From Ranitomeya imitator (taxonomy: Eukaryota), in assembly GCF_032444005.1 (NCBI RefSeq), contig NC_091289.1, positions 9,114,001-9,178,000 of the forward strand: a DNA stretch of 64,000 nt. Reading direction: 5' to 3'. Positions within the stretch are counted from its first letter, which is position 1. The number at the start of each line of letters is the position of its first letter. This document shows, piece after piece, positions 1-64,000 of the stretch. Both the position numbers and the translations under genes were made by a program. Below the pieces are notes generated by a model. It searched no databases. It was given only the letters and a program-made list of their open reading frames with translations, and was not told where the DNA came from.

Positions 1-13
1 AGTCCTGGAGGAA
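1..13 (+). CDS. IRAK2: Possible 3' end of an upstream IRAK2 exon (..VLEE), cut by the window edge
   Basis: gtc ctg gag gaa|gtaacc gives a phase-0 donor that fits the phase-0 exon at 851. Only 13 nt are visible. Confidence 0.35.
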
Positions 14-440
14 GTAACCGTCCCCCCCTCCTATATGGACGGATAAAGCCTTAATTATCTATAGGTGACACATGTATATAGCTACATACACATATACTGT
101 CATATATACATATTCTATACACAGCACCTCTCCTGTAGCCGATGATTATTCCATAGGTGATGGCAGCTCTACCCGTGTCTCTGTCACATCCCTGCGTCCT
201 TCCTGTTTCTTTCATCTCTGCTCTTCCCCCAGTCTCTGGAGTTACTGCCGCTTCATAGACTTTCCATTACAGGGTCGTGGCCCTTTCCTGAATTTCACTT
301 CCTAGAATTCTCAACATCTGGAGGCCTGGAAATATCTGCACTAGAAAGTTGTCCATATAAATAAATGTACCATTGTTTCACTCTTCACTACTAATATATA
401 AACTTTAATGATATACATATTATATATACATACATTATAC

Positions 441-825
441 TGTTACATCCTGTATTATACTCCAGAGCTGCACTCACTATTCTGCTGGTGGAGTCACTGT
501 GTACATATATTACATTACTGATCCTGAGTTACATCCTGTATTATACCCCAGAGCTGCACTCACTATTCTGCTGATGCAGTCACTGTGTACACACATTACA
601 TTACTGATCCTGAGTTACATCCTGTATTATACTCCAGAGCTGCACTCACTATTCTGCTGGTGCAGTCACTGTGTACATACATTACTGATCCGGAGTTACC
701 TCCTGTATTATACCCCAGAGCTGCACTCACTATTCTGCTGGTGCAGTCACTGTGTACATACATTACATTACTGATCCTGAGTTACATCCTGTATTATACC
801 CCAGAGCTGCGCTCACTATTCTGCT
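441..825 (-). repeat. 86-bp satellite, about 4.5 units, reverse orientation to the arrays at 37150 and 57962
   Basis: Tandem TCCAGAGCTGCACTCACTATTCTGCTGGTGCAGTCACTGTGTACATACATTACATTACTGATCCTGAGTTACATCCTGTATTATAC. Confidence 0.95.
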
Positions 826-850
826 TGTGGATCTTCTGTGTATTTTTCAG

Positions 851-957
851 GCTGGATCTGTCCTGGGCTGGGAGAGGCGGCTGGCTGTCGCTGTAGGTCT
901 GTTACATGGTGTCGGTCACTTGCACAATGCTGGGATTTTTCATGGTAATATTAAGAG
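851..957 (+). CDS. IRAK2: IRAK2 pseudokinase-domain exon (AGSVLGWERRLAVAVGLLHGVGHLHNAGIFHGNIK-S)
   Basis: tttttcag acceptor and ag|gtgaga donor. HGNIKS matches the IRAK2 catalytic loop (human HSNVKS), which lacks the HRD aspartate. Confidence 0.92.
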
Positions 958-1079
958 GTGAGACACTTGGGGGGAAATGAGCCCTTTAAGACATAGTTGC
1001 AACTCGCAATTGCTCAAAAATGTTGCAACTTCGGGAGGTTTTTTTCGAGCTCCAACACCTAGTATAACACATATGCAGC

Positions 1080-1195
1080 GGTGCCGGTGTGGTCCGTTCC
1101 CGCTGTGCCGGCGGTGGTCCGTTCCCCGCTGTGCCGGCGGTGGTCCGTTCCCCGCTGTGCCGGCGGTGGTCCATTCCCCGCTGTGCCGGCGATGA
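1080..1195. repeat. GC-rich tandem repeat of about 27 bp, about 4 copies
   Basis: Repeated ccgctgtgccggcggtggtccgttcc(c). Confidence 0.85.
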
Positions 1196-1634
1196 TCTCT
1201 CTGTATCCCGTCGCCGGTCGTTGGCCTCAGCTGCCGCACTGTCTTCTCACTTCTCTACCTGCAGGATATCGCCGTGCGCACATCCGCCGCTGACTCCGGA
1301 GGTTTCCACATTTTCACTTCTTACATCCTGCGCCTCCATTATTGCTTCCTCATTTTTGTTTCCTTTATGATTAACCCTTTCATGGTTAGGTATTGGAATC
1401 CCTGATGTCCGAGCCCCCTCCAATTAGATACCACCAGTGACTATGGCGCGCTGCACAGAATCCGCTTCACAACAGAATTGATGCCCTGCGGCTCCTTCAT
1501 TCCCGGGCACTGCCACCACTAACTCTGTAAACTGCTGGGAGTTGTAGTTCCAATAATGAGAAGGGGTCACATGCTGTGCGCTAATACAAGGTGATACATT
1601 CCTAGTTAACCCCTTGTTCTCTTCACTTTTTTAG

Positions 1635-1827
1635 CTCCAACGTCTTCCTGGACGAGGATTTCACTGCGCGGTTAGGCCACGCTGGGACGCGATTCCGTCC
1701 TGATCGATCGGCCAATTACACTAATGTGAAGACGCAGGAGCTGCAGAGGTTCCAGCCTTACCTGCCCGACGTGTACCTGCGGAGCGGCCAGCTGAGCGCA
1801 CAGACGGACATCTTCTCCTGCGGGATA
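1635..1827 (+). CDS. IRAK2: IRAK2 exon (SNVFLDEDFTARLGH...YLPDVYLRSGQLSAQTDIFSCGI)
   Basis: ttttttag acceptor and gtaagt donor. 193 nt, phase-consistent. Ends in DIFSCGI as human IRAK2 does. Confidence 0.95.
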
Positions 1828-2769
1828 GTAAGTGCCTATGCTGCTCTATGGCACAGGGGTCCTCCAGTGGTGGCCGAGGAGGCGAGGGAATAAAAAGTCC
1901 TGCACCCTTCCTATGTGCCTTGGGGCAGAGACTGGAGTCCAAAAAAAAAAAAGCAAAAATAGCAGTCGATCAATAAAATGTAAAACTTGTTTTCATCTGG
2001 TAAAATCATATCACAAAAATGGCACAATCCTCAGAGGACGAATCCCAGAGAAAAATACAGTCGAGGTTGACGCTTTTTGGAAGTGAAACCTCTTACGAAT
2101 TACCTAAGATCCAATGAGATCTCGGGGTATAAGGATCTCACAAGTGATCGCACCTCTACACATACGATGTACGGCCTCATTAATAATATCAATCTGTGTT
2201 GTGTAAAAGACGGAACAATCCGTCATAATAGAAACATTAGACATTCCGAGTATCTTATTCTGACTAGTGAAGGAGATGAAATCCGGCCATTTGTTTAATT
2301 CCCGAGGATACAAAGTATTTAGCCGGGTATCCAGGAGGTAAGAACCCCCTCAATGTGCTCCCCTCGGACTGAACAATTAACCTTTGGATCCCTAACCCCT
2401 TAATGATCGCCAATACGTCTTTTAACTGATCTGAGATATAAGGTGACAATCCAGCAGCTGTCGGCTGTCCACTATAGCTGACAACTTGCTGCCTCGGCCG
2501 CGATCAGTGTTGTCACCGTCCATATCTGTTTAACCCCTTAGATGCTGCTGTCAATAGTGACTGCATCATATAAATGGTTAACAGAGTATGGGGGGCTTCC
2601 TCTTTATCCCAGTCGGTGCCCTCAGCTCATGACTGTGGGGTCCTGATGTTTGCTCATGAACAAATAGCGGCCTTAGAGTCTCCCGGCTACAGTGGCCTGA
2701 TCCTTTAGTTGGTAAAAATACACTTGTTCATTCCTATCATGTCACTTTGCATTAATTCCTGAAAATAAT

Positions 2770-2851
2770 AATACTACGTGGTTGGGCAATATACTACGTG
2801 GACATGCATATTCTAGAATACCCCATGCGTTAGAATCGGGCCACCATCTAG
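2770..2851 (+). mobile_element. Helitron 3'-terminal fragment
   Basis: Nearly identical to 13290-13368: atactacgtgg units, a subterminal hairpin, then CTAG|T. Confidence 0.75.
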
Positions 2852-2899
2852 TAATAATAATAATAATAAAAAAATAATAAAAAATAACCTGAAGGGTTA

Positions 2900-3434
2900 C
2901 CTGACAGCAGTTTTCAATATGTCAAGGGGGGGGGGGGGGTGCTGTTTTTAAAATGGTATCAGTTTTGGGATTTTTTCCTATATATGGGACCCCTAAAGTC
3001 ATTTCAAACCTGGATAGGCCCCTAAAAAAATAATTTTATAAATTTCCTGGAAAAAAATGAAAAATTGCTGCTACATCTTTAAACCTCCTAAAATGCTAAC
3101 AAAATAAAAGAACATTTTACAAATGGTGCTGATGTAAAGCCGACATGTTGGAAATTATATTTATTAATGTTTTGCTATGGTATCACTATCTGGATTAAAG
3201 GGATAATCATCCAAAGTTTGAATATTGCTAATTTTTTTACATTCCTGTCAAATTTGTTATTTTTTTTTTATAAATAAACACAAAACATATCTATCTAAAT
3301 TTACCAGTATCATAAAGTATAATGTGTCACGAAAAAAACAATGTGAAAATCACTGGGATTTGTTGAAGCATTGCAGAGTTATTACCACATAAAGTGATAA
3401 TGATCAGATTTTTAAGATTAGGCTCCGTCACTAA
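2900..3434. mobile_element. Decayed AT-rich non-autonomous DNA-transposon remnant
   Basis: Non-coding. Ends in a terminus-like ggctccgtcactaa that is interrupted by the MITE at 3435. Family not resolvable by eye. Confidence 0.3.
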
Positions 3435-4662
3435 AGGTACCGTCACACATAACGATATCGTTGCTTTTTGTGACGTAGCAACAATATCGTTAAGGAAATC
3501 GTTATGTGTGACAGCGACCAACGATCAGGCCCCTGCTGGGAGATCGTTGGTCGCTGGGGAAAGTCCAGAACTTTATTTCGTCGCTGGACTCCTGCTGACA
3601 TCGCTGGATCGGCGTGTGTGACACCGATCCAGCGATGTCTTCACTGGTAACCAGGGTAAACATCGGGTAACTAAGCGCAGGGCCGCGCTTAGTAACCCGA
3701 TGTTTACCCTGGTTACCAGCGTAAACGTTAGGCCTCTTTCACACTTCAGTTGTTTGGCGTCAGTCTAAAACCGCCATATTCCTCAAATAACGGATCCGTC
3801 AATTTTTTTAGACGGATCCGTTATTTTCCCATAGACTTGCATTAGCGACGGATTGTGACGGATGGTCGTCCATTCCATCCGCCATGCGACGGATCCGTCG
3901 AAAATTGGCGGACGTTTTCTGAAAATAGACGGACATTGAAACGTTTTTTGTCAACGCCGAAATGGCGGATCGCGACGGATCCGTCGCGTCCGCCATTCCA
4001 TAGAATGGCCGCATATGGGCGACGGATCCGCCGCAACCGTTTTTTCGGCGGATCCATTGCCCCAATCCGTTTTTTCAATTGCGCATGCTCCAAAATGTAG
4101 ATACTTTTCCCAGACAACCCCCAAGTAACGGATCCGTCAAAAAACGGATCCGTTAGAACCGTTTTCTCAACAATTGTGACGGATCCGTCAATCCGTCACT
4201 ATGTCGGTAGTGAGTGACGCCAAACAACTGAAGTGTGAAAGAAGCCTTAAAAAAACAAACAAACACTACATACTTACCTTCAGCTGTCTGTCCCCGGCGC
4301 TCTGCTTCTCTGCACTCCTTCTGCATCCTGTGTCAGCGCCGGTCAACCGGAAAGCACAGCGGTGACGTCACCGCTCTGCTTTCTGTCTGACCGGCGCTGA
4401 CAGTGCAGAGGAGAGCACAGCGCCGGAGGACAGACAGCGGAAGGTAAGTATGTAGTTTTTAATGTTTACGCTGGTAACCAGGGTAAACATCGGGTTACTA
4501 AGCGCGGCCCTGCGCTTAGTAACCCGATGTTTACCCTGGTTACCGGGGACCTCGGCATCGTTGGTCGCTGGAGAGCTGTCTGTGTGGCAGCTCTCCAGCG
4601 ACGCTGCAGTGATCGACATCGTTGTCGGTATCGCTGCAGCGTCGCTTAGTGTGAAGGGGCCT
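3435..4662. mobile_element. PIF/Harbinger-like MITE (outer), same family as 46326-47082
   Basis: Imperfect TIRs aggtaccgtcacac / gtgtgaaggggcct with TAA/TTA flanks. Two internal palindromes of about 75 bp (ctggtaaccagggtaaacatcggg...). Confidence 0.85.
3731..4246. mobile_element. PIF/Harbinger-like MITE nested in the 3435-4662 element
   Basis: TIRs of about 30 bp (ggcctctttcacacttcagttgtttggcgtca / tgacgccaaacaactgaagtgtgaaagaagcc). TTA duplication at 3728-3730 and 4247-4249. Many internal gacggatccgtc palindromes. Confidence 0.92.
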
Positions 4663-5759
4663 TTAGGGCCTAAACAAACTGAAAGTTCCTCTGATCATCT
4701 TTGTGTTCTGTAAGAAAATGTCTGGAAACATTGTAAGGTTAATAGCCTTGGAGTTATTGAGCCTCTTCTTCCTCATTGATTCTTTGATGCAGATACTTTG
4801 GTGTGATGTAAACACTGGATACAATAGACCAAAACTTGCTGCTACAGTTGATGAATTGTTGAATTAAATGCTTTTTATCTAATGTGATTCCATTGTTTGT
4901 GTAATGTATTTACAGATTTGCATTCCTCAATGAGGCACATGTGGGGGTGAGTCGGGCTCTTTTATTATGCAATTCTCCTGTAATTAAGGCTGAGAAACAA
5001 GAGTCCTGGAAGGTTTGGAATTATTTATCTTAGAACTGTCAACAATTCCCGAACATTTGCTTGAGTTGACCATCATTATACAACATGGGGAAATATTTAT
5101 TAATGAATACGATGAATGGAAAACCTTGTAAATACGATGAAAAAGGAAAGAAAATTCATTTAATCGCATTAGATAAAGCATCTAATTAAACAATTCATCA
5201 ACTGTGGCAGCAAGTTCTGGTGTATTGTATCCAGTGCTTGGAGTAATGTAAAGGATATCGGCTGCACCACCGTAAATTGAGACACAGAATTTATAAAGGG
5301 TTTTTACACTGACTTTATTTGCCCATGTTCAATGGTTCCATCGGGGTTTACGTCCGGACCCCCCCTGCAAAACGGGATTTGGACATATGCGCCAACTATA
5401 GTGGTGCAGACAGAGCCAACGTGCGCCCTGATGGGAGGCAGACCTCCATCGGAGAAGACTATGCTTATGGTTTTGACTGGATGAAAATAAAAAGCTTTAT
5501 ATTTTATTAAAGTGTTGCATCAACTACTGTTTCTGGTTTGTTCTTGCTGTGGAATTTGGATCCTCTCTGGACAGGTGAACTGATTACTCCTCTTTCTGCA
5601 AAAATCTCCAAAAAACCAAGTGTATGGGATAGAATTGCACCAAACACATTAAAAGGGGGAATGATGGACGGTCCTAAAGCCAGAACAGAAAATCTGCTGT
5701 ATGACGATGTCGGACAATCAGGGATTTTGTTTAATACAATGTGTTATATGATCTTTCAG

Positions 5760-5822
5760 GTTTTAGCAGAACTCCTGACCGGACTGAAGCCCACCGACCA
5801 GGACCGAGACCCGTCGTATCTG
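5760..5822 (+). CDS. IRAK2: IRAK2 exon (VLAELLTGLKPTDQDRDPSYL)
   Basis: tctttcag acceptor and gtagga donor. 63 nt. Similar to human VLAEVLTGIPAMDNNRSPVYL. Confidence 0.93.
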
Positions 5823-5904
5823 GTAGGAACAGCCACATGCAGTTTTGCATTAATTCTGTCCTTTTTATGGATCCACCTAATACGTCGCCCTCTGTCCCCT
5901 CCAG

Positions 5905-6114
5905 AAAGATCTTATCCTGACGGAGGTGGAGCGGGTGAAATTAAAAGCAGAGTCCGACAGTCCCGGATCGGAGTCTGTGGACCTTCTCTGCGCAAAAGAA
6001 ATCAGCCAAAAATACACGGATCGAAGACTTGAGCGTTTGGGAAGAAGTTCTGCGATACATTGGGCTTCTGCCGTCTGCCTGTGTCTGACTAAGAAGAGAA
6101 CTTTATTATCAGAG
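5905..6114 (+). CDS. IRAK2: IRAK2 exon (KDLILTEVER...CAKEISQKYTD...ASAVCLCLTKKRTLLSE)
   Basis: Follows an 82-nt intron. cccctccag acceptor and gtgaca donor. 210 nt. Similar to human KDLLLSE...AKEICQKYL...AACLCL. Confidence 0.92.
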
Positions 6115-6416
6115 GTGACATTATAATATTATCCCGTACATTATAGTGTGTTACTATGTCTCTGAGGTTCTTCTTGTGAAGATCTGGTAATGCGGGGAAA
6201 AGAAACATGCACATTAGCTTCCCCCCAGAAGGAAGACATTTGTCTCTAGCATAGGTAAAAGCTAACTGCGCCCATTGCTTCTTCAATAGAGGTTTCTATC
6301 TGCTATGGAGGCACATGTCTACCTGCTTGCTGACTGTCTCCAGTGCCTTTATACAATTTACTTTTTTATACTCTAGATCATCTTTAACCCTTATATTTTC
6401 TTCTATTCCACAACAG

Positions 6417-6819
6417 GTCATAACAATGATGGAGAAGGCTCAGGAGACGTTCACGGCCTGTGCGAAGGAAGCGCAGGAGGACGACATGTCCAGTGTGAAT
6501 GTTCCAGAGGAGAGTGACGAGTCCTTGTCTGTAGGTTTCACCCATGGAGAAGCGGTGGAGCTGCCCAACAGGTCATCCAAAGCTGTCGGCTCCATGAGCA
6601 GCCAATCCGCACCGCCATGTTGCCCAGCACGAAATGACGTGTTCAAGAGGAGCCCGTGTGAACTGGACGAGTCTGGAAGCTTCGACTTGTACCCTGATGA
6701 CAGCTGGTACCGGAGCGAGCCATCGTCTGTACCGACCACAGCGTCCTCTGCGGGACATCAGGACAAATCGTGGACCCCAGAAAGGAACATATCCCAAAAA
6801 TTGGCAAATTCACCAACAG
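6417..6819 (+). CDS. IRAK2: IRAK2 exon, Ser/Pro-rich C-terminal region with TRAF6-binding-type motif PEESDE
   Basis: caacag acceptor and g|gtaaac donor. 403 nt open, inside ORF 6315-6935. Carries a PxExx(D/E) motif. Confidence 0.88.
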
Positions 6820-7039
6820 GTAAACTGAAAGTATCAGTCATAACACTATATGGAGAAAAGTATGTGCTCCCCTTCACATCCACCTCCTTTTACAGGGGCT
6901 TTTCTGACCTCCCTTCCTCCATCCATAGACATTAATATAGAGTCGCCTTCTGCGGATATAACTTCCCATAACTGTTCCCTCAACTCTGAAGCTACAATTG
7001 TCCCCAATGTTTTGTGCTGAAGATGAAGATTTCCCATCA

Positions 7040-7335
7040 CTGGAGCTGAGGGTCCAAGGCCGCCCCCTGATAACAGCCCATAGCATTATCCCCCTCCACC
7101 ATCTGTACAGGGGGCACAATGCAGTCCGGGGGTAACGTCCTCCTGGAGTCACCAAACCCAGACTCCTCCATCAGCCGCAGACAGAGGAGTGCGATCCGTC
7201 ACTGCACAGAACACGTCTCCTCCAGAGTCCAGTAGTGGCGGCTTTACACCACTCCATCCGACGCTCGGCATTGTGCTTGGTGATGTACGGCTGTGTGCAG
7301 CTGCTCGGCCGTTGAAACCCGTGCAGTGACGCACC
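7040..7335 (-). mobile_element. Tc1-like transposase fragment, frameshifted, in the last IRAK2 intron
   Basis: Minus frames give PYITKHNAERRMEWCKA, RRVLCSDGSH, GRVWVW and GIMLWA, which are Tc1 DD34E-domain motifs. Confidence 0.85.
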
Positions 7336-7425
7336 AGCAGACTGTGTATAACAAGTCTCCATAACGTCGTCCTATTTTATAGAATGCGTGTAACTGATCC
7401 TTCTTATTTTCTTCTCATTTTCCAG

Positions 7426-7538
7426 AAAGCAATGAGCCATCATGGGGAATTGAAGTGAATGAAGCCAAGCTGAAGATGATGGAGGAGATCGGACTGTACG
7501 AAGACGAGAGGGTGGACAGCTCCGTTCTGTTTGACTGA
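7426..7538 (+). CDS. IRAK2: IRAK2 last coding exon (ESNEPSWGIEVNEAKLKMMEEIGLYEDERVDSSVLFD*)
   Basis: tttccag acceptor. Matches the human C-terminus (IEINEAKRKLMENILLYKEEKVDSIELF). Stop TGA at 7536-7538. AATAAA at 7709 and 7779. Confidence 0.93.
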
Positions 7539-9624
7539 GTTCACGTTGTATTACACCAGCGGCGGCCCTTATAGGACTGAGCATACACCATTAACACTAC
7601 TACCTCCTGGGTACCGACTTCATCTACCTCTGCGGAGACTGCCTCAGTGTCTGCCATGTTCTGGCCCAGCATAGTCGGATACTCGTCCTACCCACATCGC
7701 ACAAGGACAATAAAGCATCATGGCCCCTTGTGTGCTTATGCCGGGGAGGAAGAAGCCGGAGCAAATTTAAAGGAGTTGAATAAAATGAGAAAAACATGTT
7801 GGCTTCGGGCGGCCATGTTTTTCTATATCCAAACAAAGGCCTCATTCATGTGTAAGGTTGTCCCATGTATGAGAAAAATGAATGAATTATTTTGATCAGA
7901 GTCAGCGTCCAGTGTCATCAGATTTTTTCTTTTGTGGAGGAGAAGAAAAAACTAAGTTTCTCCACCTTCTTCTTTCTGACAGTCCGTGAACATCAGACCT
8001 AATTCAGATGTCATCCAAGTGATGCCTGATTTTTTATTTTTTTTTTATGGTCCCATAGACTCGTATTGCTGATTTTGAGCCGACCCTCCGTGTCATAGAT
8101 GTAATGGAGAAAAAATCCATAAACTGTGTCTTAGTGGACGTGTCACCCTCATATTACCGACTGAGGAAAGGTTCATCATGAACTGAAGGAAACAAGATTC
8201 AGCACTCAGAAAACTCTCCATGTGCCCCCTCTGCAGCCAAGACCCCCGCTGTGGGATTATCTGATGAATCACAGACCGTGTATACATATATACCGGAGGA
8301 GCGACACTTTACAGAGTCCGTAATGTTTCCGGCTTTCCCAGGAACTTATATCGGACACTCTGGCACTGAAGTCCAGTTATGAACATTGGTTTTCTTTGTG
8401 ATATTTGTATATTCTATAGTTATGGGAGACATAACGTGATGACGTGTCGAATGTGACGTATTTATGTACATCACTGGGCGGCCTGCAGATCAGTCACAAA
8501 TTAATATTGGACAGATGAAAAACAATATAGACGTGCCTTGTTTCCTATCTATAGAAAGCTAACATCATGATGGGAAACATGGCATTACTATCTCCCGCCT
8601 GGGACCTCCAGGGGTAAAGATAGCCTAAAAATTAGGAATCACATAGGGGGGACCCTAGCCGCATCCCATAGACCTGCCCCTATAGGAGCCCACCAATGGG
8701 AGGCCTGTGGGCGTGGCTTTTACCTGATAAATACTGACTGGGAATGGTAGTCACTGTCAGTCTTGGAGGATCCGGTCCCTGTAGTTCTTCGCCATAAAGA
8801 CCTGAGCAGCTCCTGAGACCACAGGTTTGGACTTCTGTTATCCCTTTGTATTCCATGTGATTGTATACACTGCACTGTTTTGTCCCTTTGTGATATCTTT
8901 TGTATAGTGTTATAAACGCCGCCTGCTTTCCTCAGTTTTGGTAACTTACAAGCAATGAAAGGTCTTGTCATTCGGTGTTAGTGTCATTTATTCCCCTTCA
9001 TTTCCTAATTTTCTAACTTTTTTAATGATTGTAATGATCAACTTTATTGTTTGTAATTATTGGTTTTATACATTGTGTAAAATAAATAGAATTGTGCAGT
9101 TCATCACATCATCCATGTCGCCTCGAAGTCCTAGTAGAGCGTATGGGAACCAATTAAAGGGGTTGTCTAGTCATCCAGCTGAGTGATCAGTAAGGCCCCG
9201 GGCGCCAGTTCATGGTGGGATCGTGTCCAGGCCCTCACACGTCATAGACATCTATGGGACAATGGTACAAGTCACTAGGTGCTAAACACTTGTTTATTCT
9301 CATTAGGCCGTGTTCACACACTCAGTATTTTACATCAGTTATTGGAAGCCAAAACCAGGAGTGGAAACGTGTCATAGAAACCACTGATGTACAATACAGA
9401 CAGAATACTGAGCCTAAATGCCAAATCTGCACAATACCGGGAGTCGGCTGATAATGAGCCAGTGTAAACAATCCCTTTATTACCTGATCATGCATATGAA
9501 TGGAGGCGTCATTGGATGTTAGTGTCAACCTGAATGTGTGAACAAAGCCATGGTTCCAGTTATGACAGTCCCCATTGGGGGTAGATAGATAGATGCATAT
9601 ATATATGTATGTGTGTGTGTGTGT

Positions 9625-10410
9625 ATATAGTATATACCTGTGTGTCATCTCCTCCTGTATATAGTATATACCTGTGTCCTCTCCCCTGTATATAGTATAT
9701 ACCAGTGTGTCATCTCCTCCTGTATATAGTATATACCAGTGTCATCTCCTCCTGTATATAGTATATACCAGTGTTTCATCTCCTCCTGTATATAGTATAT
9801 ACCTGTGTCATCTCCTCCTGTATATAGTATATACCTGTGTCATCTCATCCTGTATATAGTATATACCTGTGTGTCATCTCCCCTGTGTATAGTATATATG
9901 TGTCATCTCCTCCTGAATATAGTATATACCAGTGTCCTCTCCTCCTGTATATAGTATATACCTGTGTGTCATCTCCTCGTGTATATAGTATATATCTGTG
10001 TGTTATCTCCTCGTGTATATAGTATATACCTGTGTCATCTCCCCTGTATATAGTATATACCTGTGTCATCTCCTCCTGTATATAGTATATACCTGTGTGT
10101 CATCTCCTCCTGTATATAGTATATACCTGTGTCATCTCCCCTGTATATAGTATGTACCTGTATGTCATCTCCTCGTGTATATAGTATATATCTGTGTGTC
10201 ATCTCCTCCTGTATATAGTATATACCTGTGTGTCATCTCTCCTGTATATAGTATATACCTGTGTGCCATCTCCCCTGTATATAGTATATACCTGTGTGTC
10301 ATCTCCTCGTGTATATAGTATATATCTGTGTGTCATCTCTCCTGTATATAGTATATACCTGTGTGCCATCTCCCCTGTATATAGTATATACCTGTGTGTC
10401 ATCTCCTTTT
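9625..10410. repeat. Minisatellite of about 32-34 bp (GTATATAGTATATACCTGTGTCATCTCCTCCT)
   Basis: About 23 tandem units, visible directly. Confidence 0.95.
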
Positions 10411-11227
10411 ATTTTTGAAGGATAATACCAGACTTGTGTGAGTTTCATGTGTCAAGTTGTGTGTGTTGAGTTGCGTGTGGCGACATGCATGTAGCGACTT
10501 TTGTGAGATGAGTTTTGTGTGGCAACATGCGTGTAGCAACTTTTTGTGTGTCGAGTTGCATGTGACAGGTTAGTGTAGCAAGTTGTGTGCAGCAAGTTTT
10601 GCGCGTGGCGAGTTTTATGTGGTGCGTTTTGAGTATGCAAGTTTTGTGTGAGGCAACTTTTGCAAGAGTTGCAACTTTTGTGCATGTGGCAATTTTTCTG
10701 CATGTGCAAGTTTTGCGTGTGGCGAGATTTGCATGTGGCGAGTTTTGCGCGGCGACTTTTGTGTTTCGACTTTTATGTGGCGAGGTTGGTGTATGTGTGG
10801 TGAAATGTGTGCTGAGGGTGATATATGTGTTCAAGCATGTGGTAGTGTGTGGCGCATTTTGTGTGTGTGTTCATATCCCCGTGTGTGGTGAGTATTCCAT
10901 GTCGGGGCCCCACCTTAGCAACTGTACGGTATATACTCTTTGGCGCCATCGCTCTCATTCTTTAAGTCCCCCTTGTTCACGTCTGGCAGCTGTCAATTTG
11001 CCTCCAACACTTTTCCTTTCACTTTTTCCCCATTATGTAGATAGGGGCAAAACTGTTTGGTGAATTGGAACACGCGGGGTTAAAATTTCGCCTCACAACG
11101 TAGCCTATGACGCTCTCGGGGTCCAGACGTGTGACTGTGCAAAATTTTGTGGCTGTAGCTGCGACGGTGCAGATGCCAATCCCAGACACACACACACACA
11201 CACACACACTCAGCTTTATCTATTAGA
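9625..11227 (-). mobile_element. Non-autonomous Helitron on the minus strand, probably 3'-truncated; lower boundary uncertain
   Basis: Minus strand begins A|TCTAATAGATAAAGCTGAG(TG)n, a Helitron-type TC 5' end. No CTAG/hairpin 3' end found. Including the minisatellite is an inference. Confidence 0.55.
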
Positions 11228-11229
11228 TA

Positions 11230-13368
11230 TCTATATACATAATTGTCTAAGGGTCACTTCCGTCTGTCTCTGTCCTTCTGTCACGGTTATTCATTCGCTG
11301 ATTGGTCTCGGCAGCTGCCTGTCATGGCTGCCGCGACCAATCAGCGACGGGCACAGTCCGATTAGTCCCTCCCCTACTCCCCTGCACTCACTGCCCGGCG
11401 CCCGCTCCATAATCCCCTCCACTCACCACTCACACAGGGTTACTGGCAGCGGTAACGGCCCGCGGTGTAACGCGCTCCGTTACCGCTGCTATTAACCCTG
11501 TGTGTCCCCAACTATTTACTATGCATACTATGCCTATGCAGCATTAATAGTAAAAATAGGTCATGTTAAGAATAATTTAAAAAACCTGCTATACTCACCC
11601 TCCGCCGCCTTTCTCGCTCCTCGGGACGCTCCTGGGACCGTTCCATTGCAAGCGGCAGCTTCCGGTCCCAGGGCTGGTGTGCGACAAGGACCTGCCGTGA
11701 CATCACGGTCATGTGACCGTGACGTCATCATAGGTCCTGCTCACACCAGCCCTGGGACCGCAAGCTGTCGCTTGCAATGGAACGGTCCCAGGAGCGTCCC
11801 GAGGAGCGAGAAAGGTGGCGGAGGGTGAGTATAGCAGGACTTCAACTATAGGTGAGTATATGGTTTTTTTTTAAGTCTCTATACTACATGGCTCTGTGCT
11901 GGGCAATATACTACGTGACTGGGCAATATACTACGTGGCTCTGCTATATACTACGTGGCTGGGCAACATACTACGTGGCTCTGCTATATACTACGTGGCT
12001 GGGCAATATACTACGTGGCTGTGCTATATACTACGTGGCTGTGCTATATACTACGTGGCTGTGCTATATACTACGTGGCTGTGCTATATACTACGTGGCT
12101 GTGCTATATACTACGTGGCTGTGCTATATACTACGTGGCTGTGCTATATACTACGTGGCTCTGCTATATACTACGTGGCTGGGCAATATACTACGTGGCT
12201 CTGCTATATACTACGTGGCTGGGCAATATACTACGTGGCTCTGCTATATACTACGTGGCTGGGCAATATACTACGTGGCTGTGCTATATAATACGTGGCT
12301 GTGCTATATACTACGTGGCTGGGCAATATACTACGTGGCTGTGCTATATACTACGTGGCTGGGCAATATACTACGTGGCTGTGCTATATACTACGTGGCT
12401 GTGCTATATACTACGTGGCTGTGCTATAGACTACGTGGCTCTGCTATAGACTATGTGGCTGTGCTATATACTACGTGGCTCTGCTATATACTATGTGGCT
12501 CTGCTATATACTATGTGGCTGTGCTATATACTACGTGGCTGTGCTATATACTACGTGGCTGTGCTATATACTACGTGGCTGTGCTATATACTACGTGGCT
12601 CTGCTATATACTATGTGGCTGGGCAATATACTACGTGGCTGTGCTATATACTACGTGGCTGTGCTATATACTACGTGGCTGTGCTATATACTACGTGGCT
12701 CTGCTATATACTACGTGGCTCTGCTATATACTACGTGGCTGTGCTATATACTACGTGGCTGGGCAATATACTACGTGGCTGTGCTATATACTACGTGGCT
12801 CTGCTATATACTATGTGGCTGGGCAATATACTACGTGGCTGGGCAATATACTACGTGGCTGTGCTATATACTACGTGGCTGTGCTATATACTACGTGGCT
12901 GGGCAATATACTACGTGGCTGTGCTATATACTACGCGGCTCTGCTATATACTACGTGGCTGGGCAATATACTACGTGGCTGGGCAATATACTACGTGGCT
13001 GTGCTATATACTACGTGGCTGTGCTATATACTACGTGGCTCTGCTATATACTACGTGGCTCTGCTATATACTATGTGGCTGTGCTATATACTACGTGGCT
13101 GTGCTATATACTACGTGGCTCTGCTATATACTATGTGGCTCTGCTATATACTATGTGGCTGTGCTATATACTACGTGGCTGTGCTATATACTATGTGGCT
13201 GGGCAATATACTACGTGGCTGTGCTATATACTACGTGGCTGGGCAATATACTACGTGGCTGTGCTATATACTACGCGGCTCTGCTATATACTACGTGGCT
13301 GGGCAATATACTACGTGGACATGCATATTCTAGAATACCCGATGCGTTAGAATCGGGCCACAATCTAG
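11230..13368 (+). mobile_element. Complete non-autonomous Helitron
   Basis: 5' A|TCTATATAC and 3' hairpin cccgat-gcgttaga-atcggg followed by CTAG|T. A/T target and no TSD. Confidence 0.88.
11885..13320. repeat. 20-bp minisatellite inside the Helitron (GGCTGTGCTATATACTACGT and variants)
   Basis: About 71 units with exact 20-bp period. Source of the spurious 291-493 aa ORFs. Confidence 0.97.
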
Positions 13369-13489
13369 TATATTGTATATATATATATAATGTTTTACTT
13401 TAGCCCTATCACATACACATGGGCTATAGTGACGACGTTGTGCATAGCAACCATTCAGGTGTTTGCTATTTCCAAAATGAAAGCTGTAT

Positions 13490-13860
13490 TCTGATTGGGC
13501 AGCCTCATACCTAGACTCCAATCAGATTCCAAAAGCCTGATAATGAAAGCAGTGATCTGATTGGCCACAGCACTGATAGCCCCGCTATACATGGCTCACG
13601 TGTGCGGCCCCGTCCTCTCTATGATACAATCTCGTGTGAAGTGACATTTCTCTACTTCTCTGTAATTTTTACTAGAACAAACTGGTTATCAGCTTGTACT
13701 TATCAGCCAATCAAATCGCATCACTTTCATCAACCAATAGGAGAGTCGAACAATTAGGCGGACAAGTTTTCTGACGAATAAACGAGCAGAACAGGAGGGG
13801 GTGGGGCGGTATCGCGCTAGGGTTCAGCCAATCACTGTTAGGCGCTGTAGGGGGCGCTGG
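13490..13860 (+). promoter_or_regulatory. TATDN2: TATDN2 CpG-rich promoter with several CCAAT boxes and a GC box
   Basis: ccaat at about 13518, 13708, 13734 and 13828. attgg at about 13494 and 13559. ggggcgg at 13803. CpG-dense from 13750 to 14000. Confidence 0.7.
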
Positions 13861-13910
13861 GCCGCGGAAGGCGGAGAGCAGAGTTCTCGGGGCGGCGGTG
13901 CTGTGCGGCA
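13860..13910 (+). other. TATDN2: Probable non-coding exon 1 of TATDN2 (5' end uncertain)
   Basis: gcggca|gtaagt donor at 13911 inside the CpG island. The ATG-bearing exon at 17089 has its own acceptor. Confidence 0.65.
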
Positions 13911-14469
13911 GTAAGTTCGGGCGCTCCCGGCACGGGTGGTGCGCATGTGTGACAGGGCCGCCGGTAGAACTCGGTTCTCGGTGCTTTGTAGCTTCAGTAC
14001 AGTTCACGGGTTCAGCTGTCGGTTCTGTGCAAACACCAACAGGGCAGTGAGCTGCTGGGACTAGTAGTACCACAGAGCAGGCCTGATAGAGTGCGGGCCC
14101 CGGGCACAGTGCATGTTATGGGCGGAACGTTCATAGTTAAAGTCTGCTGGTGACCGGGGAGTGACGCCGAGTATCTGCGGCCGAGCGCACGGTGGCACCT
14201 CGGGGAAGTTCACACCCAGCGGTTTAGATCCCTTCTGTCCCCCCCACAAGAACAAAGCAGGACGATTCCGAATAAAGCTGCGTTTCTGAGGTGTTTTATA
14301 TGCAGATTTTGTGGATAAAGCTCCTTTTGTCCCATCAATATTGATTAAAAAGAAAGTAACAAAAGGGGAAAAGAAGCGACGTGTGAACGAGAGTCTAAAG
14401 GCGCAGAAAATACTTTTATTTACTTTTTATAAGGGGTTTATCACTGTCCTATCATTATGGCCGATCATC

Positions 14470-16730
14470 AGTGTCTGCTCTGCGGGGGGCGGGTGTCAGA
14501 CCCCCGACCACTCAGTGTCTGCTCTGCGGGGAGCGGGTGTCAGACCCCCGACCACTCAGTGTCTGCTCTGCGGGGGGCGGGTGTCAGACCCCCCACCACT
14601 CAGTGTCTGCTCTGCGGGGGTGCGGGTGTCAGACCCCCCACCACTCAGTGTCTGCTCTGCGGGGAGCGGGTGTCAGACCCCCCACCACTCAGTGTCTGCT
14701 CTGCGGGGGTGCGGGTGTCAGACCCCCCACCACTCAGTGTCTGCTCTGCGGGGGTGCGGGTGTCAGACCCCCCACCACTCAGTGTCTGCTCTGCGGGGGT
14801 GCGGGTGTCAGACCCCCCACCACTCAGTGTCTGCTCTGCGGGGGTGCGGGTGTCAGACCCCCGACCACTCAGTGTCTGCTCTGCGGGGGTGTGGGTGTCA
14901 GACCCCCCACCACTCAGTGTCTGCTCTGCGGGGGTGCGGGTGTCAGACCCCCCACCACTCAGTGTCTGCTCTGCGGGGGTGCGGGTGTCAGACCCCCCAC
15001 CACTCAGTGTCTGCTCTGCGGGGGTGCGGGTGTCAGACCCCCGACCACTCAGTGTCTGCTCTGCGGGGGTGCGGGTGTCAGACCCCCCACCACTCAGTGT
15101 CTGCTCTGCGGGGGTGCGGGTGTCAGATCCCCGACCACTCAGTGTCTGCTCTGCAGGGAGCGGGTGTCAGACCCCCCACCACTCAGTGTCTGCTCTGCAG
15201 GGAGCGGGTGTCAGACCCCCCACCACTCAGTGTCTGCTCTGTAGGGGAGTGGGTGTCAGACCCCCGACCACTCAGTGTCTGCTCTGCGGGGGTGCGGGTG
15301 TCAGACCCCCGACCACTCAGTGTCTGCTCTGCGGGGGAGTGGGTGTCAGACCCCCGACCACTCAGTGTCTGCTCTGCGGGGGTGCGGGTGTCAGACCCCC
15401 GACCACTCAGTGTCTGCTCTGCGGGGGTGTGGGTGTCAGACCCCCCACCACTCAGTGTCTGCTCTGCGGGGGAGTGGGTGTCAGACCCCCGACCACTCAG
15501 TGTCTGCTCTGCAGGGTAGTGGGTGTCAGACCCCCGACCACTCAGTGTCTGCTCTGCGGGGGTGCGGGTGTCAGACCCCCGACCACTCAGTGTCTGCTCT
15601 GCGGGGGTGTGGGTGTCAGACCCCCCACCACTCAGTGTCTGCTCTGCGGGGAGCGGGTGTCAGACCCCCCACCACTCAGTGTCTGCTCTGCGGGGAGCGG
15701 GTGTCAGACCCCCCACCACTCAGTGTCTGCTCTGCGGGGAGCGGGTGTCAGACCCCCCACCACTCAGTGTCTGCTCTGCGGGGGTGTGGGTGTCAGACCC
15801 CCCACCACTCAGTGTCTGCTCTGCGGGGGTGTGGGTGTCAGACCCCCCACCACTCAGTGTCTGCTCTGCAGGGGAGTGGGTGTCAGACCCCAGGACCACT
15901 CAGTGTCTGCTCTGCAGGGGAGTGGGTGTCAGACCCCCCACCACTCAGTGTCTGCTCTGCAGGTGTCAGACCCCCCACCACTCAGTGTCTGCTCTGCAGG
16001 AGAGCGGGTGTCAGACCCCCCAACCACTCAGTCAGTGTCTGCTCTGCAGGGGAGTGGGTGTCAGACCCCCCAACCACTCAGTCAGTGTCTGGTCTGCAGG
16101 GGAGTGGGTGTCAGACCCCCCACCACTCAATGTCTGCTCTGCGGGGGTGCGGGTGTCAGACCCCCGACCACTCAGTCAGTGTCTGCTCTGCAGGGGAGTG
16201 GGTGTCAGACCCCCCACCACTCAGTGTCTGCTCTGCGGGGGTGCGGGTGTCAGACCCCCGACCACTCAGTCAGTGTCTGCTCTGCAGGAGAGCGGGTGTC
16301 AGACCCCCCAACCACTCAGTCAGTGTCTGCTCTGCGGGGGTGCGGGTGTCAGACCCCCCACCACTCAGTCAGTGTCTGCTCTGCAGGAGAGCGGGTGTCA
16401 GACCCCCCAACCACTCAGTCAGTGTCTGCTCTGCAGGAGAGCGGGTGTCAGACCCCCCACCACTCAGTCAGTGTCTGCTCTGCGGGGGGCGGGTGTCAGA
16501 CCCCCCACCACTCAGTGTCTGCTCTGCAGGGGAGCAGGTGTCAGACCCCCCGACCACTCAGTCAGTGACTGCTCTGCAGGGGTGTGGGTGTCAGACCCCC
16601 CAACCACTCAGTCAGTGTCTGCTCTGCGGGGTGCGGGTGTCAGACCCCCCGACCACTCAGTCAGTGACTGCTCTGCGGGGGTGCGGGTGTCAGACCCCCC
16701 GACCACTCAGTGTCTGCTCTGCAGGTTGTG
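14470..16730. repeat. 45-bp G-rich minisatellite in TATDN2 intron 1
   Basis: About 50 units of CAGTGTCTGCTCTGCGGGGGTGCGGGTGTCAGACCCCCCACCACT. Source of the spurious 257-703 aa ORFs. Confidence 0.97.
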
Positions 16731-17102
16731 GGTGTGAGGTATAATTTATTGCAGATTTACCGCTGTGGTTTTTCTGCAGCAACACAGGGTTAAAAAAAAA
16801 CGCAGAGTGTGAACGGCTCCACCGCGTCTTCAGTGCTGGTGACGGATCCTGAGCGGCGTGTGAGCGCAGATTATTGACTCTCACACATTATATCACATTT
16901 TCCATTATAGGCGCAGGATGGATTTTTGGTGTTTATGTTGCAGCGTTTTTCTAATATTGACATCTGGTAGAGATCTGGACATATTGGGGTCCCCTCTCCC
17001 ATTCAGGATGTCCAGAAAGGATGACAAGTTGCTGAATGTCATCTTTACGCTTGTGACTAATGAATACATTTTTTTTTCCTTTTTTTAGCTCTTAAAGTCA
17101 TC

Positions 17103-17525
17103 ATGACAGATAGGAGCGCGAGCGGTTCACGGAAGCATAGATGGCAGAGTCCGCCCGAGGTATCTCCTTGCAAATATCGGAAGAGCAGCAAGTCACGGAT
17201 AGTCAGTCACAGCCGAGAGCGTAATGCTGAGAGTCGCAGCCGAGAGAGCGATGATGGGAGTCGCAGCCGAGAGCGCGACGATGGGAGTCGCAGCCGAGAG
17301 CGCGATGTGGAGAGTCGCAGCCGAGAGCGCGATGTGGAGAGTCGCAGCCAGTCCCGAGAGCAGCGGGTGATCTTCTCTCCCCTGCAGAGTACGCCTAGAC
17401 GCCGGCCGGATGTCGGAACCGGGGTCCGCTCCACTGTGAGGGCCCAGAGGAGACAAACGGACGGAGTGCAATCCCAAAGAACTGCCACCCACATAGAGAC
17501 ATCAGAGGCGGCGCCTGAGAAAGAG
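17103..17525 (+). CDS. TATDN2: TATDN2 first coding exon (MTDRSASGSRKHRWQSPPE...APEKE); exon starts at 17089
   Basis: ttttttag acceptor at 17088, ATG at 17103, gag|gtact donor. N-terminus resembles human MASERGKVKHNWS. Confidence 0.8.
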
Positions 17526-17834
17526 GTACTTCAGTAGCAATATTCAGGGGTCTGGCTATAGAGACCACCACAATATCAAGAATGGGGATCCCAAAGTCCT
17601 TTGTGAATACTGTTGTAGCGAGAATGTGTGACCAAGCAGTGGAGGTACTAGAGTTTTAAGGGCCCCTGTGCAAGATTTGGACCGGGCCCCCCATGATATA
17701 TATATGTATATGCCCCCCATCCTGATGTTTATCTCCTTCATTCTGGTATATGTTCCCTGTTCTGCCGCTGTTCTTTAATGAATAGAAAAATATAAACCAT
17801 TATAATCACCAGGGGTGTATATAGAAGTCAAGAC

Positions 17835-19328
17835 GCCATAGCAGAAGTATAATGTACTCCCCATAGTCCTCCATGTAGTATAATGCACTCCCCATAGTCC
17901 TCCATGTAGTATAATGCACTCCCCATAGTCCTCCATGTAGTATAATGCACTCCCAATAGTCCTCCATGTAGTATAATGCACTCCCCATAGTCCTCCATGT
18001 AGTATAATGCACTCCCCATAGTCCTCCATACAGTATAATTCACTCCCCATAGTCCTCCATACAGTATAATGCACAGCCCATAGTCTTCCATACAGTGTAA
18101 TGCACAGCCCATAGTCCTCCATGTAGTATAATGCACTCCCCATAGTCCTCCATGTAGTATAATGCCAGCCCATAGTCCTCCATACAGTATAATGCACTCC
18201 CCATAGTCCTCCATGTAGTATAATGCACTCCCCATAGTCCTCCATGTAGTATAATGCCAGCCCATAGTCCTCCATACAGTGTAATGCACAGCCCATAGTC
18301 ATCCATGTAGTATAATGCACTCCCCATAGTCCTCCATGTAGTATAATGCCAGCCCATAGTCCTCCATACAGTATAATGCACTCCCCATAGTCCTCCATGT
18401 AGTATAATGCACTCCCCATAGTCCTCCATGTAGTATAATGCCAGCCCATAGTCCTCCATACAGTGTAATGCACTCCCCATAGTCCTCCATACAGTATAAT
18501 GCACTCCCCATAGTCCTCCATGTAGTATAATGCCAGCCCATAGTCCTCCATACAGTATAATGCACAGCCCATAGTCCTCCATACAGTATAATGCACTCCC
18601 CATAGTCCTCCATGTAGTATAATGCACTCCCCATAGTCCTCCATGTAGTATAATGCCAGCCCATAGTCCTCCATACAGTATAATGCACTCCCCATAGTCC
18701 TCCATGTAGTATAATGCACTCCCCATAGTCCTCCATACAGTATAATGCACTCCCCATAGTCCTCCATGTAGTATAATGCACTCCCCATAGTCCTCCATGT
18801 AGTATAATGCACTCCCCATAGTCCTCCATACAGTATAATGCACAGCCCATAGTCCTCCATACAGTATAATGCACAGCCCATAGTCCTCCATACAGTGTAA
18901 TGCACTCCCCATAGTCCTCCATACAGTATAATGCACTCCCCATAGTCCTCCATGTAGTATAATGCACAGCCCATAGTCCTCCATACAGTATAATGCACAG
19001 CCCATAGTCCTCCATACAGTATAATGCACTCCCCATAGTCCTCCATACAGTATAATGCACTCCCCATAGTCCTCCATGTAGTATAATGCACTCCCCATAG
19101 TCCTCCATACAGTATAATGCACTCCCCATAGTCCTCCATACAGTATAATGCACTCCCCATAGTCCTCCATGTAGTATAATGCACAGCCCATAGTCCTCCA
19201 TACAGTATAATGCACTCCCCATAGTCCTCCATACAGTATAATGCACAGCCCATAGTTCTCCATACAGTATAATGCACTCCCCATAGTCCTCCATACAGTA
19301 TAATGCACAGCCCATAGTCCTCCATGTA
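17835..19328. repeat. Minisatellite of about 31 bp, left arm (CCCATAGTCCTCCATGTAGTATAATGCAC[TC/AG])
   Basis: Tandem units ending at the Tc1 TIR. Confidence 0.97.
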
Positions 19329-20128
19329 CAGATCTGGCAAAAATTAAGAGACCACTGCAAAATGTTCAGTTTGTCTGATTTTTCTCTTTATAGGTATATT
19401 TTTGAGTAAAATGTAAATTGCTTATATATTCTATAAACTTCTGACAACATCTCTCCGTATAACCTAAAAAAAGATTTCCGTGGCCAAAACAGAAGTTAAC
19501 CCCTTAGGCCTATCATTTTTACCGACGGATGCTAAGAAGAGCAACAAATTGGGTCCTTATACTAGTAATATTAGACAGCAGAAACAATAGCTCTGTCCTG
19601 TAAAACAAATCTATTGTGGATCCCAAAATAATTGGAAGGGGGTATTGTGTGTGAGTGAATAAATATAATTTTATTAAATACAAATAATACAAAAATAGGA
19701 CAAAAATTCTAAACAGAAGATAATCAGTGAAAAACAGCTAAAAGATCGCCAACACCAACAGAACGACAATATTGATACTAGCAATAAGAAAAAGAAACAT
19801 GTCCCAGTGGGCACAGCGGCATACAGTCTCCAAGACAATGGGCCAGAAAGTCCAGGTACAGGCTTACCATATGTGCTAAAATGGATATCAAAGTCCTAAC
19901 TATAAGCAGGGTAAGGGGGCGGTATATCGCTATGGTTATTAATAACTGGTGCTCTCAATTTCAGTTTGCTCCACTTTGAATAATCACCCAATGTAGCCCA
20001 GCGATGGCAGTTACATCATACCGGCAGTTGGTTAGACCCAGAGTCTGGCAATGCAGGTAACAGGTCATATTATTTTACCTTGGGACATGATGATCCTAGT
20101 GTGCCGCTGTGTCCGTCGCACACGTAAT

Positions 20129-20172
20129 GCCTCGACGCGCGTTTCACCGCCCACACGGCTTCGTCAGGAGGC
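20129..20172 (-). ncRNA. Minimal type I hammerhead ribozyme in the Penelope-like element
   Basis: Minus strand reads GCCUC-CUGACGA-AGCCGUGUGGGCGGU-GAA-ACGCGCGU-C-GAGGC: complete core, 5-bp helix I, palindromic helix III and a GUC cleavage triplet. Confidence 0.85.
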
Positions 20173-21069
20173 GTGATTAAAAGCTGAGAGTCATGGATAT
20201 ATATCTCTAAAGATTGGGATCTAACCAGCGAATCGGCGCACTGCTGTGCATGATGCCCCGCCCCGGCGCGCAGCACCAGCGATGGGAGGGAGGACATACG
20301 TCATCACCTCCCATCGCCGAGGCAACACACCCAAGCCTCCCCCAGCATCCGGCCGGCGCAGCGCGTGCCCAGAGTGCGTCTGCGCCTAGATCAACAAGGT
20401 AACAAGTTCCATGGTGTCTGAAGAAAGGGGCCGGTCGCTGGATAAATACATCAGCCCGCATGATGTGCTGCCGTGCGAGGAGGGAGCCCGGCGGGCGTCG
20501 GGTGGGAGGACTGACGTCATCACCGCCCATAGTGATGCGTCCGAGCCTCCCTAGACACAGGGCCAGCACAGCGCATGCGCGAAGCACGTCCATGCCGGAT
20601 CTGTACTAGTATAACAGACAGGATAGTATAATGCCAGAGTCCGTAATAAAGTTATAGCCTGTCTAAATAGACATGACAGCGGGCTCATGTGGCGATAACT
20701 GGATTAATGTGTCTATCAGCAGGTACGATTAGATGATTGCAATGTTTGGGTATAGCTATATAAATATACAGAGGAGATATAGAGGGGTTAACATTGAGCT
20801 ATCGTAATAGAGAAGGACCATAAAGTGTCTTGGTATATAGTGTGTAGCACACGGTTAAGATGAATAGTCCAGCTATAGTCTAAGTATTATCATACGCAGA
20901 TGGTTAACTTATTTAGAGGTCAGAATAAGGGTTTTTAACCTGCACTACTTTTTAGTGGGTGGACCCGTTATGCAATCATTAGGTAGAATATTAGCAGTAG
21001 TAATTAGGGATCTACCAACAGGAAGTGCATAATATAGTTACATATAAAAAGGTCATTGCACAACACTTA

Positions 21070-21495
21070 GTCCATGTTCACACAGTGCGTTTTTTTCTGC
21101 GGAACCGCAGCGTTCTTGCCGCTGCGGTTCCGCAGCTGTTTTCCATGCAGGGTACAGTACACTGTACCCTATGGAAAACAGGAACCACTGTGCACATGAT
21201 GCGGGAATCGGGAAAAAAAGCTGCGCTGAATAGCCGCGGTAAAAAAGAAGTACCATGTCACTTCTTTTTTCGGAGCCGCAGCGGTTCTGCACCCATAGAC
21301 CTCCAATGTGAGGTCAAACCCGCAGTAAAACCCGCAGATCAAAAATATATCTGTGGGTTTTATTGCGGTTTGTGGTGCCGAACCGCTGCAGCAGGAAGTG
21401 CGGGGAAGCGGGCGAAAGTGCGTGGGCGGAGTGTGGCTGCCCCGATCCCACCCCCCCGTGCTCCGATGCCCGCCCCCCCGTGCTCCGATGCTGTC
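21070..21495. mobile_element. Truncated Harbinger-like MITE inside the Penelope-like element; same family as 59109
   Basis: tta|gtccatgttcacacagtgcg start, highly similar to 59109-59500. No right TIR. Confidence 0.8.
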
Positions 21496-22153
21496 TCTCC
21501 AAAAATATTTTTCTCATATCCGATGTTGCATGTTGACCGGTCCTCATAAAGTAGAACATGATGAATAATGACATATTGAAAAAAGTATCTAGAAAATAGA
21601 GATGAGAAGTAAATATTGGAATAAAATACATAACAAAAAAAAAGCATGACTCAATTAAAATAGCGCACAGATGGAATTTAAAGAAAAGACTTGAAACTGA
21701 CGGCTTCATTAAGGCCGTGAGGTGTCATGGTGTGAAGTGTCTCTTTTTGCAGAAGCTTTTGTTTTAGGTTTCCACCACAGATGCCCATGTGTACATGGTC
21801 AATGCCCCGGGCTATCAGGCCTTTTGGATTGCAAGCATGGACATCCAAAAAATGTTTTGGAATAGTTTTTAGGAGATGTGATTCTAAACATTGTGCTGCA
21901 TTTTTAATGTCTCTGACATGTTCTTGTATACGAATTTTAAATGCTCTGGTCGTCATGTATCAGACCACAGGGGCAGCTGATATGGTAAATGATCGCCTCT
22001 GTGTCGCATGTGATATGATGCACAATTTTACAGATCTTGTCTCCTTTTGAATTTGAAAATTCCTTTGTCCTTATGATGATTCGGCATGCTGAACAATTTC
22101 CACGAGGGAAACATCCCCAGGGTGGTCCTTTACTGGTGCTTGAAAAGGGGTTA

Positions 22154-22541
22154 GGCTTCTTTCACACTAGCGTCGGATTCGGCCCGTCGCATTGCGTCAG
22201 GCCGAGATTCCGACGCTAGCGTTTGATGCGCCGCGCAATGGGTGCAGCGGATGCATTTCTCCGGCGCATCCGCTGCCCCATTGTGAGGTGCGGGGGGGTG
22301 GGGGCGGTCTGTCGGCAGCAAAAAACGTTACATTCAACGTTTTTTGCTCCCGGCGGTCCGCCACAACACGGCGCAACCGTCGCACGATGGTTGCGACGTG
22401 TGTCAATACGTCGCAATGCGTCGGTAATGTTACTCTATGGGGCAAAAACGCATCCTGCAAACAACTTTGCAGGATGCGTTTTTTCCCCTAAACGACGCAT
22501 TGCGATGTATTAAAAAAAAAAACGCCAGTGTGAAAGTAACC
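22154..22541. mobile_element. Harbinger-like MITE splitting the Penelope-like ORF
   Basis: TIRs ggcttctttcacact / agtgtgaaagtaacc with a TTA duplication. The Penelope reading frame resumes on the other side. Confidence 0.9.
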
Positions 22542-23560
22542 TTAGTCTTAGGAGGTATGTAATGGCTCCTGCAGAGCGTGTCACCCAGGGCCTGCGACTT
22601 TCGCCATGTGATGGAAGGGTAAGGTGTTCATTGTTTATGTAAGTCTCTGTCAGTTAGTAAAACGGGCCAATGTTTTCTAAAAATTTGATTTATTTTGGCC
22701 CAGTTTGAATTAAATTTTGTGATAAATCTTGGACCAGTGTCTGCAGTTGTGGTCTTTATACGAGGGGGTTTAGACAGAAAATTAGATCTGCTCTGTTGTG
22801 AAGCACGAAGGTAACCCCTCGTTATTTCTCTGGCTGGATATCCTCTGTTCTTAAATCTACGCTCTAGATTTTTTTGCCTGTCTGTGAAAAGTTGTATCAT
22901 TTGAGCAAATGTGACGAGCTCGCAAGAATTGTCCTATTGGAATGGAATTCTTAAGTTTGGGTGGATGTGAGGATGAATAGTGCAGTAAAGCATTTGTGGC
23001 AGTAGTTTTTCTGTAGATATCTGTGCAAAATGTTCAGTTTGTCTGATTTTTCTCTTTATAGGTATATTTTTTAGTAAAATGTAAATTGCTTATATATTCT
23101 ATAAACTTCTGACAACATCTCTCCGTAGTTCCAAGCAATACATTTTAGATTTTTTTTTAGGCAAAGAAAAATGGTCAAAATTAAAAAAAAAAAAAAACAA
23201 CTCGTTGCTTTCACACCTCAAATAATGCAAAGAAAACAAGTTTATAATCATTTAGAAACAACAATACTAATGTTTTATCTCATGAAGTTCAGAAATCAAT
23301 ATTTGGTGGAATAACCATGATTTTTAATCCCGGCTTTCCTGCGTCTTGGCAGCTTTCCTCCAGTCTGTCACTCTGCTCCTTGGTGACCTGATGCCGCTCC
23401 TGGTACAATAATGTCAGCCGTTCTTCTTTGTTTGATGGCTTGTGACTATCCATCATCCTCTTGATTACATTCCAGATGTTTTCAATGGGGGTCAGGTCTG
23501 GAGAATGGGCGGCCATGACAGGGATGTGATGTGGTGGTCTTTTAATTTTTGCCAGAGCTG

Positions 23561-25720
23561 TATGTAGTATAATGCACAGCCCATAGTCCTCCATGTCGTA
23601 TAATGCACAGCCCATAGTCCTCCATGTAGTATAATGCACAGCCCATAGTCCTCCATATAGTATAATGCACAGACCATAGTCCTCCATGTAGTATAATGCA
23701 CAGCCCATAGTCCTCCATGTAGCATAATGCACAGCCCATAGTCCTCCATGTAGTATAATGCACAGCCCATAGTCCTCCATGTAGTATAATGAACAGCCCA
23801 TAGTCCTCCATGTAGTATAATGAACAGCCCATAGTCCTCCATGTAGTATAATGAACAGCCCATAGTCCTCCATGTAGTATAATGCACAGCCCATAGTCCT
23901 CCATGTAGTATAATGCACAGCCCATAGTCCTCCATGTAGTATAATCCACAGCCCATAGTCCTCCATGTAGTATAATGCACAGCCCATAGTCCTCCATGTA
24001 GTATAATGCACAGCTCATAGTCCTCCATGTAGTATAATGCACAGCCCATAGTCCTCCATGTAGTATAATGCACAGCCCATAGTCCTCCATGTAGTATAAT
24101 GCACAGCCCATAGTCCTCCATGTAGTATAATGCACAGACCATAGTCCTCCATGTAGTATAATGCACAGCCCATAGTCCTCCATGTAGTATAATGCACAGC
24201 CCATAGTCATCCATGTAGTATAATGCACAGCCCATAGTCCTCCATGTAGTATAATGCACAGCCCATAGTCCTCCATGTAGTATAATCCACAGCCCATAGT
24301 CCTCCATGTAGTATAATCCACAGCCCATAGTCATCCATGTAGTATAATGCACAGCCCATAGTCATCCATGTAGTATAATGAACAGCCCATAGTCCTCCAT
24401 ACAGTGTAATGCACAGCCCATAGTCATCCATGTAGTATAATGCACAGCCCATAGTCCTCCATGTAGTATAATGCACAGCCCATAGTCCTCCATGTAGTAT
24501 AATGCACAGACCATAGTCCTCCATGTAGTATAATGCACAGCCCATAGTCATCCATACAGTGTAATGCACAGCCCATAGTCATCCATGTAGTATAATGCAC
24601 AGCCCATAGTCCTCCATGTAGTATAATGCACAGCCCATAGTCCTCCATGTAGTATAATCCACAGCCCATAGTCCTCCATGTAGTATAATCCACAGCCCAT
24701 AGTCATCCATGTAGTATAATGCACAGCCCATAGTCATCCATGTAGTATAATGAACAGCCCATAGTCCTCCATACAGTGTAATGCACAGCCCATAGTCATC
24801 CATGTAGTATAATGCACAGCCCATAGTCCTCCATGTAGTATAATGCACAGCCCACAGTCCTCCATATAGTATAATGCACAGCCCATAGTCCTCCATGTAG
24901 TATAATGCACAGCCCATAGTCATCCATACAGTGTAATGCACAGCCCATAGTCATCCATGTAGTATAATGCACAGCACATAGTCCTCCATGTAGTATAATG
25001 CACAGCCCACAGTCCTCCATATAGTATAATGCACAGCCCATAGTCCTCCATGTAGTATAATGCACAGCCCATAGTCATCCATACAGTGTAATGCACAGCC
25101 CATAGTCATCCATGTAGTATAATGCACAGTTCATAGTCCTCCATGTAGTATAATGCACAGCCCATAGTCCTCCATGTAGTATAATCCACAGCCCATAGTC
25201 CTCCATGTAGTATAATCCACAGCCCATAGTCATCCATGTAGTATAATGCACAGCCCATAGTCATCCATGTAGTATAATGAACAGCCCATAGTCCTCCATA
25301 CAGTGTAATGCACAGCCCATAGTCATCCATGTAGTATAATGCACAGCCCATAGTCCTCCATGTAGTGTAATGCACAGCCCATAGTCATCCATGTAGTATA
25401 ATGCACAGCCCATAGTCCTCCATGTAGTATAATGCACAGCCCATAGTCCTCCATGTAGTATAATGCACAGCCCATAGTCCTCCATGTAGTATAATGCACA
25501 GCCCACAGTCCTCCATATAGTATAATGCACAGCCCATAGTCCTCCATGTAGTATAATGCACAGCCCATAGTCCTCCATGTAGTATAATGCACAGCCCATA
25601 GTCCTCCATGTAGTATAATGCACAGCCCACAGTCCTCCATATAGTATAATGCACAGCCCATAGTCCTCCATGTAGTATAATGCACAGCCCATAGTCCTCC
25701 ATACAGTGTAATGCACCATG
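23561..25720. repeat. 31-bp minisatellite, right arm (CCCATAGTCCTCCATGTAGTATAATGCACAG)
   Basis: About 70 units starting right after the Tc1 right TIR. Confidence 0.97.
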
Positions 25721-25778
25721 ATCAGTGTGATTTTCTCTTGTGCCCACAAACCACTAATATTCCACATTTTCTCTCCAG

Positions 25779-26192
25779 CGCGATCACCAGGAGCAGAGAA
25801 ATATTGACTCTAATAGGAGATCGAGTAACGAGGAGATGAGACAGCAAAGCTTGAAAATCAAAGTGCCTTCTCTCCTGTTCAAGAGGGCGTTCAATGACAT
25901 CCTGGGGACGCCCCGGAGAGCGCGGGACGGCGAGACCAGGAGCTCACATGATAGAAAACCAGTGGAAAAAAGTATTCGCTCTGATCCAGAAGATTCGCCT
26001 CCGCTCCGCTCAACCCCAAAATCCACACTCTCCAAGAAAGAAGCTGTGGGAGACCGGAAACAGAGCAGCGACGACAGAAAGCGAGCGCCCAGCCCGAGAC
26101 ACACGGTCATCAATGTGACTCCCAGTCCTGAAGCCAAAGTCCCGCAGGAAATCCCCCGACTTGTGTTCTTACATGAAGACAGTGATAATGAT
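25779..26192 (+). CDS. TATDN2: TATDN2 exon (RDHQEQ...LLFKRAFNDILG...VFLHEDSDND)
   Basis: ctctccag acceptor and gtgagt donor. 414 nt, open, phase 0/0. Confidence 0.85.
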
Positions 26193-26217
26193 GTGAGTAC
26201 AGCAGTAATTTCTTAAA

Positions 26218-26530
26218 GGGGTTGTGCGGGGTTGGGATCTTGATGGCTTGCACTTAGGAAAGGTCCTTGGTATAATCGGGGTCTGATGTTCGGCACCTCC
26301 ACAGTTCTCTGTGTACGGGCCCAAAGCTCGGTGCACTGTGCAGTGTCACATTCTGGTGCTGCGGCTCCTAGTGAAGTCAATGAGATCCAACCCGTAGTAC
26401 CTTGACCGACCACTACACAGTGTAAGACGCTGTACATTGTGTCCATCCATCCCCCCCTGGAGGAGCACAGAGCTGATAGGTGGGGTGCGGTGTGCCGGAC
26501 CCCCACCAGATTATTCAGATTGTGGAAACG
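26218..26530. mobile_element. Decayed TTAA-type (T2/Kolobok-like) MITE
   Basis: ttaa|aggggttgtgc start. Subterminal inverted motifs gggggtctgatgttcggcacctcc and ggggtgcggtgtgccggacccccacc. Confidence 0.55.
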
Positions 26531-26696
26531 CTGATCCCGTCAATTAACCCTCTCACTGCCGCTATCTCAGCTAATGGAGGCTTTGTGCAGGGAGCCATGA
26601 TCACAGGCCGTAATGCTCGCTCATGGTTTTATCGGAGGGGGAGACACATTTCCATTTCTTGAGATAACAGGCCGTAATCATTACCTATTTTTGCAG

Positions 26697-27467
26697 GTAG
26701 CAGAAAAGGATCCTTCTATCGGAAGTGACTTCTCTGACGTAGAAGATGTGGGGCCACTGGCCAGATTTTCTCAGGATGACGATTTCCCGCCTTGCTGTTC
26801 TATAAATGATGACACTCTCCAGTTTGAAAGTCTCTGGGAGCGTTACACTGAGCCGATCACCCCCGTCTACAGACCCCCCGCAGAACGTGGCACCTGGCGC
26901 CAGAAAGAGCAAGACAGCAGCTACGCGTCCGAACCTTCCCTGCTGGACAGCAGTCGCCTCAGCATGTCCAGCGACAACGTCAGCCCCATAGTAAGGAGCC
27001 ACAAGCGATACGAGTCTTCTGACGACGCCTGGACCCCTGGTCGCACCACCAAGTCCGGCAGACGCACTCTGGAAATTCCTTCTACGAGTTCGGACTCCAA
27101 GTTCCTGCCTGGAGGCTTCATAGACACCCACTGCCACCTGGACATGCTCTACTCCAGACTGGCGCACAGGTCGTCCTTCGCGGACCTCCGGGAACAGTTC
27201 ACCTCCACCTTCCCCCGGGAGTTTCAGGGCTGCATCACCGACTACTGCGATCCTCGCACGCTGCACAGGCTTCCATGGGATCAGGTGCTGAACGAGGACT
27301 TGGTGTGGGGGGCTTTTGGCTGTCACCCCCACTTCGCTCAGTATTACGATAAGTACCTGCATGAAGAGATGATGATGGCTCTGCGGCACCCGAAAGCTAT
27401 CGCCTTCGGAGAAATGGGTCTGGACTATTCCCATAAATGTTCCACGGAGATCGCAGACCAGATCATG
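26697..27467 (+). CDS. TATDN2: TATDN2 large exon; start of the TatD domain (FIDTHCHLD, FGCHPH, GEMGLDY)
   Basis: ttgcag acceptor and gtgagg donor. 771 nt. Conserved KDPSIGSDFSDVED and TatD metal-binding motifs. Confidence 0.96.
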
Positions 27468-27938
27468 GTGAGGAATTACTTTCTGTAGACTCTTTTTTTT
27501 TTTTTTAATTATTATTCTGCTGTAACCTGTGTAGCCCCCCACCCAACCCCCATCCCGCTTCTTCCTGATCTGTGCTTGCTGTCATTTCGTAGTTACACAG
27601 AGGCACATGGCTCCAATAATTGGACTGTAAGGGGCGCCGGCGTCCATCACATGATCGGGATAGATCCTGTATATAGTGGGATCAGACTACGGCATTTGTA
27701 GCCTGTTACCATGGAAACAGGTCTTTGTGATCTGCCCCGATCAGTGATATGAGGCCCCCATGTATTATACAATATTTAAGGTTTCTAGTAAATACCAGTA
27801 AGCAGAATTCTTAAAAATCATGAAAAATTTGGTGGTGTGTTTGCTACGGGTTACAGCACGTCTGCGGGGGATTTAGTTCTTGTTGCACTTTATTATCAGG
27901 TTTACTAACAACATTCCTCTGTTTTTCCACCCGAGCAG

Positions 27939-28066
27939 GTTTTCGAGAAGCAGCTGAAGCTGGTTGTGCAGTTGGGGAAACCTCTGGTCATTCACTGTCG
28001 GGGTGCGGACAAGGACTTGTTCAAAATATTGAAAAAATTGATTCCTCGAGACTACAAGATACACCG
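27939..28066 (+). CDS. TATDN2: TATDN2 exon (VFEKQLKL...[11 protein letters not shown]...DYKIH-R)
   Basis: cag acceptor and cg|gtgagt donor. TatD PLVIHCR motif. Confidence 0.96.
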
Positions 28067-28163
28067 GTGAGTTACGTTCCCTGTCCGATCTCCATGTGTC
28101 CGATCTCCATGTTCACGCGCTTGGTCTGGACCCTCGGTAACATCTCCTCCTCCTTCTCCGCAG

Positions 28164-28347
28164 ACACTGCTTCACCGGCAGCTACCAAGACATTGAGCCA
28201 TTTCTGGAGGAGTTCCCGAACATGATGGTGGGCTTCACCGCCGTCCTGACGTATCCTTCTGCTGTGGCACCGCGAGACGCCGTTACAAAAATCCCCTTGG
28301 ACCGGCTGATTGTGGAGACGGACGCCCCGTATTTCGTTCCTAAACAG
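28164..28347 (+). CDS. TATDN2: TATDN2 exon (HCFTGS...[18 protein letters not shown])
   Basis: ctccgcag acceptor and gtaatg donor. TatD HCF and ETDAPY motifs. Confidence 0.97.
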
Positions 28348-28520
28348 GTAATGGGAAACATCTGTTTGCAGTGAACACTACTACCCCCACTATGCACAGT
28401 AGCAGAGCATCCTCCGTGCTGACACTGAACCAGCAGGCGGCGTCCATCAGTGTTACATCATATCCCAGCGATCTGTGTATCTGTCGCTAATGATACTTTT
28501 TTCTATTTCCTTTTCTTTAG

Positions 28521-28661
28521 GTACCTAAACACGTCTGTAAATTTTCGCACCCCGGTCTCGCCATACACACCGTTCACGAAATCGCCAGGCTACAAAACTT
28601 ACCCATCAAAAGCGTCATGGCAAAATTACGGGAGAACACATACCGGATCTATAGTGTATAG
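28521..28661 (+). CDS. TATDN2: TATDN2 last coding exon (VPKHVCKFSHPGLAIHTVHEIARL...ENTYRIYSV*)
   Basis: ttttctttag acceptor. Stop TAG at 28659-28661. AATAAA at 28688-28693. Confidence 0.95.
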   Translation, partial: VPKHVCKFSHPGLAIHTVHEIARLQNLPIKSVMAKLRENTYRIYSV

Positions 28662-28959
28662 TACCGCTCTCTGTGATGTCTTGTTTTAATAAAACTTGAA
28701 ATTAGAGAAGATTTCTGTCCAGTGTCTTTTTTTTCCCCCTGTTAAAGTCTGATAAAAAACTAAAAATGAAAAATCTTTTTTTTTTTTTCTTTTAAGATTT
28801 CTTTGCTATGTAATGGTATTAAAGACGCTATCACTTTTCTGGGGTAAAGTGGGCCCCCACTAATAAAATCACCAGATATCAGTGATGCGCTCCGTTCAGG
28901 TGGATGACGAAAAACAACTAGTGAAGTGCTGGGTATACAGGAGCCGAGACAGACTGACA

Positions 28960-29432
28960 GCCTGCGCCTAGGGCGACACGTGGTGTAAAACATCGCATAG
29001 AAGACTGATAGCTGCAGCTGCATCCCCCTCCTCCCAAAGTAGAGGCGATGAGGGGGATGTAGCTGCATCTTCTTTCTATAATCAGGTATGCAGGGAGAGG
29101 AGCGGGATGCAACTGCAGCTTCTCCCCTCCCAACATACCTGATCATAGAAAGAAGCTGCATCCTCCTCTCTGCATACTCGATCATAGAAAGATGCAGCTA
29201 CGTTCCTCTCCTCTCCTTCCTGCAAACCTGGTCATAGAAAGGAGGGGGTTAGAGCTGCAGCTTCTTTCTATGATCAGTTATGCTGGGAAGAGAGGAGGGG
29301 GATGCAGCTTCTTACTGTGATCTGGTACGCTGGGACAGGAGGGAGATGCAGATGCAGGTCCTTTTTATGATCAGGTATGCTGGGAGGGAGATGTAGCTGC
29401 AGGTCCTTTTTATGATTAGGTATGCTGGGAGG
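28960..29432. repeat. Degenerate tandem repeat (GGTATGCTGGGAGG...GCTGCAG...), continued at 32486-32660
   Basis: The same units lie on both sides of the hAT insertion. Confidence 0.75.
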
Positions 29433-29879
29433 CAGGGCCGTATTTGCCACTAGGCACTTGAGGGCACGTGCCTAGGGCGGCGGGATGCGGGGGGGCGCCC
29501 TTGAGCTAGGTTTTTTCCTTTTTTTTTTTTTTTTTATTTTATAAAACTCCGGGGTCAAGTTTCCGCCCCCCCTCCTCCCTCCCCCCTTCCCGCCCCCCCC
29601 TCCTCCCTCCTTCCCGCCCCCTTCCCTCCCTCCCTGAAGACGTAATACTCACCTTCCTCCAGCGGTGGCTGCAACTGCGTCTCAGCGCCGTCCTGTCTTC
29701 AGCGGTCACATGGTACCGATCATTAAGGGTGATGAATATGCGCATATTCATCACCCTTAATTAGCGCTACCATGTGACCGCTGAAGACAGGAAGGAAGAC
29801 GCTGAGATGCCAGGAAGTTCTGTGCTGCGCGCCGGTGAGAGGTAAGTATGACAGGGAAAAAAGTGGGGTGCCGTGCACA

Positions 29880-30340
29880 CAGGGGAGGAGGATGGGGAGC
29901 CGTGCATACAGGGGAGAAGGATGGGGAGCCGTGCATACAGGGGAGAAGGATGGGGAGTCGTGCACACAGGGGAGAAGGATGGGGAGCCGTGCATACAGGG
30001 GAGAAGGATGGGGAGCCGTGCATACAGGGGAGAAGGATGGGGAGCCATGAACGCAGGGGAGAAGGATGGGGAGCCATGAACGCAGAGTGGGAGGATGGGG
30101 GAGCCATGAACGCAGAGTGGGAGGATGGGGGAGCCATGAACGCAGAGTGGGAGGATGGGGGAGCCATGAACGCAGGGGAGAAGGATGGGGGAGCCATGAA
30201 CGCAGGGGAGAAGGATGGGGAGCCATGAACGCAGAGTGGGAGGATGGGGGAGCCATGCTTGCAGGGGAGAAGGATGGGGGAGCCATGAACGCAGGGTGGG
30301 AGGATGGGGGAGGCATGAACGCAGTGTGGGAGGATGGAGT
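29880..30340. repeat. G-rich minisatellite of about 32-33 bp inside the hAT element
   Basis: Repeated ggggagaaggatggggagcc(gtgcatac/atgaacgc)a. Confidence 0.9.
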
Positions 30341-30752
30341 ATAAATATGGAGTATAAATACTGGGCCCTATAAGGGGGACACAGTGTGAGAGGACAGTGT
30401 GAAGAGGGGACTGGTATAGAAAGGAGAGGACAGTGTGAAGAGCATGTACCATAAGAGGGACAGTGTGGGGGTCATACTTTGTGCAGACAATATAGTGAGG
30501 GGCAATTTTTTATTTGGGAGCATTATAATGACACTTGTATCTTTAAGGGTGTCATGTGGAGACTTTCTGCAAAAGAGCGGCGAAGATGGAAGTCTGCAGA
30601 GACGGCTGTGGATGAGAAAACTCATCATGGGATCTGGACAAGATGAAGAAAAGGAGAACGGCTCCAGAGGCGACGTCATCTATCAGGTACCTGGATGTAA
30701 ATGTTATTTGTGATGCTAACTCTCATGTTTTTATATATGTTAGGAGATTTAA

Positions 30753-31088
30753 AGGGACACTGTCACCTGAATTTGGAGGGAACAATTTTCAGCCATAGGG
30801 GTGGGGTTTTCGGGTGTTTGATTCACCCTTTCCATACCCGCTGGCTGCATGCTGGCTGCAATATTGGATTGAAGCTCATTCTCTGTCCTCCGTAGTACAT
30901 ACTGTACCTGCACAATCTGCAATCTTGCCTTGCGCAGGCGTGTACTATGGAGGACAGAGAATGAGCTTCAATCCAATATTGCAGCCAGCATGCAGCCAAT
31001 GGGTAAGGAAAGGGTGAATCAAACACCCGAAAGCCCCGCCCCTATGGCTGAAAATTGTTCCCTCCAAATTCAGGTGACAGAGTCCCTT
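30753..31088. mobile_element. TTAA-flanked fold-back MITE (T2-like), same family as 35483-35799
   Basis: ttaa|agggacactgtcacctgaatttgg ... ccaaattcaggtgacagagtccct. Near-perfect palindrome. Confidence 0.9.
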
Positions 31089-31472
31089 TTAAAGGGGATG
31101 TCCAGGCTTGTGATGAGTCTGCAGTCATTCTTTGTGACTGCAGACTTCTGAATTCTCACAGTGCACACTGCACGCTGTCAGGATTCTCTCATGCTGGGGA
31201 TTTACATTAATGCGATCACGTGCTGACTAGACATGCGTGACCTCCGTCAATGAAAATGAACTGAGCGAGGCCGGGCACATCTAGTCAGAATGTGGTCAGA
31301 AGTCTACAAATCACATACTTGTGCTGACATGACTGTCCACCGGCAAGGGAGAATCCTAAAAGTGCAGTGCATGCGTTGTGAGAATTCAGAAGCTGCGATG
31401 TCAGGATTCAGCTCTGCAAGTTCCAGTAGTCGTCACATGGACACGTCACTCATATGCGATTTTTCAGACTTA

Positions 31473-31687
31473 GGGTGTGTGTCCACGTTCAGGATTGCAT
31501 CAGGATTTGGTCAGTATTTTACATCAGTATTTGTAGCCAAAACCAGGAGTGGGTGATAAATACAGAAGTGGAGCATATGGTTCTATTATAGTTTTCCTCT
31601 AATTGTTCCACTCCTGGTTTTGGCTACAAATACTGATGAAAAATCCTGACCAAATCCTGATGCAATCCTGAACGTGGACACATACTC
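31473..31687. mobile_element. Harbinger-like MITE of 215 bp
   Basis: TIRs gggtgtgtgtccacgttcaggattgcatcagg / cctgatgcaatcctgaacgtggacacatactc with a TTA duplication. Confidence 0.9.
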
Positions 31688-33050
31688 TTATGGTCCTGTG
31701 ACATCGAGCTTCTCTTCTGCTTCTCTTAGTTTTTCACTGAACATTGAGAGCATTAGGGAGAGGAGCTCGTGGGCACATGACTGAGTGTGCAAATCACATA
31801 TGTCCTTGGCGGAGGGGGGGCACCAAAATGAATTCTTTCCCCGGGTGCCAGAAACCCTAGATACACCTCTGCCGGTATGCTACTGCGAGCGGTGATTACC
31901 GGGTGCGGTGGAGGGAGGTCTGTGCACAGGCAGTGAGGCAGGGACTGAGGGTGTGCACAGAGAGGATGGAGACCCGGAGACTGCCCGTCCCAGTCTACGC
32001 CGTAGCCTAGAGCCCTCATTATCATAGGAATATGGCAGTTAATAAATTGCTTTTCTGAAGCTTTATAGTGTAGTTTTAGGTCAGGGAGGGTTGGATAGGG
32101 ATGAGCTAGCAAGGTGCAGGGACAGGTAATGATGGCTACTTGCGAACATGTGCGGCAATTGCGGTTTTGCACTTACGATGATACATAAAACACTGCTAGT
32201 AGTGTTTTTTCTCATTGCTGCAAGTACCGCATTTGCCGGATGGCGGCAAAACCGCAAGAGCCGCACATGTCTGTAAGTCCCATAGGGAATGAATGAGGCC
32301 GAATGCAGTGTTGCCCTAAGTGATCCATTACGCGGCAGATGCGGAAAAACTGTCGGATCTGCTGCAAAAGGCGACTTTCACATCAGCGATTTTTGCCAAA
32401 GTCACTGCCGATAGTGTCATACTCACCAAAGGGGGAGGCAGCACTAAAAGTGCCTAGGGCAGCAGAAACTCTAAATACGGCCCTGCTGGGAGGGGAGAGG
32501 AGGGAGATGTAGCTGCAGGTCCTTTTTATGATTAGGTATGCTGGGAGGGGAGAGGAGGGAGATGTAGCTGCAGGTCCTTTTTATGATTAGGTATGCTGGG
32601 AGGGGAGAGGAGGGAGATGTAGCTGCAGGTCCTTGCTATGATCAGGTTTGCTGGGAGGTTAGCAGAGGGGGATGGTGCTGCAGCTTCCCCTGATTCTGCA
32701 CTCTCGGATCTGGAGGAGGGAGTTATTGGACTGGCGTATAACACTCAGCTCTGACATCGCACTAGGAAGGATTTGTCCATTCAGCCAACATAGAGAAAAT
32801 ATCCAACAACCTGTGATCTGCAGATGCCACACACGATTTTTGGCGGCTCCAGCTCCTGTTTTTTTGCCAGAGCTGTGAATTGTGTCCTGATAAATGGCTG
32901 GGTCGTGACAGTCAGAAATAACCACAAGACGGATAAACTGCTTGTAAACATCTATTTTATTTAATGGAAAGGTTCGTGCAATGATTGACAGGATGGGGTC
33001 CTGCGGCGGTGGGCACGGGGTCCTGCGGTGGTGGGCATGGGGTGTGGTGG

Positions 33051-33070
33051 CTAGTCCTCCTCCTGGGGAT
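33051..33070 (-). CDS. GHRL: Preproghrelin last coding exon (D-PQEED*)
   Basis: Strong acceptor tttcttctatttgtctcaccag. The phase-1 join gives Asp. Stop TAG. AATAAA on the minus strand at 32956-32961. Confidence 0.8.
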
Positions 33071-33904
33071 CTGGTGAGACAAATAGAAGAAACTCTTAGG
33101 AATCACCGTACATGCGGGTGCGGGATAAGTTTATATATATATATATATATATTGTTACGCGACACATTATAGCTGATAACGCTCGGCTTTAGTGTTAGTT
33201 TTTTCATTATCAGACTTTTTATTAAAGGGAACTCTTCTCTTCCTCCGTCATGGCGTGCTACTGGCATCTATTATATCCAAATCATTGGGGTCTGTCCTGC
33301 ACCAGCAATATATAGGGGGAGAAGTCTGGTATAACGGTGCCTGCAGCATCTTACAGGAGGCCAACGATTATACTTGAGACTCCTAAAGGGGCATTCCAGT
33401 GTTTGGATGAGAAACCCATTGTAGTATATGTGTAATTGCCTTTTTGGTCGCACATTTGCCCCCTATATATTTTGCCTTTTGAATTCGGTCGCAGTCTACA
33501 ATTTCCATGATGCACTACTGACATTAATTCTAAGCTGAGCTCCTCCTACTGCAGTCTCCGCCCTCTTGTGCATTTCATATTGTGCTCCTCCACTACGGAG
33601 CCGCTCACAATAGTTCCCCTCCTATAAACGCCTAATGTCTGAGCGGCAAATTGATGCTGAACTGCAGGTGGTCACTCGGCTGAGCGGTGAGGTTTATAAC
33701 GTTGCATCACATGGTTTCAATAAGGGTCACATTTTATAAACTGGAACATCCCTTTAACCGCGGGATCAGAATGGACGATTGCTCATAGTTTAGTGATCAG
33801 AGATATAAACCCCATGTGCCGCTCTGCTGCTGGAGGGAGAGCCGCTGTTTGCAGCAGTCCTTCACTTTGTCTAGTGGTTTTGGCAGCTCCAGATGAGGGG
33901 CCCC

Positions 33905-35190
33905 TCACTCCGCCATTGTCCCCTCACTCTGCCATTGTCTCCTCACTCCGCCATTGTCTCCTCACTTCTCCATTGTCCCCTCACTCCGCCAGTCTCCTCA
34001 CTCCGCCATTGTCTCCTCACTCCGCCATTGTCTCCTCACTCCGCCATTGTCCCCTCACTTCTCCATTGTCTCCTCACTCCGCCATTGTCCCCTCACTCCG
34101 CCATTGTCCCCTCACTCCGCCATTGTCCCCTCACTCCGCCATTGTCCCCTCACTTCTCCATTGTCTCCTCACTCTGCCATTGTCCCCTCACTCCGCCATT
34201 GTCCCCTCACTCCGCCATTGTCCCCTCACTCCGCCATTGTCCCCTCACTTCTCCATTGTCTCCTCACTCTGCCATTGTCTCCTCACTCCGCCATTGTCCC
34301 CTCACTCCGCCATTGTCCCCTCACTCCGCCATTGTCCCCTCACTTCTCCATTGTCTCCTCACTCTGCCATTGTCTCCTCACTCCGCCATTGTCCCCTCAC
34401 TCCGCCATTGTCCCCTCACTCCGCCATTGTCCCCTCACTTCTCCATTGTCTCCTCACTCTGCCATTGTCTCCTCACTCCGCCATTGTCCCCTCACTCCGC
34501 CATTGTCCCCTCACTCCGCCATTGTCCCCTCACTTCGCCATTGTCTCCTCACTCTGCCATTGTCTCCTCACTCCGCCATTGTCCCCTCACTCCGCCATTG
34601 TCCCCTCACTCCGCCATTGTCCCCTCACTTCTCCATTGTCTCCTCACTCTGCCATTGTCCCCTCACTCTGCCATTGTCTCCTCACTCTGCCATTGTCTCC
34701 TCACTCTGCCATTGTCTCCTCACTCTGCCATTGTCCCCTCACTTCTCCATTGTCCCCACTCCGCCATTGTCTCCTCACTCCGCCATTGTCTCCTCACTCT
34801 GCCATTGTCCCCTCACTTCTCCATTGTCTCCTCACTCTGCCATTGTCCCCTCACTTCTCCATTGTCTCCTCTGCCATTGTCTCCTCACTCCGCCATTGTC
34901 TCCTCACTCTGCCATTGTCTCCTCACTTCTCCATTGTCTCCTCACTCCGCCATTGTCCCCTCACTCTGCCATTGTCCCCTCACCCTGCCATTGTCCCCTC
35001 ACCCTGCCATTGTACCCTCACCCTGCCATTGTCTCCTCACTTCTCCATTGTCTCCTCACTCTGCCATTGTCCCCTCACTCCGCCATTATCCCCTCACTTC
35101 TCCATTGTCTCCTCACTCTGCCATTGTCCCCTCACTCCGCCATTGTCCCCTCACTTCTCCATTGTCTCCTCATTCCTCCCCTCACTCCGC
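33905..35190. repeat. 19-bp pyrimidine-rich minisatellite in the last GHRL intron (CCATTGTCCCCTCACTCCG)
   Basis: About 67 units. Source of the spurious 422-486 aa ORFs. Confidence 0.97.
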
Positions 35191-35351
35191 CACGGTCTCA
35201 GGTCTGTCCATATAGGCATTGACTTGGTAGTAGGATACGTTGGCGGCCGCTGACCTATTCGTGTTCTATAACCCGGGTGACTTTCTGGACAATGAACCCT
35301 CCTCCCCAGGTTATAGCGTCACACGTGCAGCAGGAACACAGTGTTCTGTAC

Positions 35352-35463
35352 CTTCAGGGGAGCCGAGGGCGAGCAGTCCGAGCAGGAGGTTTTCTATGGC
35401 CGCTTTCTGCCTCCAGATCTGCTCCTGAGTCACCATCATGTTAACACCCAGAGGGATCGTCAC
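35352..35463 (-). CDS. GHRL: Preproghrelin exon, C-peptide/obestatin-homologous region (VTIPLGVNMMVTQEQIWRQKAAIENLLLGLLALGSPE)
   Basis: ttctctattccag acceptor and g|gtacag donor. 112 nt. Resembles the frog proghrelin C-terminal region as I recall it (TQEQ..KQRAA). Confidence 0.88.
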
Positions 35464-35482
35464 CTGGAATAGAGAAGATTAA

Positions 35483-35799
35483 AGGGAACCTGTCACCTGA
35501 ATTTGGCGGGACCGGTTTTCGGTCATATGGGCGGAGTTTTCAGGTGTTTGATTCACCCTTTCCTTACCCGCTGGCTGCAATATTGGATTGAAGTTCATTC
35601 TCTGTCCTCCGTAGTACACGCCTGCGCAAGGCAATTTTTCCTTGCGCAGGCGTGTACTACGGAGGACATAGAATGAACTTCAATCCAATATTGCGGCCAG
35701 CATGCAGCCAGCGGGTAAGGAAAGGGTGAATCAAACACCCGAAAACTCCGCCCATATGACCGAAAACCGGTCCCGCCAAATTCAGGTGACAGGTTCACT
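35483..35799. mobile_element. TTAA-flanked fold-back MITE (T2-like), 317 bp
   Basis: TTAA at 35479-35482 and 35800-35803. TIRs agggaacctgtcacctgaatttggcggg / cccgccaaattcaggtgacaggttcact. Confidence 0.93.
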
Positions 35800-35824
35800 T
35801 TAAGGTAAGACGAGGGCACGGCTC

Positions 35825-36075
35825 CAGCGGGGCCCAGACCCAACGGGAACACAGATCCAGCGGGGCCCAGACCCAACGGGAACACAGATCCAGCGGGGCC
35901 CAGACCCAACGGGAACACAGATCCAGCGGGGCCCAGACCCAACGGGAACACAGATCCAGCGGGGCCCAGACCCAACGGGAACACAGATCCAGCGGGGCCC
36001 AGACCCAACGGGAACACAGATCCAGCGGGGGCCCAGACCCAACGGGAACACAGATCCAGCGGGGGCACAGACCCA
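35825..36075. repeat. 33-bp minisatellite, about 7 near-identical units
   Basis: Repeated cagcggggcccagacccaacgggaacacagatc. Confidence 0.95.
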
Positions 36076-36133
36076 GTGGGTGCACAATTCAGGCAGCTGA
36101 ACCCCACGTTTCAGCACCCCACAATATACACAC

Positions 36134-36244
36134 CCCAATCTCTTCCTGAACCTCAGAAAGTTCGTCTGTGACATCCCCCACGGAGTCTCCGGCCTCCCTG
36201 CGGCCCATATTATTGTACTGCAGCTTTTTTGGTATTTTCTTGCC
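36134..36244 (-). CDS. GHRL: Preproghrelin exon; C-terminal half of mature ghrelin and processing site (GKKIPKKLQYNNMGRREAGDSVGDVTDELSEVQEEIG)
   Basis: ttttttccag acceptor and gtgtgt donor. 111 nt, phase 0/0. NM..RR and EEIG resemble bullfrog proghrelin. Confidence 0.9.
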
Positions 36245-36653
36245 CTGGAAAAAACTTAGAGGTAAAAAAAATCTATATACTTAATTCATTACAAAACTCC
36301 CAGAGCTGCGCTCACAATTCTGCTCACGTCACCTATCTTGGGTCTATGCTGTGAGCTGCTATAATGCACTGAAGGCAGCCTGCAGACGCCGAACCAGCAG
36401 GATCCATCAGTATGATGTACTTGCCTCAAATCTAAGGAGAAAATAGCAGAACTGTGAATGCAGCTCTGGATGCGACTAGTGTATGACATATGGTCAAATT
36501 ACAGCTATTTTTGCAGTTTTTCCCCAAGTTGTAGCTTTCTAGATATGGCAAAACTTCATCACTCTGCATGACCGGACGGCAACAGTAAAAGGATGCTGGG
36601 AGTTGCAGTTTTGCCAGAATGCTGCAGTTTGGTGATCGCTGCTCTCCACTTAC

Positions 36654-36767
36654 CGCGTTTTTCTGCATATCTGCCGGACTTAGGAAGCTCGATCCGCCCT
36701 CCACATCCTCCGTCCACAGGAGACAAAACAGGACGACGGCGCAGAGCGAAGCTTTACCCAACATCAT
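36654..36767 (-). CDS. GHRL: Preproghrelin first coding exon; signal peptide plus GSSFLSPADMQKNA
   Basis: ATG at 36767 (second ATG at 36764). Hydrophobic 24-aa signal peptide. Diagnostic GSSFLSP. gtaagt donor. Confidence 0.97.
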
Positions 36768-36893
36768 CGCTGGAGATCTGCAAAATGGGAAAAAATCCGT
36801 TACATTGAGTCCACAGCGAAAATGGTCAATACCTGGAGATGTGACGTACAAGAAGCTTCACGGGAAAGTCTTCACACCCTGAAGTCCGCGGCA

Positions 36894-36901
36894 TATTTAT
36901 A
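36894..36901 (-). promoter_or_regulatory. GHRL: Probable GHRL TATA box (TATAAATA)
   Basis: Minus-strand TATAAATA about 130 nt upstream of the ATG, followed by a candidate short non-coding exon (about 36868-36833). Confidence 0.65.
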
Positions 36902-37149
36902 GGAAAGGCCGAAGAAAAATGGAGGCGACTGAACCCACACAACGAGGGAATGACGAGAGCCGCCATTGTGACCGCAGCCGCTGTGCTGACCCCGGGGACC
37001 TGAGACTGATAGCGCAGGAGGGAGCAGGAAGAATTTCTATTATTGCTCTGATGTCGTGTTTGTCTGCGGATATTTCCATCTATATCAGAACGGAAAAGTC
37101 AGAGACGGCGAGAACAAATATGTGTCACCGAGGAACGCAGTCATGTACC

Positions 37150-40110
37150 CGAGGATCAGCAACAATGTCATCTATGTAGTGAGTGCAGCTCTGGAGGATA
37201 ATACAGGATGTAACTCAGGATCAGTAATGTATGTACACAGTGACTGCACCAGGAGAATAGTGAGTGCAGCTCTGGAGTATAATACAGGAGGTAACTCAGG
37301 ATCAGTAATGTAATGTATGTACACAGTGACTACACCAGCAGAATAGTGAGTGCAGCTCTGGAGTATAATACATGATGTAACTCAGCATCAGTAATGTAAT
37401 GTATGTACACAGTGACTGCGCCAGCAGAATAGTGAGTGCAGCTCTGGAGTATAATACAGGAGGTAACTCAGGATCAGTAATGTAATGTATGTACACAGTG
37501 ACTGCGCCAGCAGAATAGTGAGTGCAGCTCTGGGGTATAATACAGGAGGTAACTCAGGATCAGTAATGTAATGTATGTACACAGTGACTGCGCCAGCAGA
37601 ATATTGAGTGCAGCTCTGGGGTATAATACAGGATGTAACTCAGGATCAGTAATGTAATGTATATACACAGTGACTGCACCAGCACAATAGTGAGTGCAGC
37701 TCTGGAGTATAATACAGGAGATAACTCAGGATCAGTAATGTAATGTATGTACACAGTGACTGCACCAGCAGAATAGTGAGTGCAGCTCTGGGGTATAATA
37801 CAGGATGTAACTCAGGATCAGTAATGTAATGTATATACACAGTGACTGCACCAGCACAATAGTGAGTGCAGCTCTGGAGTATAATACAGGAGATAACTCA
37901 GGATCAGTAATGTAATGTATGTACACAGTGACTGCACCAGCAGAATAGTGAGTGCAGCTCTGGAGTATAATACAGGATGTAACTCAGGATCAGTAATGTA
38001 ATGTATGTACACAGTGACTGCACCAGCAGAATAGTGAGTGCAGCTCTGGGGTATAATACAAGATGTAACCCAGGATAAGTAATGTATGTACACAGTGACT
38101 GCACCAGCAGAATAGTGAATGCAGCTCTGGGATAGAATACGGGATGTAACTCAGGATCAGTAATGTAATGTATGTACACAGTGACTGCACCAGCAGAATA
38201 GTGAGTGCAGCTCTGGAGTATAATACAGGATGTAACTCAGGATCAGTAATGTATGTACACAGTGACTGCACCAGCAGAATAATGAGTGCAGCTCTGGAGT
38301 ATAATACAGGATGTAACTCAGGATCAGTAGTGTAATGTATGTACACAGTGACTGCACCAGCAGAACAGTGAGTGCAGCTCTGGAGTATAATACAGGATAA
38401 AACCCAGGATCCGTAATGTAATGTATGTACACAGTGACTGCACCAGCAGAATAGTGAGTGCAGCTCTGGAGTATAATACAGGATGTAACTCAGGATCAGT
38501 AATGTAATGTATGCACACAGTGACTGCACCAGCAGAATAGTGAGTGCAGCTCTGGAGTATAATACAGGATGTAACTCAGGATCAGTAATGTAATGTATGT
38601 ACACAGTGACTGCACCAGCAGAATAGTGAGTGCAGCTCTGGAGTATAACACAGGATGTAACTCAGGATCAGTAATGTAATGTACGTACACAGTGACTGCA
38701 CCAGCAGAATAGTGAGTGCAGCTCTGGGGTATAATACAGGATGTAACTCAGGATCAGTAATGTAATGTATGTACACAGTGACTGCACCAGCAGAATAGTG
38801 AGTGCAGCTCTGGGGTATAATACAGGATGTAACTCAGGATCAGTAATGTAATGTATGTACACAGTGACTGCACCAGCAGAATAGTGAGTGCAGCTCTGGA
38901 GTATAACACAGGATGTAACTCAGGATCAGTAATGTAATGTATGTACACAGTGACTGCACCAGCAGAATAGTGAGTGCAGCTCTGGGGTATAATACAAGAT
39001 GTAACCCAGGATAAGTAATGTATGTACACAGTGACTGCACCAGCAGAATAGTGAATGCAGCTCTGGGATAGAATACGGGATGTAACTCAGGATCAGTAAT
39101 GTAATGTATGTACACAGTGACTGCACCAGCAGAATAGTGAGTGCAGCTCTGGAGTATAATACAGGATGTAACTCAGGATCAGTAATGTAATGTATGTACA
39201 CAGTGACTCCACCAGCAGAATAGTGAGTGCAGCTCTGGGGTATAATACAGGATGTAACTCAGGATCAGTAATGTAATGTATGTACACAGTGACTGCACCA
39301 GCAGAATAGTGAGTGCAGCTCTGGAGTAAAATGCAGGAGGTAACTCAGGATCAGTAATGTGATGTATGTGCACAGTGACTGCACCAGCAGAATACTGAGT
39401 GCAGCTCTGGGGTATAATACAGGATGTAACTCAGGATCAGTAATGTAATGTATGCACACAGTGACTGCACCAGCAAAATAGTGAGTGCAGCTCTGGAGTA
39501 TAACACAGGATGTAACTCAGGATCAGTAATGTATGTACACAGTGACTGCACCAGCAGAATAATGAGTGCAGCTCTGGAGTATAATACAGGATGTAACTCA
39601 GGATCAGTAGTGTAATGTATGTACACAGTGACTGCACCAGCAGAACAGTGAGTGCAGCTCTGGAGTATAATACAGGATAAAACCCAGGATCCGTAATGTA
39701 ATGTATGTACACAGTGACTGCACCAGCAGAATAGTGAGTGCAGCTCTGGAGTATAACACAGGATGTAACTCAGGATCAGTAATGTAATGTACGTACACAG
39801 TGACTGCACCAGCAGAATAGTGAGTGCAGCTCTGGGGTATAATACAGGATGTAACTCAGGATCAGTAATGTAATGTATGTACACAGTGACTGCACCAGCA
39901 GAATAGTGAGTGCAGCTCTGGAGTATAACACAGGATGTAACTCAGGATCAGTAATGTAATGTATGTACACAGTGACTGCACCAGCAGAATAGTGAGTGCA
40001 GCTCTGGAGTATAATACAGGATGTAACTCAGGATCAGTAATGTAATGTATGTACACAGTGACTGCACCAGCAGAATAGTGAGTGCAGCTCTGGGGTATAA
40101 TGCAGGAGAT
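37150..40110 (+). repeat. 86-bp satellite array, about 34 units, between the GHRL promoter and the SEC13 3' end
   Basis: Tandem GTATAATACAGGATGTAACTCAGGATCAGTAATGTAATGTATGTACACAGTGACTGCACCAGCAGAATAGTGAGTGCAGCTCTGGA, with 81-bp deletion variants. Confidence 0.98.
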
Positions 40111-41390
40111 AAGGCATGTAATAGTAGCTTTACAGGATGTTCACCTGATGTTTATTTTCCACAGATTCTGCCCTTTGGCTGATTTTACTTCTCCACCATT
40201 AGGACAGCGCTGTGACTATGGATTAGTTTCTGTGACCCTTCTCCTTCCTGACCGCATCTTTTGTCTTCATCTATCTTCAGGTGTTCCTGTTCTCCTGTCC
40301 CCTTCTCCCCCATTGATTTTGGTGCAGATACCAGTCTAATATGGCCAGGAACTGTCCTAACTCCCTGATTCTGCATTTTTCCCATCCAATCTTTCCGTGG
40401 GCGATTCTTTTTCATTAGCATTCTGCCAGAACTATATGTGTTGGAACTTCCTGTCACACACACTGCTTCTGGCAGTGTCTGCGTTAATGGAAAGCAGCCT
40501 CCCTGTAGTGTAACAGATAGGAGTGCACATTTGCTGTATAAAGACCCTATTTCCTATAAAGATGAAGACCCCCGCCCAACCAACAAACACACAGAAAAGC
40601 TCTTCCTCTGCCCCCCACTATCTGTATCTCATCTCAGCATACCTGCTCCTATAGATGGATGACACTTAACAGGCAGCGCACAGATGGGAGACAGCGACCG
40701 ACACTTAGCAGTACTGAGACCAAGGTGTCAAAGTACGAGGGCAATTAGAAATCGGCCGACACCTTGAGCTTCTCCTGCTCTGTGACACTGACATCTACAA
40801 GTCTGTGTGGGGTGGATAGGTAGTCTGTTGTATAGCAGGTGGCACCTCCTGTGCAACAGGATTTCTGAGCCCACAGCGCAGCCATATAAAAAATATATAT
40901 ATATATAGCGATTGTAGAGATTCTGCAAATCAGAAGCTAAAGAAACATAAAATAATTCAATATTTTATTTCAAGAATTAAACAAAACGTTTACAAATAAA
41001 GAGCAAAATTTCAGTTTTATAAAATGAAACGATTGTGGGAACACCGGGCGGTCTCCATTCTGAGGCTACTATGAAGGACGTGACTTCTGGGATCACTTAA
41101 AGGGGTTTTCAAATGTGTTTTTTATTTTTAACAAGGGCTCAAGTCCGCTCTTAAAATTAAACACAAACTTGCCAGCCAACTACAACATTCATAATCCTGT
41201 GCCAATCAGCAGCTGCAGCAGGGAGGAAGCGTTCCTCAGTCCCCAAACACTCCAGATGAGGAAAGGTGAGCGGTGGGGAACGTGAGGAGCAGCACAGGAG
41301 CGGTAGGTGCTTTTTATTGTTTTTAGAGCACTTAGGCTCACGGTATAATAAAGACGACAAGTGGACAATCCCTTTAATTACCCCTTACAA

Positions 41391-41574
41391 CATGGGTGTC
41401 AAACTGCATTCCTCGAGGGCTGCAAACAGGTCATGTTTTCAGGATTTCCTTGCATTGCACAGGTGATAATTTAATCACCTGCAGAGAATGATTCCAGCAC
41501 CTTGTGCAATGCTAAGGAAATCCTGAAAACACGCATGGTTTGCTGCCCTCGAGGAATGCAGTTTGACACCCCTG
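41391..41574. mobile_element. hAT-type MITE of 184 bp, possibly within the SEC13 3' UTR
   Basis: TIRs catgggtgtcaaactgcattcctcgagggc / gccctcgaggaatgcagtttgacacccctg. 8-bp TSD ccttacaa/ccttacca. A candidate minus-strand AATAAA lies further downstream at 40964-40969. Confidence 0.9.
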
Positions 41575-41946
41575 CCTTACCATACACAAGCTCCACTAAT
41601 AACTCCCTTGAGGAGCAGCATGCCGTTGTCTACAGGACCTAGGGGGGTATAAATTAATAGAACGATCGATTAGCAGGTCCTGGTCTCCGATTCAATATGG
41701 CAGCCACCAGACGCTGAAAATCAATGTGTCAAATATTCATCTTTAAAGATCTTTGGGGTTCAGGTGTAAACCAAAAAAATCTATTGGAAAATAAGACAAA
41801 AAAAAGGTCCTAAAGTCAGATCTTAGGGAAAGGATCTGCAGTTCCATTTTGGCCATGAAAGCGTTAATAAAAGCTTTGGGGAATTGTCCTTCTGAGATTT
41901 CTATAGAGCAGAGAGTCTGAATTCGGGGTCCGGAGGCACAGAGGGG

Positions 41947-42057
41947 TCACTGCTCGTTCTGGTGTCCGTCTGTCGTCGCAGACACGGCCCCTTGTCCCTT
42001 GTTGACATCGCTGATCAGCGCCCACTGACCGTCCACCGACTCCTTCCACAAGGTCAC
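41947..42057 (-). CDS. SEC13: SEC13 exon 9 (VTLWKESVDGQWALISDVNKGQGAVSATTDGHQNEQ*)
   Basis: tttccag acceptor and stop TGA. Near-identical to the vertebrate SEC13 C-terminus. Confidence 0.97.
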   Translation of the reverse strand: MTLWKESVDGQWALISDVNKGQGAVSATTDGHQNEQ

Positions 42058-42138
42058 CTGGAAACAGGAGGAGTGAAGGGGTTAATAGAGATTACCTTAA
42101 TGTACTGGCCCGCTTGGCTCTTCCACCGTGCACCGTAC

Positions 42139-42285
42139 CTTGTTATCGCCCCCAGACACGGCCAGGATGTTGGCGGTGATGGACCAGCTCACGTGCCAGA
42201 CGACATCGTTAAATTTGTGCAGCAATTTTGGGGTCCAGCTGTTACTGGTCGGGTCGTCACAAGTCCAGATGTAAACTCTGCCGTC
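42139..42285 (-). CDS. SEC13: SEC13 exon 8 (DGRVYIWTCDD...ILAVSGGDNK)
   Basis: 147 nt, GT-AG bounded, WD40 repeat. Confidence 0.97.
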
Positions 42286-42365
42286 CTGCAAAAAGACGAG
42301 AGATTCAGGAAACGACACGCAGACCCCTCCACCATCACACCACGGACCACCCTGGACGGTGTTAC

Positions 42366-42486
42366 CTGAGAACAGCTGGCGATGGTGCTGGTAGGGAGAC
42401 CGATGGAGGGGGCCCAGGCCACGTCCCGCACCCAGTCACTGTGCGCCTCCAGCTTCTGATCTTCCTTCCATTGCCCGTCCTCTTCC
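42366..42486 (-). CDS. SEC13: SEC13 exon 7 (EEDGQWKEDQKLEAHSDWVRDVAWAPSIGLPTSTIASCSQ)
   Basis: 121 nt, GT-AG bounded, phase-consistent. Confidence 0.97.
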
Positions 42487-43296
42487 CTGCGGCACAAGCA
42501 GAGGTCCGGTTACATCGGCCGTTATCACCTCTATATATTCCTGCCGTATACCTGCTTCATTCACACATTTCCTCAAGAATCATCCAAAGTTAGTGAGGAT
42601 TTATGGCAGAAGATTGGGTACATAACAACCCCAAACGCTGTTCTCCCCTCTCCTGACGCTTCTTTTTGCCAATCTCGTCCATGTGACCGATGCCGCAATG
42701 ACATTAATGCAGAAGGTCGTGTTATACGGAGACCAGGGGAGGCGAGCGGCGCCATATTTCCTCCAATTTACCCAATGTACACCAGAAATTCTGCTTCAAA
42801 ATCTGCAACAACGGCGGCTTGTTGTGGAGTCTCGATATCACTGCTGAATTGGGAAAATCCGTGACATAAATGGACACGGATGTAATTTCCCAGTGTCTGG
42901 GTGAAGTTTTTCATCCACTATGTTACTTTTCTGTGGACTGCAAACGTCCACCTGGGGGAGATTCTGCAGCGGATACAGCACATGTGAACATGGCCTAACG
43001 GTCTGATTCTTACGTATGACACCCAGGACACGACTTCTCTGTCCTACCGCTAAGACTTCCAGAAAGCTGCCATGACCAATGCAATGACATGAGGTACGGA
43101 CTGTGGGCGACCGTCCATCTGCTCCTCAGTACTGAGGCAGAACACATGCTGCGACCACAGGAGCTCGACAGGTATCGCAGTGCTATGGGGACCCGCATCA
43201 TGCCCAGCAGTACAGCTGCAGCCCCCTGTAACCTGAAGTAATGGGGGATTGACTTCACTTATATAAGTCGCAGGTAAAACCTAAGTTGTCACTTAC

Positions 43297-43430
43297 CTCC
43301 AGATCTTTACCAGGTTGTCGCATCCCCCGGAGACAAACCTCTTGATGTAGTTTGGCCTCTGCCCAGACGGCTGATCCACTAAACTGCCCGGGACGACAGA
43401 GGGGGCCCAGCTGACCGCGTTACACCCGAT
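43297..43430 (-). CDS. SEC13: SEC13 exon 6 ([10 protein letters not shown]...[15 protein letters not shown])
   Basis: 134 nt, gtaagt donor. Confidence 0.96.
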
Positions 43431-43566
43431 CTATATGTGACAGGTACAGGAACGTCTACACTGAGGCCGCAGTATGCCCCATGGGGGTCATCTTATCTAA
43501 AGTGCTTGCACTGCCCCCTACTGGTGTGATATAGTAGGGTAAATCTGCTTATTTACTGGCACTTAC

Positions 43567-43700
43567 CGTGTGAGCGTTGCTGATTTTTTTTACGTCCCAG
43601 GGGCCGTCACCCGTATAGGTGAGGAGGGAAATGGCGCCATCTGAACTGCCGCAGGCCAACATCAGCCCAAAGTCATGAGGGGCCCAGCACACAGAATTCA
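43567..43700 (-). CDS. SEC13: SEC13 exon 5 (V-NSVCWAPHDFGLMLACGSSDGAISLL...SNAHT)
   Basis: 134 nt, gtaagt donor. Confidence 0.96.
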
Positions 43701-43838
43701 CTGAACCGGACACAAAACAGAGTTAAAAACTGCAAGTGTCGTCCGATATCAGAACAGTTCATGGGGAGGGGAGGCAACAAGTGCAGACCACCACAAGTGC
43801 TGCACTACTACCCCCATCATACAGCCAGGCGTCATCAC

Positions 43839-43990
43839 CTGAAGAGTCGTGGCCGGTGTACTCGTACGTCTTGTCCCAGGTCCCGTTCTCTTCTTTCCAT
43901 ATAATAACCTTACGGTCATAGGAGCAGGACGCCAGGATGTTTCCGTACATGGGATGAGCCCAGGCCACCTGCCACACCGGCCCCTCGTGT
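43839..43990 (-). CDS. SEC13: SEC13 exon 4 ([34 protein letters not shown]...GHDSS)
   Basis: 152 nt, GT-AG bounded. Confidence 0.97.
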
Positions 43991-44492
43991 CTGCAACGCA
44001 AATCCGAAAGTTGTGAAACAATGGAAAAAAAAAAAAAAACACAACCTGCAGCCTTTAGAACTAACTTTTAGCAATTTTTAAGTTTGACAGAACAAAAAAA
44101 CTTTTTGGAAGTGATTGTAGTAAATGTTAATTTTAATATTTCCAGCCTCACTCTGCTGATCACATCTACAATGTGTGGTGTACTGTGTACTACTAGTCAT
44201 GGCGGACGCCATTTATGTTAAATGATCGGGATCAGAGGAGATGAAGCCTTCCTTAATCCCGGACATACGACATTTAGCGACTGTGCACATTGGTGTGCAG
44301 CTGCATGAAGGAGGGGGACAGACCGATGGCACATCCCCTGGAATACATGGGGGTCCGACCACTGAAACGGACGCCAATCCTGACAACTGGGGTCGTTTAT
44401 TCTCCGGGGCCTGTTTTTAGCATTATTGGCTTCTCGTCAGAGTTTGGTCTGGTGACTGTGATCTGTGTTACGTAAAGATCGGCCTCGCTCAC

Positions 44493-44608
44493 CCCCGCAG
44501 ATCAGCAATCAGGATCTGACCGCCATTTTTTACATCAAAGATCTTCACAGATCGGTCGGAGGAGCAGGTGGCCAGACGAATGCCGTAATAATCCATCTGA
44601 GCATCGTG
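44493..44608 (-). CDS. SEC13: SEC13 exon 3 ([39 protein letters not shown])
   Basis: 116 nt, gtgagc donor. Confidence 0.97.
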
Positions 44609-45246
44609 CTGAAAGAAAAACAAAAGCGGAACATTCTCGTAAATCGTCCAAATACACAAAGGACTAACATGGTAGAAAGGACTCAAAAGGGGCGTGAAGG
44701 GTAACACCGGCAATACTGACGGCAGGGTAAGAGACACAGGTTCTGACCACCAGAGCCTAGAACACAGCATGTCGTGCACTGTGAACACCAGGGGGCAGCA
44801 ATGTGCACGTCCACTTAATGGACCAAGTCATGGTGGTTGCACATGATCAATATCTCTCCCCAGGTCTCTGCATAGTGACCCTCTGCTCACTGCATGCACC
44901 CAATAGGAATAGCTTTCTCCCTAATTGTCAGGGAAGGAGAAAACTCGGCAGCACACGGTAGTACAGATGAGCTCCTACAGGGGAAGTAAGAAACAGCGAC
45001 ATTGTCAGCTGCCAGAGGGGGATGTAGACTCATTCTGACAAGAGCAAACCCCCAGCAGAACAAAGGGGGACACATAGGAGCAATAGAGGTGCGTGTGCAG
45101 CAGCCATTAGCAGCATTTAGGGCTCCTCACTTTACATTGTGGTGTTTGCACTGGCTGTCGAATGCTGCTCGTTTCCTGTACACAGCACCAGATGAAATCT
45201 CTACAGAAAGGTAAATGTCAGATAAGAAGCCGGATGGTCCACTCAC

Positions 45247-45291
45247 AATCATATCCTCGTGGGAGGTGTCCACATTGTTGATTACAGAAAC
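45247..45291 (-). CDS. SEC13: SEC13 exon 2 (VSVINNVDTSHEDMI)
   Basis: 45 nt. ttttctcag acceptor and gtgagt donor. Confidence 0.96.
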
Positions 45292-45334
45292 CTGAGAAAA
45301 GAAAGATTGGAGTTCAGATGACTGTGCGAGTACA

Positions 45335-45815
45335 CAGGTGACACACAGACCGTCCATTACAGCACAGACCCGTGTACACAGGTGACACACAGACCGTCCA
45401 TTACAGCACAGACCCGTGTACACAGGTGACACACAGACCGTCCATTACAGCACAGAGCCGTGTACACAGGTGACACACAGACCGTCCATTACAGCACAGA
45501 CCCGTGTACACAGGTGACACACAGACCGTCCATTACAGCAGAGACCCGTGTACACAGGTGACACACAGACCGTCCATTACAGCACAGAGCCGTGTACACA
45601 GGTGACACACAGACCGTCCATTACAGCAGAGACCCGTGTACACAGGTGACACACAGACCGTCCATTACAGCACAGACCCGTGTACACAGGTGACACACAG
45701 ACCGTCCATTACAGCACAGACCCGTGTACACAGGTGACACACAGACCGTCCATTACAGCAGAGACCCGTGTACACAGGTGACACACAGACCGTCCATTAC
45801 AGCACAGACCCGTGT
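45335..45815. repeat. 44-bp minisatellite, about 11 units, next to the SEC13 exon 2 acceptor
   Basis: Repeated gtgtacacaggtgacacacagaccgtccattacagcacagaccc. Confidence 0.96.
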
Positions 45816-45884
45816 ACCATCAGGGAAAACCCCGCTCCCACTACAACAAGCACTGTGCAGCCGCAGCTCCGCGCAAGTATGCCT

Positions 45885-46205
45885 CCTCACCCGCAGCCCC
45901 GCTTAAGAATGCCGCCTCACCCGCAGCCCCGCTTAAGAATGCCGCCTCACCCGCAGCCCCGCTTAAGAATGCCGCCTCACCCGCAGCCCCGCTTAAGAAT
46001 GCCGCCTCACCCGCAGCCCCGCTTAAGAATGCCGCCTCATCCGCAGCCCCGCTTAAGAATGCCGCCTCATCCGCAGCCCCGCTTAAGAATGCCGCCTCAT
46101 CCGCAGCCCCGCTTAAGAATGCCGCCTCACCCGCAGCCCCATGTAAGAATGCCACCTCACCTGCAGCCCCATGCAAGGATGTCGTCTCACCTGCAGTTCC
46201 ATGTA
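45885..46205. repeat. 30-bp minisatellite, left arm (AATGCCGCCTCACCCGCAGCCCCGCTTAAG)
   Basis: About 10 units, grading into cagccccatgtaagaat at the Tc1 boundary. Confidence 0.95.
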
Positions 46206-46325
46206 TAATGGCTTGCAAAACTTTTCACCCCCTTGGCTTTTTGCCTATTTTGTTACATTACAACCTGTGTTTAAATATTTTTATCACCTGATTTGTGTGT
46301 GATGCATCAGCACTAAATAGTCTAA

Positions 46326-47082
46326 GGGTACCGTCACACTATACCATTTCGATCGCTACGACGGTACGATTCGTGACGTTTCAGCGATATCGTTACGATA
46401 ACGCTGTGTCTGACACGCAGCAGCGATCAGGGATCCTGCTGAGAATCGTACGTCGTAGCAGATCGTTTAGAACTTTCTTTCATCGCTGGATCTCCCGCTG
46501 TCATCGCTGGATCGGTGTGTGTGACACCGATCTAGCGATGCGATCCAGCGATGCGTTCGCTTGTAACCAGGGTAAACATCGGGTAACTAAGCGCAGGACC
46601 GCGCTTAGTAACCCGATGTTTACCCTGGTTACAAGCGTAAAACTAAAAAAAAACAAACAGCACATACTTACATTCTGGTGTCCGTCAGGTCCCTTGCCGT
46701 CTGCTTCCCGCACTGTGACTGCCGGCCGTAAAGTAAAAGCAGAGCACAGCGGCTGTGCTTTCACTTTCACTTTACGGCCGGCAGTCACAGTGCGGGAAGC
46801 AGACGGCAAGGGACCTGACGGACACCAGAATGTAAGTATGTGCTGTTTGTTTTTTTTTAGTTTTACGCTTGTAACCAGGGTAAACATCGGGTTACTAAGC
46901 GCGGTCCTGCGCTTAGTTACCCGATGTTTACCCTGGTTACCCAGGGACCTCGGCATCATTGGTCGCTGGAGAGCTGTCTGTGTGACAGCTCCCCAGCGAC
47001 CACACTACGATTTACCTACGATCACGACCAGGTCATATCGCTGGTCGTGATCGTAGGTAAATCGTATAGTGTGACGGTACCC
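46326..47082. mobile_element. PIF/Harbinger-like MITE of 757 bp nested in the Tc1 element
   Basis: Perfect 14-bp TIR GGGTACCGTCACAC / GTGTGACGGTACCC. TAA duplication at 46323-46325 and 47083-47085. Confidence 0.95.
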
Positions 47083-47324
47083 TAAGTTGGTGAAGTCAGA
47101 AAAATATATGTATAAATTATGTTTATTGGGATCAAATAACTACAAATTGGCATGTGCATATGTATTTACCCGTTTTGCTATGAAGCCCCTAAAACTTTGT
47201 GGTGCAATTACCTTCATAGGACTCAGGAGGACATCCTACGTGTGTCATTGCTGACAGTATATACACTTTACCATTTCAAAAAGGTCACAGATGCTGCAAC
47301 ACCATTAACAAGAGGCATCACTAA

Positions 47325-47860
47325 CCAAACACCACCACGAAGGCCAAGGAGATCTCCAAACACCACCACGAAGACCAATGAGATCTCCAAACACCACCAC
47401 GAAGAACAATGAGATCTCCAAACACCACCACGAAGACCAATGAGATCTCCAAACACCACCACGAAGACCAAGGACATCTCCAAACACCACCACGAAGACC
47501 AAGGAGATCTCCAAACACCACCAAGAAGACCCGTGAGATCTGCAAACACCACCACGAAGACCAATGAGATCTCCCAACAACACCAAGAAGACCAATGAGA
47601 TCTCCAAACACCACGAAGACCAATGAGATCTCGAAACAACACCACGAAGACCAATGAGATCTCCAAACAACACCACGAAGACCAATGAGATCTCCAAACA
47701 ACACCACGAAGACCAATGAGATCTGCAAACACCACAAACACCACGAAGACCAATGAGATCTCCAAACACCACGAAGACCAATGAGATCTCCAAACAACAC
47801 CACACAGAACAATGAGATCTCCAAACACCACCATGAAGAACAAGGAGATCTTCAAACAAG
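47325..47860. repeat. Minisatellite of about 31 bp covering the Tc1 transposase start region
   Basis: Units accaatgagatctccaaacaccaccacgaag match ccaaacaccaccATGaagaacaaggagatcttc at 47821-47853. Confidence 0.92.
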
Positions 47861-48996
47861 TCAGGGACAAAGTCATTGAGAAGTACAAGTCAGGGTTGGG
47901 TTGTAAAAAAATCTCCCAATTTCTGATGATCCACTGGAGTGCCATCAAATCTGTTATCATCAAATGGGAAAAACATGGAACCACAACAAACCTGCCAAGA
48001 GAGGACGCCCACCAAAACGTTCAGCCCGGGCAAGGAGGACATTAATCCGAGGGGCAGCACAGAGACCAAAGGTGACCCTGAAGGAGCTGCAGCGTTCAAC
48101 AGCAGAGACTGGAGCATCTGTCCTTACGACCACAATAAGCCGTACACTCCATAGAGGTGGCCTTTATGGCAGAGTGAGGAGAAAAAAAGCCTTTACTTAT
48201 ACACAAAAACTGTAAGGCTTGTTTTCAGTTTACTAAAAGACATGTGGGAGACTCCCCAAATGTATGGAGGAAGGTTCTGTGGTCACATGAGACCAAAATT
48301 GAGCTCTTTGGCCACCAAGGGAAATGCTGTGTCTGGTGCCAATCCAACGCAGCTCATCACCTCAAGAATATCATCTCCACAGTGAAACATGGTGGCAGCA
48401 TCATGCTGTAAGGATGTTTTCTGGCAGCAGGGACAGGAAAATGGTTTCAGTCAAGGGGAAGATGGAAAGGGCGAAATACAGGGATATTCTTGAGCAGAAC
48501 CTGCTTCAGTTTGTCGGTGATTTGGGACTGGGGCAGAGATTCACCTTCCAACAAGACAAAGACCCAAAGCAAACTGCTAAAGCCACACTCAAGTGGTGTA
48601 AGGGGAAACGTGTGAATGTCCTGGAGCGGCCGAGTCACAGCCCAGACCTGAATCCACTGGAGAACCTGTGGTCAGACGTGAAGACCAGAGGAAACATCTA
48701 ACGTGAAGGAGCTGGAGCAGCGTTCACTTAGGAATGTGAAAAAATCCCAGTGGGAAGATGTGAAAATCTCAGAGACTTATCTAAAGCGACTGCAGCTGTG
48801 ACTGCCGCAAAGGGAGGCTCCACAAAGTACCGACTGTAGGGGGTGAGCAGTTCTGCACACTGAGCGTGTCAGTCATTTTGTCTTATTTGTTGTTTACTTC
48901 ACAATAAAAAGAAAACAAAATGTTCACAAGTGTCGGCATGTTCTTTACATGTACTAATGCAAACCTTCAAAACAATAAATACCACGTTGTGGGGTA

Positions 48997-50240
48997 GCAG
49001 CCCCATGTAAAAATGCTGTATCACCCACAACCCCGTGTAAGAACATTGTATAACCCACAGCCCCATGAAAGAATGTTCTATCGCCCACAGCCCCATGTAA
49101 GAACATTGTATAACACACAGCCCCATGTAAGAACATTGTATAACACACAGCCCCATGTAAGAACATTGTATAACACACAGCCCCATGTAACAACATTGTA
49201 TAACACACAGCCCCATGTAAGAATGTTATATCACCCGCAGCCCCATGTAAGAACATTGTATAACCCACAGCCCCATGTAAGAATGCTGTAACACCCACAA
49301 CCCCATGTAAATGTTCTATCACCCGCAGCCCCATGTAAGAACATTGTATAACCCACATCCCCATGTAAGAATGCTGCATCACCCACAGCCCCATGCAACA
49401 ATGTTATATCACCCGCAGCCCCATGTAAGAACATTGTATAACACACAGCCCCATGTAAGAACATTGTATAACACACAGCCCCATGTAAGAACATTGTATA
49501 ACACACAGCCCCATGTAAGAACATTGTATAACACACAGCCCCATGTAACAACATTGTATAACACACAGCCCCATGTAACAACATTGTATAACACACAGCC
49601 CCATGTAACAACATTGTATAACCCACAGCCCCATGTAACAACATTGTATAACACACAGCCCCATGTAACAACATTGTATAACCCACAGCCCCATGTAACA
49701 ACATTGTATAACACACAGCCCCATGTAAGAATGTTATATCACCCGCAGCCCCATGTAAGAATGTTATATCACCCGCAGCCCCATGTAAGAACGTTGTATC
49801 ACCAGCCTCCCCATGTCACAATGTTCTATCACCCACAGCCCCATGTAAGAACATTGTATAACCCACAGCCCCATGTAATAACGTTGTAGCACCCGCAGCC
49901 CCATGTCACAATGTTCTATCACCCGCAGCCCCATGTAAGAACATTGTATAACCCAGAGCCCCATGTAAGAATGCTGTATCACCCACAGCCCCATGTAATT
50001 GTTCTATCACCCACAGCCCCATGTAACAATGTTCTATCACCCACAGCCCCATGTAAGAACGTTGTATCACCAGCCTCCCCATGTCACAATGTTCTATCAC
50101 CCACAGCCCCATGTAAGAACATTGTATAACCCACAGCCCCATGTAAGAACGTTGTAGCACCCGCAGCCCCATGGCACAATGTTCTATCAACCGCAGCCCC
50201 ATGTCACAATGTTCTATCAACCGCAGCCCCATGTAACAAT
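48997..50240. repeat. 30-bp minisatellite, right arm (CAGCCCCATGTAAGAACATTGTATAACACA)
   Basis: About 41 units, related to the 45885-46205 array. Confidence 0.95.
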
Positions 50241-50559
50241 GTTGTCTCTAATGCAGTCTAAAGATTATATTTCATCTTACAGACAGCACTATGAAAATGA
50301 CTCCTCCCTTGTAGAAAAAATGTATGGCAATCTGCAGTCCTATGTAAACATGTTGTATATACCCCGCAGTCCTAAGTACATTTATCTTGCCTGCACTTTT
50401 ATGTAAATACTGTTATTTGCAGTTCCATGTAAACGTCATACGTTATCCGCAGTCCTATGTAAATGTCAGATGCTGCCCTAAATCCTACGTAAGAATGTAA
50501 CGTCACCTACAGTCCTATGTAAGTATAACACCCTGCCCGCAGTCCTATGCAACAGCAGA

Positions 50560-50850
50560 ACTCGGCTGTGGCCCTGTCCCTCCGGGAGCCGTGGCCCTGT
50601 CCCTCCGGGAGCCCCGGCCTGTCCCTCCCGCCCCCTGCGGCCGCCCGGAGTGTGCACCGCGGGGATGATACGCACCATGGTGCCGCTCCCGGCCGCTGTG
50701 CTCGCCGCCTCTTCGGTGTCTGTCAGACGTGGCAACTCCCGGCGCCTCCAGCAGCACGAAGCACTTCCGGTTCCGGCAGGGCAGAGCGACTTCCGGTCCG
50801 GATAGGGGAAGTTTCCCAAGTACAAAGGTTCCGCGCACAGCTGTGGATGC
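50560..50850 (-). promoter_or_regulatory. SEC13: SEC13 CpG-island promoter and 5' UTR with tandem ETS-type CCGGAAGT sites
   Basis: acttccgg at 50763 and 50789. CpG-dense. Confidence 0.75.
50676..50678 (-). CDS. SEC13: SEC13 exon 1 coding part (ATG only)
   Basis: gcggcacc ATG|gtgcgt: Kozak context directly followed by a donor, inside a CpG island. Joins in frame to VSVIN. Confidence 0.9.
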
Positions 50851-50904
50851 AGAGTCCTGTGTGCACCGTATAATGCGTCCCCAATGCAGTCACCAACAGA
50901 TCAA

Positions 50905-53900
50905 GGGACAGAGGACACCGGGCAGGGGACAGGAGACGGGACAAGGGACAGGAGACACAGGACAAGAGACAGAGTACAAGGGACACAGGACAAGTGACAG
51001 GGGACACAGTACAGGAGACAGAGGAAACAGGACAGGAGACAGGACAGAGGACACAGGGCAGGGGACAGGAGACAGAGGACAGGGGACACAGGACAAGTGA
51101 CAGGACGGGATACAGGACGGGGCAAAGGACAGGAGACAGAGGACAGGGGACACAGGACAAGTGACAGGGGACACAGTACAGGAGACAGAGGAAACAGGAC
51201 AGGGGACAGAAGAGGGGACACAGGACAGGAGACAGGACAGGGGACACAGGACAGGAGACAGAGGAAACAGGACAGGGGACACAGGGCAGGGGACAAGACA
51301 CAGGACAGGGCACACAGGATAGGAGACGGGACACAGGGCAGGGGACAAGAGACGGGACAAGGGACAGGAGACACAGGACAAGAGACGGGACACAGGACAA
51401 GTGACAGGGGACACAGTACAGGAGACAGAGGAAACAGGACAGGGGACACAGGACAGGAGACAGGACAGAGGACACAGGGCAGGGGACAGGAGACAGAGGA
51501 CAGGGGACACAGGACAGGTGACAGGACGGGATACAGGACAGGGGGCAAAGGACAGAGGACAGGGGACACAGGACAAGTGACAGGGGACACAGTACAGGAG
51601 ACAGAGGAAACAGGACAGGGGACATAGGGCAGGAGACAGAAGACGGGACAGGGGACACAGGGCAGGAGACGGGACACAGGACAGGAGACAGGACAGGGGA
51701 CACAGGACAGGAGACAGAGGAAACAGGACAGGGGACACAGGGCAGGAGACAAGACACAGGACAGGGCACACAGGACAGGAGACGGGACACAGGGCAGGGG
51801 ACAAGAGACGGGACAAGGGACAGGAGACACAGGACAAGAGACGGGACACAGGACAAGTGACAGGGGACACAGTACAGGAGACAGAGGAAACAGGACAGGG
51901 GACACAGGACAGGAGACAGGACAGAGGACACAGGGCAGGGGACAGGAGACAGAGGACAGGAGACGGGACACAGGACAGGAGACAGGGGACACAGGAGAAG
52001 TGACAGGGCAGGAGACAGAAGACACAGGACAGGGCACACAGGGCAGGGGACAAGAGACATAGGACAGGAGACGGGACACAGGACAAGTGACAGGGCAGGG
52101 GGCACAGGACAGGAGACAGAGGACAGGGGACACAGGACAAGTGACAGGACAGGAGACAGAGGAAACAGGACAGGGGACACAGGACAGGAGACAGAGAAAA
52201 CAGGACAGGGGACACATGGCAGGAGACAGAAGACGGGACAGGGGACACAGGGCAGGAGACGGGACACAGGACAGGAGACAGATGACAGGGGACACAGGAC
52301 AGGAGACAGGACAGGGGACACAGGACATGAGACAGAGGAAACAGGACAGGGGACACAGGGCAGGAGACAGAAGACACAGGACAGGGCACACAGGACAAGG
52401 GACAGGAGACGGGACACAGGACAAGTGGCAGGGGACACAGGACAGGAGACGGGACACAGGACAAGTGGCAGGGGACACAGGACAGGAGACAGGACAGGGG
52501 GCACAGGACAGAGGACAGGGGACACAGGACAAGTGACAGGGGACACAGGACAGGAGACAGAGGAAACAGGACAGGGGACACAGGACAGGAGACAGATGAC
52601 AGGGAACACAGGACAGGAGACAGAGGACACAGGACAAGTGACAGAGGACAGGGAGGCAGGAAACAGGACAGGGGACAAAAGGCGGGACACAGGGCAGGAG
52701 ACAGAGGACACAGGACAAGTGACAGGGGACACCGGACAGGAGACAGAGGAAACAGGACAGGGGACACAGGACAGGAGACGGGACAAGGGACAGTAGACAC
52801 AGGACAGGAGACAGGACAAGTGACGGGACACAGGACAAGTGACAGAGGACAGGGGACACAGGACAGGAGACAGGGGAAACAGGACAGGGGAAACAGGAGA
52901 CAGAGGAAACAGGACAGGGAACCCAGGGCAGAAGACGGGACAGGGGACACAGGACAGGAGGCAAGGGACAGAGGACACAGGGCAGGGGACAGGAGACAGG
53001 ACAGGGGACACAGGACAGGAGGCAGATGACAGGGGACACAGGACAATTGACAGGGGACACAGGACAGGAGACAGAGAAAACAGGACAGGGGGCACAGGGC
53101 AGGGGACAGGAGACGGGACAGAGGACAGGAGACAGAGGGCAGGAGACGGGACACAGGACAGGAGACAGAGGACAGGGGACACAGGACAAGTGACAGGACA
53201 CAGGGCAGGAGACAGAGGAAACCGGACAGGGGACACAGGGTAGGAGACAAGGGACAGAGGACACAGGGCAGGGGACAGGAGACGGGATAGGGGACACAGG
53301 GCAGAGGACATAGGTCACAGGACAGGAGACAGAGGACAAGGGACAGGAGACGGGACACGTCAGGGGACACAGGACAAATGACTGGACACAGGGCAGGGGA
53401 CACAGGACAAATGACGGGACATGTGACAGAGGACAGGACAAAGGACACAGGGCAGGGGATAGAGGTCACAGGACAAGTGACAGAGGACAGGAGACAAGGG
53501 ACAGAGGACACAGGGCAGGGGACACAGTACAGGAGACAGATGACAAGGGACAGGGGACACAGGACAGGAGACAGAGAAAACAGGACAGGGGACACAGGGC
53601 AGGGGACAGGAGACAGGACAAGTGACAGGGGACACAGGACAGAGGACAGGGGACACAGGACAAGTGACAGGACAGGAGACAGAGGAAACCGGACAGGGGA
53701 CACAGGGTAGGAGACAAGGGACAGAGGACACAGGGCAGGGGACAGGAGACGGGATAGGGGACACAGGGCAGAGGACATAGGTCACAGGACAGGAGACGGG
53801 ACAAGTGACGGGACACGTCAGGGGACACAGGACAAATGACTGGATACAGGGCAGGAGACGGGACACAGGGCAGGGAACACAGGACAAATGACAGGGGACA

Positions 53901-54005
53901 TGTGACAGAGGACAGGACACAGGGCAGGGGACAGAGGTCACAGAACAAGTGACAGAGGACAGGAGACACAGGACAGGGGACAGAGGTCAGAGGACACAGG
54001 ACAGG
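50905..54005. repeat. 3.1-kb purine-rich low-complexity satellite (GACAGG/GGACAC/GACAG units) with higher-order duplications
   Basis: The + strand is nearly devoid of T. Source of the spurious 846-962 aa Cys/Pro ORFs. Confidence 0.95.
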
Positions 54006-54008
54006 TCT

Positions 54009-54290
54009 GAGGACACGAGAACCAAAATAGTTGAACAATATCCACAATCTCAAGGTTACAAGTCCGTCTCCAGAGATCTTGATGTTTCTTTGTCCACAGC
54101 GCCCAACATAATCAATAAGTTTACAACCCATGGCACTGTAGCTAATCTCCCTGGACGTGGAATGAAAAATTGATGAAAAGTTGTAAGGCAGGACAGTCCG
54201 GATGGTGGCTAAGCCCCAATCAAGTTCCAAAGAAATCCAAGCTGTCCTGCAGGCCCAGGGGGCATCAGTGTCAGCGCAAACTTCTGATAT
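54009..54290 (+). mobile_element. Tc1-like transposase N-terminal fragment
   Basis: EDTRTKIVEQYPQSQGYKSVSRDLDVSLSTAPNIINKFTTHGTVANLPGRG: paired-like HTH domain plus the GRPR-like motif. Confidence 0.85.
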
Positions 54291-54965
54291 AGTTCTTATT
54301 AATCAGATTGACAGCTGCTAATAGACAATCACATCCCCACTTATTATATCTAGTTATATCATGCACTTCACTGCTTTAGACTTGATGGTGCAGTGATATT
54401 TATTATTGATTTCATGCACTGGCACTTTATCAGGTTTCACAAAAATATCAAGTTTCCATTTGCACTTAATTGCCAGCCATGGTGTTTATTACAATTATTA
54501 CAATCCTGCATTTCCCTGGGGTGTGATGATTGATTATTATGTGCATTGAGTCAGGTTGTGGCTATTTCTCTGACCCTTCATTGTATCTTTTACTTTAATT
54601 CATTGTTGTCAGTTGATTCTGCATGTTATTTCTATGCTGGATTGTTGCAGGGGTTGCCAGGTTTTACTATTATCCATCTGACTTTTGTTGTTAGTTTGTT
54701 TCACTTTTCAGTATCCCCCTGTTATTATGGTCGCGCACCCCCCCCCCCCTGTATTTCTGCCTGGTGTCCAGCAGGGGTCTTTCCATCTATTAATATCCCA
54801 GCAGTGTCAGGTTTTCCAGTTACTTCCAAAGAGGGGACAGCAAACACAATCCCCTCACCCCCGCATGACTCTCGTCGCCATATTTTCTCCGTACAGGGGT
54901 CAAAAGTTGCAGCCCCCGTGTCCCCCTGCGATTCCCTGTAGACTGGCTGCAGTGCTGCTGTCACC

Positions 54966-55033
54966 ATGAGCAATGTCACCTATCATATCTCCAGCCTGCT
55001 GGAGAAGATGACTTCCAGTGACAAGGACTTCAG
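54966..55033 (+). CDS. CAND2: CAND2 first coding exon (MSNVTYHISSLLEKMTSSDKDF-R)
   Basis: caccATGa start and ag|gtgagg donor. 68 nt. HISS resembles CAND2 (CAND1 has HISN). Confidence 0.93.
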
Positions 55034-55529
55034 GTGAGGAGGGGGCCTGGACGGAACCGGAGGGCAGGGGATCTATGTAGGATTACATCTATGGAGATAA
55101 ATGCTACACCCTCCGATCAGTCATCGGGAAATAATGGGGGCACAGGTGCTCGCCATTCCTACGGGACCCCACCGCACGTTCCTGGATTTCATTTATTCTG
55201 AAGACATTTTTATAGCAATGACCCTTTAAGTAGAGAACTGATTGCCAAGTAGACGGAATTCCGCAAGACAAAAATGCCCGCCGTATAATCGTGCAGGAGC
55301 ATTATAATGAGATATTAATGTATATAGAGGTCCTCAGTGCTGGAGATACCTGGTCAGGGGGGTGGGGAGATTTCCGCACTTCTGATCCGTCACCCGGTTT
55401 ACGTATATAAACTACAGTTCAGGTTTCCATGGCTGATCACAGAGAACACTAGATACCATTCAATGATAAAATGTAGGGCACGTGGCCTGGAGATATTGGA
55501 TTTTACACTTTTTCTGCTTCCTGTTAAAG

Positions 55530-55673
55530 GTTCATGGCCACAAATGACCTGATGGTGGAGCTGCAGAAGGACTCCATCAAGTTAGATGAGGACAGCGAGC
55601 GGAGGGTGGTGAAAATGCTGCTGAAGCTGCTGGAAGACAAAAATGGAGAGGTGCAGAACTTAGCAGTGAAATG
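55530..55673 (+). CDS. CAND2: CAND2 coding exon 2 ([24 protein letters not shown]...EVQNLAVK-C)
   Basis: 144 nt, GT-AG bounded. Confidence 0.95.
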
Positions 55674-55789
55674 GTGAGAGAGGTGTGGGGACCCAGTGAC
55701 CCTCCTGTTCATTGTCTGTAAAATTCATCACTTCCCCATCAGCTCCTAAACATCATTCATGGTCTTCATACACTTCTACCATTATTGTC

Positions 55790-57610
55790 TACACTACTTT
55801 CACAGTTGAGGTCACTCTATCTCCAGTTCTCCACCATACATTCACAGTTGAGGTCCCTCTATCTCCAGTTCTCCACCATACATTCACAGTTGAGGTCCCT
55901 CTATCTCCAGTTCTCCACCATACATTCACAGTTGAGGTCCCTCTATCTCCAGTTCTCCACCATACATTCACAGTTGAGGTCCCTCTATCTCCAGTTCTCC
56001 ACCATACATTCATAGTTGAGGTTCCTCCATCTCCAGGTCCCCACCATACATTCACAGTTGAAGTCTCTTTATCTCCAAGTTCTCACCATACATTCACAAT
56101 TGAGGTCCCTCTATCTCCAGTTCTCCACTATACATTCACAGTTGAGGCCCCTCTATCTCCCGTTCTCCACCATACATTCACAGTTGAGGTCCCTCTATCT
56201 CCAGTTCTCCACCATACATTCATAGTTGAGGTCCCTCTATCTCCAAGTTCTCACCATACATTCACAAATGAGGTCCCTCTATCTCCAGTTCTCCACCATA
56301 CATTCACAGTTGAGGTCCCTCTATCTCCAGTTCTCCACCATACATTCACAGTTGAGGTCCCTCTATCTCCAGTTCTCCACCATACATTCACAGTTGAGAC
56401 CCCTCTATCTCCCGTTCTCCACCATACATTCACAGTTGAGGTCCCTCTATCTCCAGTTCTCCACCATACATTCATAGTTGAGGTCCCTCTATCTCCAAGT
56501 TCTCACCATACATTCACAAATGAGGTCCCTCTATCTCCAGTTCTCCACCATACATTCACAGTTGAGGTCCCTCCGTCTCCAGTTCTCCACCATACATTCA
56601 CAGTTGAGGTCCCTCTATCTCCAGTTCTCCACCATACATTCACAGTTGAGGTCCCTCTATCTCCCGTTCTCCACCATACATTTATAGTTGAGGTCCCTCT
56701 ATCTCCAGGTCCCCACCATACATTCACAGTTGAGGTCACTCTATCTCCAGTTCTCCACCATACATTCACAGTTGAGGTCCCTCTATCTCCAGTTCTCCAC
56801 CATACATTCACAGTTGAGGTCCCTCTATCTCCAGTTCTCCACCATACATTCACAGTTGAGGTCCCTCTATCTCCAGTTCTCCACCATACATTCACAGTTG
56901 AGGTCCCTCTATCTCCCATTCTCCACCATACATTCATAGTTGAGGTTCCTCTATCTCCAGGTCCCCACCATACATTCACAGTTGAGATCCCTCTGTCTCC
57001 AGTTCTCCAACATACATTCATAGTTGAGGTCCCTCTATCTCCAAGATCCCACCATACATTCACAGTTGAAGTCTCTTTATCTCCAAGTTCTCACCATACA
57101 TTCACAATTGAGGTCCCTCTATCTCCAGTTCTCCACTATACATTCACAGTTGAGGCCCCTCTATCTCCCGTTCTCCACCATACATTCATAGTTGAAGTCC
57201 CTCTATCTCCAAGTTCTCACCATACATTCACAGTTGAGGTCCCTCTATCTCCAGTTCTCCACCATACATTCATAGTTGAGGTCCCTCTATCTCCAAGTTC
57301 TCACCATACATTCACAATTGAGGTTCCTCTATCTCCAGTTCTCCACCATACATTCACAGTTGAGGTCCCTCTATCTCCAGTTCTCCACCATACATTCACA
57401 GTTGAGGTCCCTCTATCTCCAGTTCTCCACCATACATTCACAGATGAGGTCCCTCTATCTCCAGTTCTCCACCATACATTCACAGTTGAGGTCCCTCTAT
57501 CTCCAAGTTCTCACCATACATTCACAAATGAGGTCCCTCTATCTCCAAGTTCCCACCATATATTTATAGTTGAGGTCCATCTATCTCTAGTTCTCCACTA
57601 TACATTCACA
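55790..57610. repeat. 42-bp minisatellite, about 43 units, in CAND2 intron 2
   Basis: Repeated cacagttgaggtccctctatctccagttctccaccatacatt. Source of the spurious 685-aa ORF. Confidence 0.97.
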
Positions 57611-57743
57611 GTTATTGAGGTTCTACAAGCCCCACATGTAAAGGATAACCAATCAGTTACACATTCTATGGCTTTTTCATGCCTCCATATTTACTCTATT
57701 CCTGATTTTGAATGTTGGTTTGGACTCCCATGGCTTTCTGCAG

Positions 57744-57898
57744 CCTTGGACCTCTGGTGGGAAAAGTGAAGGAGCATCAGGTGGAGATGATCGTGGATAC
57801 TCTGTGCAGTAACATGCTATCCGAGAAGGAACAGCTGAGAGATATCTGCAGCATCGGACTAAAGACTGTTATACTGGAACTTCCCGCAGCAACCTCAG
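57744..57898 (+). CDS. CAND2: CAND2 coding exon 3 ([24 protein letters not shown]...LPAATS-G)
   Basis: 155 nt, GT-AG bounded. Confidence 0.95.
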
Positions 57899-58127
57899 GT
57901 ACACGCTGGGGCACAATGGAGAAAATTGGGAAACATCAGAGGAGAGACATAGACTATTGGTGATGTAACTCTGGGTCACTAATGTACACAGTGGCTGCAC
58001 CAGCAGAATAGTGAGTGCAGCTCTGGAGTATAATACAGGATGTAACTCAGGATCAGTAATGTAATGTATGTACACAGTGACTGCACCAGCAGAATAGTGA
58101 GTGCAGCTCTGGAGTATAATACAGGAG

Positions 58128-58184
58128 ATTATTATTATTATTATACATTTTTATAGCGCCATTTATTCCATGGCGCTTTACATG
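58128..58184 (-). mobile_element. Isolated 3' tail of an L2/CR1-like retroposon
   Basis: Minus strand reads catgtaaagcgccatggAATAAAtggcgctataaaaatgta(taa)n: stem-loop plus short-tandem tail. Confidence 0.6.
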
Positions 58185-59108
58185 CTCAGGATCAGTAATG
58201 TAATGTGTGTACACAGTGACTGCACCAGCAGAATAGTGAGTGCAGCTCTGGAGTATAATACAGGATGTAACTCAGGATCAGTAATGTAATGTATGTACAC
58301 AGTGACTGCACCAGCAGAATAGTGAGTGCAGCGCTGGAGTATAATACAGGATGTAACTCAGGATCAGTAATGTAATGTATGTACACAGTGACTGCACCAG
58401 CAGAATAGTGAGTGCAGCTCTGGAGTATAATACAGGAGATGACTCAGGATCAGTAATGTAATGTGTGTACACAGTGACTGCACCAGCAGAATAGTGAGTG
58501 CAGCTCTGGAGTATAATACAGGAGATAACTCAGGATCAGTAATGTAATGTGTGTACACAGTGACTGCACCAGCAGAATAGTGAGTGCAGCTCTGGGGTAT
58601 AATACAGGAGGTAACTCAGGATCAGTAATGTAATGTATGTACACAGTGACTGCACCAGCAGAATAGTGAGTGCAGCTCTGGAGTATAATACAGGATGTAA
58701 CTCAGGATCAGTAATGTAATGTATGTACACAGTAACTGCACCAGCAGAATAGTGAGTGCAGCTCTGCAGTATAATGCAGGATGTCACTCAGGATCAGTTA
58801 TGTATGTACACAGTGACTGCACCAGCAGAATATTGAGTGCAGCTCTGGAGTATAATACAGGAGATAACTCAGGATCAGTAATGTAATGTATGTACACAGT
58901 GACTCCACCAGCAGAATATTGAGTGCAGCTCTGGGGTATAATACAGGATATAACTCAGGATCAGTTATGTATGTACACAGTGACTGCACCAGCAGAATAG
59001 TGAGTGCAGCTTTGGAGTATAATACAGGATGTAACTCAGGATCAGTAATGTAATGTATGTACACAGTGACTGCACCAGCAGAATAGTGAGTGCAGCTCTG
59101 GAGTATAA

Positions 59109-60116
59109 GGCCATGTTCACACAGTGCGTTTTTTACCACGGAAACGCAGCGGTTTTGCCGCTGCGGTTCTGCGGCTGTTTTCCATGCAGGGTACAGTACA
59201 CTGTACCCTATGGAAAACAGGACCCACTGTGCACATGGTCCTGAATTGAAAAAAAAAACCGCACTGATTAGCTGCGGTAAAAAAGAAGTACCATGTCACT
59301 TCTTTTTGTAAAACAGCAGCGGTTCTGCACCCATAGACCTCCATTGTGAGGTCAAACCCGCAGTAAAACCCGCAGATGAAAAAAATATCTGCGGGTTTTA
59401 CTGCGGTTTGTGGTGCAGAACCGCTGCAGTGTGGCTGCCCCCCCGTGCCCCAATCCCACCCCCCCATGCTCCGACGCCCCCCCCGTGCCCCCATCTCCCC
59501 CCCCTTATACTTACCCGGTCCCGTTGTCCGTCCGGCCGTCTTCTCCCTGGGCGCCGCCATCTTGCAAAATGGCGGGCGCATGCGCAGTGCGCCCACCGAA
59601 TCTGCACGCCGGCAGATTCGTTACAAAGTGCATTTTGATCACTGAGATATAACCTATCTCAGTGATCAAAATAAAAAAAATAGTAAATGACCCCCCCCCC
59701 CTTTGTCACCCCCATANNNNNNNNNNNNNNNNNNNNNNNNNNNNNNNNNNNNNNNNNNNNNNNNNNNNNNNNNNNNNNNNNNNNNNNNNNNNNNNNNNNN
59801 NNNNNNNNNNNNNNNNNNNNNNNNNNNNNNNNNNNNNNNNNNNNNNNNNNNNNNNNNNNNNNNNNNNNNNNNNNNNNNNNNNNNNNNNNNNNNNNTTAAC
59901 CCTAAAAAAATTCCTAGAAAACACACAGACTCTGGCTAGAAAACTGCATCAAAAAACGCATCAAAAAACGCATCAAAAAACGCATCAAAAAACGCATCAA
60001 AAAAGGACCAAAAAAGGACCAAAAAAAGGACCTGCGTTTTCTGCCAAGAGCTGCAGTTTTTTAAAAAACAGTCCTGAAAAAAAAAGGATGGAAATCAGGA
60101 ACGTGTGAACATACCC
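59109..60116. mobile_element. Harbinger-like non-autonomous element spanning the assembly gap; the two ends may belong to different copies
   Basis: taa|ggccatgttcacac ... gtgtgaacataccc|tta. Confidence 0.7.
59717..59895. other. Assembly gap (179 N)
   Basis: Run of N in the sequence. Confidence 1.
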
Positions 60117-62326
60117 TTATACAGGAGGTAACTCAGGATCAGTAATGTAATGTATGTACACAGTGACTGCACCAGCAGAATAGTGAGTGCAGCTCTGGGG
60201 TATAATACATGATGTAACTCAGGATCAGTAATGTAATGTATGTACACAGTGACTGCACCAGCAGAATAGTGAGTGCAGCTCTGGAGTATAATACAGGATG
60301 TAACTCAGGATCAGTAATGTAATGTATGTACACAGTGACTGCACCAGCAGAATAGTGAGTGCAGCTCTGGAGTATAATACAGGATGTAACTCAGGATCAG
60401 TAATCTAATGTATGTACACAGTGACTGCACCAGCAGAATAGTGAGTGCAGCTCTGGAGTATAATACAGGATGTAACTCAGGATCAGTAATGTAATGTATG
60501 TACACAGTGACTGCACCAGCAGAATAGTGAGTGCAGCTCTGGAGTATAATACAGGATGTAACTCAGGATCAGTATGTAATGTATGTACACAGTGACTGCA
60601 CCAGCAGAATAGTGAGTGCAGCTCTGGAGTATAATACAGGATGTAACTCAGAATCAGTAATGTAATGTATGTACACAGTGACTGCACCAGCAGAATAGTG
60701 AATGCAGCTCTGGGTATAATACAGGATGTAACTCGGGATCAGTAATGTAATGTATGTACACAGTGACTGCACCAGCAGAATAGTGAGTGCAGCTCTGGGG
60801 TATAATACAGGATGTAACTCAGGATCAGTAATGTAATGTATGTACACAGTGACTGCACCAGCAGAATAGTGAGTGCAGCTCTGGAGTATAATACAGGATG
60901 TAACTCAGGATCATTAATGTATGTACACAGTGACTGCACCAGCAGAATAGTGAGTGCAGCCCTGGGGTATAATACAGGATGTAACTCAGGATCAGTAATG
61001 TAACGTATGTACACTATGACTGCACCAGCAGAATAGTGAGTGCAGCTCTGGGGTATAATACAGGATGTAACTCAGGATCAGTAATGTAATGTATGTACAC
61101 TGTGACTGCACCAGCAGAATAGTGAGTGCAGCTCTGAGGTATAATACAGGATGTAACTCAGGATCAGTAATGTAATGTATGTACACTGTGACTGCACCAG
61201 CAGAATAGTGAGTGCAGCTCTGGGGTATAATACAGGATGTAACTCAGGATCAGTAATGTAATGTATGTACACAGTGACTGCACCAGCAGAATAGTGAGTG
61301 CAGCTCTGGGGTATAATACAGGATGTAACTCAAGATCAGTAATGTAATGTATGTACACTGTGACTGCACCAGAAGAATAGTGAGTGCAGCTCTGGGGTAT
61401 AATACAGGATGTAACTCAGGATCAGTAATGTAATGTGTGTACACAGTGACCGCACCTGTAGAATAGTGAGTGCAGCTCTGGGGTATAATACAGGATGTAA
61501 CTCAGGATCAGTAATGTATGTACACAGTGACTGCACCAGCAGAATAGTGAGTGCAGCTCTGGAGTATAATACAGGATGTAACTCAGGATCAGTAATGTAA
61601 TGTATGTACACAGTGACTGCACCAGCAGAATAGTGAGTGCAGCTCTGGGGTATAATACAGGATGTAACTCAGGATCAGTAATGTAATGTATGTACACAGT
61701 GACTGCACCAGCAGAATAGTGAGTGCAGCTCTGGAGTATAATACAGGATGTAACTCAGGATCAGTAATGTAATGTATGTACACAGTGACTGCACCAGCAG
61801 AATAGTGAGCGCAGCTCTGGGGTATAATACAGGAGGTAACTCAGGATCAGTAATGTAATGTATGTACACAGTGACTGCACCAGCAGAATAGTGAGCGCAG
61901 CTCTGGGGTATAATACAGGAGGTAACTCAGGATCAGTAATGTAATGTATGTACACAGTGACTGCACCAGCAGAATAGTGAGTGCAGCTCTGGAGTATAAT
62001 ACAGGATGTAACTCAGGATCAGTAATGTAATGTATGTACACAGTGACTGCACCAGCAGAATAGTGAGCGCAGCTCTGGGGTATAATACAGGAGGTAACTC
62101 AGGATCAGTAATGTAATGTATGTACACAGTGACTGCACCAGCAGAATAGTGAGCGCAGCTCTGGGGTATAATACAGGAGGTAACTCAGGATCAGTAATGT
62201 AATGTATGTACACAGTGACTGCACCAGCAGAATAGTGAGTGCAGCTCTGGGGTATAATACAGGATGTAACTCAGGATCAGTAGTATAATGCATATTATCA
62301 ATTAATTTCTTATGGTTTTCCTGCAG

Positions 62327-62450
62327 GCTCTACTTTAGCCGCCAATGTGTGCAGGAAGATCACAGGACAACTGACCGGAGCTATAGGAAAGCGGGATGAT
62401 GCTGCGGTGCAGCTGGAGGCTCTTGATATATTGTCGGACATGTTGGGAAG
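62327..62450 (+). CDS. CAND2: CAND2 coding exon 4 ([41 protein letters not shown])
   Basis: 124 nt. [11 protein letters not shown] is CAND2-type (CAND1 has NVCKKITGRLT). Confidence 0.95.
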
Positions 62451-62486
62451 GTGAGATGATTCTTTATAGGAAGTTTATTTTTGTTA

Positions 62487-62704
62487 CCAACATAATAATG
62501 CTGCACTCTATAGCGCTGTAGCATGACAACATGAAATATATAAATATGATTCGCATTACTGCACTGGAAGATATGAAAAATTGAGAATACTTATCTCATA
62601 CTTTCTCAATTTTTCATATTTTCTAGTGCAGTAATGTGATTCATATTCCATATATTTCACGTTGTCATGCTATAGCGCTACAGAGTACAGCATTATTTTG
62701 TTAG
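62487..62704. repeat. AT-rich inverted repeat (fold-back) of about 218 bp in CAND2 intron 4
   Basis: Arms ...aataatgctgcactctatagcgctgtagcatgacaac... and ...gttgtcatgctatagcgctacagagtacagcattatt... Confidence 0.85.
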
Positions 62705-62838
62705 TTACATATGGCGATGGCTGCTCTTAGTAAGCTCCTGTACACACCTGATTTCGGTTTGCAGGTGACGGTCAGTCTTTTGATATTTGAGTGTATTTTT
62801 GTTGTGGCTCCATCTCATCTCCTCTATGCCCCCAGCAG

Positions 62839-63095
62839 ATTGGGAGGAGCGCTCTACTCCTTCCACCCCTCCATCCTCAGCTGTCTTCTGCCCCAGCTCA
62901 CCAGTCCTCGTCTTGCAGTGAGGAAGAGAGCGGTGCTGGCGCTGGGGCACCTGGTGCAAACCTGCAATGGAAACCTGTTCACAGAACTGCTGGAACATCT
63001 GGTGGCCGAAATGAAAAAGAACGAATCCACATCCACCACTAGAACGTATATTCAGTGTGTGGCCGCTGTCAGCATGCAGGCCGGACACAGACTGG
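62839..63095 (+). CDS. CAND2: CAND2 coding exon 5 (LGGALYSFHPSILSCLLPQLTSPRLAVRKR...QAGHRL-G)
   Basis: 257 nt, gtaagg donor, HEAT repeats. Confidence 0.96.
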
Positions 63096-63178
63096 GTAAG
63101 GAAGGCGGCACGATGCCAATGCATATTATAGGAACATTATCATTTATTACCTCCTCATCCCATCTGTCCTTTCTCCAG

Positions 63179-63421
63179 GGCCACATCTAGAGAGAATAGT
63201 GCCCCTAGTGGTGGGGTTCTGTAAAGTGGAAGATGATGAGCTGCAAGAGCAGTGTTTCCAGGCTCTGGACTCCTTCATCAGACGCTGCCCCAAAGAAATA
63301 TCACCTTATGTCCCCACAGTCATGGATTTATGTCTGAAGTATATTTCTTATGACCCTAACTACAACTATGATAGTGAAGAGGAAGAGGAGACGATGGAGA
63401 CAGAAAGTGAAGAAGAACCAG
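63179..63421 (+). CDS. CAND2: CAND2 coding exon 6 ([21 protein letters not shown]...[24 protein letters not shown]); the gene continues past the window
   Basis: 243 nt. ttctccag acceptor and g|gtatga donor. Confidence 0.94.
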
Positions 63422-63434
63422 GTATGACCCTCAA

Positions 63435-64000
63435 ATACTGCCCCTATGTACAAACATATAACTACTACAATACTGGCCCCCATGTACAAGAATATAACTA
63501 CTATAATACTGCCCCCTATGTACAAGAATATAACAACTATAATACTGCCCCCTATGTACAAGAATATAACTACTATAATACTGCTCCTATGTACAAGAAT
63601 ATAACTACTATAATACTGCTCCTATGTACAAGAATATAACAACTATAATACTGCCCCCTATGTACAAGAATATAACTACTATAATACTGCTCCTATGTAC
63701 AAGAATATAACTACTATAATACTGCTCCTATGTACAAGAATATAACTACTATAATACTGCCCCCTATGTACAAGAATATAACTACTATAATACTGCTCCT
63801 ATGTACAAGAATATAACTACTATAATACTGCTCCTATGTACAAGAATATAACTACTATAATACTGCCCCCTATGTACAAGAATATAACTACTATAATACT
63901 GCCCCTATGTACAAGAATATAACTACTATAATACTGCTCCTATGTACAAGAATATAACTACTATAATACTGCTCCTATGTACGAGAACATAACTACTATA
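63435..64000. repeat. 35/36-bp minisatellite running off the window end
   Basis: Repeated ctgc(t/cc)cctatgtacaagaatataactactataata. Confidence 0.96.

What the first reader, a model, noticed from the sequence alone, without database searches (positions are those of the whole stretch)
20129..20172. Minimal type I hammerhead ribozyme, antisense in a TATDN2 intron
Seen: the minus strand reads GCCUC CUGACGA AGCCGUGUGGGCGGU GAA ACGCGCGU C GAGGC. Every conserved core nucleotide is present, helix I (GCCUC/GAGGC) is perfect, helix II is short (CCG/CGG), and helix III (ACGCGCGU) is a self-complementary 8-mer. Predicted cleavage follows GUC, between 20134 and 20133. Known: Penelope-like elements carry minimal type I hammerheads whose palindromic helix III favours cleavage as a dimer. 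Inference: this is the ribozyme of the element at 19460-23023 (same strand, downstream of the GIY-YIG ORF). The U before GAAA may be a CpG decay of C that weakens helix II. No ORF track shows this feature.
Basis: partly seen in the sequence, partly recalled or inferred. Interest (0 to 1): 0.85.

Follow-up and report, generated by a model that had tools for sequence, protein, structure and literature searches.

The report
Penelope retrotransposon hammerhead ribozyme copy, frog
This is a real but ordinary copy of the small self-cutting "hammerhead" RNA motif that Penelope-like retrotransposons always carry, sitting in the tail of a dead, truncated element in a frog gene's intron; thousands of such copies are already documented in frog genomes.

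Summary
The minus strand at 20172-20129 reads exactly as quoted: a full hammerhead core, a perfect 5-bp helix I, a palindromic 8-nt helix III and a GUC cleavage site between 20134 and 20133. Chance is unlikely: a descriptor with the Penelope-type hallmarks hits only this site and none of 1,500 random 64-kb sequences. Rfam's type I model aligns end to end but below threshold (22 bits against 34).

The motif lies on the sense strand of a 3,564-nt Penelope-like element (19460-23023). The element is bounded by a 104-nt duplication with one mismatch, is 5'-truncated, and is broken by three frameshifts, a stop and a nested hairpin insert. It sits antisense in an 8.25-kb intron of a TatD-domain gene.

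Helix II is better read as 5 bp plus the bulged nucleotide typical of this family. It starts with G·U where the family keeps G-C. There is no partner ribozyme in cis, so cleavage from this locus is improbable.

This kind is already published (Cervera and De la Peña 2014 report about 9,000 in Xenopus tropicalis). The scan has also noted it many times elsewhere in this same genome. Interest is low.

The parts
20129..20172 (-). Minimal type I hammerhead motif. Helix I arms 20172-20168 and 20133-20129; core CUGACGA 20167-20161; bulged A 20160; helix II 20159-20146 (arms 20159-20155 and 20150-20146, loop GUGG 20154-20151); GAA 20145-20143; palindromic helix III ACGCGCGU 20142-20135; C17 at 20134; predicted cut between 20134 and 20133.
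   Evidence: Sequence read. Rfam RF00163 full-length alignment at 22 bits, E 0.008 on 501 nt. Descriptor scans and random controls. Folds.
19460..23023 (-). 5'-truncated, defective Penelope-like element (Neptune-like linker), 3,564 nt. It holds the end of the RT region, the linker, a GIY-YIG remnant and a 2.2-kb non-coding 3' region that carries the hammerhead.
   Evidence: Fragments are collinear with the frog PLE proteins P0001, P0003 and P0006. P0006 carries RVT_1 plus a weak, sub-threshold GIY-YIG match. UniRef names. Boundaries set by the flanking duplication.
21681..23012 (-). PLE ORF remnants matching P0001 residues 111-404: 23012-22872, 22888-22544, 22158-21955, 21956-21789 and 21787-21737. 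The open frame of the fourth piece continues to 21681. Frames run 2, 0, 1, 2, 0, which means three frameshifts, plus an in-frame stop at 22630-22628.
   Evidence: tblastn and BLASTP at 70-94% identity.
22159..22543 (-). Nested hairpin-rich, MITE-like insert of about 385 nt that interrupts the PLE ORF.
   Evidence: P0001 reads straight across the site. Fold of -216 kcal/mol against -126 for shuffles, z = -16. Inverted repeat I2.
19356..19459 (.). Flanking direct duplication, copy at the element's 3' (tail) side.
   Evidence: 104 nt with 1 mismatch to 23024-23127.
23024..23127 (.). Flanking direct duplication, copy at the element's truncated 5' side.
17103..17525 (+). Putative first coding exon of the host TatD-domain gene. 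ATG at 17103, donor GT at 17526.
   Evidence: Open frame and splice signals. Inferred, with no transcript or homology evidence.
25779..26192 (+). Putative next host exon. Acceptor AG ends at 25778, donor GT at 26193. The 8,253-nt intron upstream of it contains the element.
   Evidence: The intron length is a multiple of 3, so the frame is kept.
26697..27468 (+). Host exon that begins the TatD_DNase domain. Further TatD pieces lie at 27909-28067 and 28141-28371.
   Evidence: Pfam PF01026 with E 2.8e-14, 4.7e-09 and 1.4e-14. Motifs and splice sites.

Best explanation
The site is the hammerhead motif of a Penelope-like retrotransposon (PLE), copied into this locus as part of one retrotransposition event. 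In active PLEs the motif lies in the pseudo-LTR. Its helix III is too short to fold alone, so two motifs, normally from tandem units on one transcript, pair their palindromic helix III segments into a double hammerhead. Each strand is then cut after GUC, which is thought to process unit-length element RNA; the role in transposition is still debated. This copy is a passenger relic. Its element is 5'-truncated, so it has no upstream pseudo-LTR and no partner ribozyme. Its ORF is dead. Helix II opens with a G·U wobble where the family conserves G-C. It is antisense to the host gene, so host transcription does not produce this RNA. Shown: the motif, its hallmarks, its place inside a duplication-bounded PLE, and the energetic preference for the dimer fold. 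Inferred: the processing role, which comes from the literature, and the lack of function at this locus.
For: The sequence and all core nucleotides are present. Rfam's type I hammerhead model aligns over its full length and matches the consensus at every core and helix III position, with helix I compensated. A PLE-type descriptor gives 1 hit in the window and 0 in 1,500 random 64-kb sequences. [quoted passage not shown] The host element is a PLE. Its fragments are collinear with poison-frog proteins at 70-94% identity. The relative P0006 has RVT_1 (33.0 bits, above Pfam's cutoff), then the matched linker, then a weak GIY-YIG match below Pfam's cutoff. UniRef names the relatives GIY-YIG or reverse-transcriptase domain proteins. 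A 104-nt duplication with 1 mismatch brackets 19460-23023, so the ORF remnant and the ribozyme arrived together. The monomeric hammerhead fold is 7 kcal/mol worse than the monomer optimum (-10.2 against -17.2). The double hammerhead (-38.5) beats two monomers (-34.4) and is within 2 kcal/mol of the dimer optimum. The literature states that PLE pseudo-LTRs always carry such ribozymes, which act as dimers with low activity (PMC6765202, PMC8557442).
Against: Rfam scores 22 bits, below the gathering score of 34. The hit is absent at gathering threshold and from the permissive whole-window run. By simple scaling, its E-value over 64 kb would be about 1, so the covariance model alone would not justify the call. 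The model skipped helix II as an unscored insert. The 10.1-11.1 pair is G·U rather than the family's conserved G-C. No other copies of this element family could be fetched, so covariation in helices I and II was not tested. Pfam does not recognise the window's own ORF pieces. No cleavage data exist for this sequence.
Confidence: 0.88

Rival explanations
1. The motif belongs to a small non-autonomous hammerhead element (a non-LTR retrozyme) nested in or fused to the PLE's 3' region, and not to the PLE's own pseudo-LTR.
For: Retrozymes are common in amphibians and derive from PLE pseudo-LTRs. Earlier notes report them in this genome. The 2.2-kb 3' region is composite: 21069-21491 recurs at 59108-59494 at 85-89% identity, and the ORF already holds one nested insert.
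Against: One near-perfect 104-nt duplication brackets the ORF remnant and the ribozyme together. No separate duplication flanks the ribozyme region, and there is no tandem monomer structure or second hammerhead. Because retrozymes are pseudo-LTR derivatives, the distinction is largely a matter of naming.
Confidence: 0.07
2. The motif is a chance match in GC-rich DNA and has nothing to do with ribozymes.
For: The Rfam score is below threshold and disappears in whole-window searches. The 12-nt string GAAACGCGCGTC with up to 2 mismatches is not rare by itself, at 0.68 expected per window. The exact core plus helix III string occurs by chance in many bacterial metagenome contigs.
Against: The full geometry is expected 0.007 times per window or less, and 0 times in 1,500 windows with the family hallmarks. 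Among 120 metagenome occurrences of the core plus helix III string, 76 had 0 bp of helix I and only 3 had 5 bp or more. The motif is on the sense strand inside a PLE, where the literature says it must be.
Confidence: 0.02
3. The copy is active or co-opted: it cleaves an antisense transcript of the host locus, in trans-dimer with RNAs from other copies, and so has a regulatory role.
For: All core nucleotides are intact and the dimer fold is favourable. The genome holds many related motifs that could pair through the same palindrome. The insertion is young and retains its CpGs.
Against: There is no evidence that the minus strand is transcribed here. There is no partner in cis. PLE hammerheads cleave poorly even as dimers, and in one studied case only with the element's protein present. 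Helix II is weakened. The element is defective, and nothing points to selection on it.
Confidence: 0.03

Closest known systems
Minimal type I hammerhead ribozymes of metazoan Penelope-like elements (min-HHRs; Cervera and De la Peña 2014, PMC4209133)
   Same: Full CUGANGA...GAAA...UH core; type I topology; short 5-bp helix I; an unpaired nucleotide between A9 and 10.1; palindromic helix III that implies dimeric action; location in the non-coding terminal region of a PLE on its sense strand; host is a frog, and the paper reports about 9,000 such motifs in Xenopus tropicalis.
   Different: The 10.1-11.1 pair is G·U, not the highly conserved G-C. Helix II has 5 bp including two wobbles, against 6-8 bp in the fluke and fly examples described. 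Only one motif is present because the element is 5'-truncated.
Rfam RF00163 Hammerhead_1 (classical type I hammerheads of newt and salamander satellites, schistosome SINEs and amphibian retrozymes)
   Same: Identical to the model consensus at CUGAcGA and GAAACGcgCGUC, with a compensated helix I.
   Different: Scores 22 bits against a gathering score of 34. Helix II with its bulge does not fit the model. There are no loop-loop tertiary contacts, because helix I is open and short.
Neptune-clade Penelope-like elements of vertebrates
   Same: [quoted passage not shown]
   Different: The clade was assigned from the linker motif only, with no phylogeny done. The ORF is broken and Pfam does not detect its pieces. 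The 104-nt duplication is much longer than usual.
Poseidon element of Anolis carolinensis (PAc; PMC11167929)
   Same: A PLE with a hammerhead that is inactive alone; cleavage in vitro needed the element's protein.
   Different: In PAc the ribozyme overlaps the ORF start. Here it lies about 1.5 kb after the ORF end and about 670 nt before the element's 3' end, with no coding sequence detected after it.

Membership tests
PLE minimal hammerhead (min-HHR) | Conserved catalytic core C3 U4 G5 A6 N7 G8 A9 ... G12 A13 A14 ... A15.1-U16.1 H17 | tested here: met
   CUGACGA, GAA, A...U and C17 are all present and align to the Rfam consensus.
PLE minimal hammerhead (min-HHR) | Type I topology with a short (4-5 bp) open helix I | tested here: met
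   GCCUC/GAGGC forms 5 Watson-Crick pairs, and the RNA ends emerge from helix I.
PLE minimal hammerhead (min-HHR) | [quoted passage not shown] | tested here: met
   A20160 is unpaired ahead of the 5-bp helix II. The feature is defined in PMC4209133.
PLE minimal hammerhead (min-HHR) | Highly conserved G10.1-C11.1 pair | tested here: not met
   G20159 pairs with U20146 as a wobble. The G is kept and the partner differs. This is a deviation of one copy, not a different architecture.
PLE minimal hammerhead (min-HHR) | Palindromic positions 15.2-16.2 and loop 3 (capacity to dimerise) | tested here: met
   ACGCGCGU is self-complementary. The enforced double-hammerhead dimer gives -38.5 kcal/mol against -34.4 for two monomers.
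PLE minimal hammerhead (min-HHR) | Located in the pseudo-LTR or terminal non-coding region of a PLE, on its sense strand | tested here: met
   It lies inside the duplication-bounded element 19460-23023, on the same strand as the ORF remnants and downstream of them. A second pseudo-LTR is absent because of the truncation.
PLE minimal hammerhead (min-HHR) | Family-wide covariation in helices I and II among genomic copies | not testable with these tools
   DNA of the related frog loci could not be served. The one contig obtained ends inside the ORF.
PLE minimal hammerhead (min-HHR) | Self-cleavage after H17 | not testable with these tools
   This needs an in vitro assay.
Rfam RF00163 Hammerhead_1 | Score at or above the gathering threshold (34 bits) | tested here: not met
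   22 bits. No hit at gathering threshold or in the whole-window permissive run.
Penelope-like element | A single ORF with RT followed by a C-terminal GIY-YIG endonuclease | tested here: inconclusive
   Only the part from the end of the RT region onward is present. It is collinear with P0001 and P0003 (UniRef names P0003 a GIY-YIG domain protein) and with P0006, which has RVT_1 and a sub-threshold GIY-YIG match. Pfam finds nothing in the window's own pieces.

The most novel reading that the evidence does not exclude
The G·U at 10.1-11.1 is not a private lesion. It would be the native state of a recently mobile PLE lineage in this poison frog, so a heavily defective element with a non-canonical helix II closing pair was still retrotransposed in trans. 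That would suggest that full ribozyme competence is dispensable for PLE mobilisation in vivo.
Probability: 0.15. Interest if true: 0.3.

Novelty: already known. Interest (0 to 1): 0.1.

Why it matters
It matters little beyond correct annotation. It shows that sub-threshold Rfam hits inside PLE tails are real hammerhead relics, and that Rfam's type I model under-scores the Penelope variant with its bulged helix II. The copy is antisense to the host gene, so it poses no self-cleavage risk to the host pre-mRNA. A modest side point is that a young insertion (104-nt duplication with one mismatch, CpG o/e 0.87) carries an ORF that was already dead. That implies mobilisation in trans of a transcript keeping only the 3' region that holds the ribozyme and tail.

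Tried and rejected
- Rfam at gathering threshold on the whole window gave nothing. The permissive whole-window run gave no hammerhead either, only spurious miRNA-like hairpins.
- Pfam on eight ORF pieces found nothing for the PLE pieces and only a weak DDE_3 match for the neighbouring Tc1-like remnant.
- The ESM Atlas look-alike search was uninformative, with best score 0.61.
- Fetching DNA of related frog PLE copies for covariation failed. Five look-ups returned no DNA because the assemblies are too large. One 2.4-kb contig ends inside the ORF and has no ribozyme hit.
- A metagenome scan for the core plus helix III string returned 120 loci. Nearly all were chance matches in GC-rich bacterial DNA without helix I, so they were useless for covariation.
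- I looked for a partner ribozyme. There is no second motif in the window, even allowing 2 mismatches in the GAAA-helix III string. The repeat spaced 216 nt upstream covers only about 80 nt and holds no hammerhead. My first alignment there used overlapping ranges and was discarded.
- I tested whether the sequence after the ribozyme encodes the ORF's N-terminus, as in the Anolis element. No protein homology was found below 21681. Most of the reference proteins are C-terminal fragments, so this test is weak.
- Lünse et al. 2016 on dimeric cleavage is not held in the library. I cite it only through PMC6765202.
- No earlier scan note mentions TATDN2. The gene name therefore rests on the TatD domain, the long N-terminal extension and, from my own memory of vertebrate synteny, adjacency to ghrelin. 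It was not formally tested.

Full report
**Observation**

In standard hammerhead numbering:
- Helix I 5' arm: 20172-20168.
- C3-A9: 20167-20161.
- G12-A14: 20145-20143.
- A15.1 to U16.1: 20142-20135.
- C17: 20134.
- Helix I 3' arm: 20133-20129.

The predicted cut therefore lies between 20134 and 20133. Helix I is five Watson-Crick pairs, and ACGCGCGT is self-complementary. My descriptor scan found this as the only hammerhead-like site on either strand of the window.

**Chance**

In random sequences with the window's dinucleotide statistics, a core plus helix I of at least 5 bp is expected 0.18 times per 64 kb. Requiring a helix III of at least 4 bp as well lowers this to 0.007. A stricter descriptor encodes the Penelope-specific hallmarks: one unpaired nucleotide after A9, helix II of at least 4 bp, a palindromic helix III interior and helix I of at least 4 bp. 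It hits this site alone and gave 0 hits in 1,500 random windows.

A natural control points the same way. Among 120 metagenome occurrences of the same core plus helix III string, 76 had no helix I pairing at all and only 3 had 5 bp or more.

**Covariance model**

Rfam gives no hit at gathering thresholds. On a 501-nt slice, RF00163 (Hammerhead type I) aligns over its whole length at 20173-20128 on the minus strand with 22 bits, against a gathering score of 34, and E = 0.008. The sequence matches the consensus at every position of CUGAcGA and GAAACGcgCGUC and compensates helix I. The model treated helix II as an unscored insert.

In a permissive run on the full window the hit does not appear. 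By simple scaling, its E-value over 64 kb would be about 1. The model alone therefore would not justify the call. Context and family hallmarks have to carry it.

**Helix II and the family hallmarks**

Cervera and De la Peña (PMC4209133) defined the minimal hammerheads of metazoan Penelope-like elements (PLEs). Their features are:
- a short helix I of 4-5 bp;
- a highly conserved G10.1-C11.1 pair;
- a palindromic 15.2-16.2 and loop 3.

They report about 9,000 such motifs in Xenopus tropicalis.

Read in that register, the 15 nt after CUGACGA are a bulged A (20160) followed by a 5-bp helix II with a GUGG loop. The pairs are G20159·U20146, C-G, C-G, G-C and U20155·G20150. ViennaRNA also predicts this helix. 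The one deviation from the hallmarks is G·U in place of G-C at 10.1-11.1.

**Dimer**

The monomeric hammerhead fold costs -10.2 kcal/mol against a monomer optimum of -17.2, and that optimum sequesters core nucleotides. A double hammerhead has an 8-bp intermolecular helix III and helix I formed in trans. It gives -38.5 kcal/mol. That is better than two separate monomers (-34.4) and within 2 kcal/mol of the unconstrained dimer optimum of -40.4.

This fits the literature view that these ribozymes act only as dimers, and poorly even then. In the Anolis Poseidon element, cleavage in vitro needed the element's protein, and core mutants did not impair insertion.

**Host element**

Stop-to-stop fragments on the minus strand between 23045 and 21681 have 116 significant relatives in an exhaustive HMMER search. 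The closest come from the poison frog Ranitomeya imitator. Others come from Anomaloglossus, Rhinoderma and Xenopus tropicalis. UniRef names them GIY-YIG or reverse-transcriptase domain proteins.

Relative P0006 has RVT_1 at residues 33-188 (33.0 bits, above Pfam's cutoff). The match to the window's fragment follows at 437-512, and a weak GIY-YIG match at 598-642 (19.9 bits) is below Pfam's cutoff. This is the PLE domain order.

The window's pieces align collinearly to P0001 residues 111-404 at 70-94% identity. The frames run 2, 0, 1, 2, 0, and there is an in-frame stop at 22630-22628. Relative to P0001, that makes three frameshifts and one stop.

An insert of about 385 nt (22159-22543) also interrupts the ORF where P0001 reads straight through. 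This insert folds at -216 kcal/mol, against -126 for shuffles.

The linker motif in P0001 (CFPCGNCSAC; the window copy has CFPRGNCSAC) suggests the Neptune clade, going by the description quoted. I ran no phylogeny.

Pfam does not recognise the window's own short pieces.

**Boundaries and age**

A 104-nt direct duplication with a single mismatch (19356-19459 and 23024-23127) brackets the element. The ribozyme lies about 1.5 kb after the ORF end and about 670 nt before the element's 3' end, in the non-coding terminal region where PLE hammerheads are expected.

The element's CpG o/e is 0.87, against 0.50 for the window. Together with the near-identical duplication, this marks a young insertion. 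But little decay can have happened since insertion. If the change occurred, it was most likely already in the template. The ORF's defect load was also most likely present before insertion, which implies mobilisation in trans.

**No partner**

There is no second hammerhead in the window, even allowing two mismatches in the GAAA-helix III string. The repeat spaced 216 nt upstream covers only about 80 nt (20578-20500 and 20368-20284) and carries no ribozyme. The 5' truncation removed any upstream pseudo-LTR.

**Host gene**

TatD_DNase exons lie on the plus strand at 26601-27485, 27909-28067 and 28141-28371 (Pfam E values from 1e-14 to 5e-09). Upstream there are two Ser/Arg/Asp-rich open frames with canonical splice signals:
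- An acceptor followed by an ATG at 17103, with a donor at 17526.
- An acceptor ending at 25778, with a donor at 26193.
- The next acceptor ends at 26696.

The two introns are 8,253 and 504 nt, both multiples of three, so the frame is kept. The element therefore sits antisense in the 8.25-kb intron.

The name TATDN2 rests on three things: the domain, the long N-terminal extension, and the neighbouring ghrelin gene noted by the scan combined with my memory of vertebrate synteny. It was not formally tested.

**Verdict**

This is a genuine relic copy of a published and very abundant motif class. The scan has noted the same kind repeatedly elsewhere in this genome. It lists 71 notes, and two follow-ups called such elements ordinary. 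I did not re-test those notes. Nothing here suggests function at this locus. Interest is low.

**Limits**

No family alignment could be built, because the DNA of related frog loci was not retrievable. Covariation in helices I and II and the family state of position 11.1 therefore remain untested.

Noticed in passing
window 22159-22543 (-): A segment of about 385 nt interrupts the PLE ORF where relative P0001 reads straight through. Its ends look like terminal inverted repeats (CTTTCACAC...GTGTGAAAG), it appears to be flanked by CTAA on both sides, and it is made of stacked perfect hairpins (RNA fold -216 kcal/mol against -126 for shuffles, z = -16). It is probably a MITE-like nested insert. 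No other copy exists in the window.
   Followed up: partly
window 19356-19459 and 23024-23127: The PLE is flanked by a 104-nt direct duplication with one mismatch. That is far longer than usual target-site duplications. Another first-reader note (s1-295182) covers it.
   Followed up: partly
window 19460-23023: Age and defect load do not match. The flanking duplication is 99% identical and CpG o/e is 0.87, yet the ORF has three frameshifts, a stop and a nested insert relative to its closest relative. This suggests an already-dead copy was retrotransposed in trans.
   Followed up: no
window 21069-21491 and 59108-59494: Part of the PLE's 3' non-coding region recurs at 85-89% identity, in the same orientation, near 59 kb and next to the N run at 59717-59895. 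It is either a separate short repeat nested in the tail or a fragment of another PLE tail. No hammerhead lies near the second copy.
   Followed up: no
window 19327-19355 and 23534-23562; 23289-23570 (-): The PLE landed in the end of an internally deleted Tc1/mariner-like element. That element has 29-nt terminal inverted repeats (TACAG...) and a weak DDE_3 remnant, and it is embedded in a 31-bp satellite (17.8-19.3 kb and 23.5-24.7 kb).
   Followed up: partly
window 20269-20327 (-) and 20495-20530: GC-rich hairpins (ATGGGAGG...CCTCCCAT) lie just upstream of the ribozyme and are duplicated 216 nt apart. They produce spurious sub-threshold miRNA and snoRNA hits in Rfam.
   Followed up: partly
window 3400-4700 and 46400-47000, both strands: Some of the frog gene models retrieved as PLE relatives also hit these regions on both strands by tblastn. 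This suggests other repeat families were swallowed into those gene predictions. One region coincides with a strong sub-threshold mir-8515-like hairpin at 46693-46810.
   Followed up: no

What the first reader, a model, noticed from the sequence alone, without database searches (positions are those of the whole stretch)
36134..36767. Frog ghrelin with mammal-identical GSSFLSP and a Gly-Arg-Arg amidation signal
Seen: splicing gives signal peptide + GSSFLSPADMQKNAGKKIPKKLQYNNM-G-R-R. Known: bullfrog ghrelin starts GLTFLSP, is acylated on Thr3 and is not amidated; many teleost ghrelins end in GRR and are amidated; human ghrelin starts GSSFLSP with octanoyl-Ser3. Inference: cleavage at RR, carboxypeptidase trimming and PAM would give a 27-residue, Ser3-acylated, C-amidated peptide (..NNM-NH2). 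I do not recall this combination for a tetrapod ghrelin. Two internal KK pairs could also yield shorter forms.
Basis: partly seen in the sequence, partly recalled or inferred. Interest (0 to 1): 0.75.

Follow-up and report, generated by a model that had tools for sequence, protein, structure and literature searches.

The report
Poison-frog ghrelin gene with amidation signal
This is the real, expressed gene for the hunger hormone ghrelin in a poison-dart-type frog; one residue change, shared by the whole poison-frog group, creates the Gly-Arg-Arg signal that in bony fish gives an amidated hormone, which has not been reported for a land vertebrate and has not been tested chemically.

Summary
On the minus strand, exon 36767-36654 encodes a 24-residue signal peptide plus ghrelin residues 1-14 (GSSFLSP...). 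Exon 36244-36134 encodes residues 15-27, then Gly (36205-36203) and Arg-Arg. Spliced contigs from four public runs, in four studies, join exactly 36654 to 36244 and 36134 to 35463. None of them changes a letter in the Gly-Arg-Arg exon, so this is not an assembly error.

GSSFLSP is not a mammal-like oddity. It is the ancestral vertebrate core and is present in most frogs. The bullfrog's GLTFLSP is the derived, ranoid-only state.

The Gly before Arg-Arg is rare. Among about 135 tetrapod preproghrelins I found it only in dendrobatoid frogs (Dendrobates tinctorius, with an identical mature peptide; Phyllobates terribilis; two Anomaloglossus proteins; and this window) and in Eleutherodactylus coqui. 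So it belongs to a clade and is already present in public predicted proteins, not unique to this genome. I found no paper that describes it.

A 27-residue, Ser3-acylated peptide ending in Met-amide is a reasonable prediction but is not shown. In flounder, the same kind of signal gives mostly non-amidated forms. Overall this is a modestly interesting new variant of a well-known hormone.

The parts
36894..36901 (-). TATAAATA, a candidate TATA box upstream of the gene
   Evidence: Read directly from the sequence. Its function is inferred, and the reads do not show a transcription start.
36833..36870 (-). Putative short non-coding first exon (donor ccag|gtattg at 36832). Its 5' end is approximate.
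   Evidence: Based on the sequence only and on analogy with the non-coding first exon of mammalian GHRL. The reads do not confirm it. One contig ends at 36776, while others run unspliced through this region.
36654..36777 (-). First coding exon. ATG at 36767-36765, signal peptide 36767-36696, ghrelin Gly1 at 36695-36693, acylation-site Ser3 at 36689-36687, and ghrelin residues 1-14 up to 36654.
   Evidence: Translation. phmmer E = 2.3e-15 to P. terribilis ghrelin-like protein. tblastn gives 94.6% identity to D. tinctorius. The 3' end is fixed by spliced contigs.
36245..36653 (-). Intron of 409 bases (gt...ag) that splits the mature peptide between residues 14 and 15
   Evidence: The joint 'skips 409' is present in contigs of X1, X5, X8 and X11.
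36134..36244 (-). Second coding exon. It holds ghrelin residues 15-27, Gly28 (36205-36203), Arg-Arg (36202-36197) and the start of the C-peptide.
   Evidence: Translation. Contigs of four runs cover it with no other letters. Loose ends at its 3' edge carry the start of the next exon.
35352..35463 (-). Third coding exon (the region that corresponds to obestatin / C-ghrelin). It ends in phase 1 at AAG|gtacag.
   Evidence: Translation. tblastn gives 86% identity to D. tinctorius. The loose-end sequences of X1, X5 and X11 match its first bases. The 3' donor is inferred.
32935..33070 (-). Last exon. It encodes the last six residues (..DPQEED), with the stop at 33053-33051, a 3' UTR and AATAAA at 32961-32956.
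   Evidence: Sequence reading. The C-terminus resembles those of Phyllobates and Anomaloglossus. Reads do not confirm it, and the 3' end is approximate.
26613..27485 (+). Large exon of the neighbouring gene TATDN2, convergent with GHRL. It serves as a synteny marker.
   Evidence: Pfam TatD_DNase, E = 2.7e-14. A TatD gene sits in the same position and orientation next to the ghrelin gene in D. tinctorius and P. terribilis. SEC13-GHRL-TATDN2 synteny is described in PMC4797157.

Best explanation
This is the single-copy preproghrelin gene (GHRL) of a dendrobatid (poison) frog that is related to, but distinct from, Dendrobates tinctorius. The 118-residue precursor would be processed in five steps. 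(1) The signal peptide is removed before Gly1. (2) Ser3 is O-acylated by GOAT, which recognises the conserved GSSF core. (3) A prohormone convertase cuts after Arg29-Arg30. (4) Carboxypeptidase E removes the two Arg, leaving a Gly28-extended peptide. (5) PAM converts Gly28 into an amide on Met27. In the frog groups nearest to the poison frogs the residue before Arg-Arg is Asn; it is His in the early-branching frogs. In the common ancestor of Dendrobatidae and Aromobatidae it became Gly, which created the amidation signal. It has been kept in every dendrobatoid sequence available. The splice, the encoded sequence, its expression and its distribution across the clade are shown here. Steps 1 to 5 are inferred from the motifs and from what is known of bullfrog and teleost ghrelin. 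I expect a mixture of the 27-residue amide with Gly-extended or trimmed forms, not a pure amide.
For: Exon translations. The exact GT..AG joints 36654|36244 and 36134|35463 occur in contigs of four runs from four studies, with no variant in the Gly-Arg-Arg exon. phmmer and profile hits to annotated frog ghrelins run from E = 2e-15 to 1e-58. The mature peptide plus GRR is identical in D. tinctorius P0013, and GRR is also present in P. terribilis P0001 and Anomaloglossus P0014 and P0015. In a tree of 33 amphibian precursors the dendrobatoid clade has SH-aLRT support of 100. TATDN2 synteny holds (PMC4797157). Bullfrog ghrelin, which ends just before the homologous Arg-Arg (P0032..NMN|RR), was purified as 27- and 28-residue peptides; this rests on my recollection of Kaiya 2001, cited in PMC12009760. 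Teleost ghrelins with Gly plus basic residues have been isolated as amides (PMC3760443; PMC2803784). X-Gly-Arg-Arg is the textbook signal for PC, CPE and PAM processing, and Met-Gly is a favourable PAM substrate (established knowledge).
Against: There is no peptide chemistry for any dendrobatoid frog. In barfin flounder the cDNA predicts an amide, yet the most abundant isolated form was a shorter non-amidated peptide, and Gly-extended forms were also present (PMC3760443). Catfish has both Gly-extended and amide forms (PMC3713435). The position before Arg-Arg varies across tetrapods (H, N, Q, S, V, G), so Gly could be a neutral substitution. Its conservation within the clade is no stronger than that of the rest of the mature peptide. 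Two internal Lys-Lys pairs could give shorter forms, one of them preceded by Gly (Ala14-Gly15-Lys-Lys). The tissue of origin of the RNA runs is unknown because the run ids are coded.
Confidence: 0.6

Rival explanations
1. The gene and sequence are the same, but the Gly is a functionally neutral substitution at a variable position. The circulating hormone would be mainly the Gly-extended 28-mer or a trimmed free acid, with little or no amide and no physiological consequence.
For: The residue before Arg-Arg differs between tetrapod groups (H, N, Q, S, V, G). Flounder, and reportedly goldfish, yield mostly non-amidated forms despite carrying the signal (PMC3760443). From established knowledge, the N-terminal acylated core is enough to activate the receptor, so selection on the C-terminus may be weak.
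Against: Gly is invariant in all five dendrobatoid sequences plus the window, while the residue just before it varies (M, L, N). Going from Asn to Gly needs two base changes. PAM acts on essentially all secretory-granule peptides with a C-terminal Gly, and enteroendocrine cells express it (established knowledge).
Confidence: 0.3
2. The main products are shorter peptides cut at the internal Lys-Lys pairs. One example is a 14-residue peptide amidated through Gly15 (Ala-Gly-Lys-Lys). In that case the C-terminal Gly-Arg-Arg would matter little.
For: The sequence has Gly15-Lys16-Lys17 and Lys20-Lys21. The Gly-Lys-Lys motif is shared by most non-ranoid neobatrachian frogs.
Against: Convertases rarely use Lys-Lys sites, and Pro follows closely after each pair here. 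Mammalian and bird ghrelins carry similar internal basic pairs and are isolated full length (established knowledge). No short frog ghrelin has been reported in the papers I could read.
Confidence: 0.07
3. The Gly codon or the splice is an assembly or annotation artefact.
For: None was found.
Against: Four runs from four studies carry the spliced form with identical letters. Three other dendrobatoid genomes encode the same Gly-Arg-Arg.
Confidence: 0.02

Closest known systems
Predicted preproghrelin of Dendrobates tinctorius (P0013, NCBI 'appetite-regulating hormone'), with those of Phyllobates terribilis (P0001) and Anomaloglossus baeobatrachus (P0014, P0015)
   Same: They are orthologues. The 27-residue peptide plus Gly-Arg-Arg is identical in D. 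tinctorius, and Gly-Arg-Arg is present in all of them. The neighbouring gene (TATDN2) and the exon layout are the same.
   Different: The window differs from D. tinctorius by 5-14% per exon, so it comes from another species. The public models are automatic predictions: one has a spurious N-terminal extension and another reads through the last donor. I found no paper that comments on the amidation signal.
Bullfrog ghrelin (Aquarana catesbeiana, P0032; purified peptide of Kaiya et al. 2001)
   Same: It is an orthologous gene with the same length up to the Arg-Arg site (28 residues) and the same FLSPADMQK stretch. By my recollection of that paper it was isolated as 27- and 28-residue acylated peptides.
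   Different: The bullfrog has Leu2-Thr3 (acylated on Thr), a different middle part (ERQSQNKLRHG) and Asn before Arg-Arg, so it has no amidation signal.
Teleost amidated ghrelins (eel, trout, tilapia, flounder, sea bass P0043)
   Same: They share the GSSFLSP core and a Gly followed by basic residues directly after the mature peptide. Amide forms have been isolated (PMC3760443).
   Different: The fish peptides are shorter (about 19-23 residues), end in Val, Ile or Ala, and share no similarity with this one beyond the core. The Gly arose independently here, by a substitution within frogs.
Human and other mammalian ghrelin
   Same: The GSSFLSP core with Ser3 is identical, the gene has four coding exons, and it lies next to TATDN2.
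   Different: From established knowledge, mammals cut at a single Arg (Pro-Arg), have no Gly there, and the peptide is not amidated. The shared core is ancestral, not convergent.

Membership tests
Ghrelin / preproghrelin (GHRL, motilin-ghrelin family) | N-terminal active core G-S/T-S/T-F-L-S-P directly after a signal peptide, with a hydroxyl residue at position 3 for acylation | tested here: met
   The translation gives ..VEG|GSSFLSP, with Ser3 at 36689-36687. The same core is present in about 135 tetrapod ghrelins.
Ghrelin / preproghrelin (GHRL, motilin-ghrelin family) | Significant sequence similarity to known ghrelin precursors along the whole precursor | tested here: met
   I tested exon by exon. 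Exon 1 gave phmmer E = 2.3e-15. tblastn of D. tinctorius, Bufo and bullfrog precursors hits all three main coding exons in order. The relatives link to Xenopus, bullfrog, caecilian, salamander and bird ghrelins by profile search.
Ghrelin / preproghrelin (GHRL, motilin-ghrelin family) | Match to Pfam Motilin_ghrelin (PF04644) or Motilin_assoc (PF04643) | tested here: inconclusive
   Single exons gave no hit. The models also miss the purified bullfrog precursor and score below the cut-off on the D. tinctorius and Bufo precursors, so they are insensitive for frogs.
Ghrelin / preproghrelin (GHRL, motilin-ghrelin family) | Conserved genomic position next to TATDN2 | tested here: met
   A TatD_DNase exon lies at 26613-27485 on the + strand, convergent with GHRL. 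D. tinctorius and P. terribilis have the same arrangement. The synteny is described in PMC4797157. I did not look for SEC13 on the other side.
Ghrelin / preproghrelin (GHRL, motilin-ghrelin family) | Expression as a spliced mRNA | tested here: met
   Spliced contigs occur in four runs of four studies. The tissue is not known.
Ghrelin / preproghrelin (GHRL, motilin-ghrelin family) | O-acylation of residue 3 and activation of GHS-R1a | not testable with these tools
   This needs peptide chemistry and a receptor assay.
C-terminally amidated ghrelins (so far a teleost feature) | Gly immediately before the basic cleavage site that ends the mature peptide | tested here: met
   Gly28-Arg29-Arg30 are encoded at 36205-36197 and confirmed in RNA contigs.
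C-terminally amidated ghrelins (so far a teleost feature) | An amide at the C-terminus of the isolated peptide | not testable with these tools
   This needs mass spectrometry. The flounder precedent shows that the signal alone does not tell which form is most abundant (PMC3760443).

The most novel reading that the evidence does not exclude
Poison frogs and their relatives (Dendrobatoidea), and independently or jointly Eleutherodactylus, make a C-terminally amidated, Ser3-acylated ghrelin. This would be the first amidated ghrelin in a tetrapod. It would have arisen by one residue change, converged on the teleost state, and been kept since the group's common ancestor because it alters the hormone's stability or signalling.
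Probability: 0.4. Interest if true: 0.5.

Novelty: new variant of a known kind. Interest (0 to 1): 0.38.

Why it matters
Ghrelin is one of the most thoroughly compared peptide hormones, and C-terminal amidation has been treated as a hallmark of the teleost peptide alone. A tetrapod clade with a conserved amidation signal would be a natural experiment: the same hormone, with close relatives (Bufo, Leptodactylus) that lack the Gly. It could show whether amidation changes half-life, potency at the receptor or processing. It also corrects a common picture taken from the bullfrog. Most frogs keep the ancestral GSSFLSP core, and the Thr3-acylated GLTFLSP form is a ranoid peculiarity. The practical weight is modest, because the acylated N-terminus carries receptor activation and the effect of a C-terminal amide may be small.

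Tried and rejected
Pfam on the three exon translations gave nothing. The models also miss bullfrog ghrelin, so I set this result aside as uninformative.

I tried to fetch the DNA of the D. tinctorius, P. terribilis and E. coqui genes to trace the codon path from Asn to Gly and to measure how far the window is from them. No DNA was served, so the codon history is untested.

Papers on dendrobatid or amidated tetrapod ghrelin: none found. PMC3356126 is not held. The key subscription reviews by Kaiya could not be read, so I cannot fully exclude that the feature has been described.

The scan's own notes held nothing more on ghrelin.

An assembly error is rejected. A second ghrelin copy in the window is rejected, because tblastn finds only one.

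All searches used single exons by reference, or natural full-length proteins from the database. The window's own sequence is therefore absent from the tree. I placed it by per-exon identity instead; it is closest to D. tinctorius.

I made no structure prediction, because a short secreted peptide precursor would not gain from one.

Full report
**What is there.** The finding lies on the minus strand.

- From the ATG at 36767 to 36654 the sequence encodes a 24-residue hydrophobic signal peptide ending Val-Glu-Gly, then Gly-Ser-Ser-Phe-Leu-Ser-Pro and seven more residues. A gtaagt donor follows.
- After a ttccag acceptor, 36244-36134 encodes thirteen more residues ending Asn-Asn-Met, then Gly (36205-36203), Arg-Arg (36202-36197) and an acidic C-peptide.
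- A third coding exon (35463-35352) and a short last exon complete a 118-codon precursor. The last exon starts at 33070, has its stop at 33053-33051 and has AATAAA at 32961-32956.
- Upstream there is a TATAAATA at 36901-36894 and a plausible short non-coding exon. This part rests on the sequence alone.

**Is the splice real?** I laid Logan contigs of four public runs, from four different studies, on 36080-37150.

- All four runs hold a contig that skips exactly the 409 bases between 36244 and 36654, with GT..AG ends on the gene's strand.
- In three runs, the contig that ends at the 3' edge of the second coding exon continues with letters matching the first bases of the exon at 35463.
- The contigs over 36134-36244 show no other letters, so the Gly codon is not an assembly slip.
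- Unspliced contigs are present too, at lower depth.
- The runs are coded, so I cannot say from which tissue they come.

**What is it?**

- The first coding exon alone, searched against 1.8 billion representative proteins, finds frog ghrelin precursors and little else. The best hit is Phyllobates terribilis 'ghrelin-like', E = 2.3e-15 and 95% identity.
- tblastn of natural full-length frog precursors against the window hits the three main coding exons in order and finds only one copy.
- A TatD_DNase exon (TATDN2) lies convergent at 26613-27485. This matches the arrangement next to the ghrelin genes of D. tinctorius and P. terribilis and the SEC13-GHRL-TATDN2 synteny described for vertebrates (PMC4797157).
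- Pfam gives no hit on the exons. It also fails on the purified bullfrog precursor, so this says nothing.
- Per-exon identity is highest to Dendrobates tinctorius (95, 88 and 86%) and lower to Phyllobates and Anomaloglossus. The window therefore comes from another dendrobatid species.

**How unusual is it?** Three database searches with natural proteins or their alignments gave 143 proteins. About 135 of them carry the ghrelin core. I tabulated the peptide up to the first Arg-Arg.

The core:
- GSSFLSP is found in coelacanth, caecilians, salamanders, turtles, crocodilians, lizards, birds and most frogs: Ascaphus, pelobatoids, Rhinophrynus, myobatrachoids, hyloids and Hyperolius.
- GLTFLSP occurs only in the ranoid frogs sampled other than Hyperolius (Rana and relatives, Pyxicephalus, Mantella).
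- GTSFLSP occurs in Xenopus and Eleutherodactylus.
- The 'mammal-identical' core is therefore simply the ancestral state.

The residue before Arg-Arg:
- His in Ascaphus, Xenopus, most pelobatoids, Rhinophrynus and most sauropsids.
- Asn in ranoids, myobatrachoids, Bufo, Leptodactylus and most turtles.
- Gln in caecilians and salamanders.
- Ser in Hyla and Rhinoderma.
- Gly only in D. tinctorius, P. terribilis, both Anomaloglossus proteins and Eleutherodactylus coqui, plus the window.

D. tinctorius has exactly the same 27 residues plus Gly-Arg-Arg as the window. On a maximum-likelihood tree of 33 amphibian precursors the four dendrobatoid sequences form a clade with SH-aLRT support of 100. The Gly state needs two changes on that tree, though one change is not excluded because the base of Hyloidea is unresolved. 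NCBI taxonomy places these genera in Dendrobatidae, Aromobatidae and Eleutherodactylidae.

**How it most likely works.** By homology with the bullfrog, the convertase cuts after Arg-Arg. The bullfrog's purified 27- and 28-residue peptides end just before the same site (P0032; Kaiya 2001 as cited in PMC12009760; the peptide lengths are from my memory of that paper). Carboxypeptidase E would then expose Gly28, and PAM would turn it into Met27-amide. GOAT would acylate Ser3. All of these steps are inferred.

There is a precedent for caution. In barfin flounder the cDNA predicts an amidated 20-mer, and that peptide exists, but the most abundant form was a non-amidated 19-mer, with Gly-extended 21-mers also present (PMC3760443). 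Catfish has both Gly and amide forms (PMC3713435). I therefore expect a mixture. There is also a second, internal Gly-Lys-Lys (residues 15-17) shared by many frogs. I consider cleavage there unlikely.

**Novelty.** PMC2803784 states that C-terminal amidation is a specific feature of teleost ghrelin. I found no open paper on dendrobatid ghrelin or on an amidated tetrapod ghrelin. The main subscription reviews could not be read. The sequences themselves are already public as automatic predictions. What is new is the recognition of a clade-wide amidation signal, not a new gene.

**Left out.** DNA of the relatives' genes could not be fetched, so the codon path to Gly is untested.

Noticed in passing
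window 33901-35176, 35823-36075 and 37177-38000: There are three minisatellites in and around the ghrelin gene: a 19-bp unit x 68 in the last intron, a 33-bp unit x 7.6 (99% matches) in the intron after the Gly-Arg-Arg exon, and an 86-bp unit x 9.6 just upstream of the promoter.
   Followed up: no
window 35530-35790 and 30749-31026: A near-perfect palindromic element (a long hairpin, MITE-like) sits in the ghrelin intron. A second copy of the same sequence lies about 5 kb away, where mirrored ORFs translate to the same peptide.
   Followed up: no
window 36131: The only contigs that read on past the 36134 donor into the intron (runs X8 and X11) carry C>G at 36131, which is position +3 of that donor on the gene's strand. 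This could be an allele with a weaker donor and intron retention, or it could just be pre-mRNA of another allele. The retained form would still encode the same ghrelin.
   Followed up: partly
window 36246-36654: Run X11 holds one low-depth contig (depth 4) that joins the two exons two bases off, with five extra letters in between. This would shift the frame and is probably an assembly or splicing error.
   Followed up: no
P0001 (P. terribilis) and P0013 (D. tinctorius), against window 36966-36847 and 35351-35311: Both public gene models look flawed. The 66-residue N-terminal extension of the Phyllobates model maps to the promoter and 5' exon region. The Dendrobates model reads through the third coding exon's donor to a stop, and that read-through frame is letter-for-letter the same at protein level in the window.
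   Followed up: partly
P0014 and P0015 (Anomaloglossus); P0003, P0021, P0037, P0042 (Hyperolius riggenbachi): Anomaloglossus has two clearly different ghrelin-like proteins on different large contigs. Hyperolius has several ghrelin-like models, some lacking the middle exon or the core. These may be lineage-specific duplications or pseudogenes.
   Followed up: no
P0132 (gecko Heteronotia binoei): The usual His-Arg-Arg is His-Gly-Arg in this protein, so a Gly precedes a single Arg. This is another possible but weaker amidation-type site in a tetrapod ghrelin.
   Followed up: no
window 23289-25767: A long tandem array on the minus strand gives stacked ORFs that repeat a motif of about 31 residues (..HYTTWRTMGCALYYMEDYGLCIILHGGLWAV..). 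It lies next to a transposase-like tail within the TATDN2 region.
   Followed up: no
window 50000-54000: This region has strongly skewed composition (AT skew up to 0.87, GC skew 0.38). tblastn noise hits suggest a purine-rich repeat that translates to ..GDTGQETEE...
   Followed up: no
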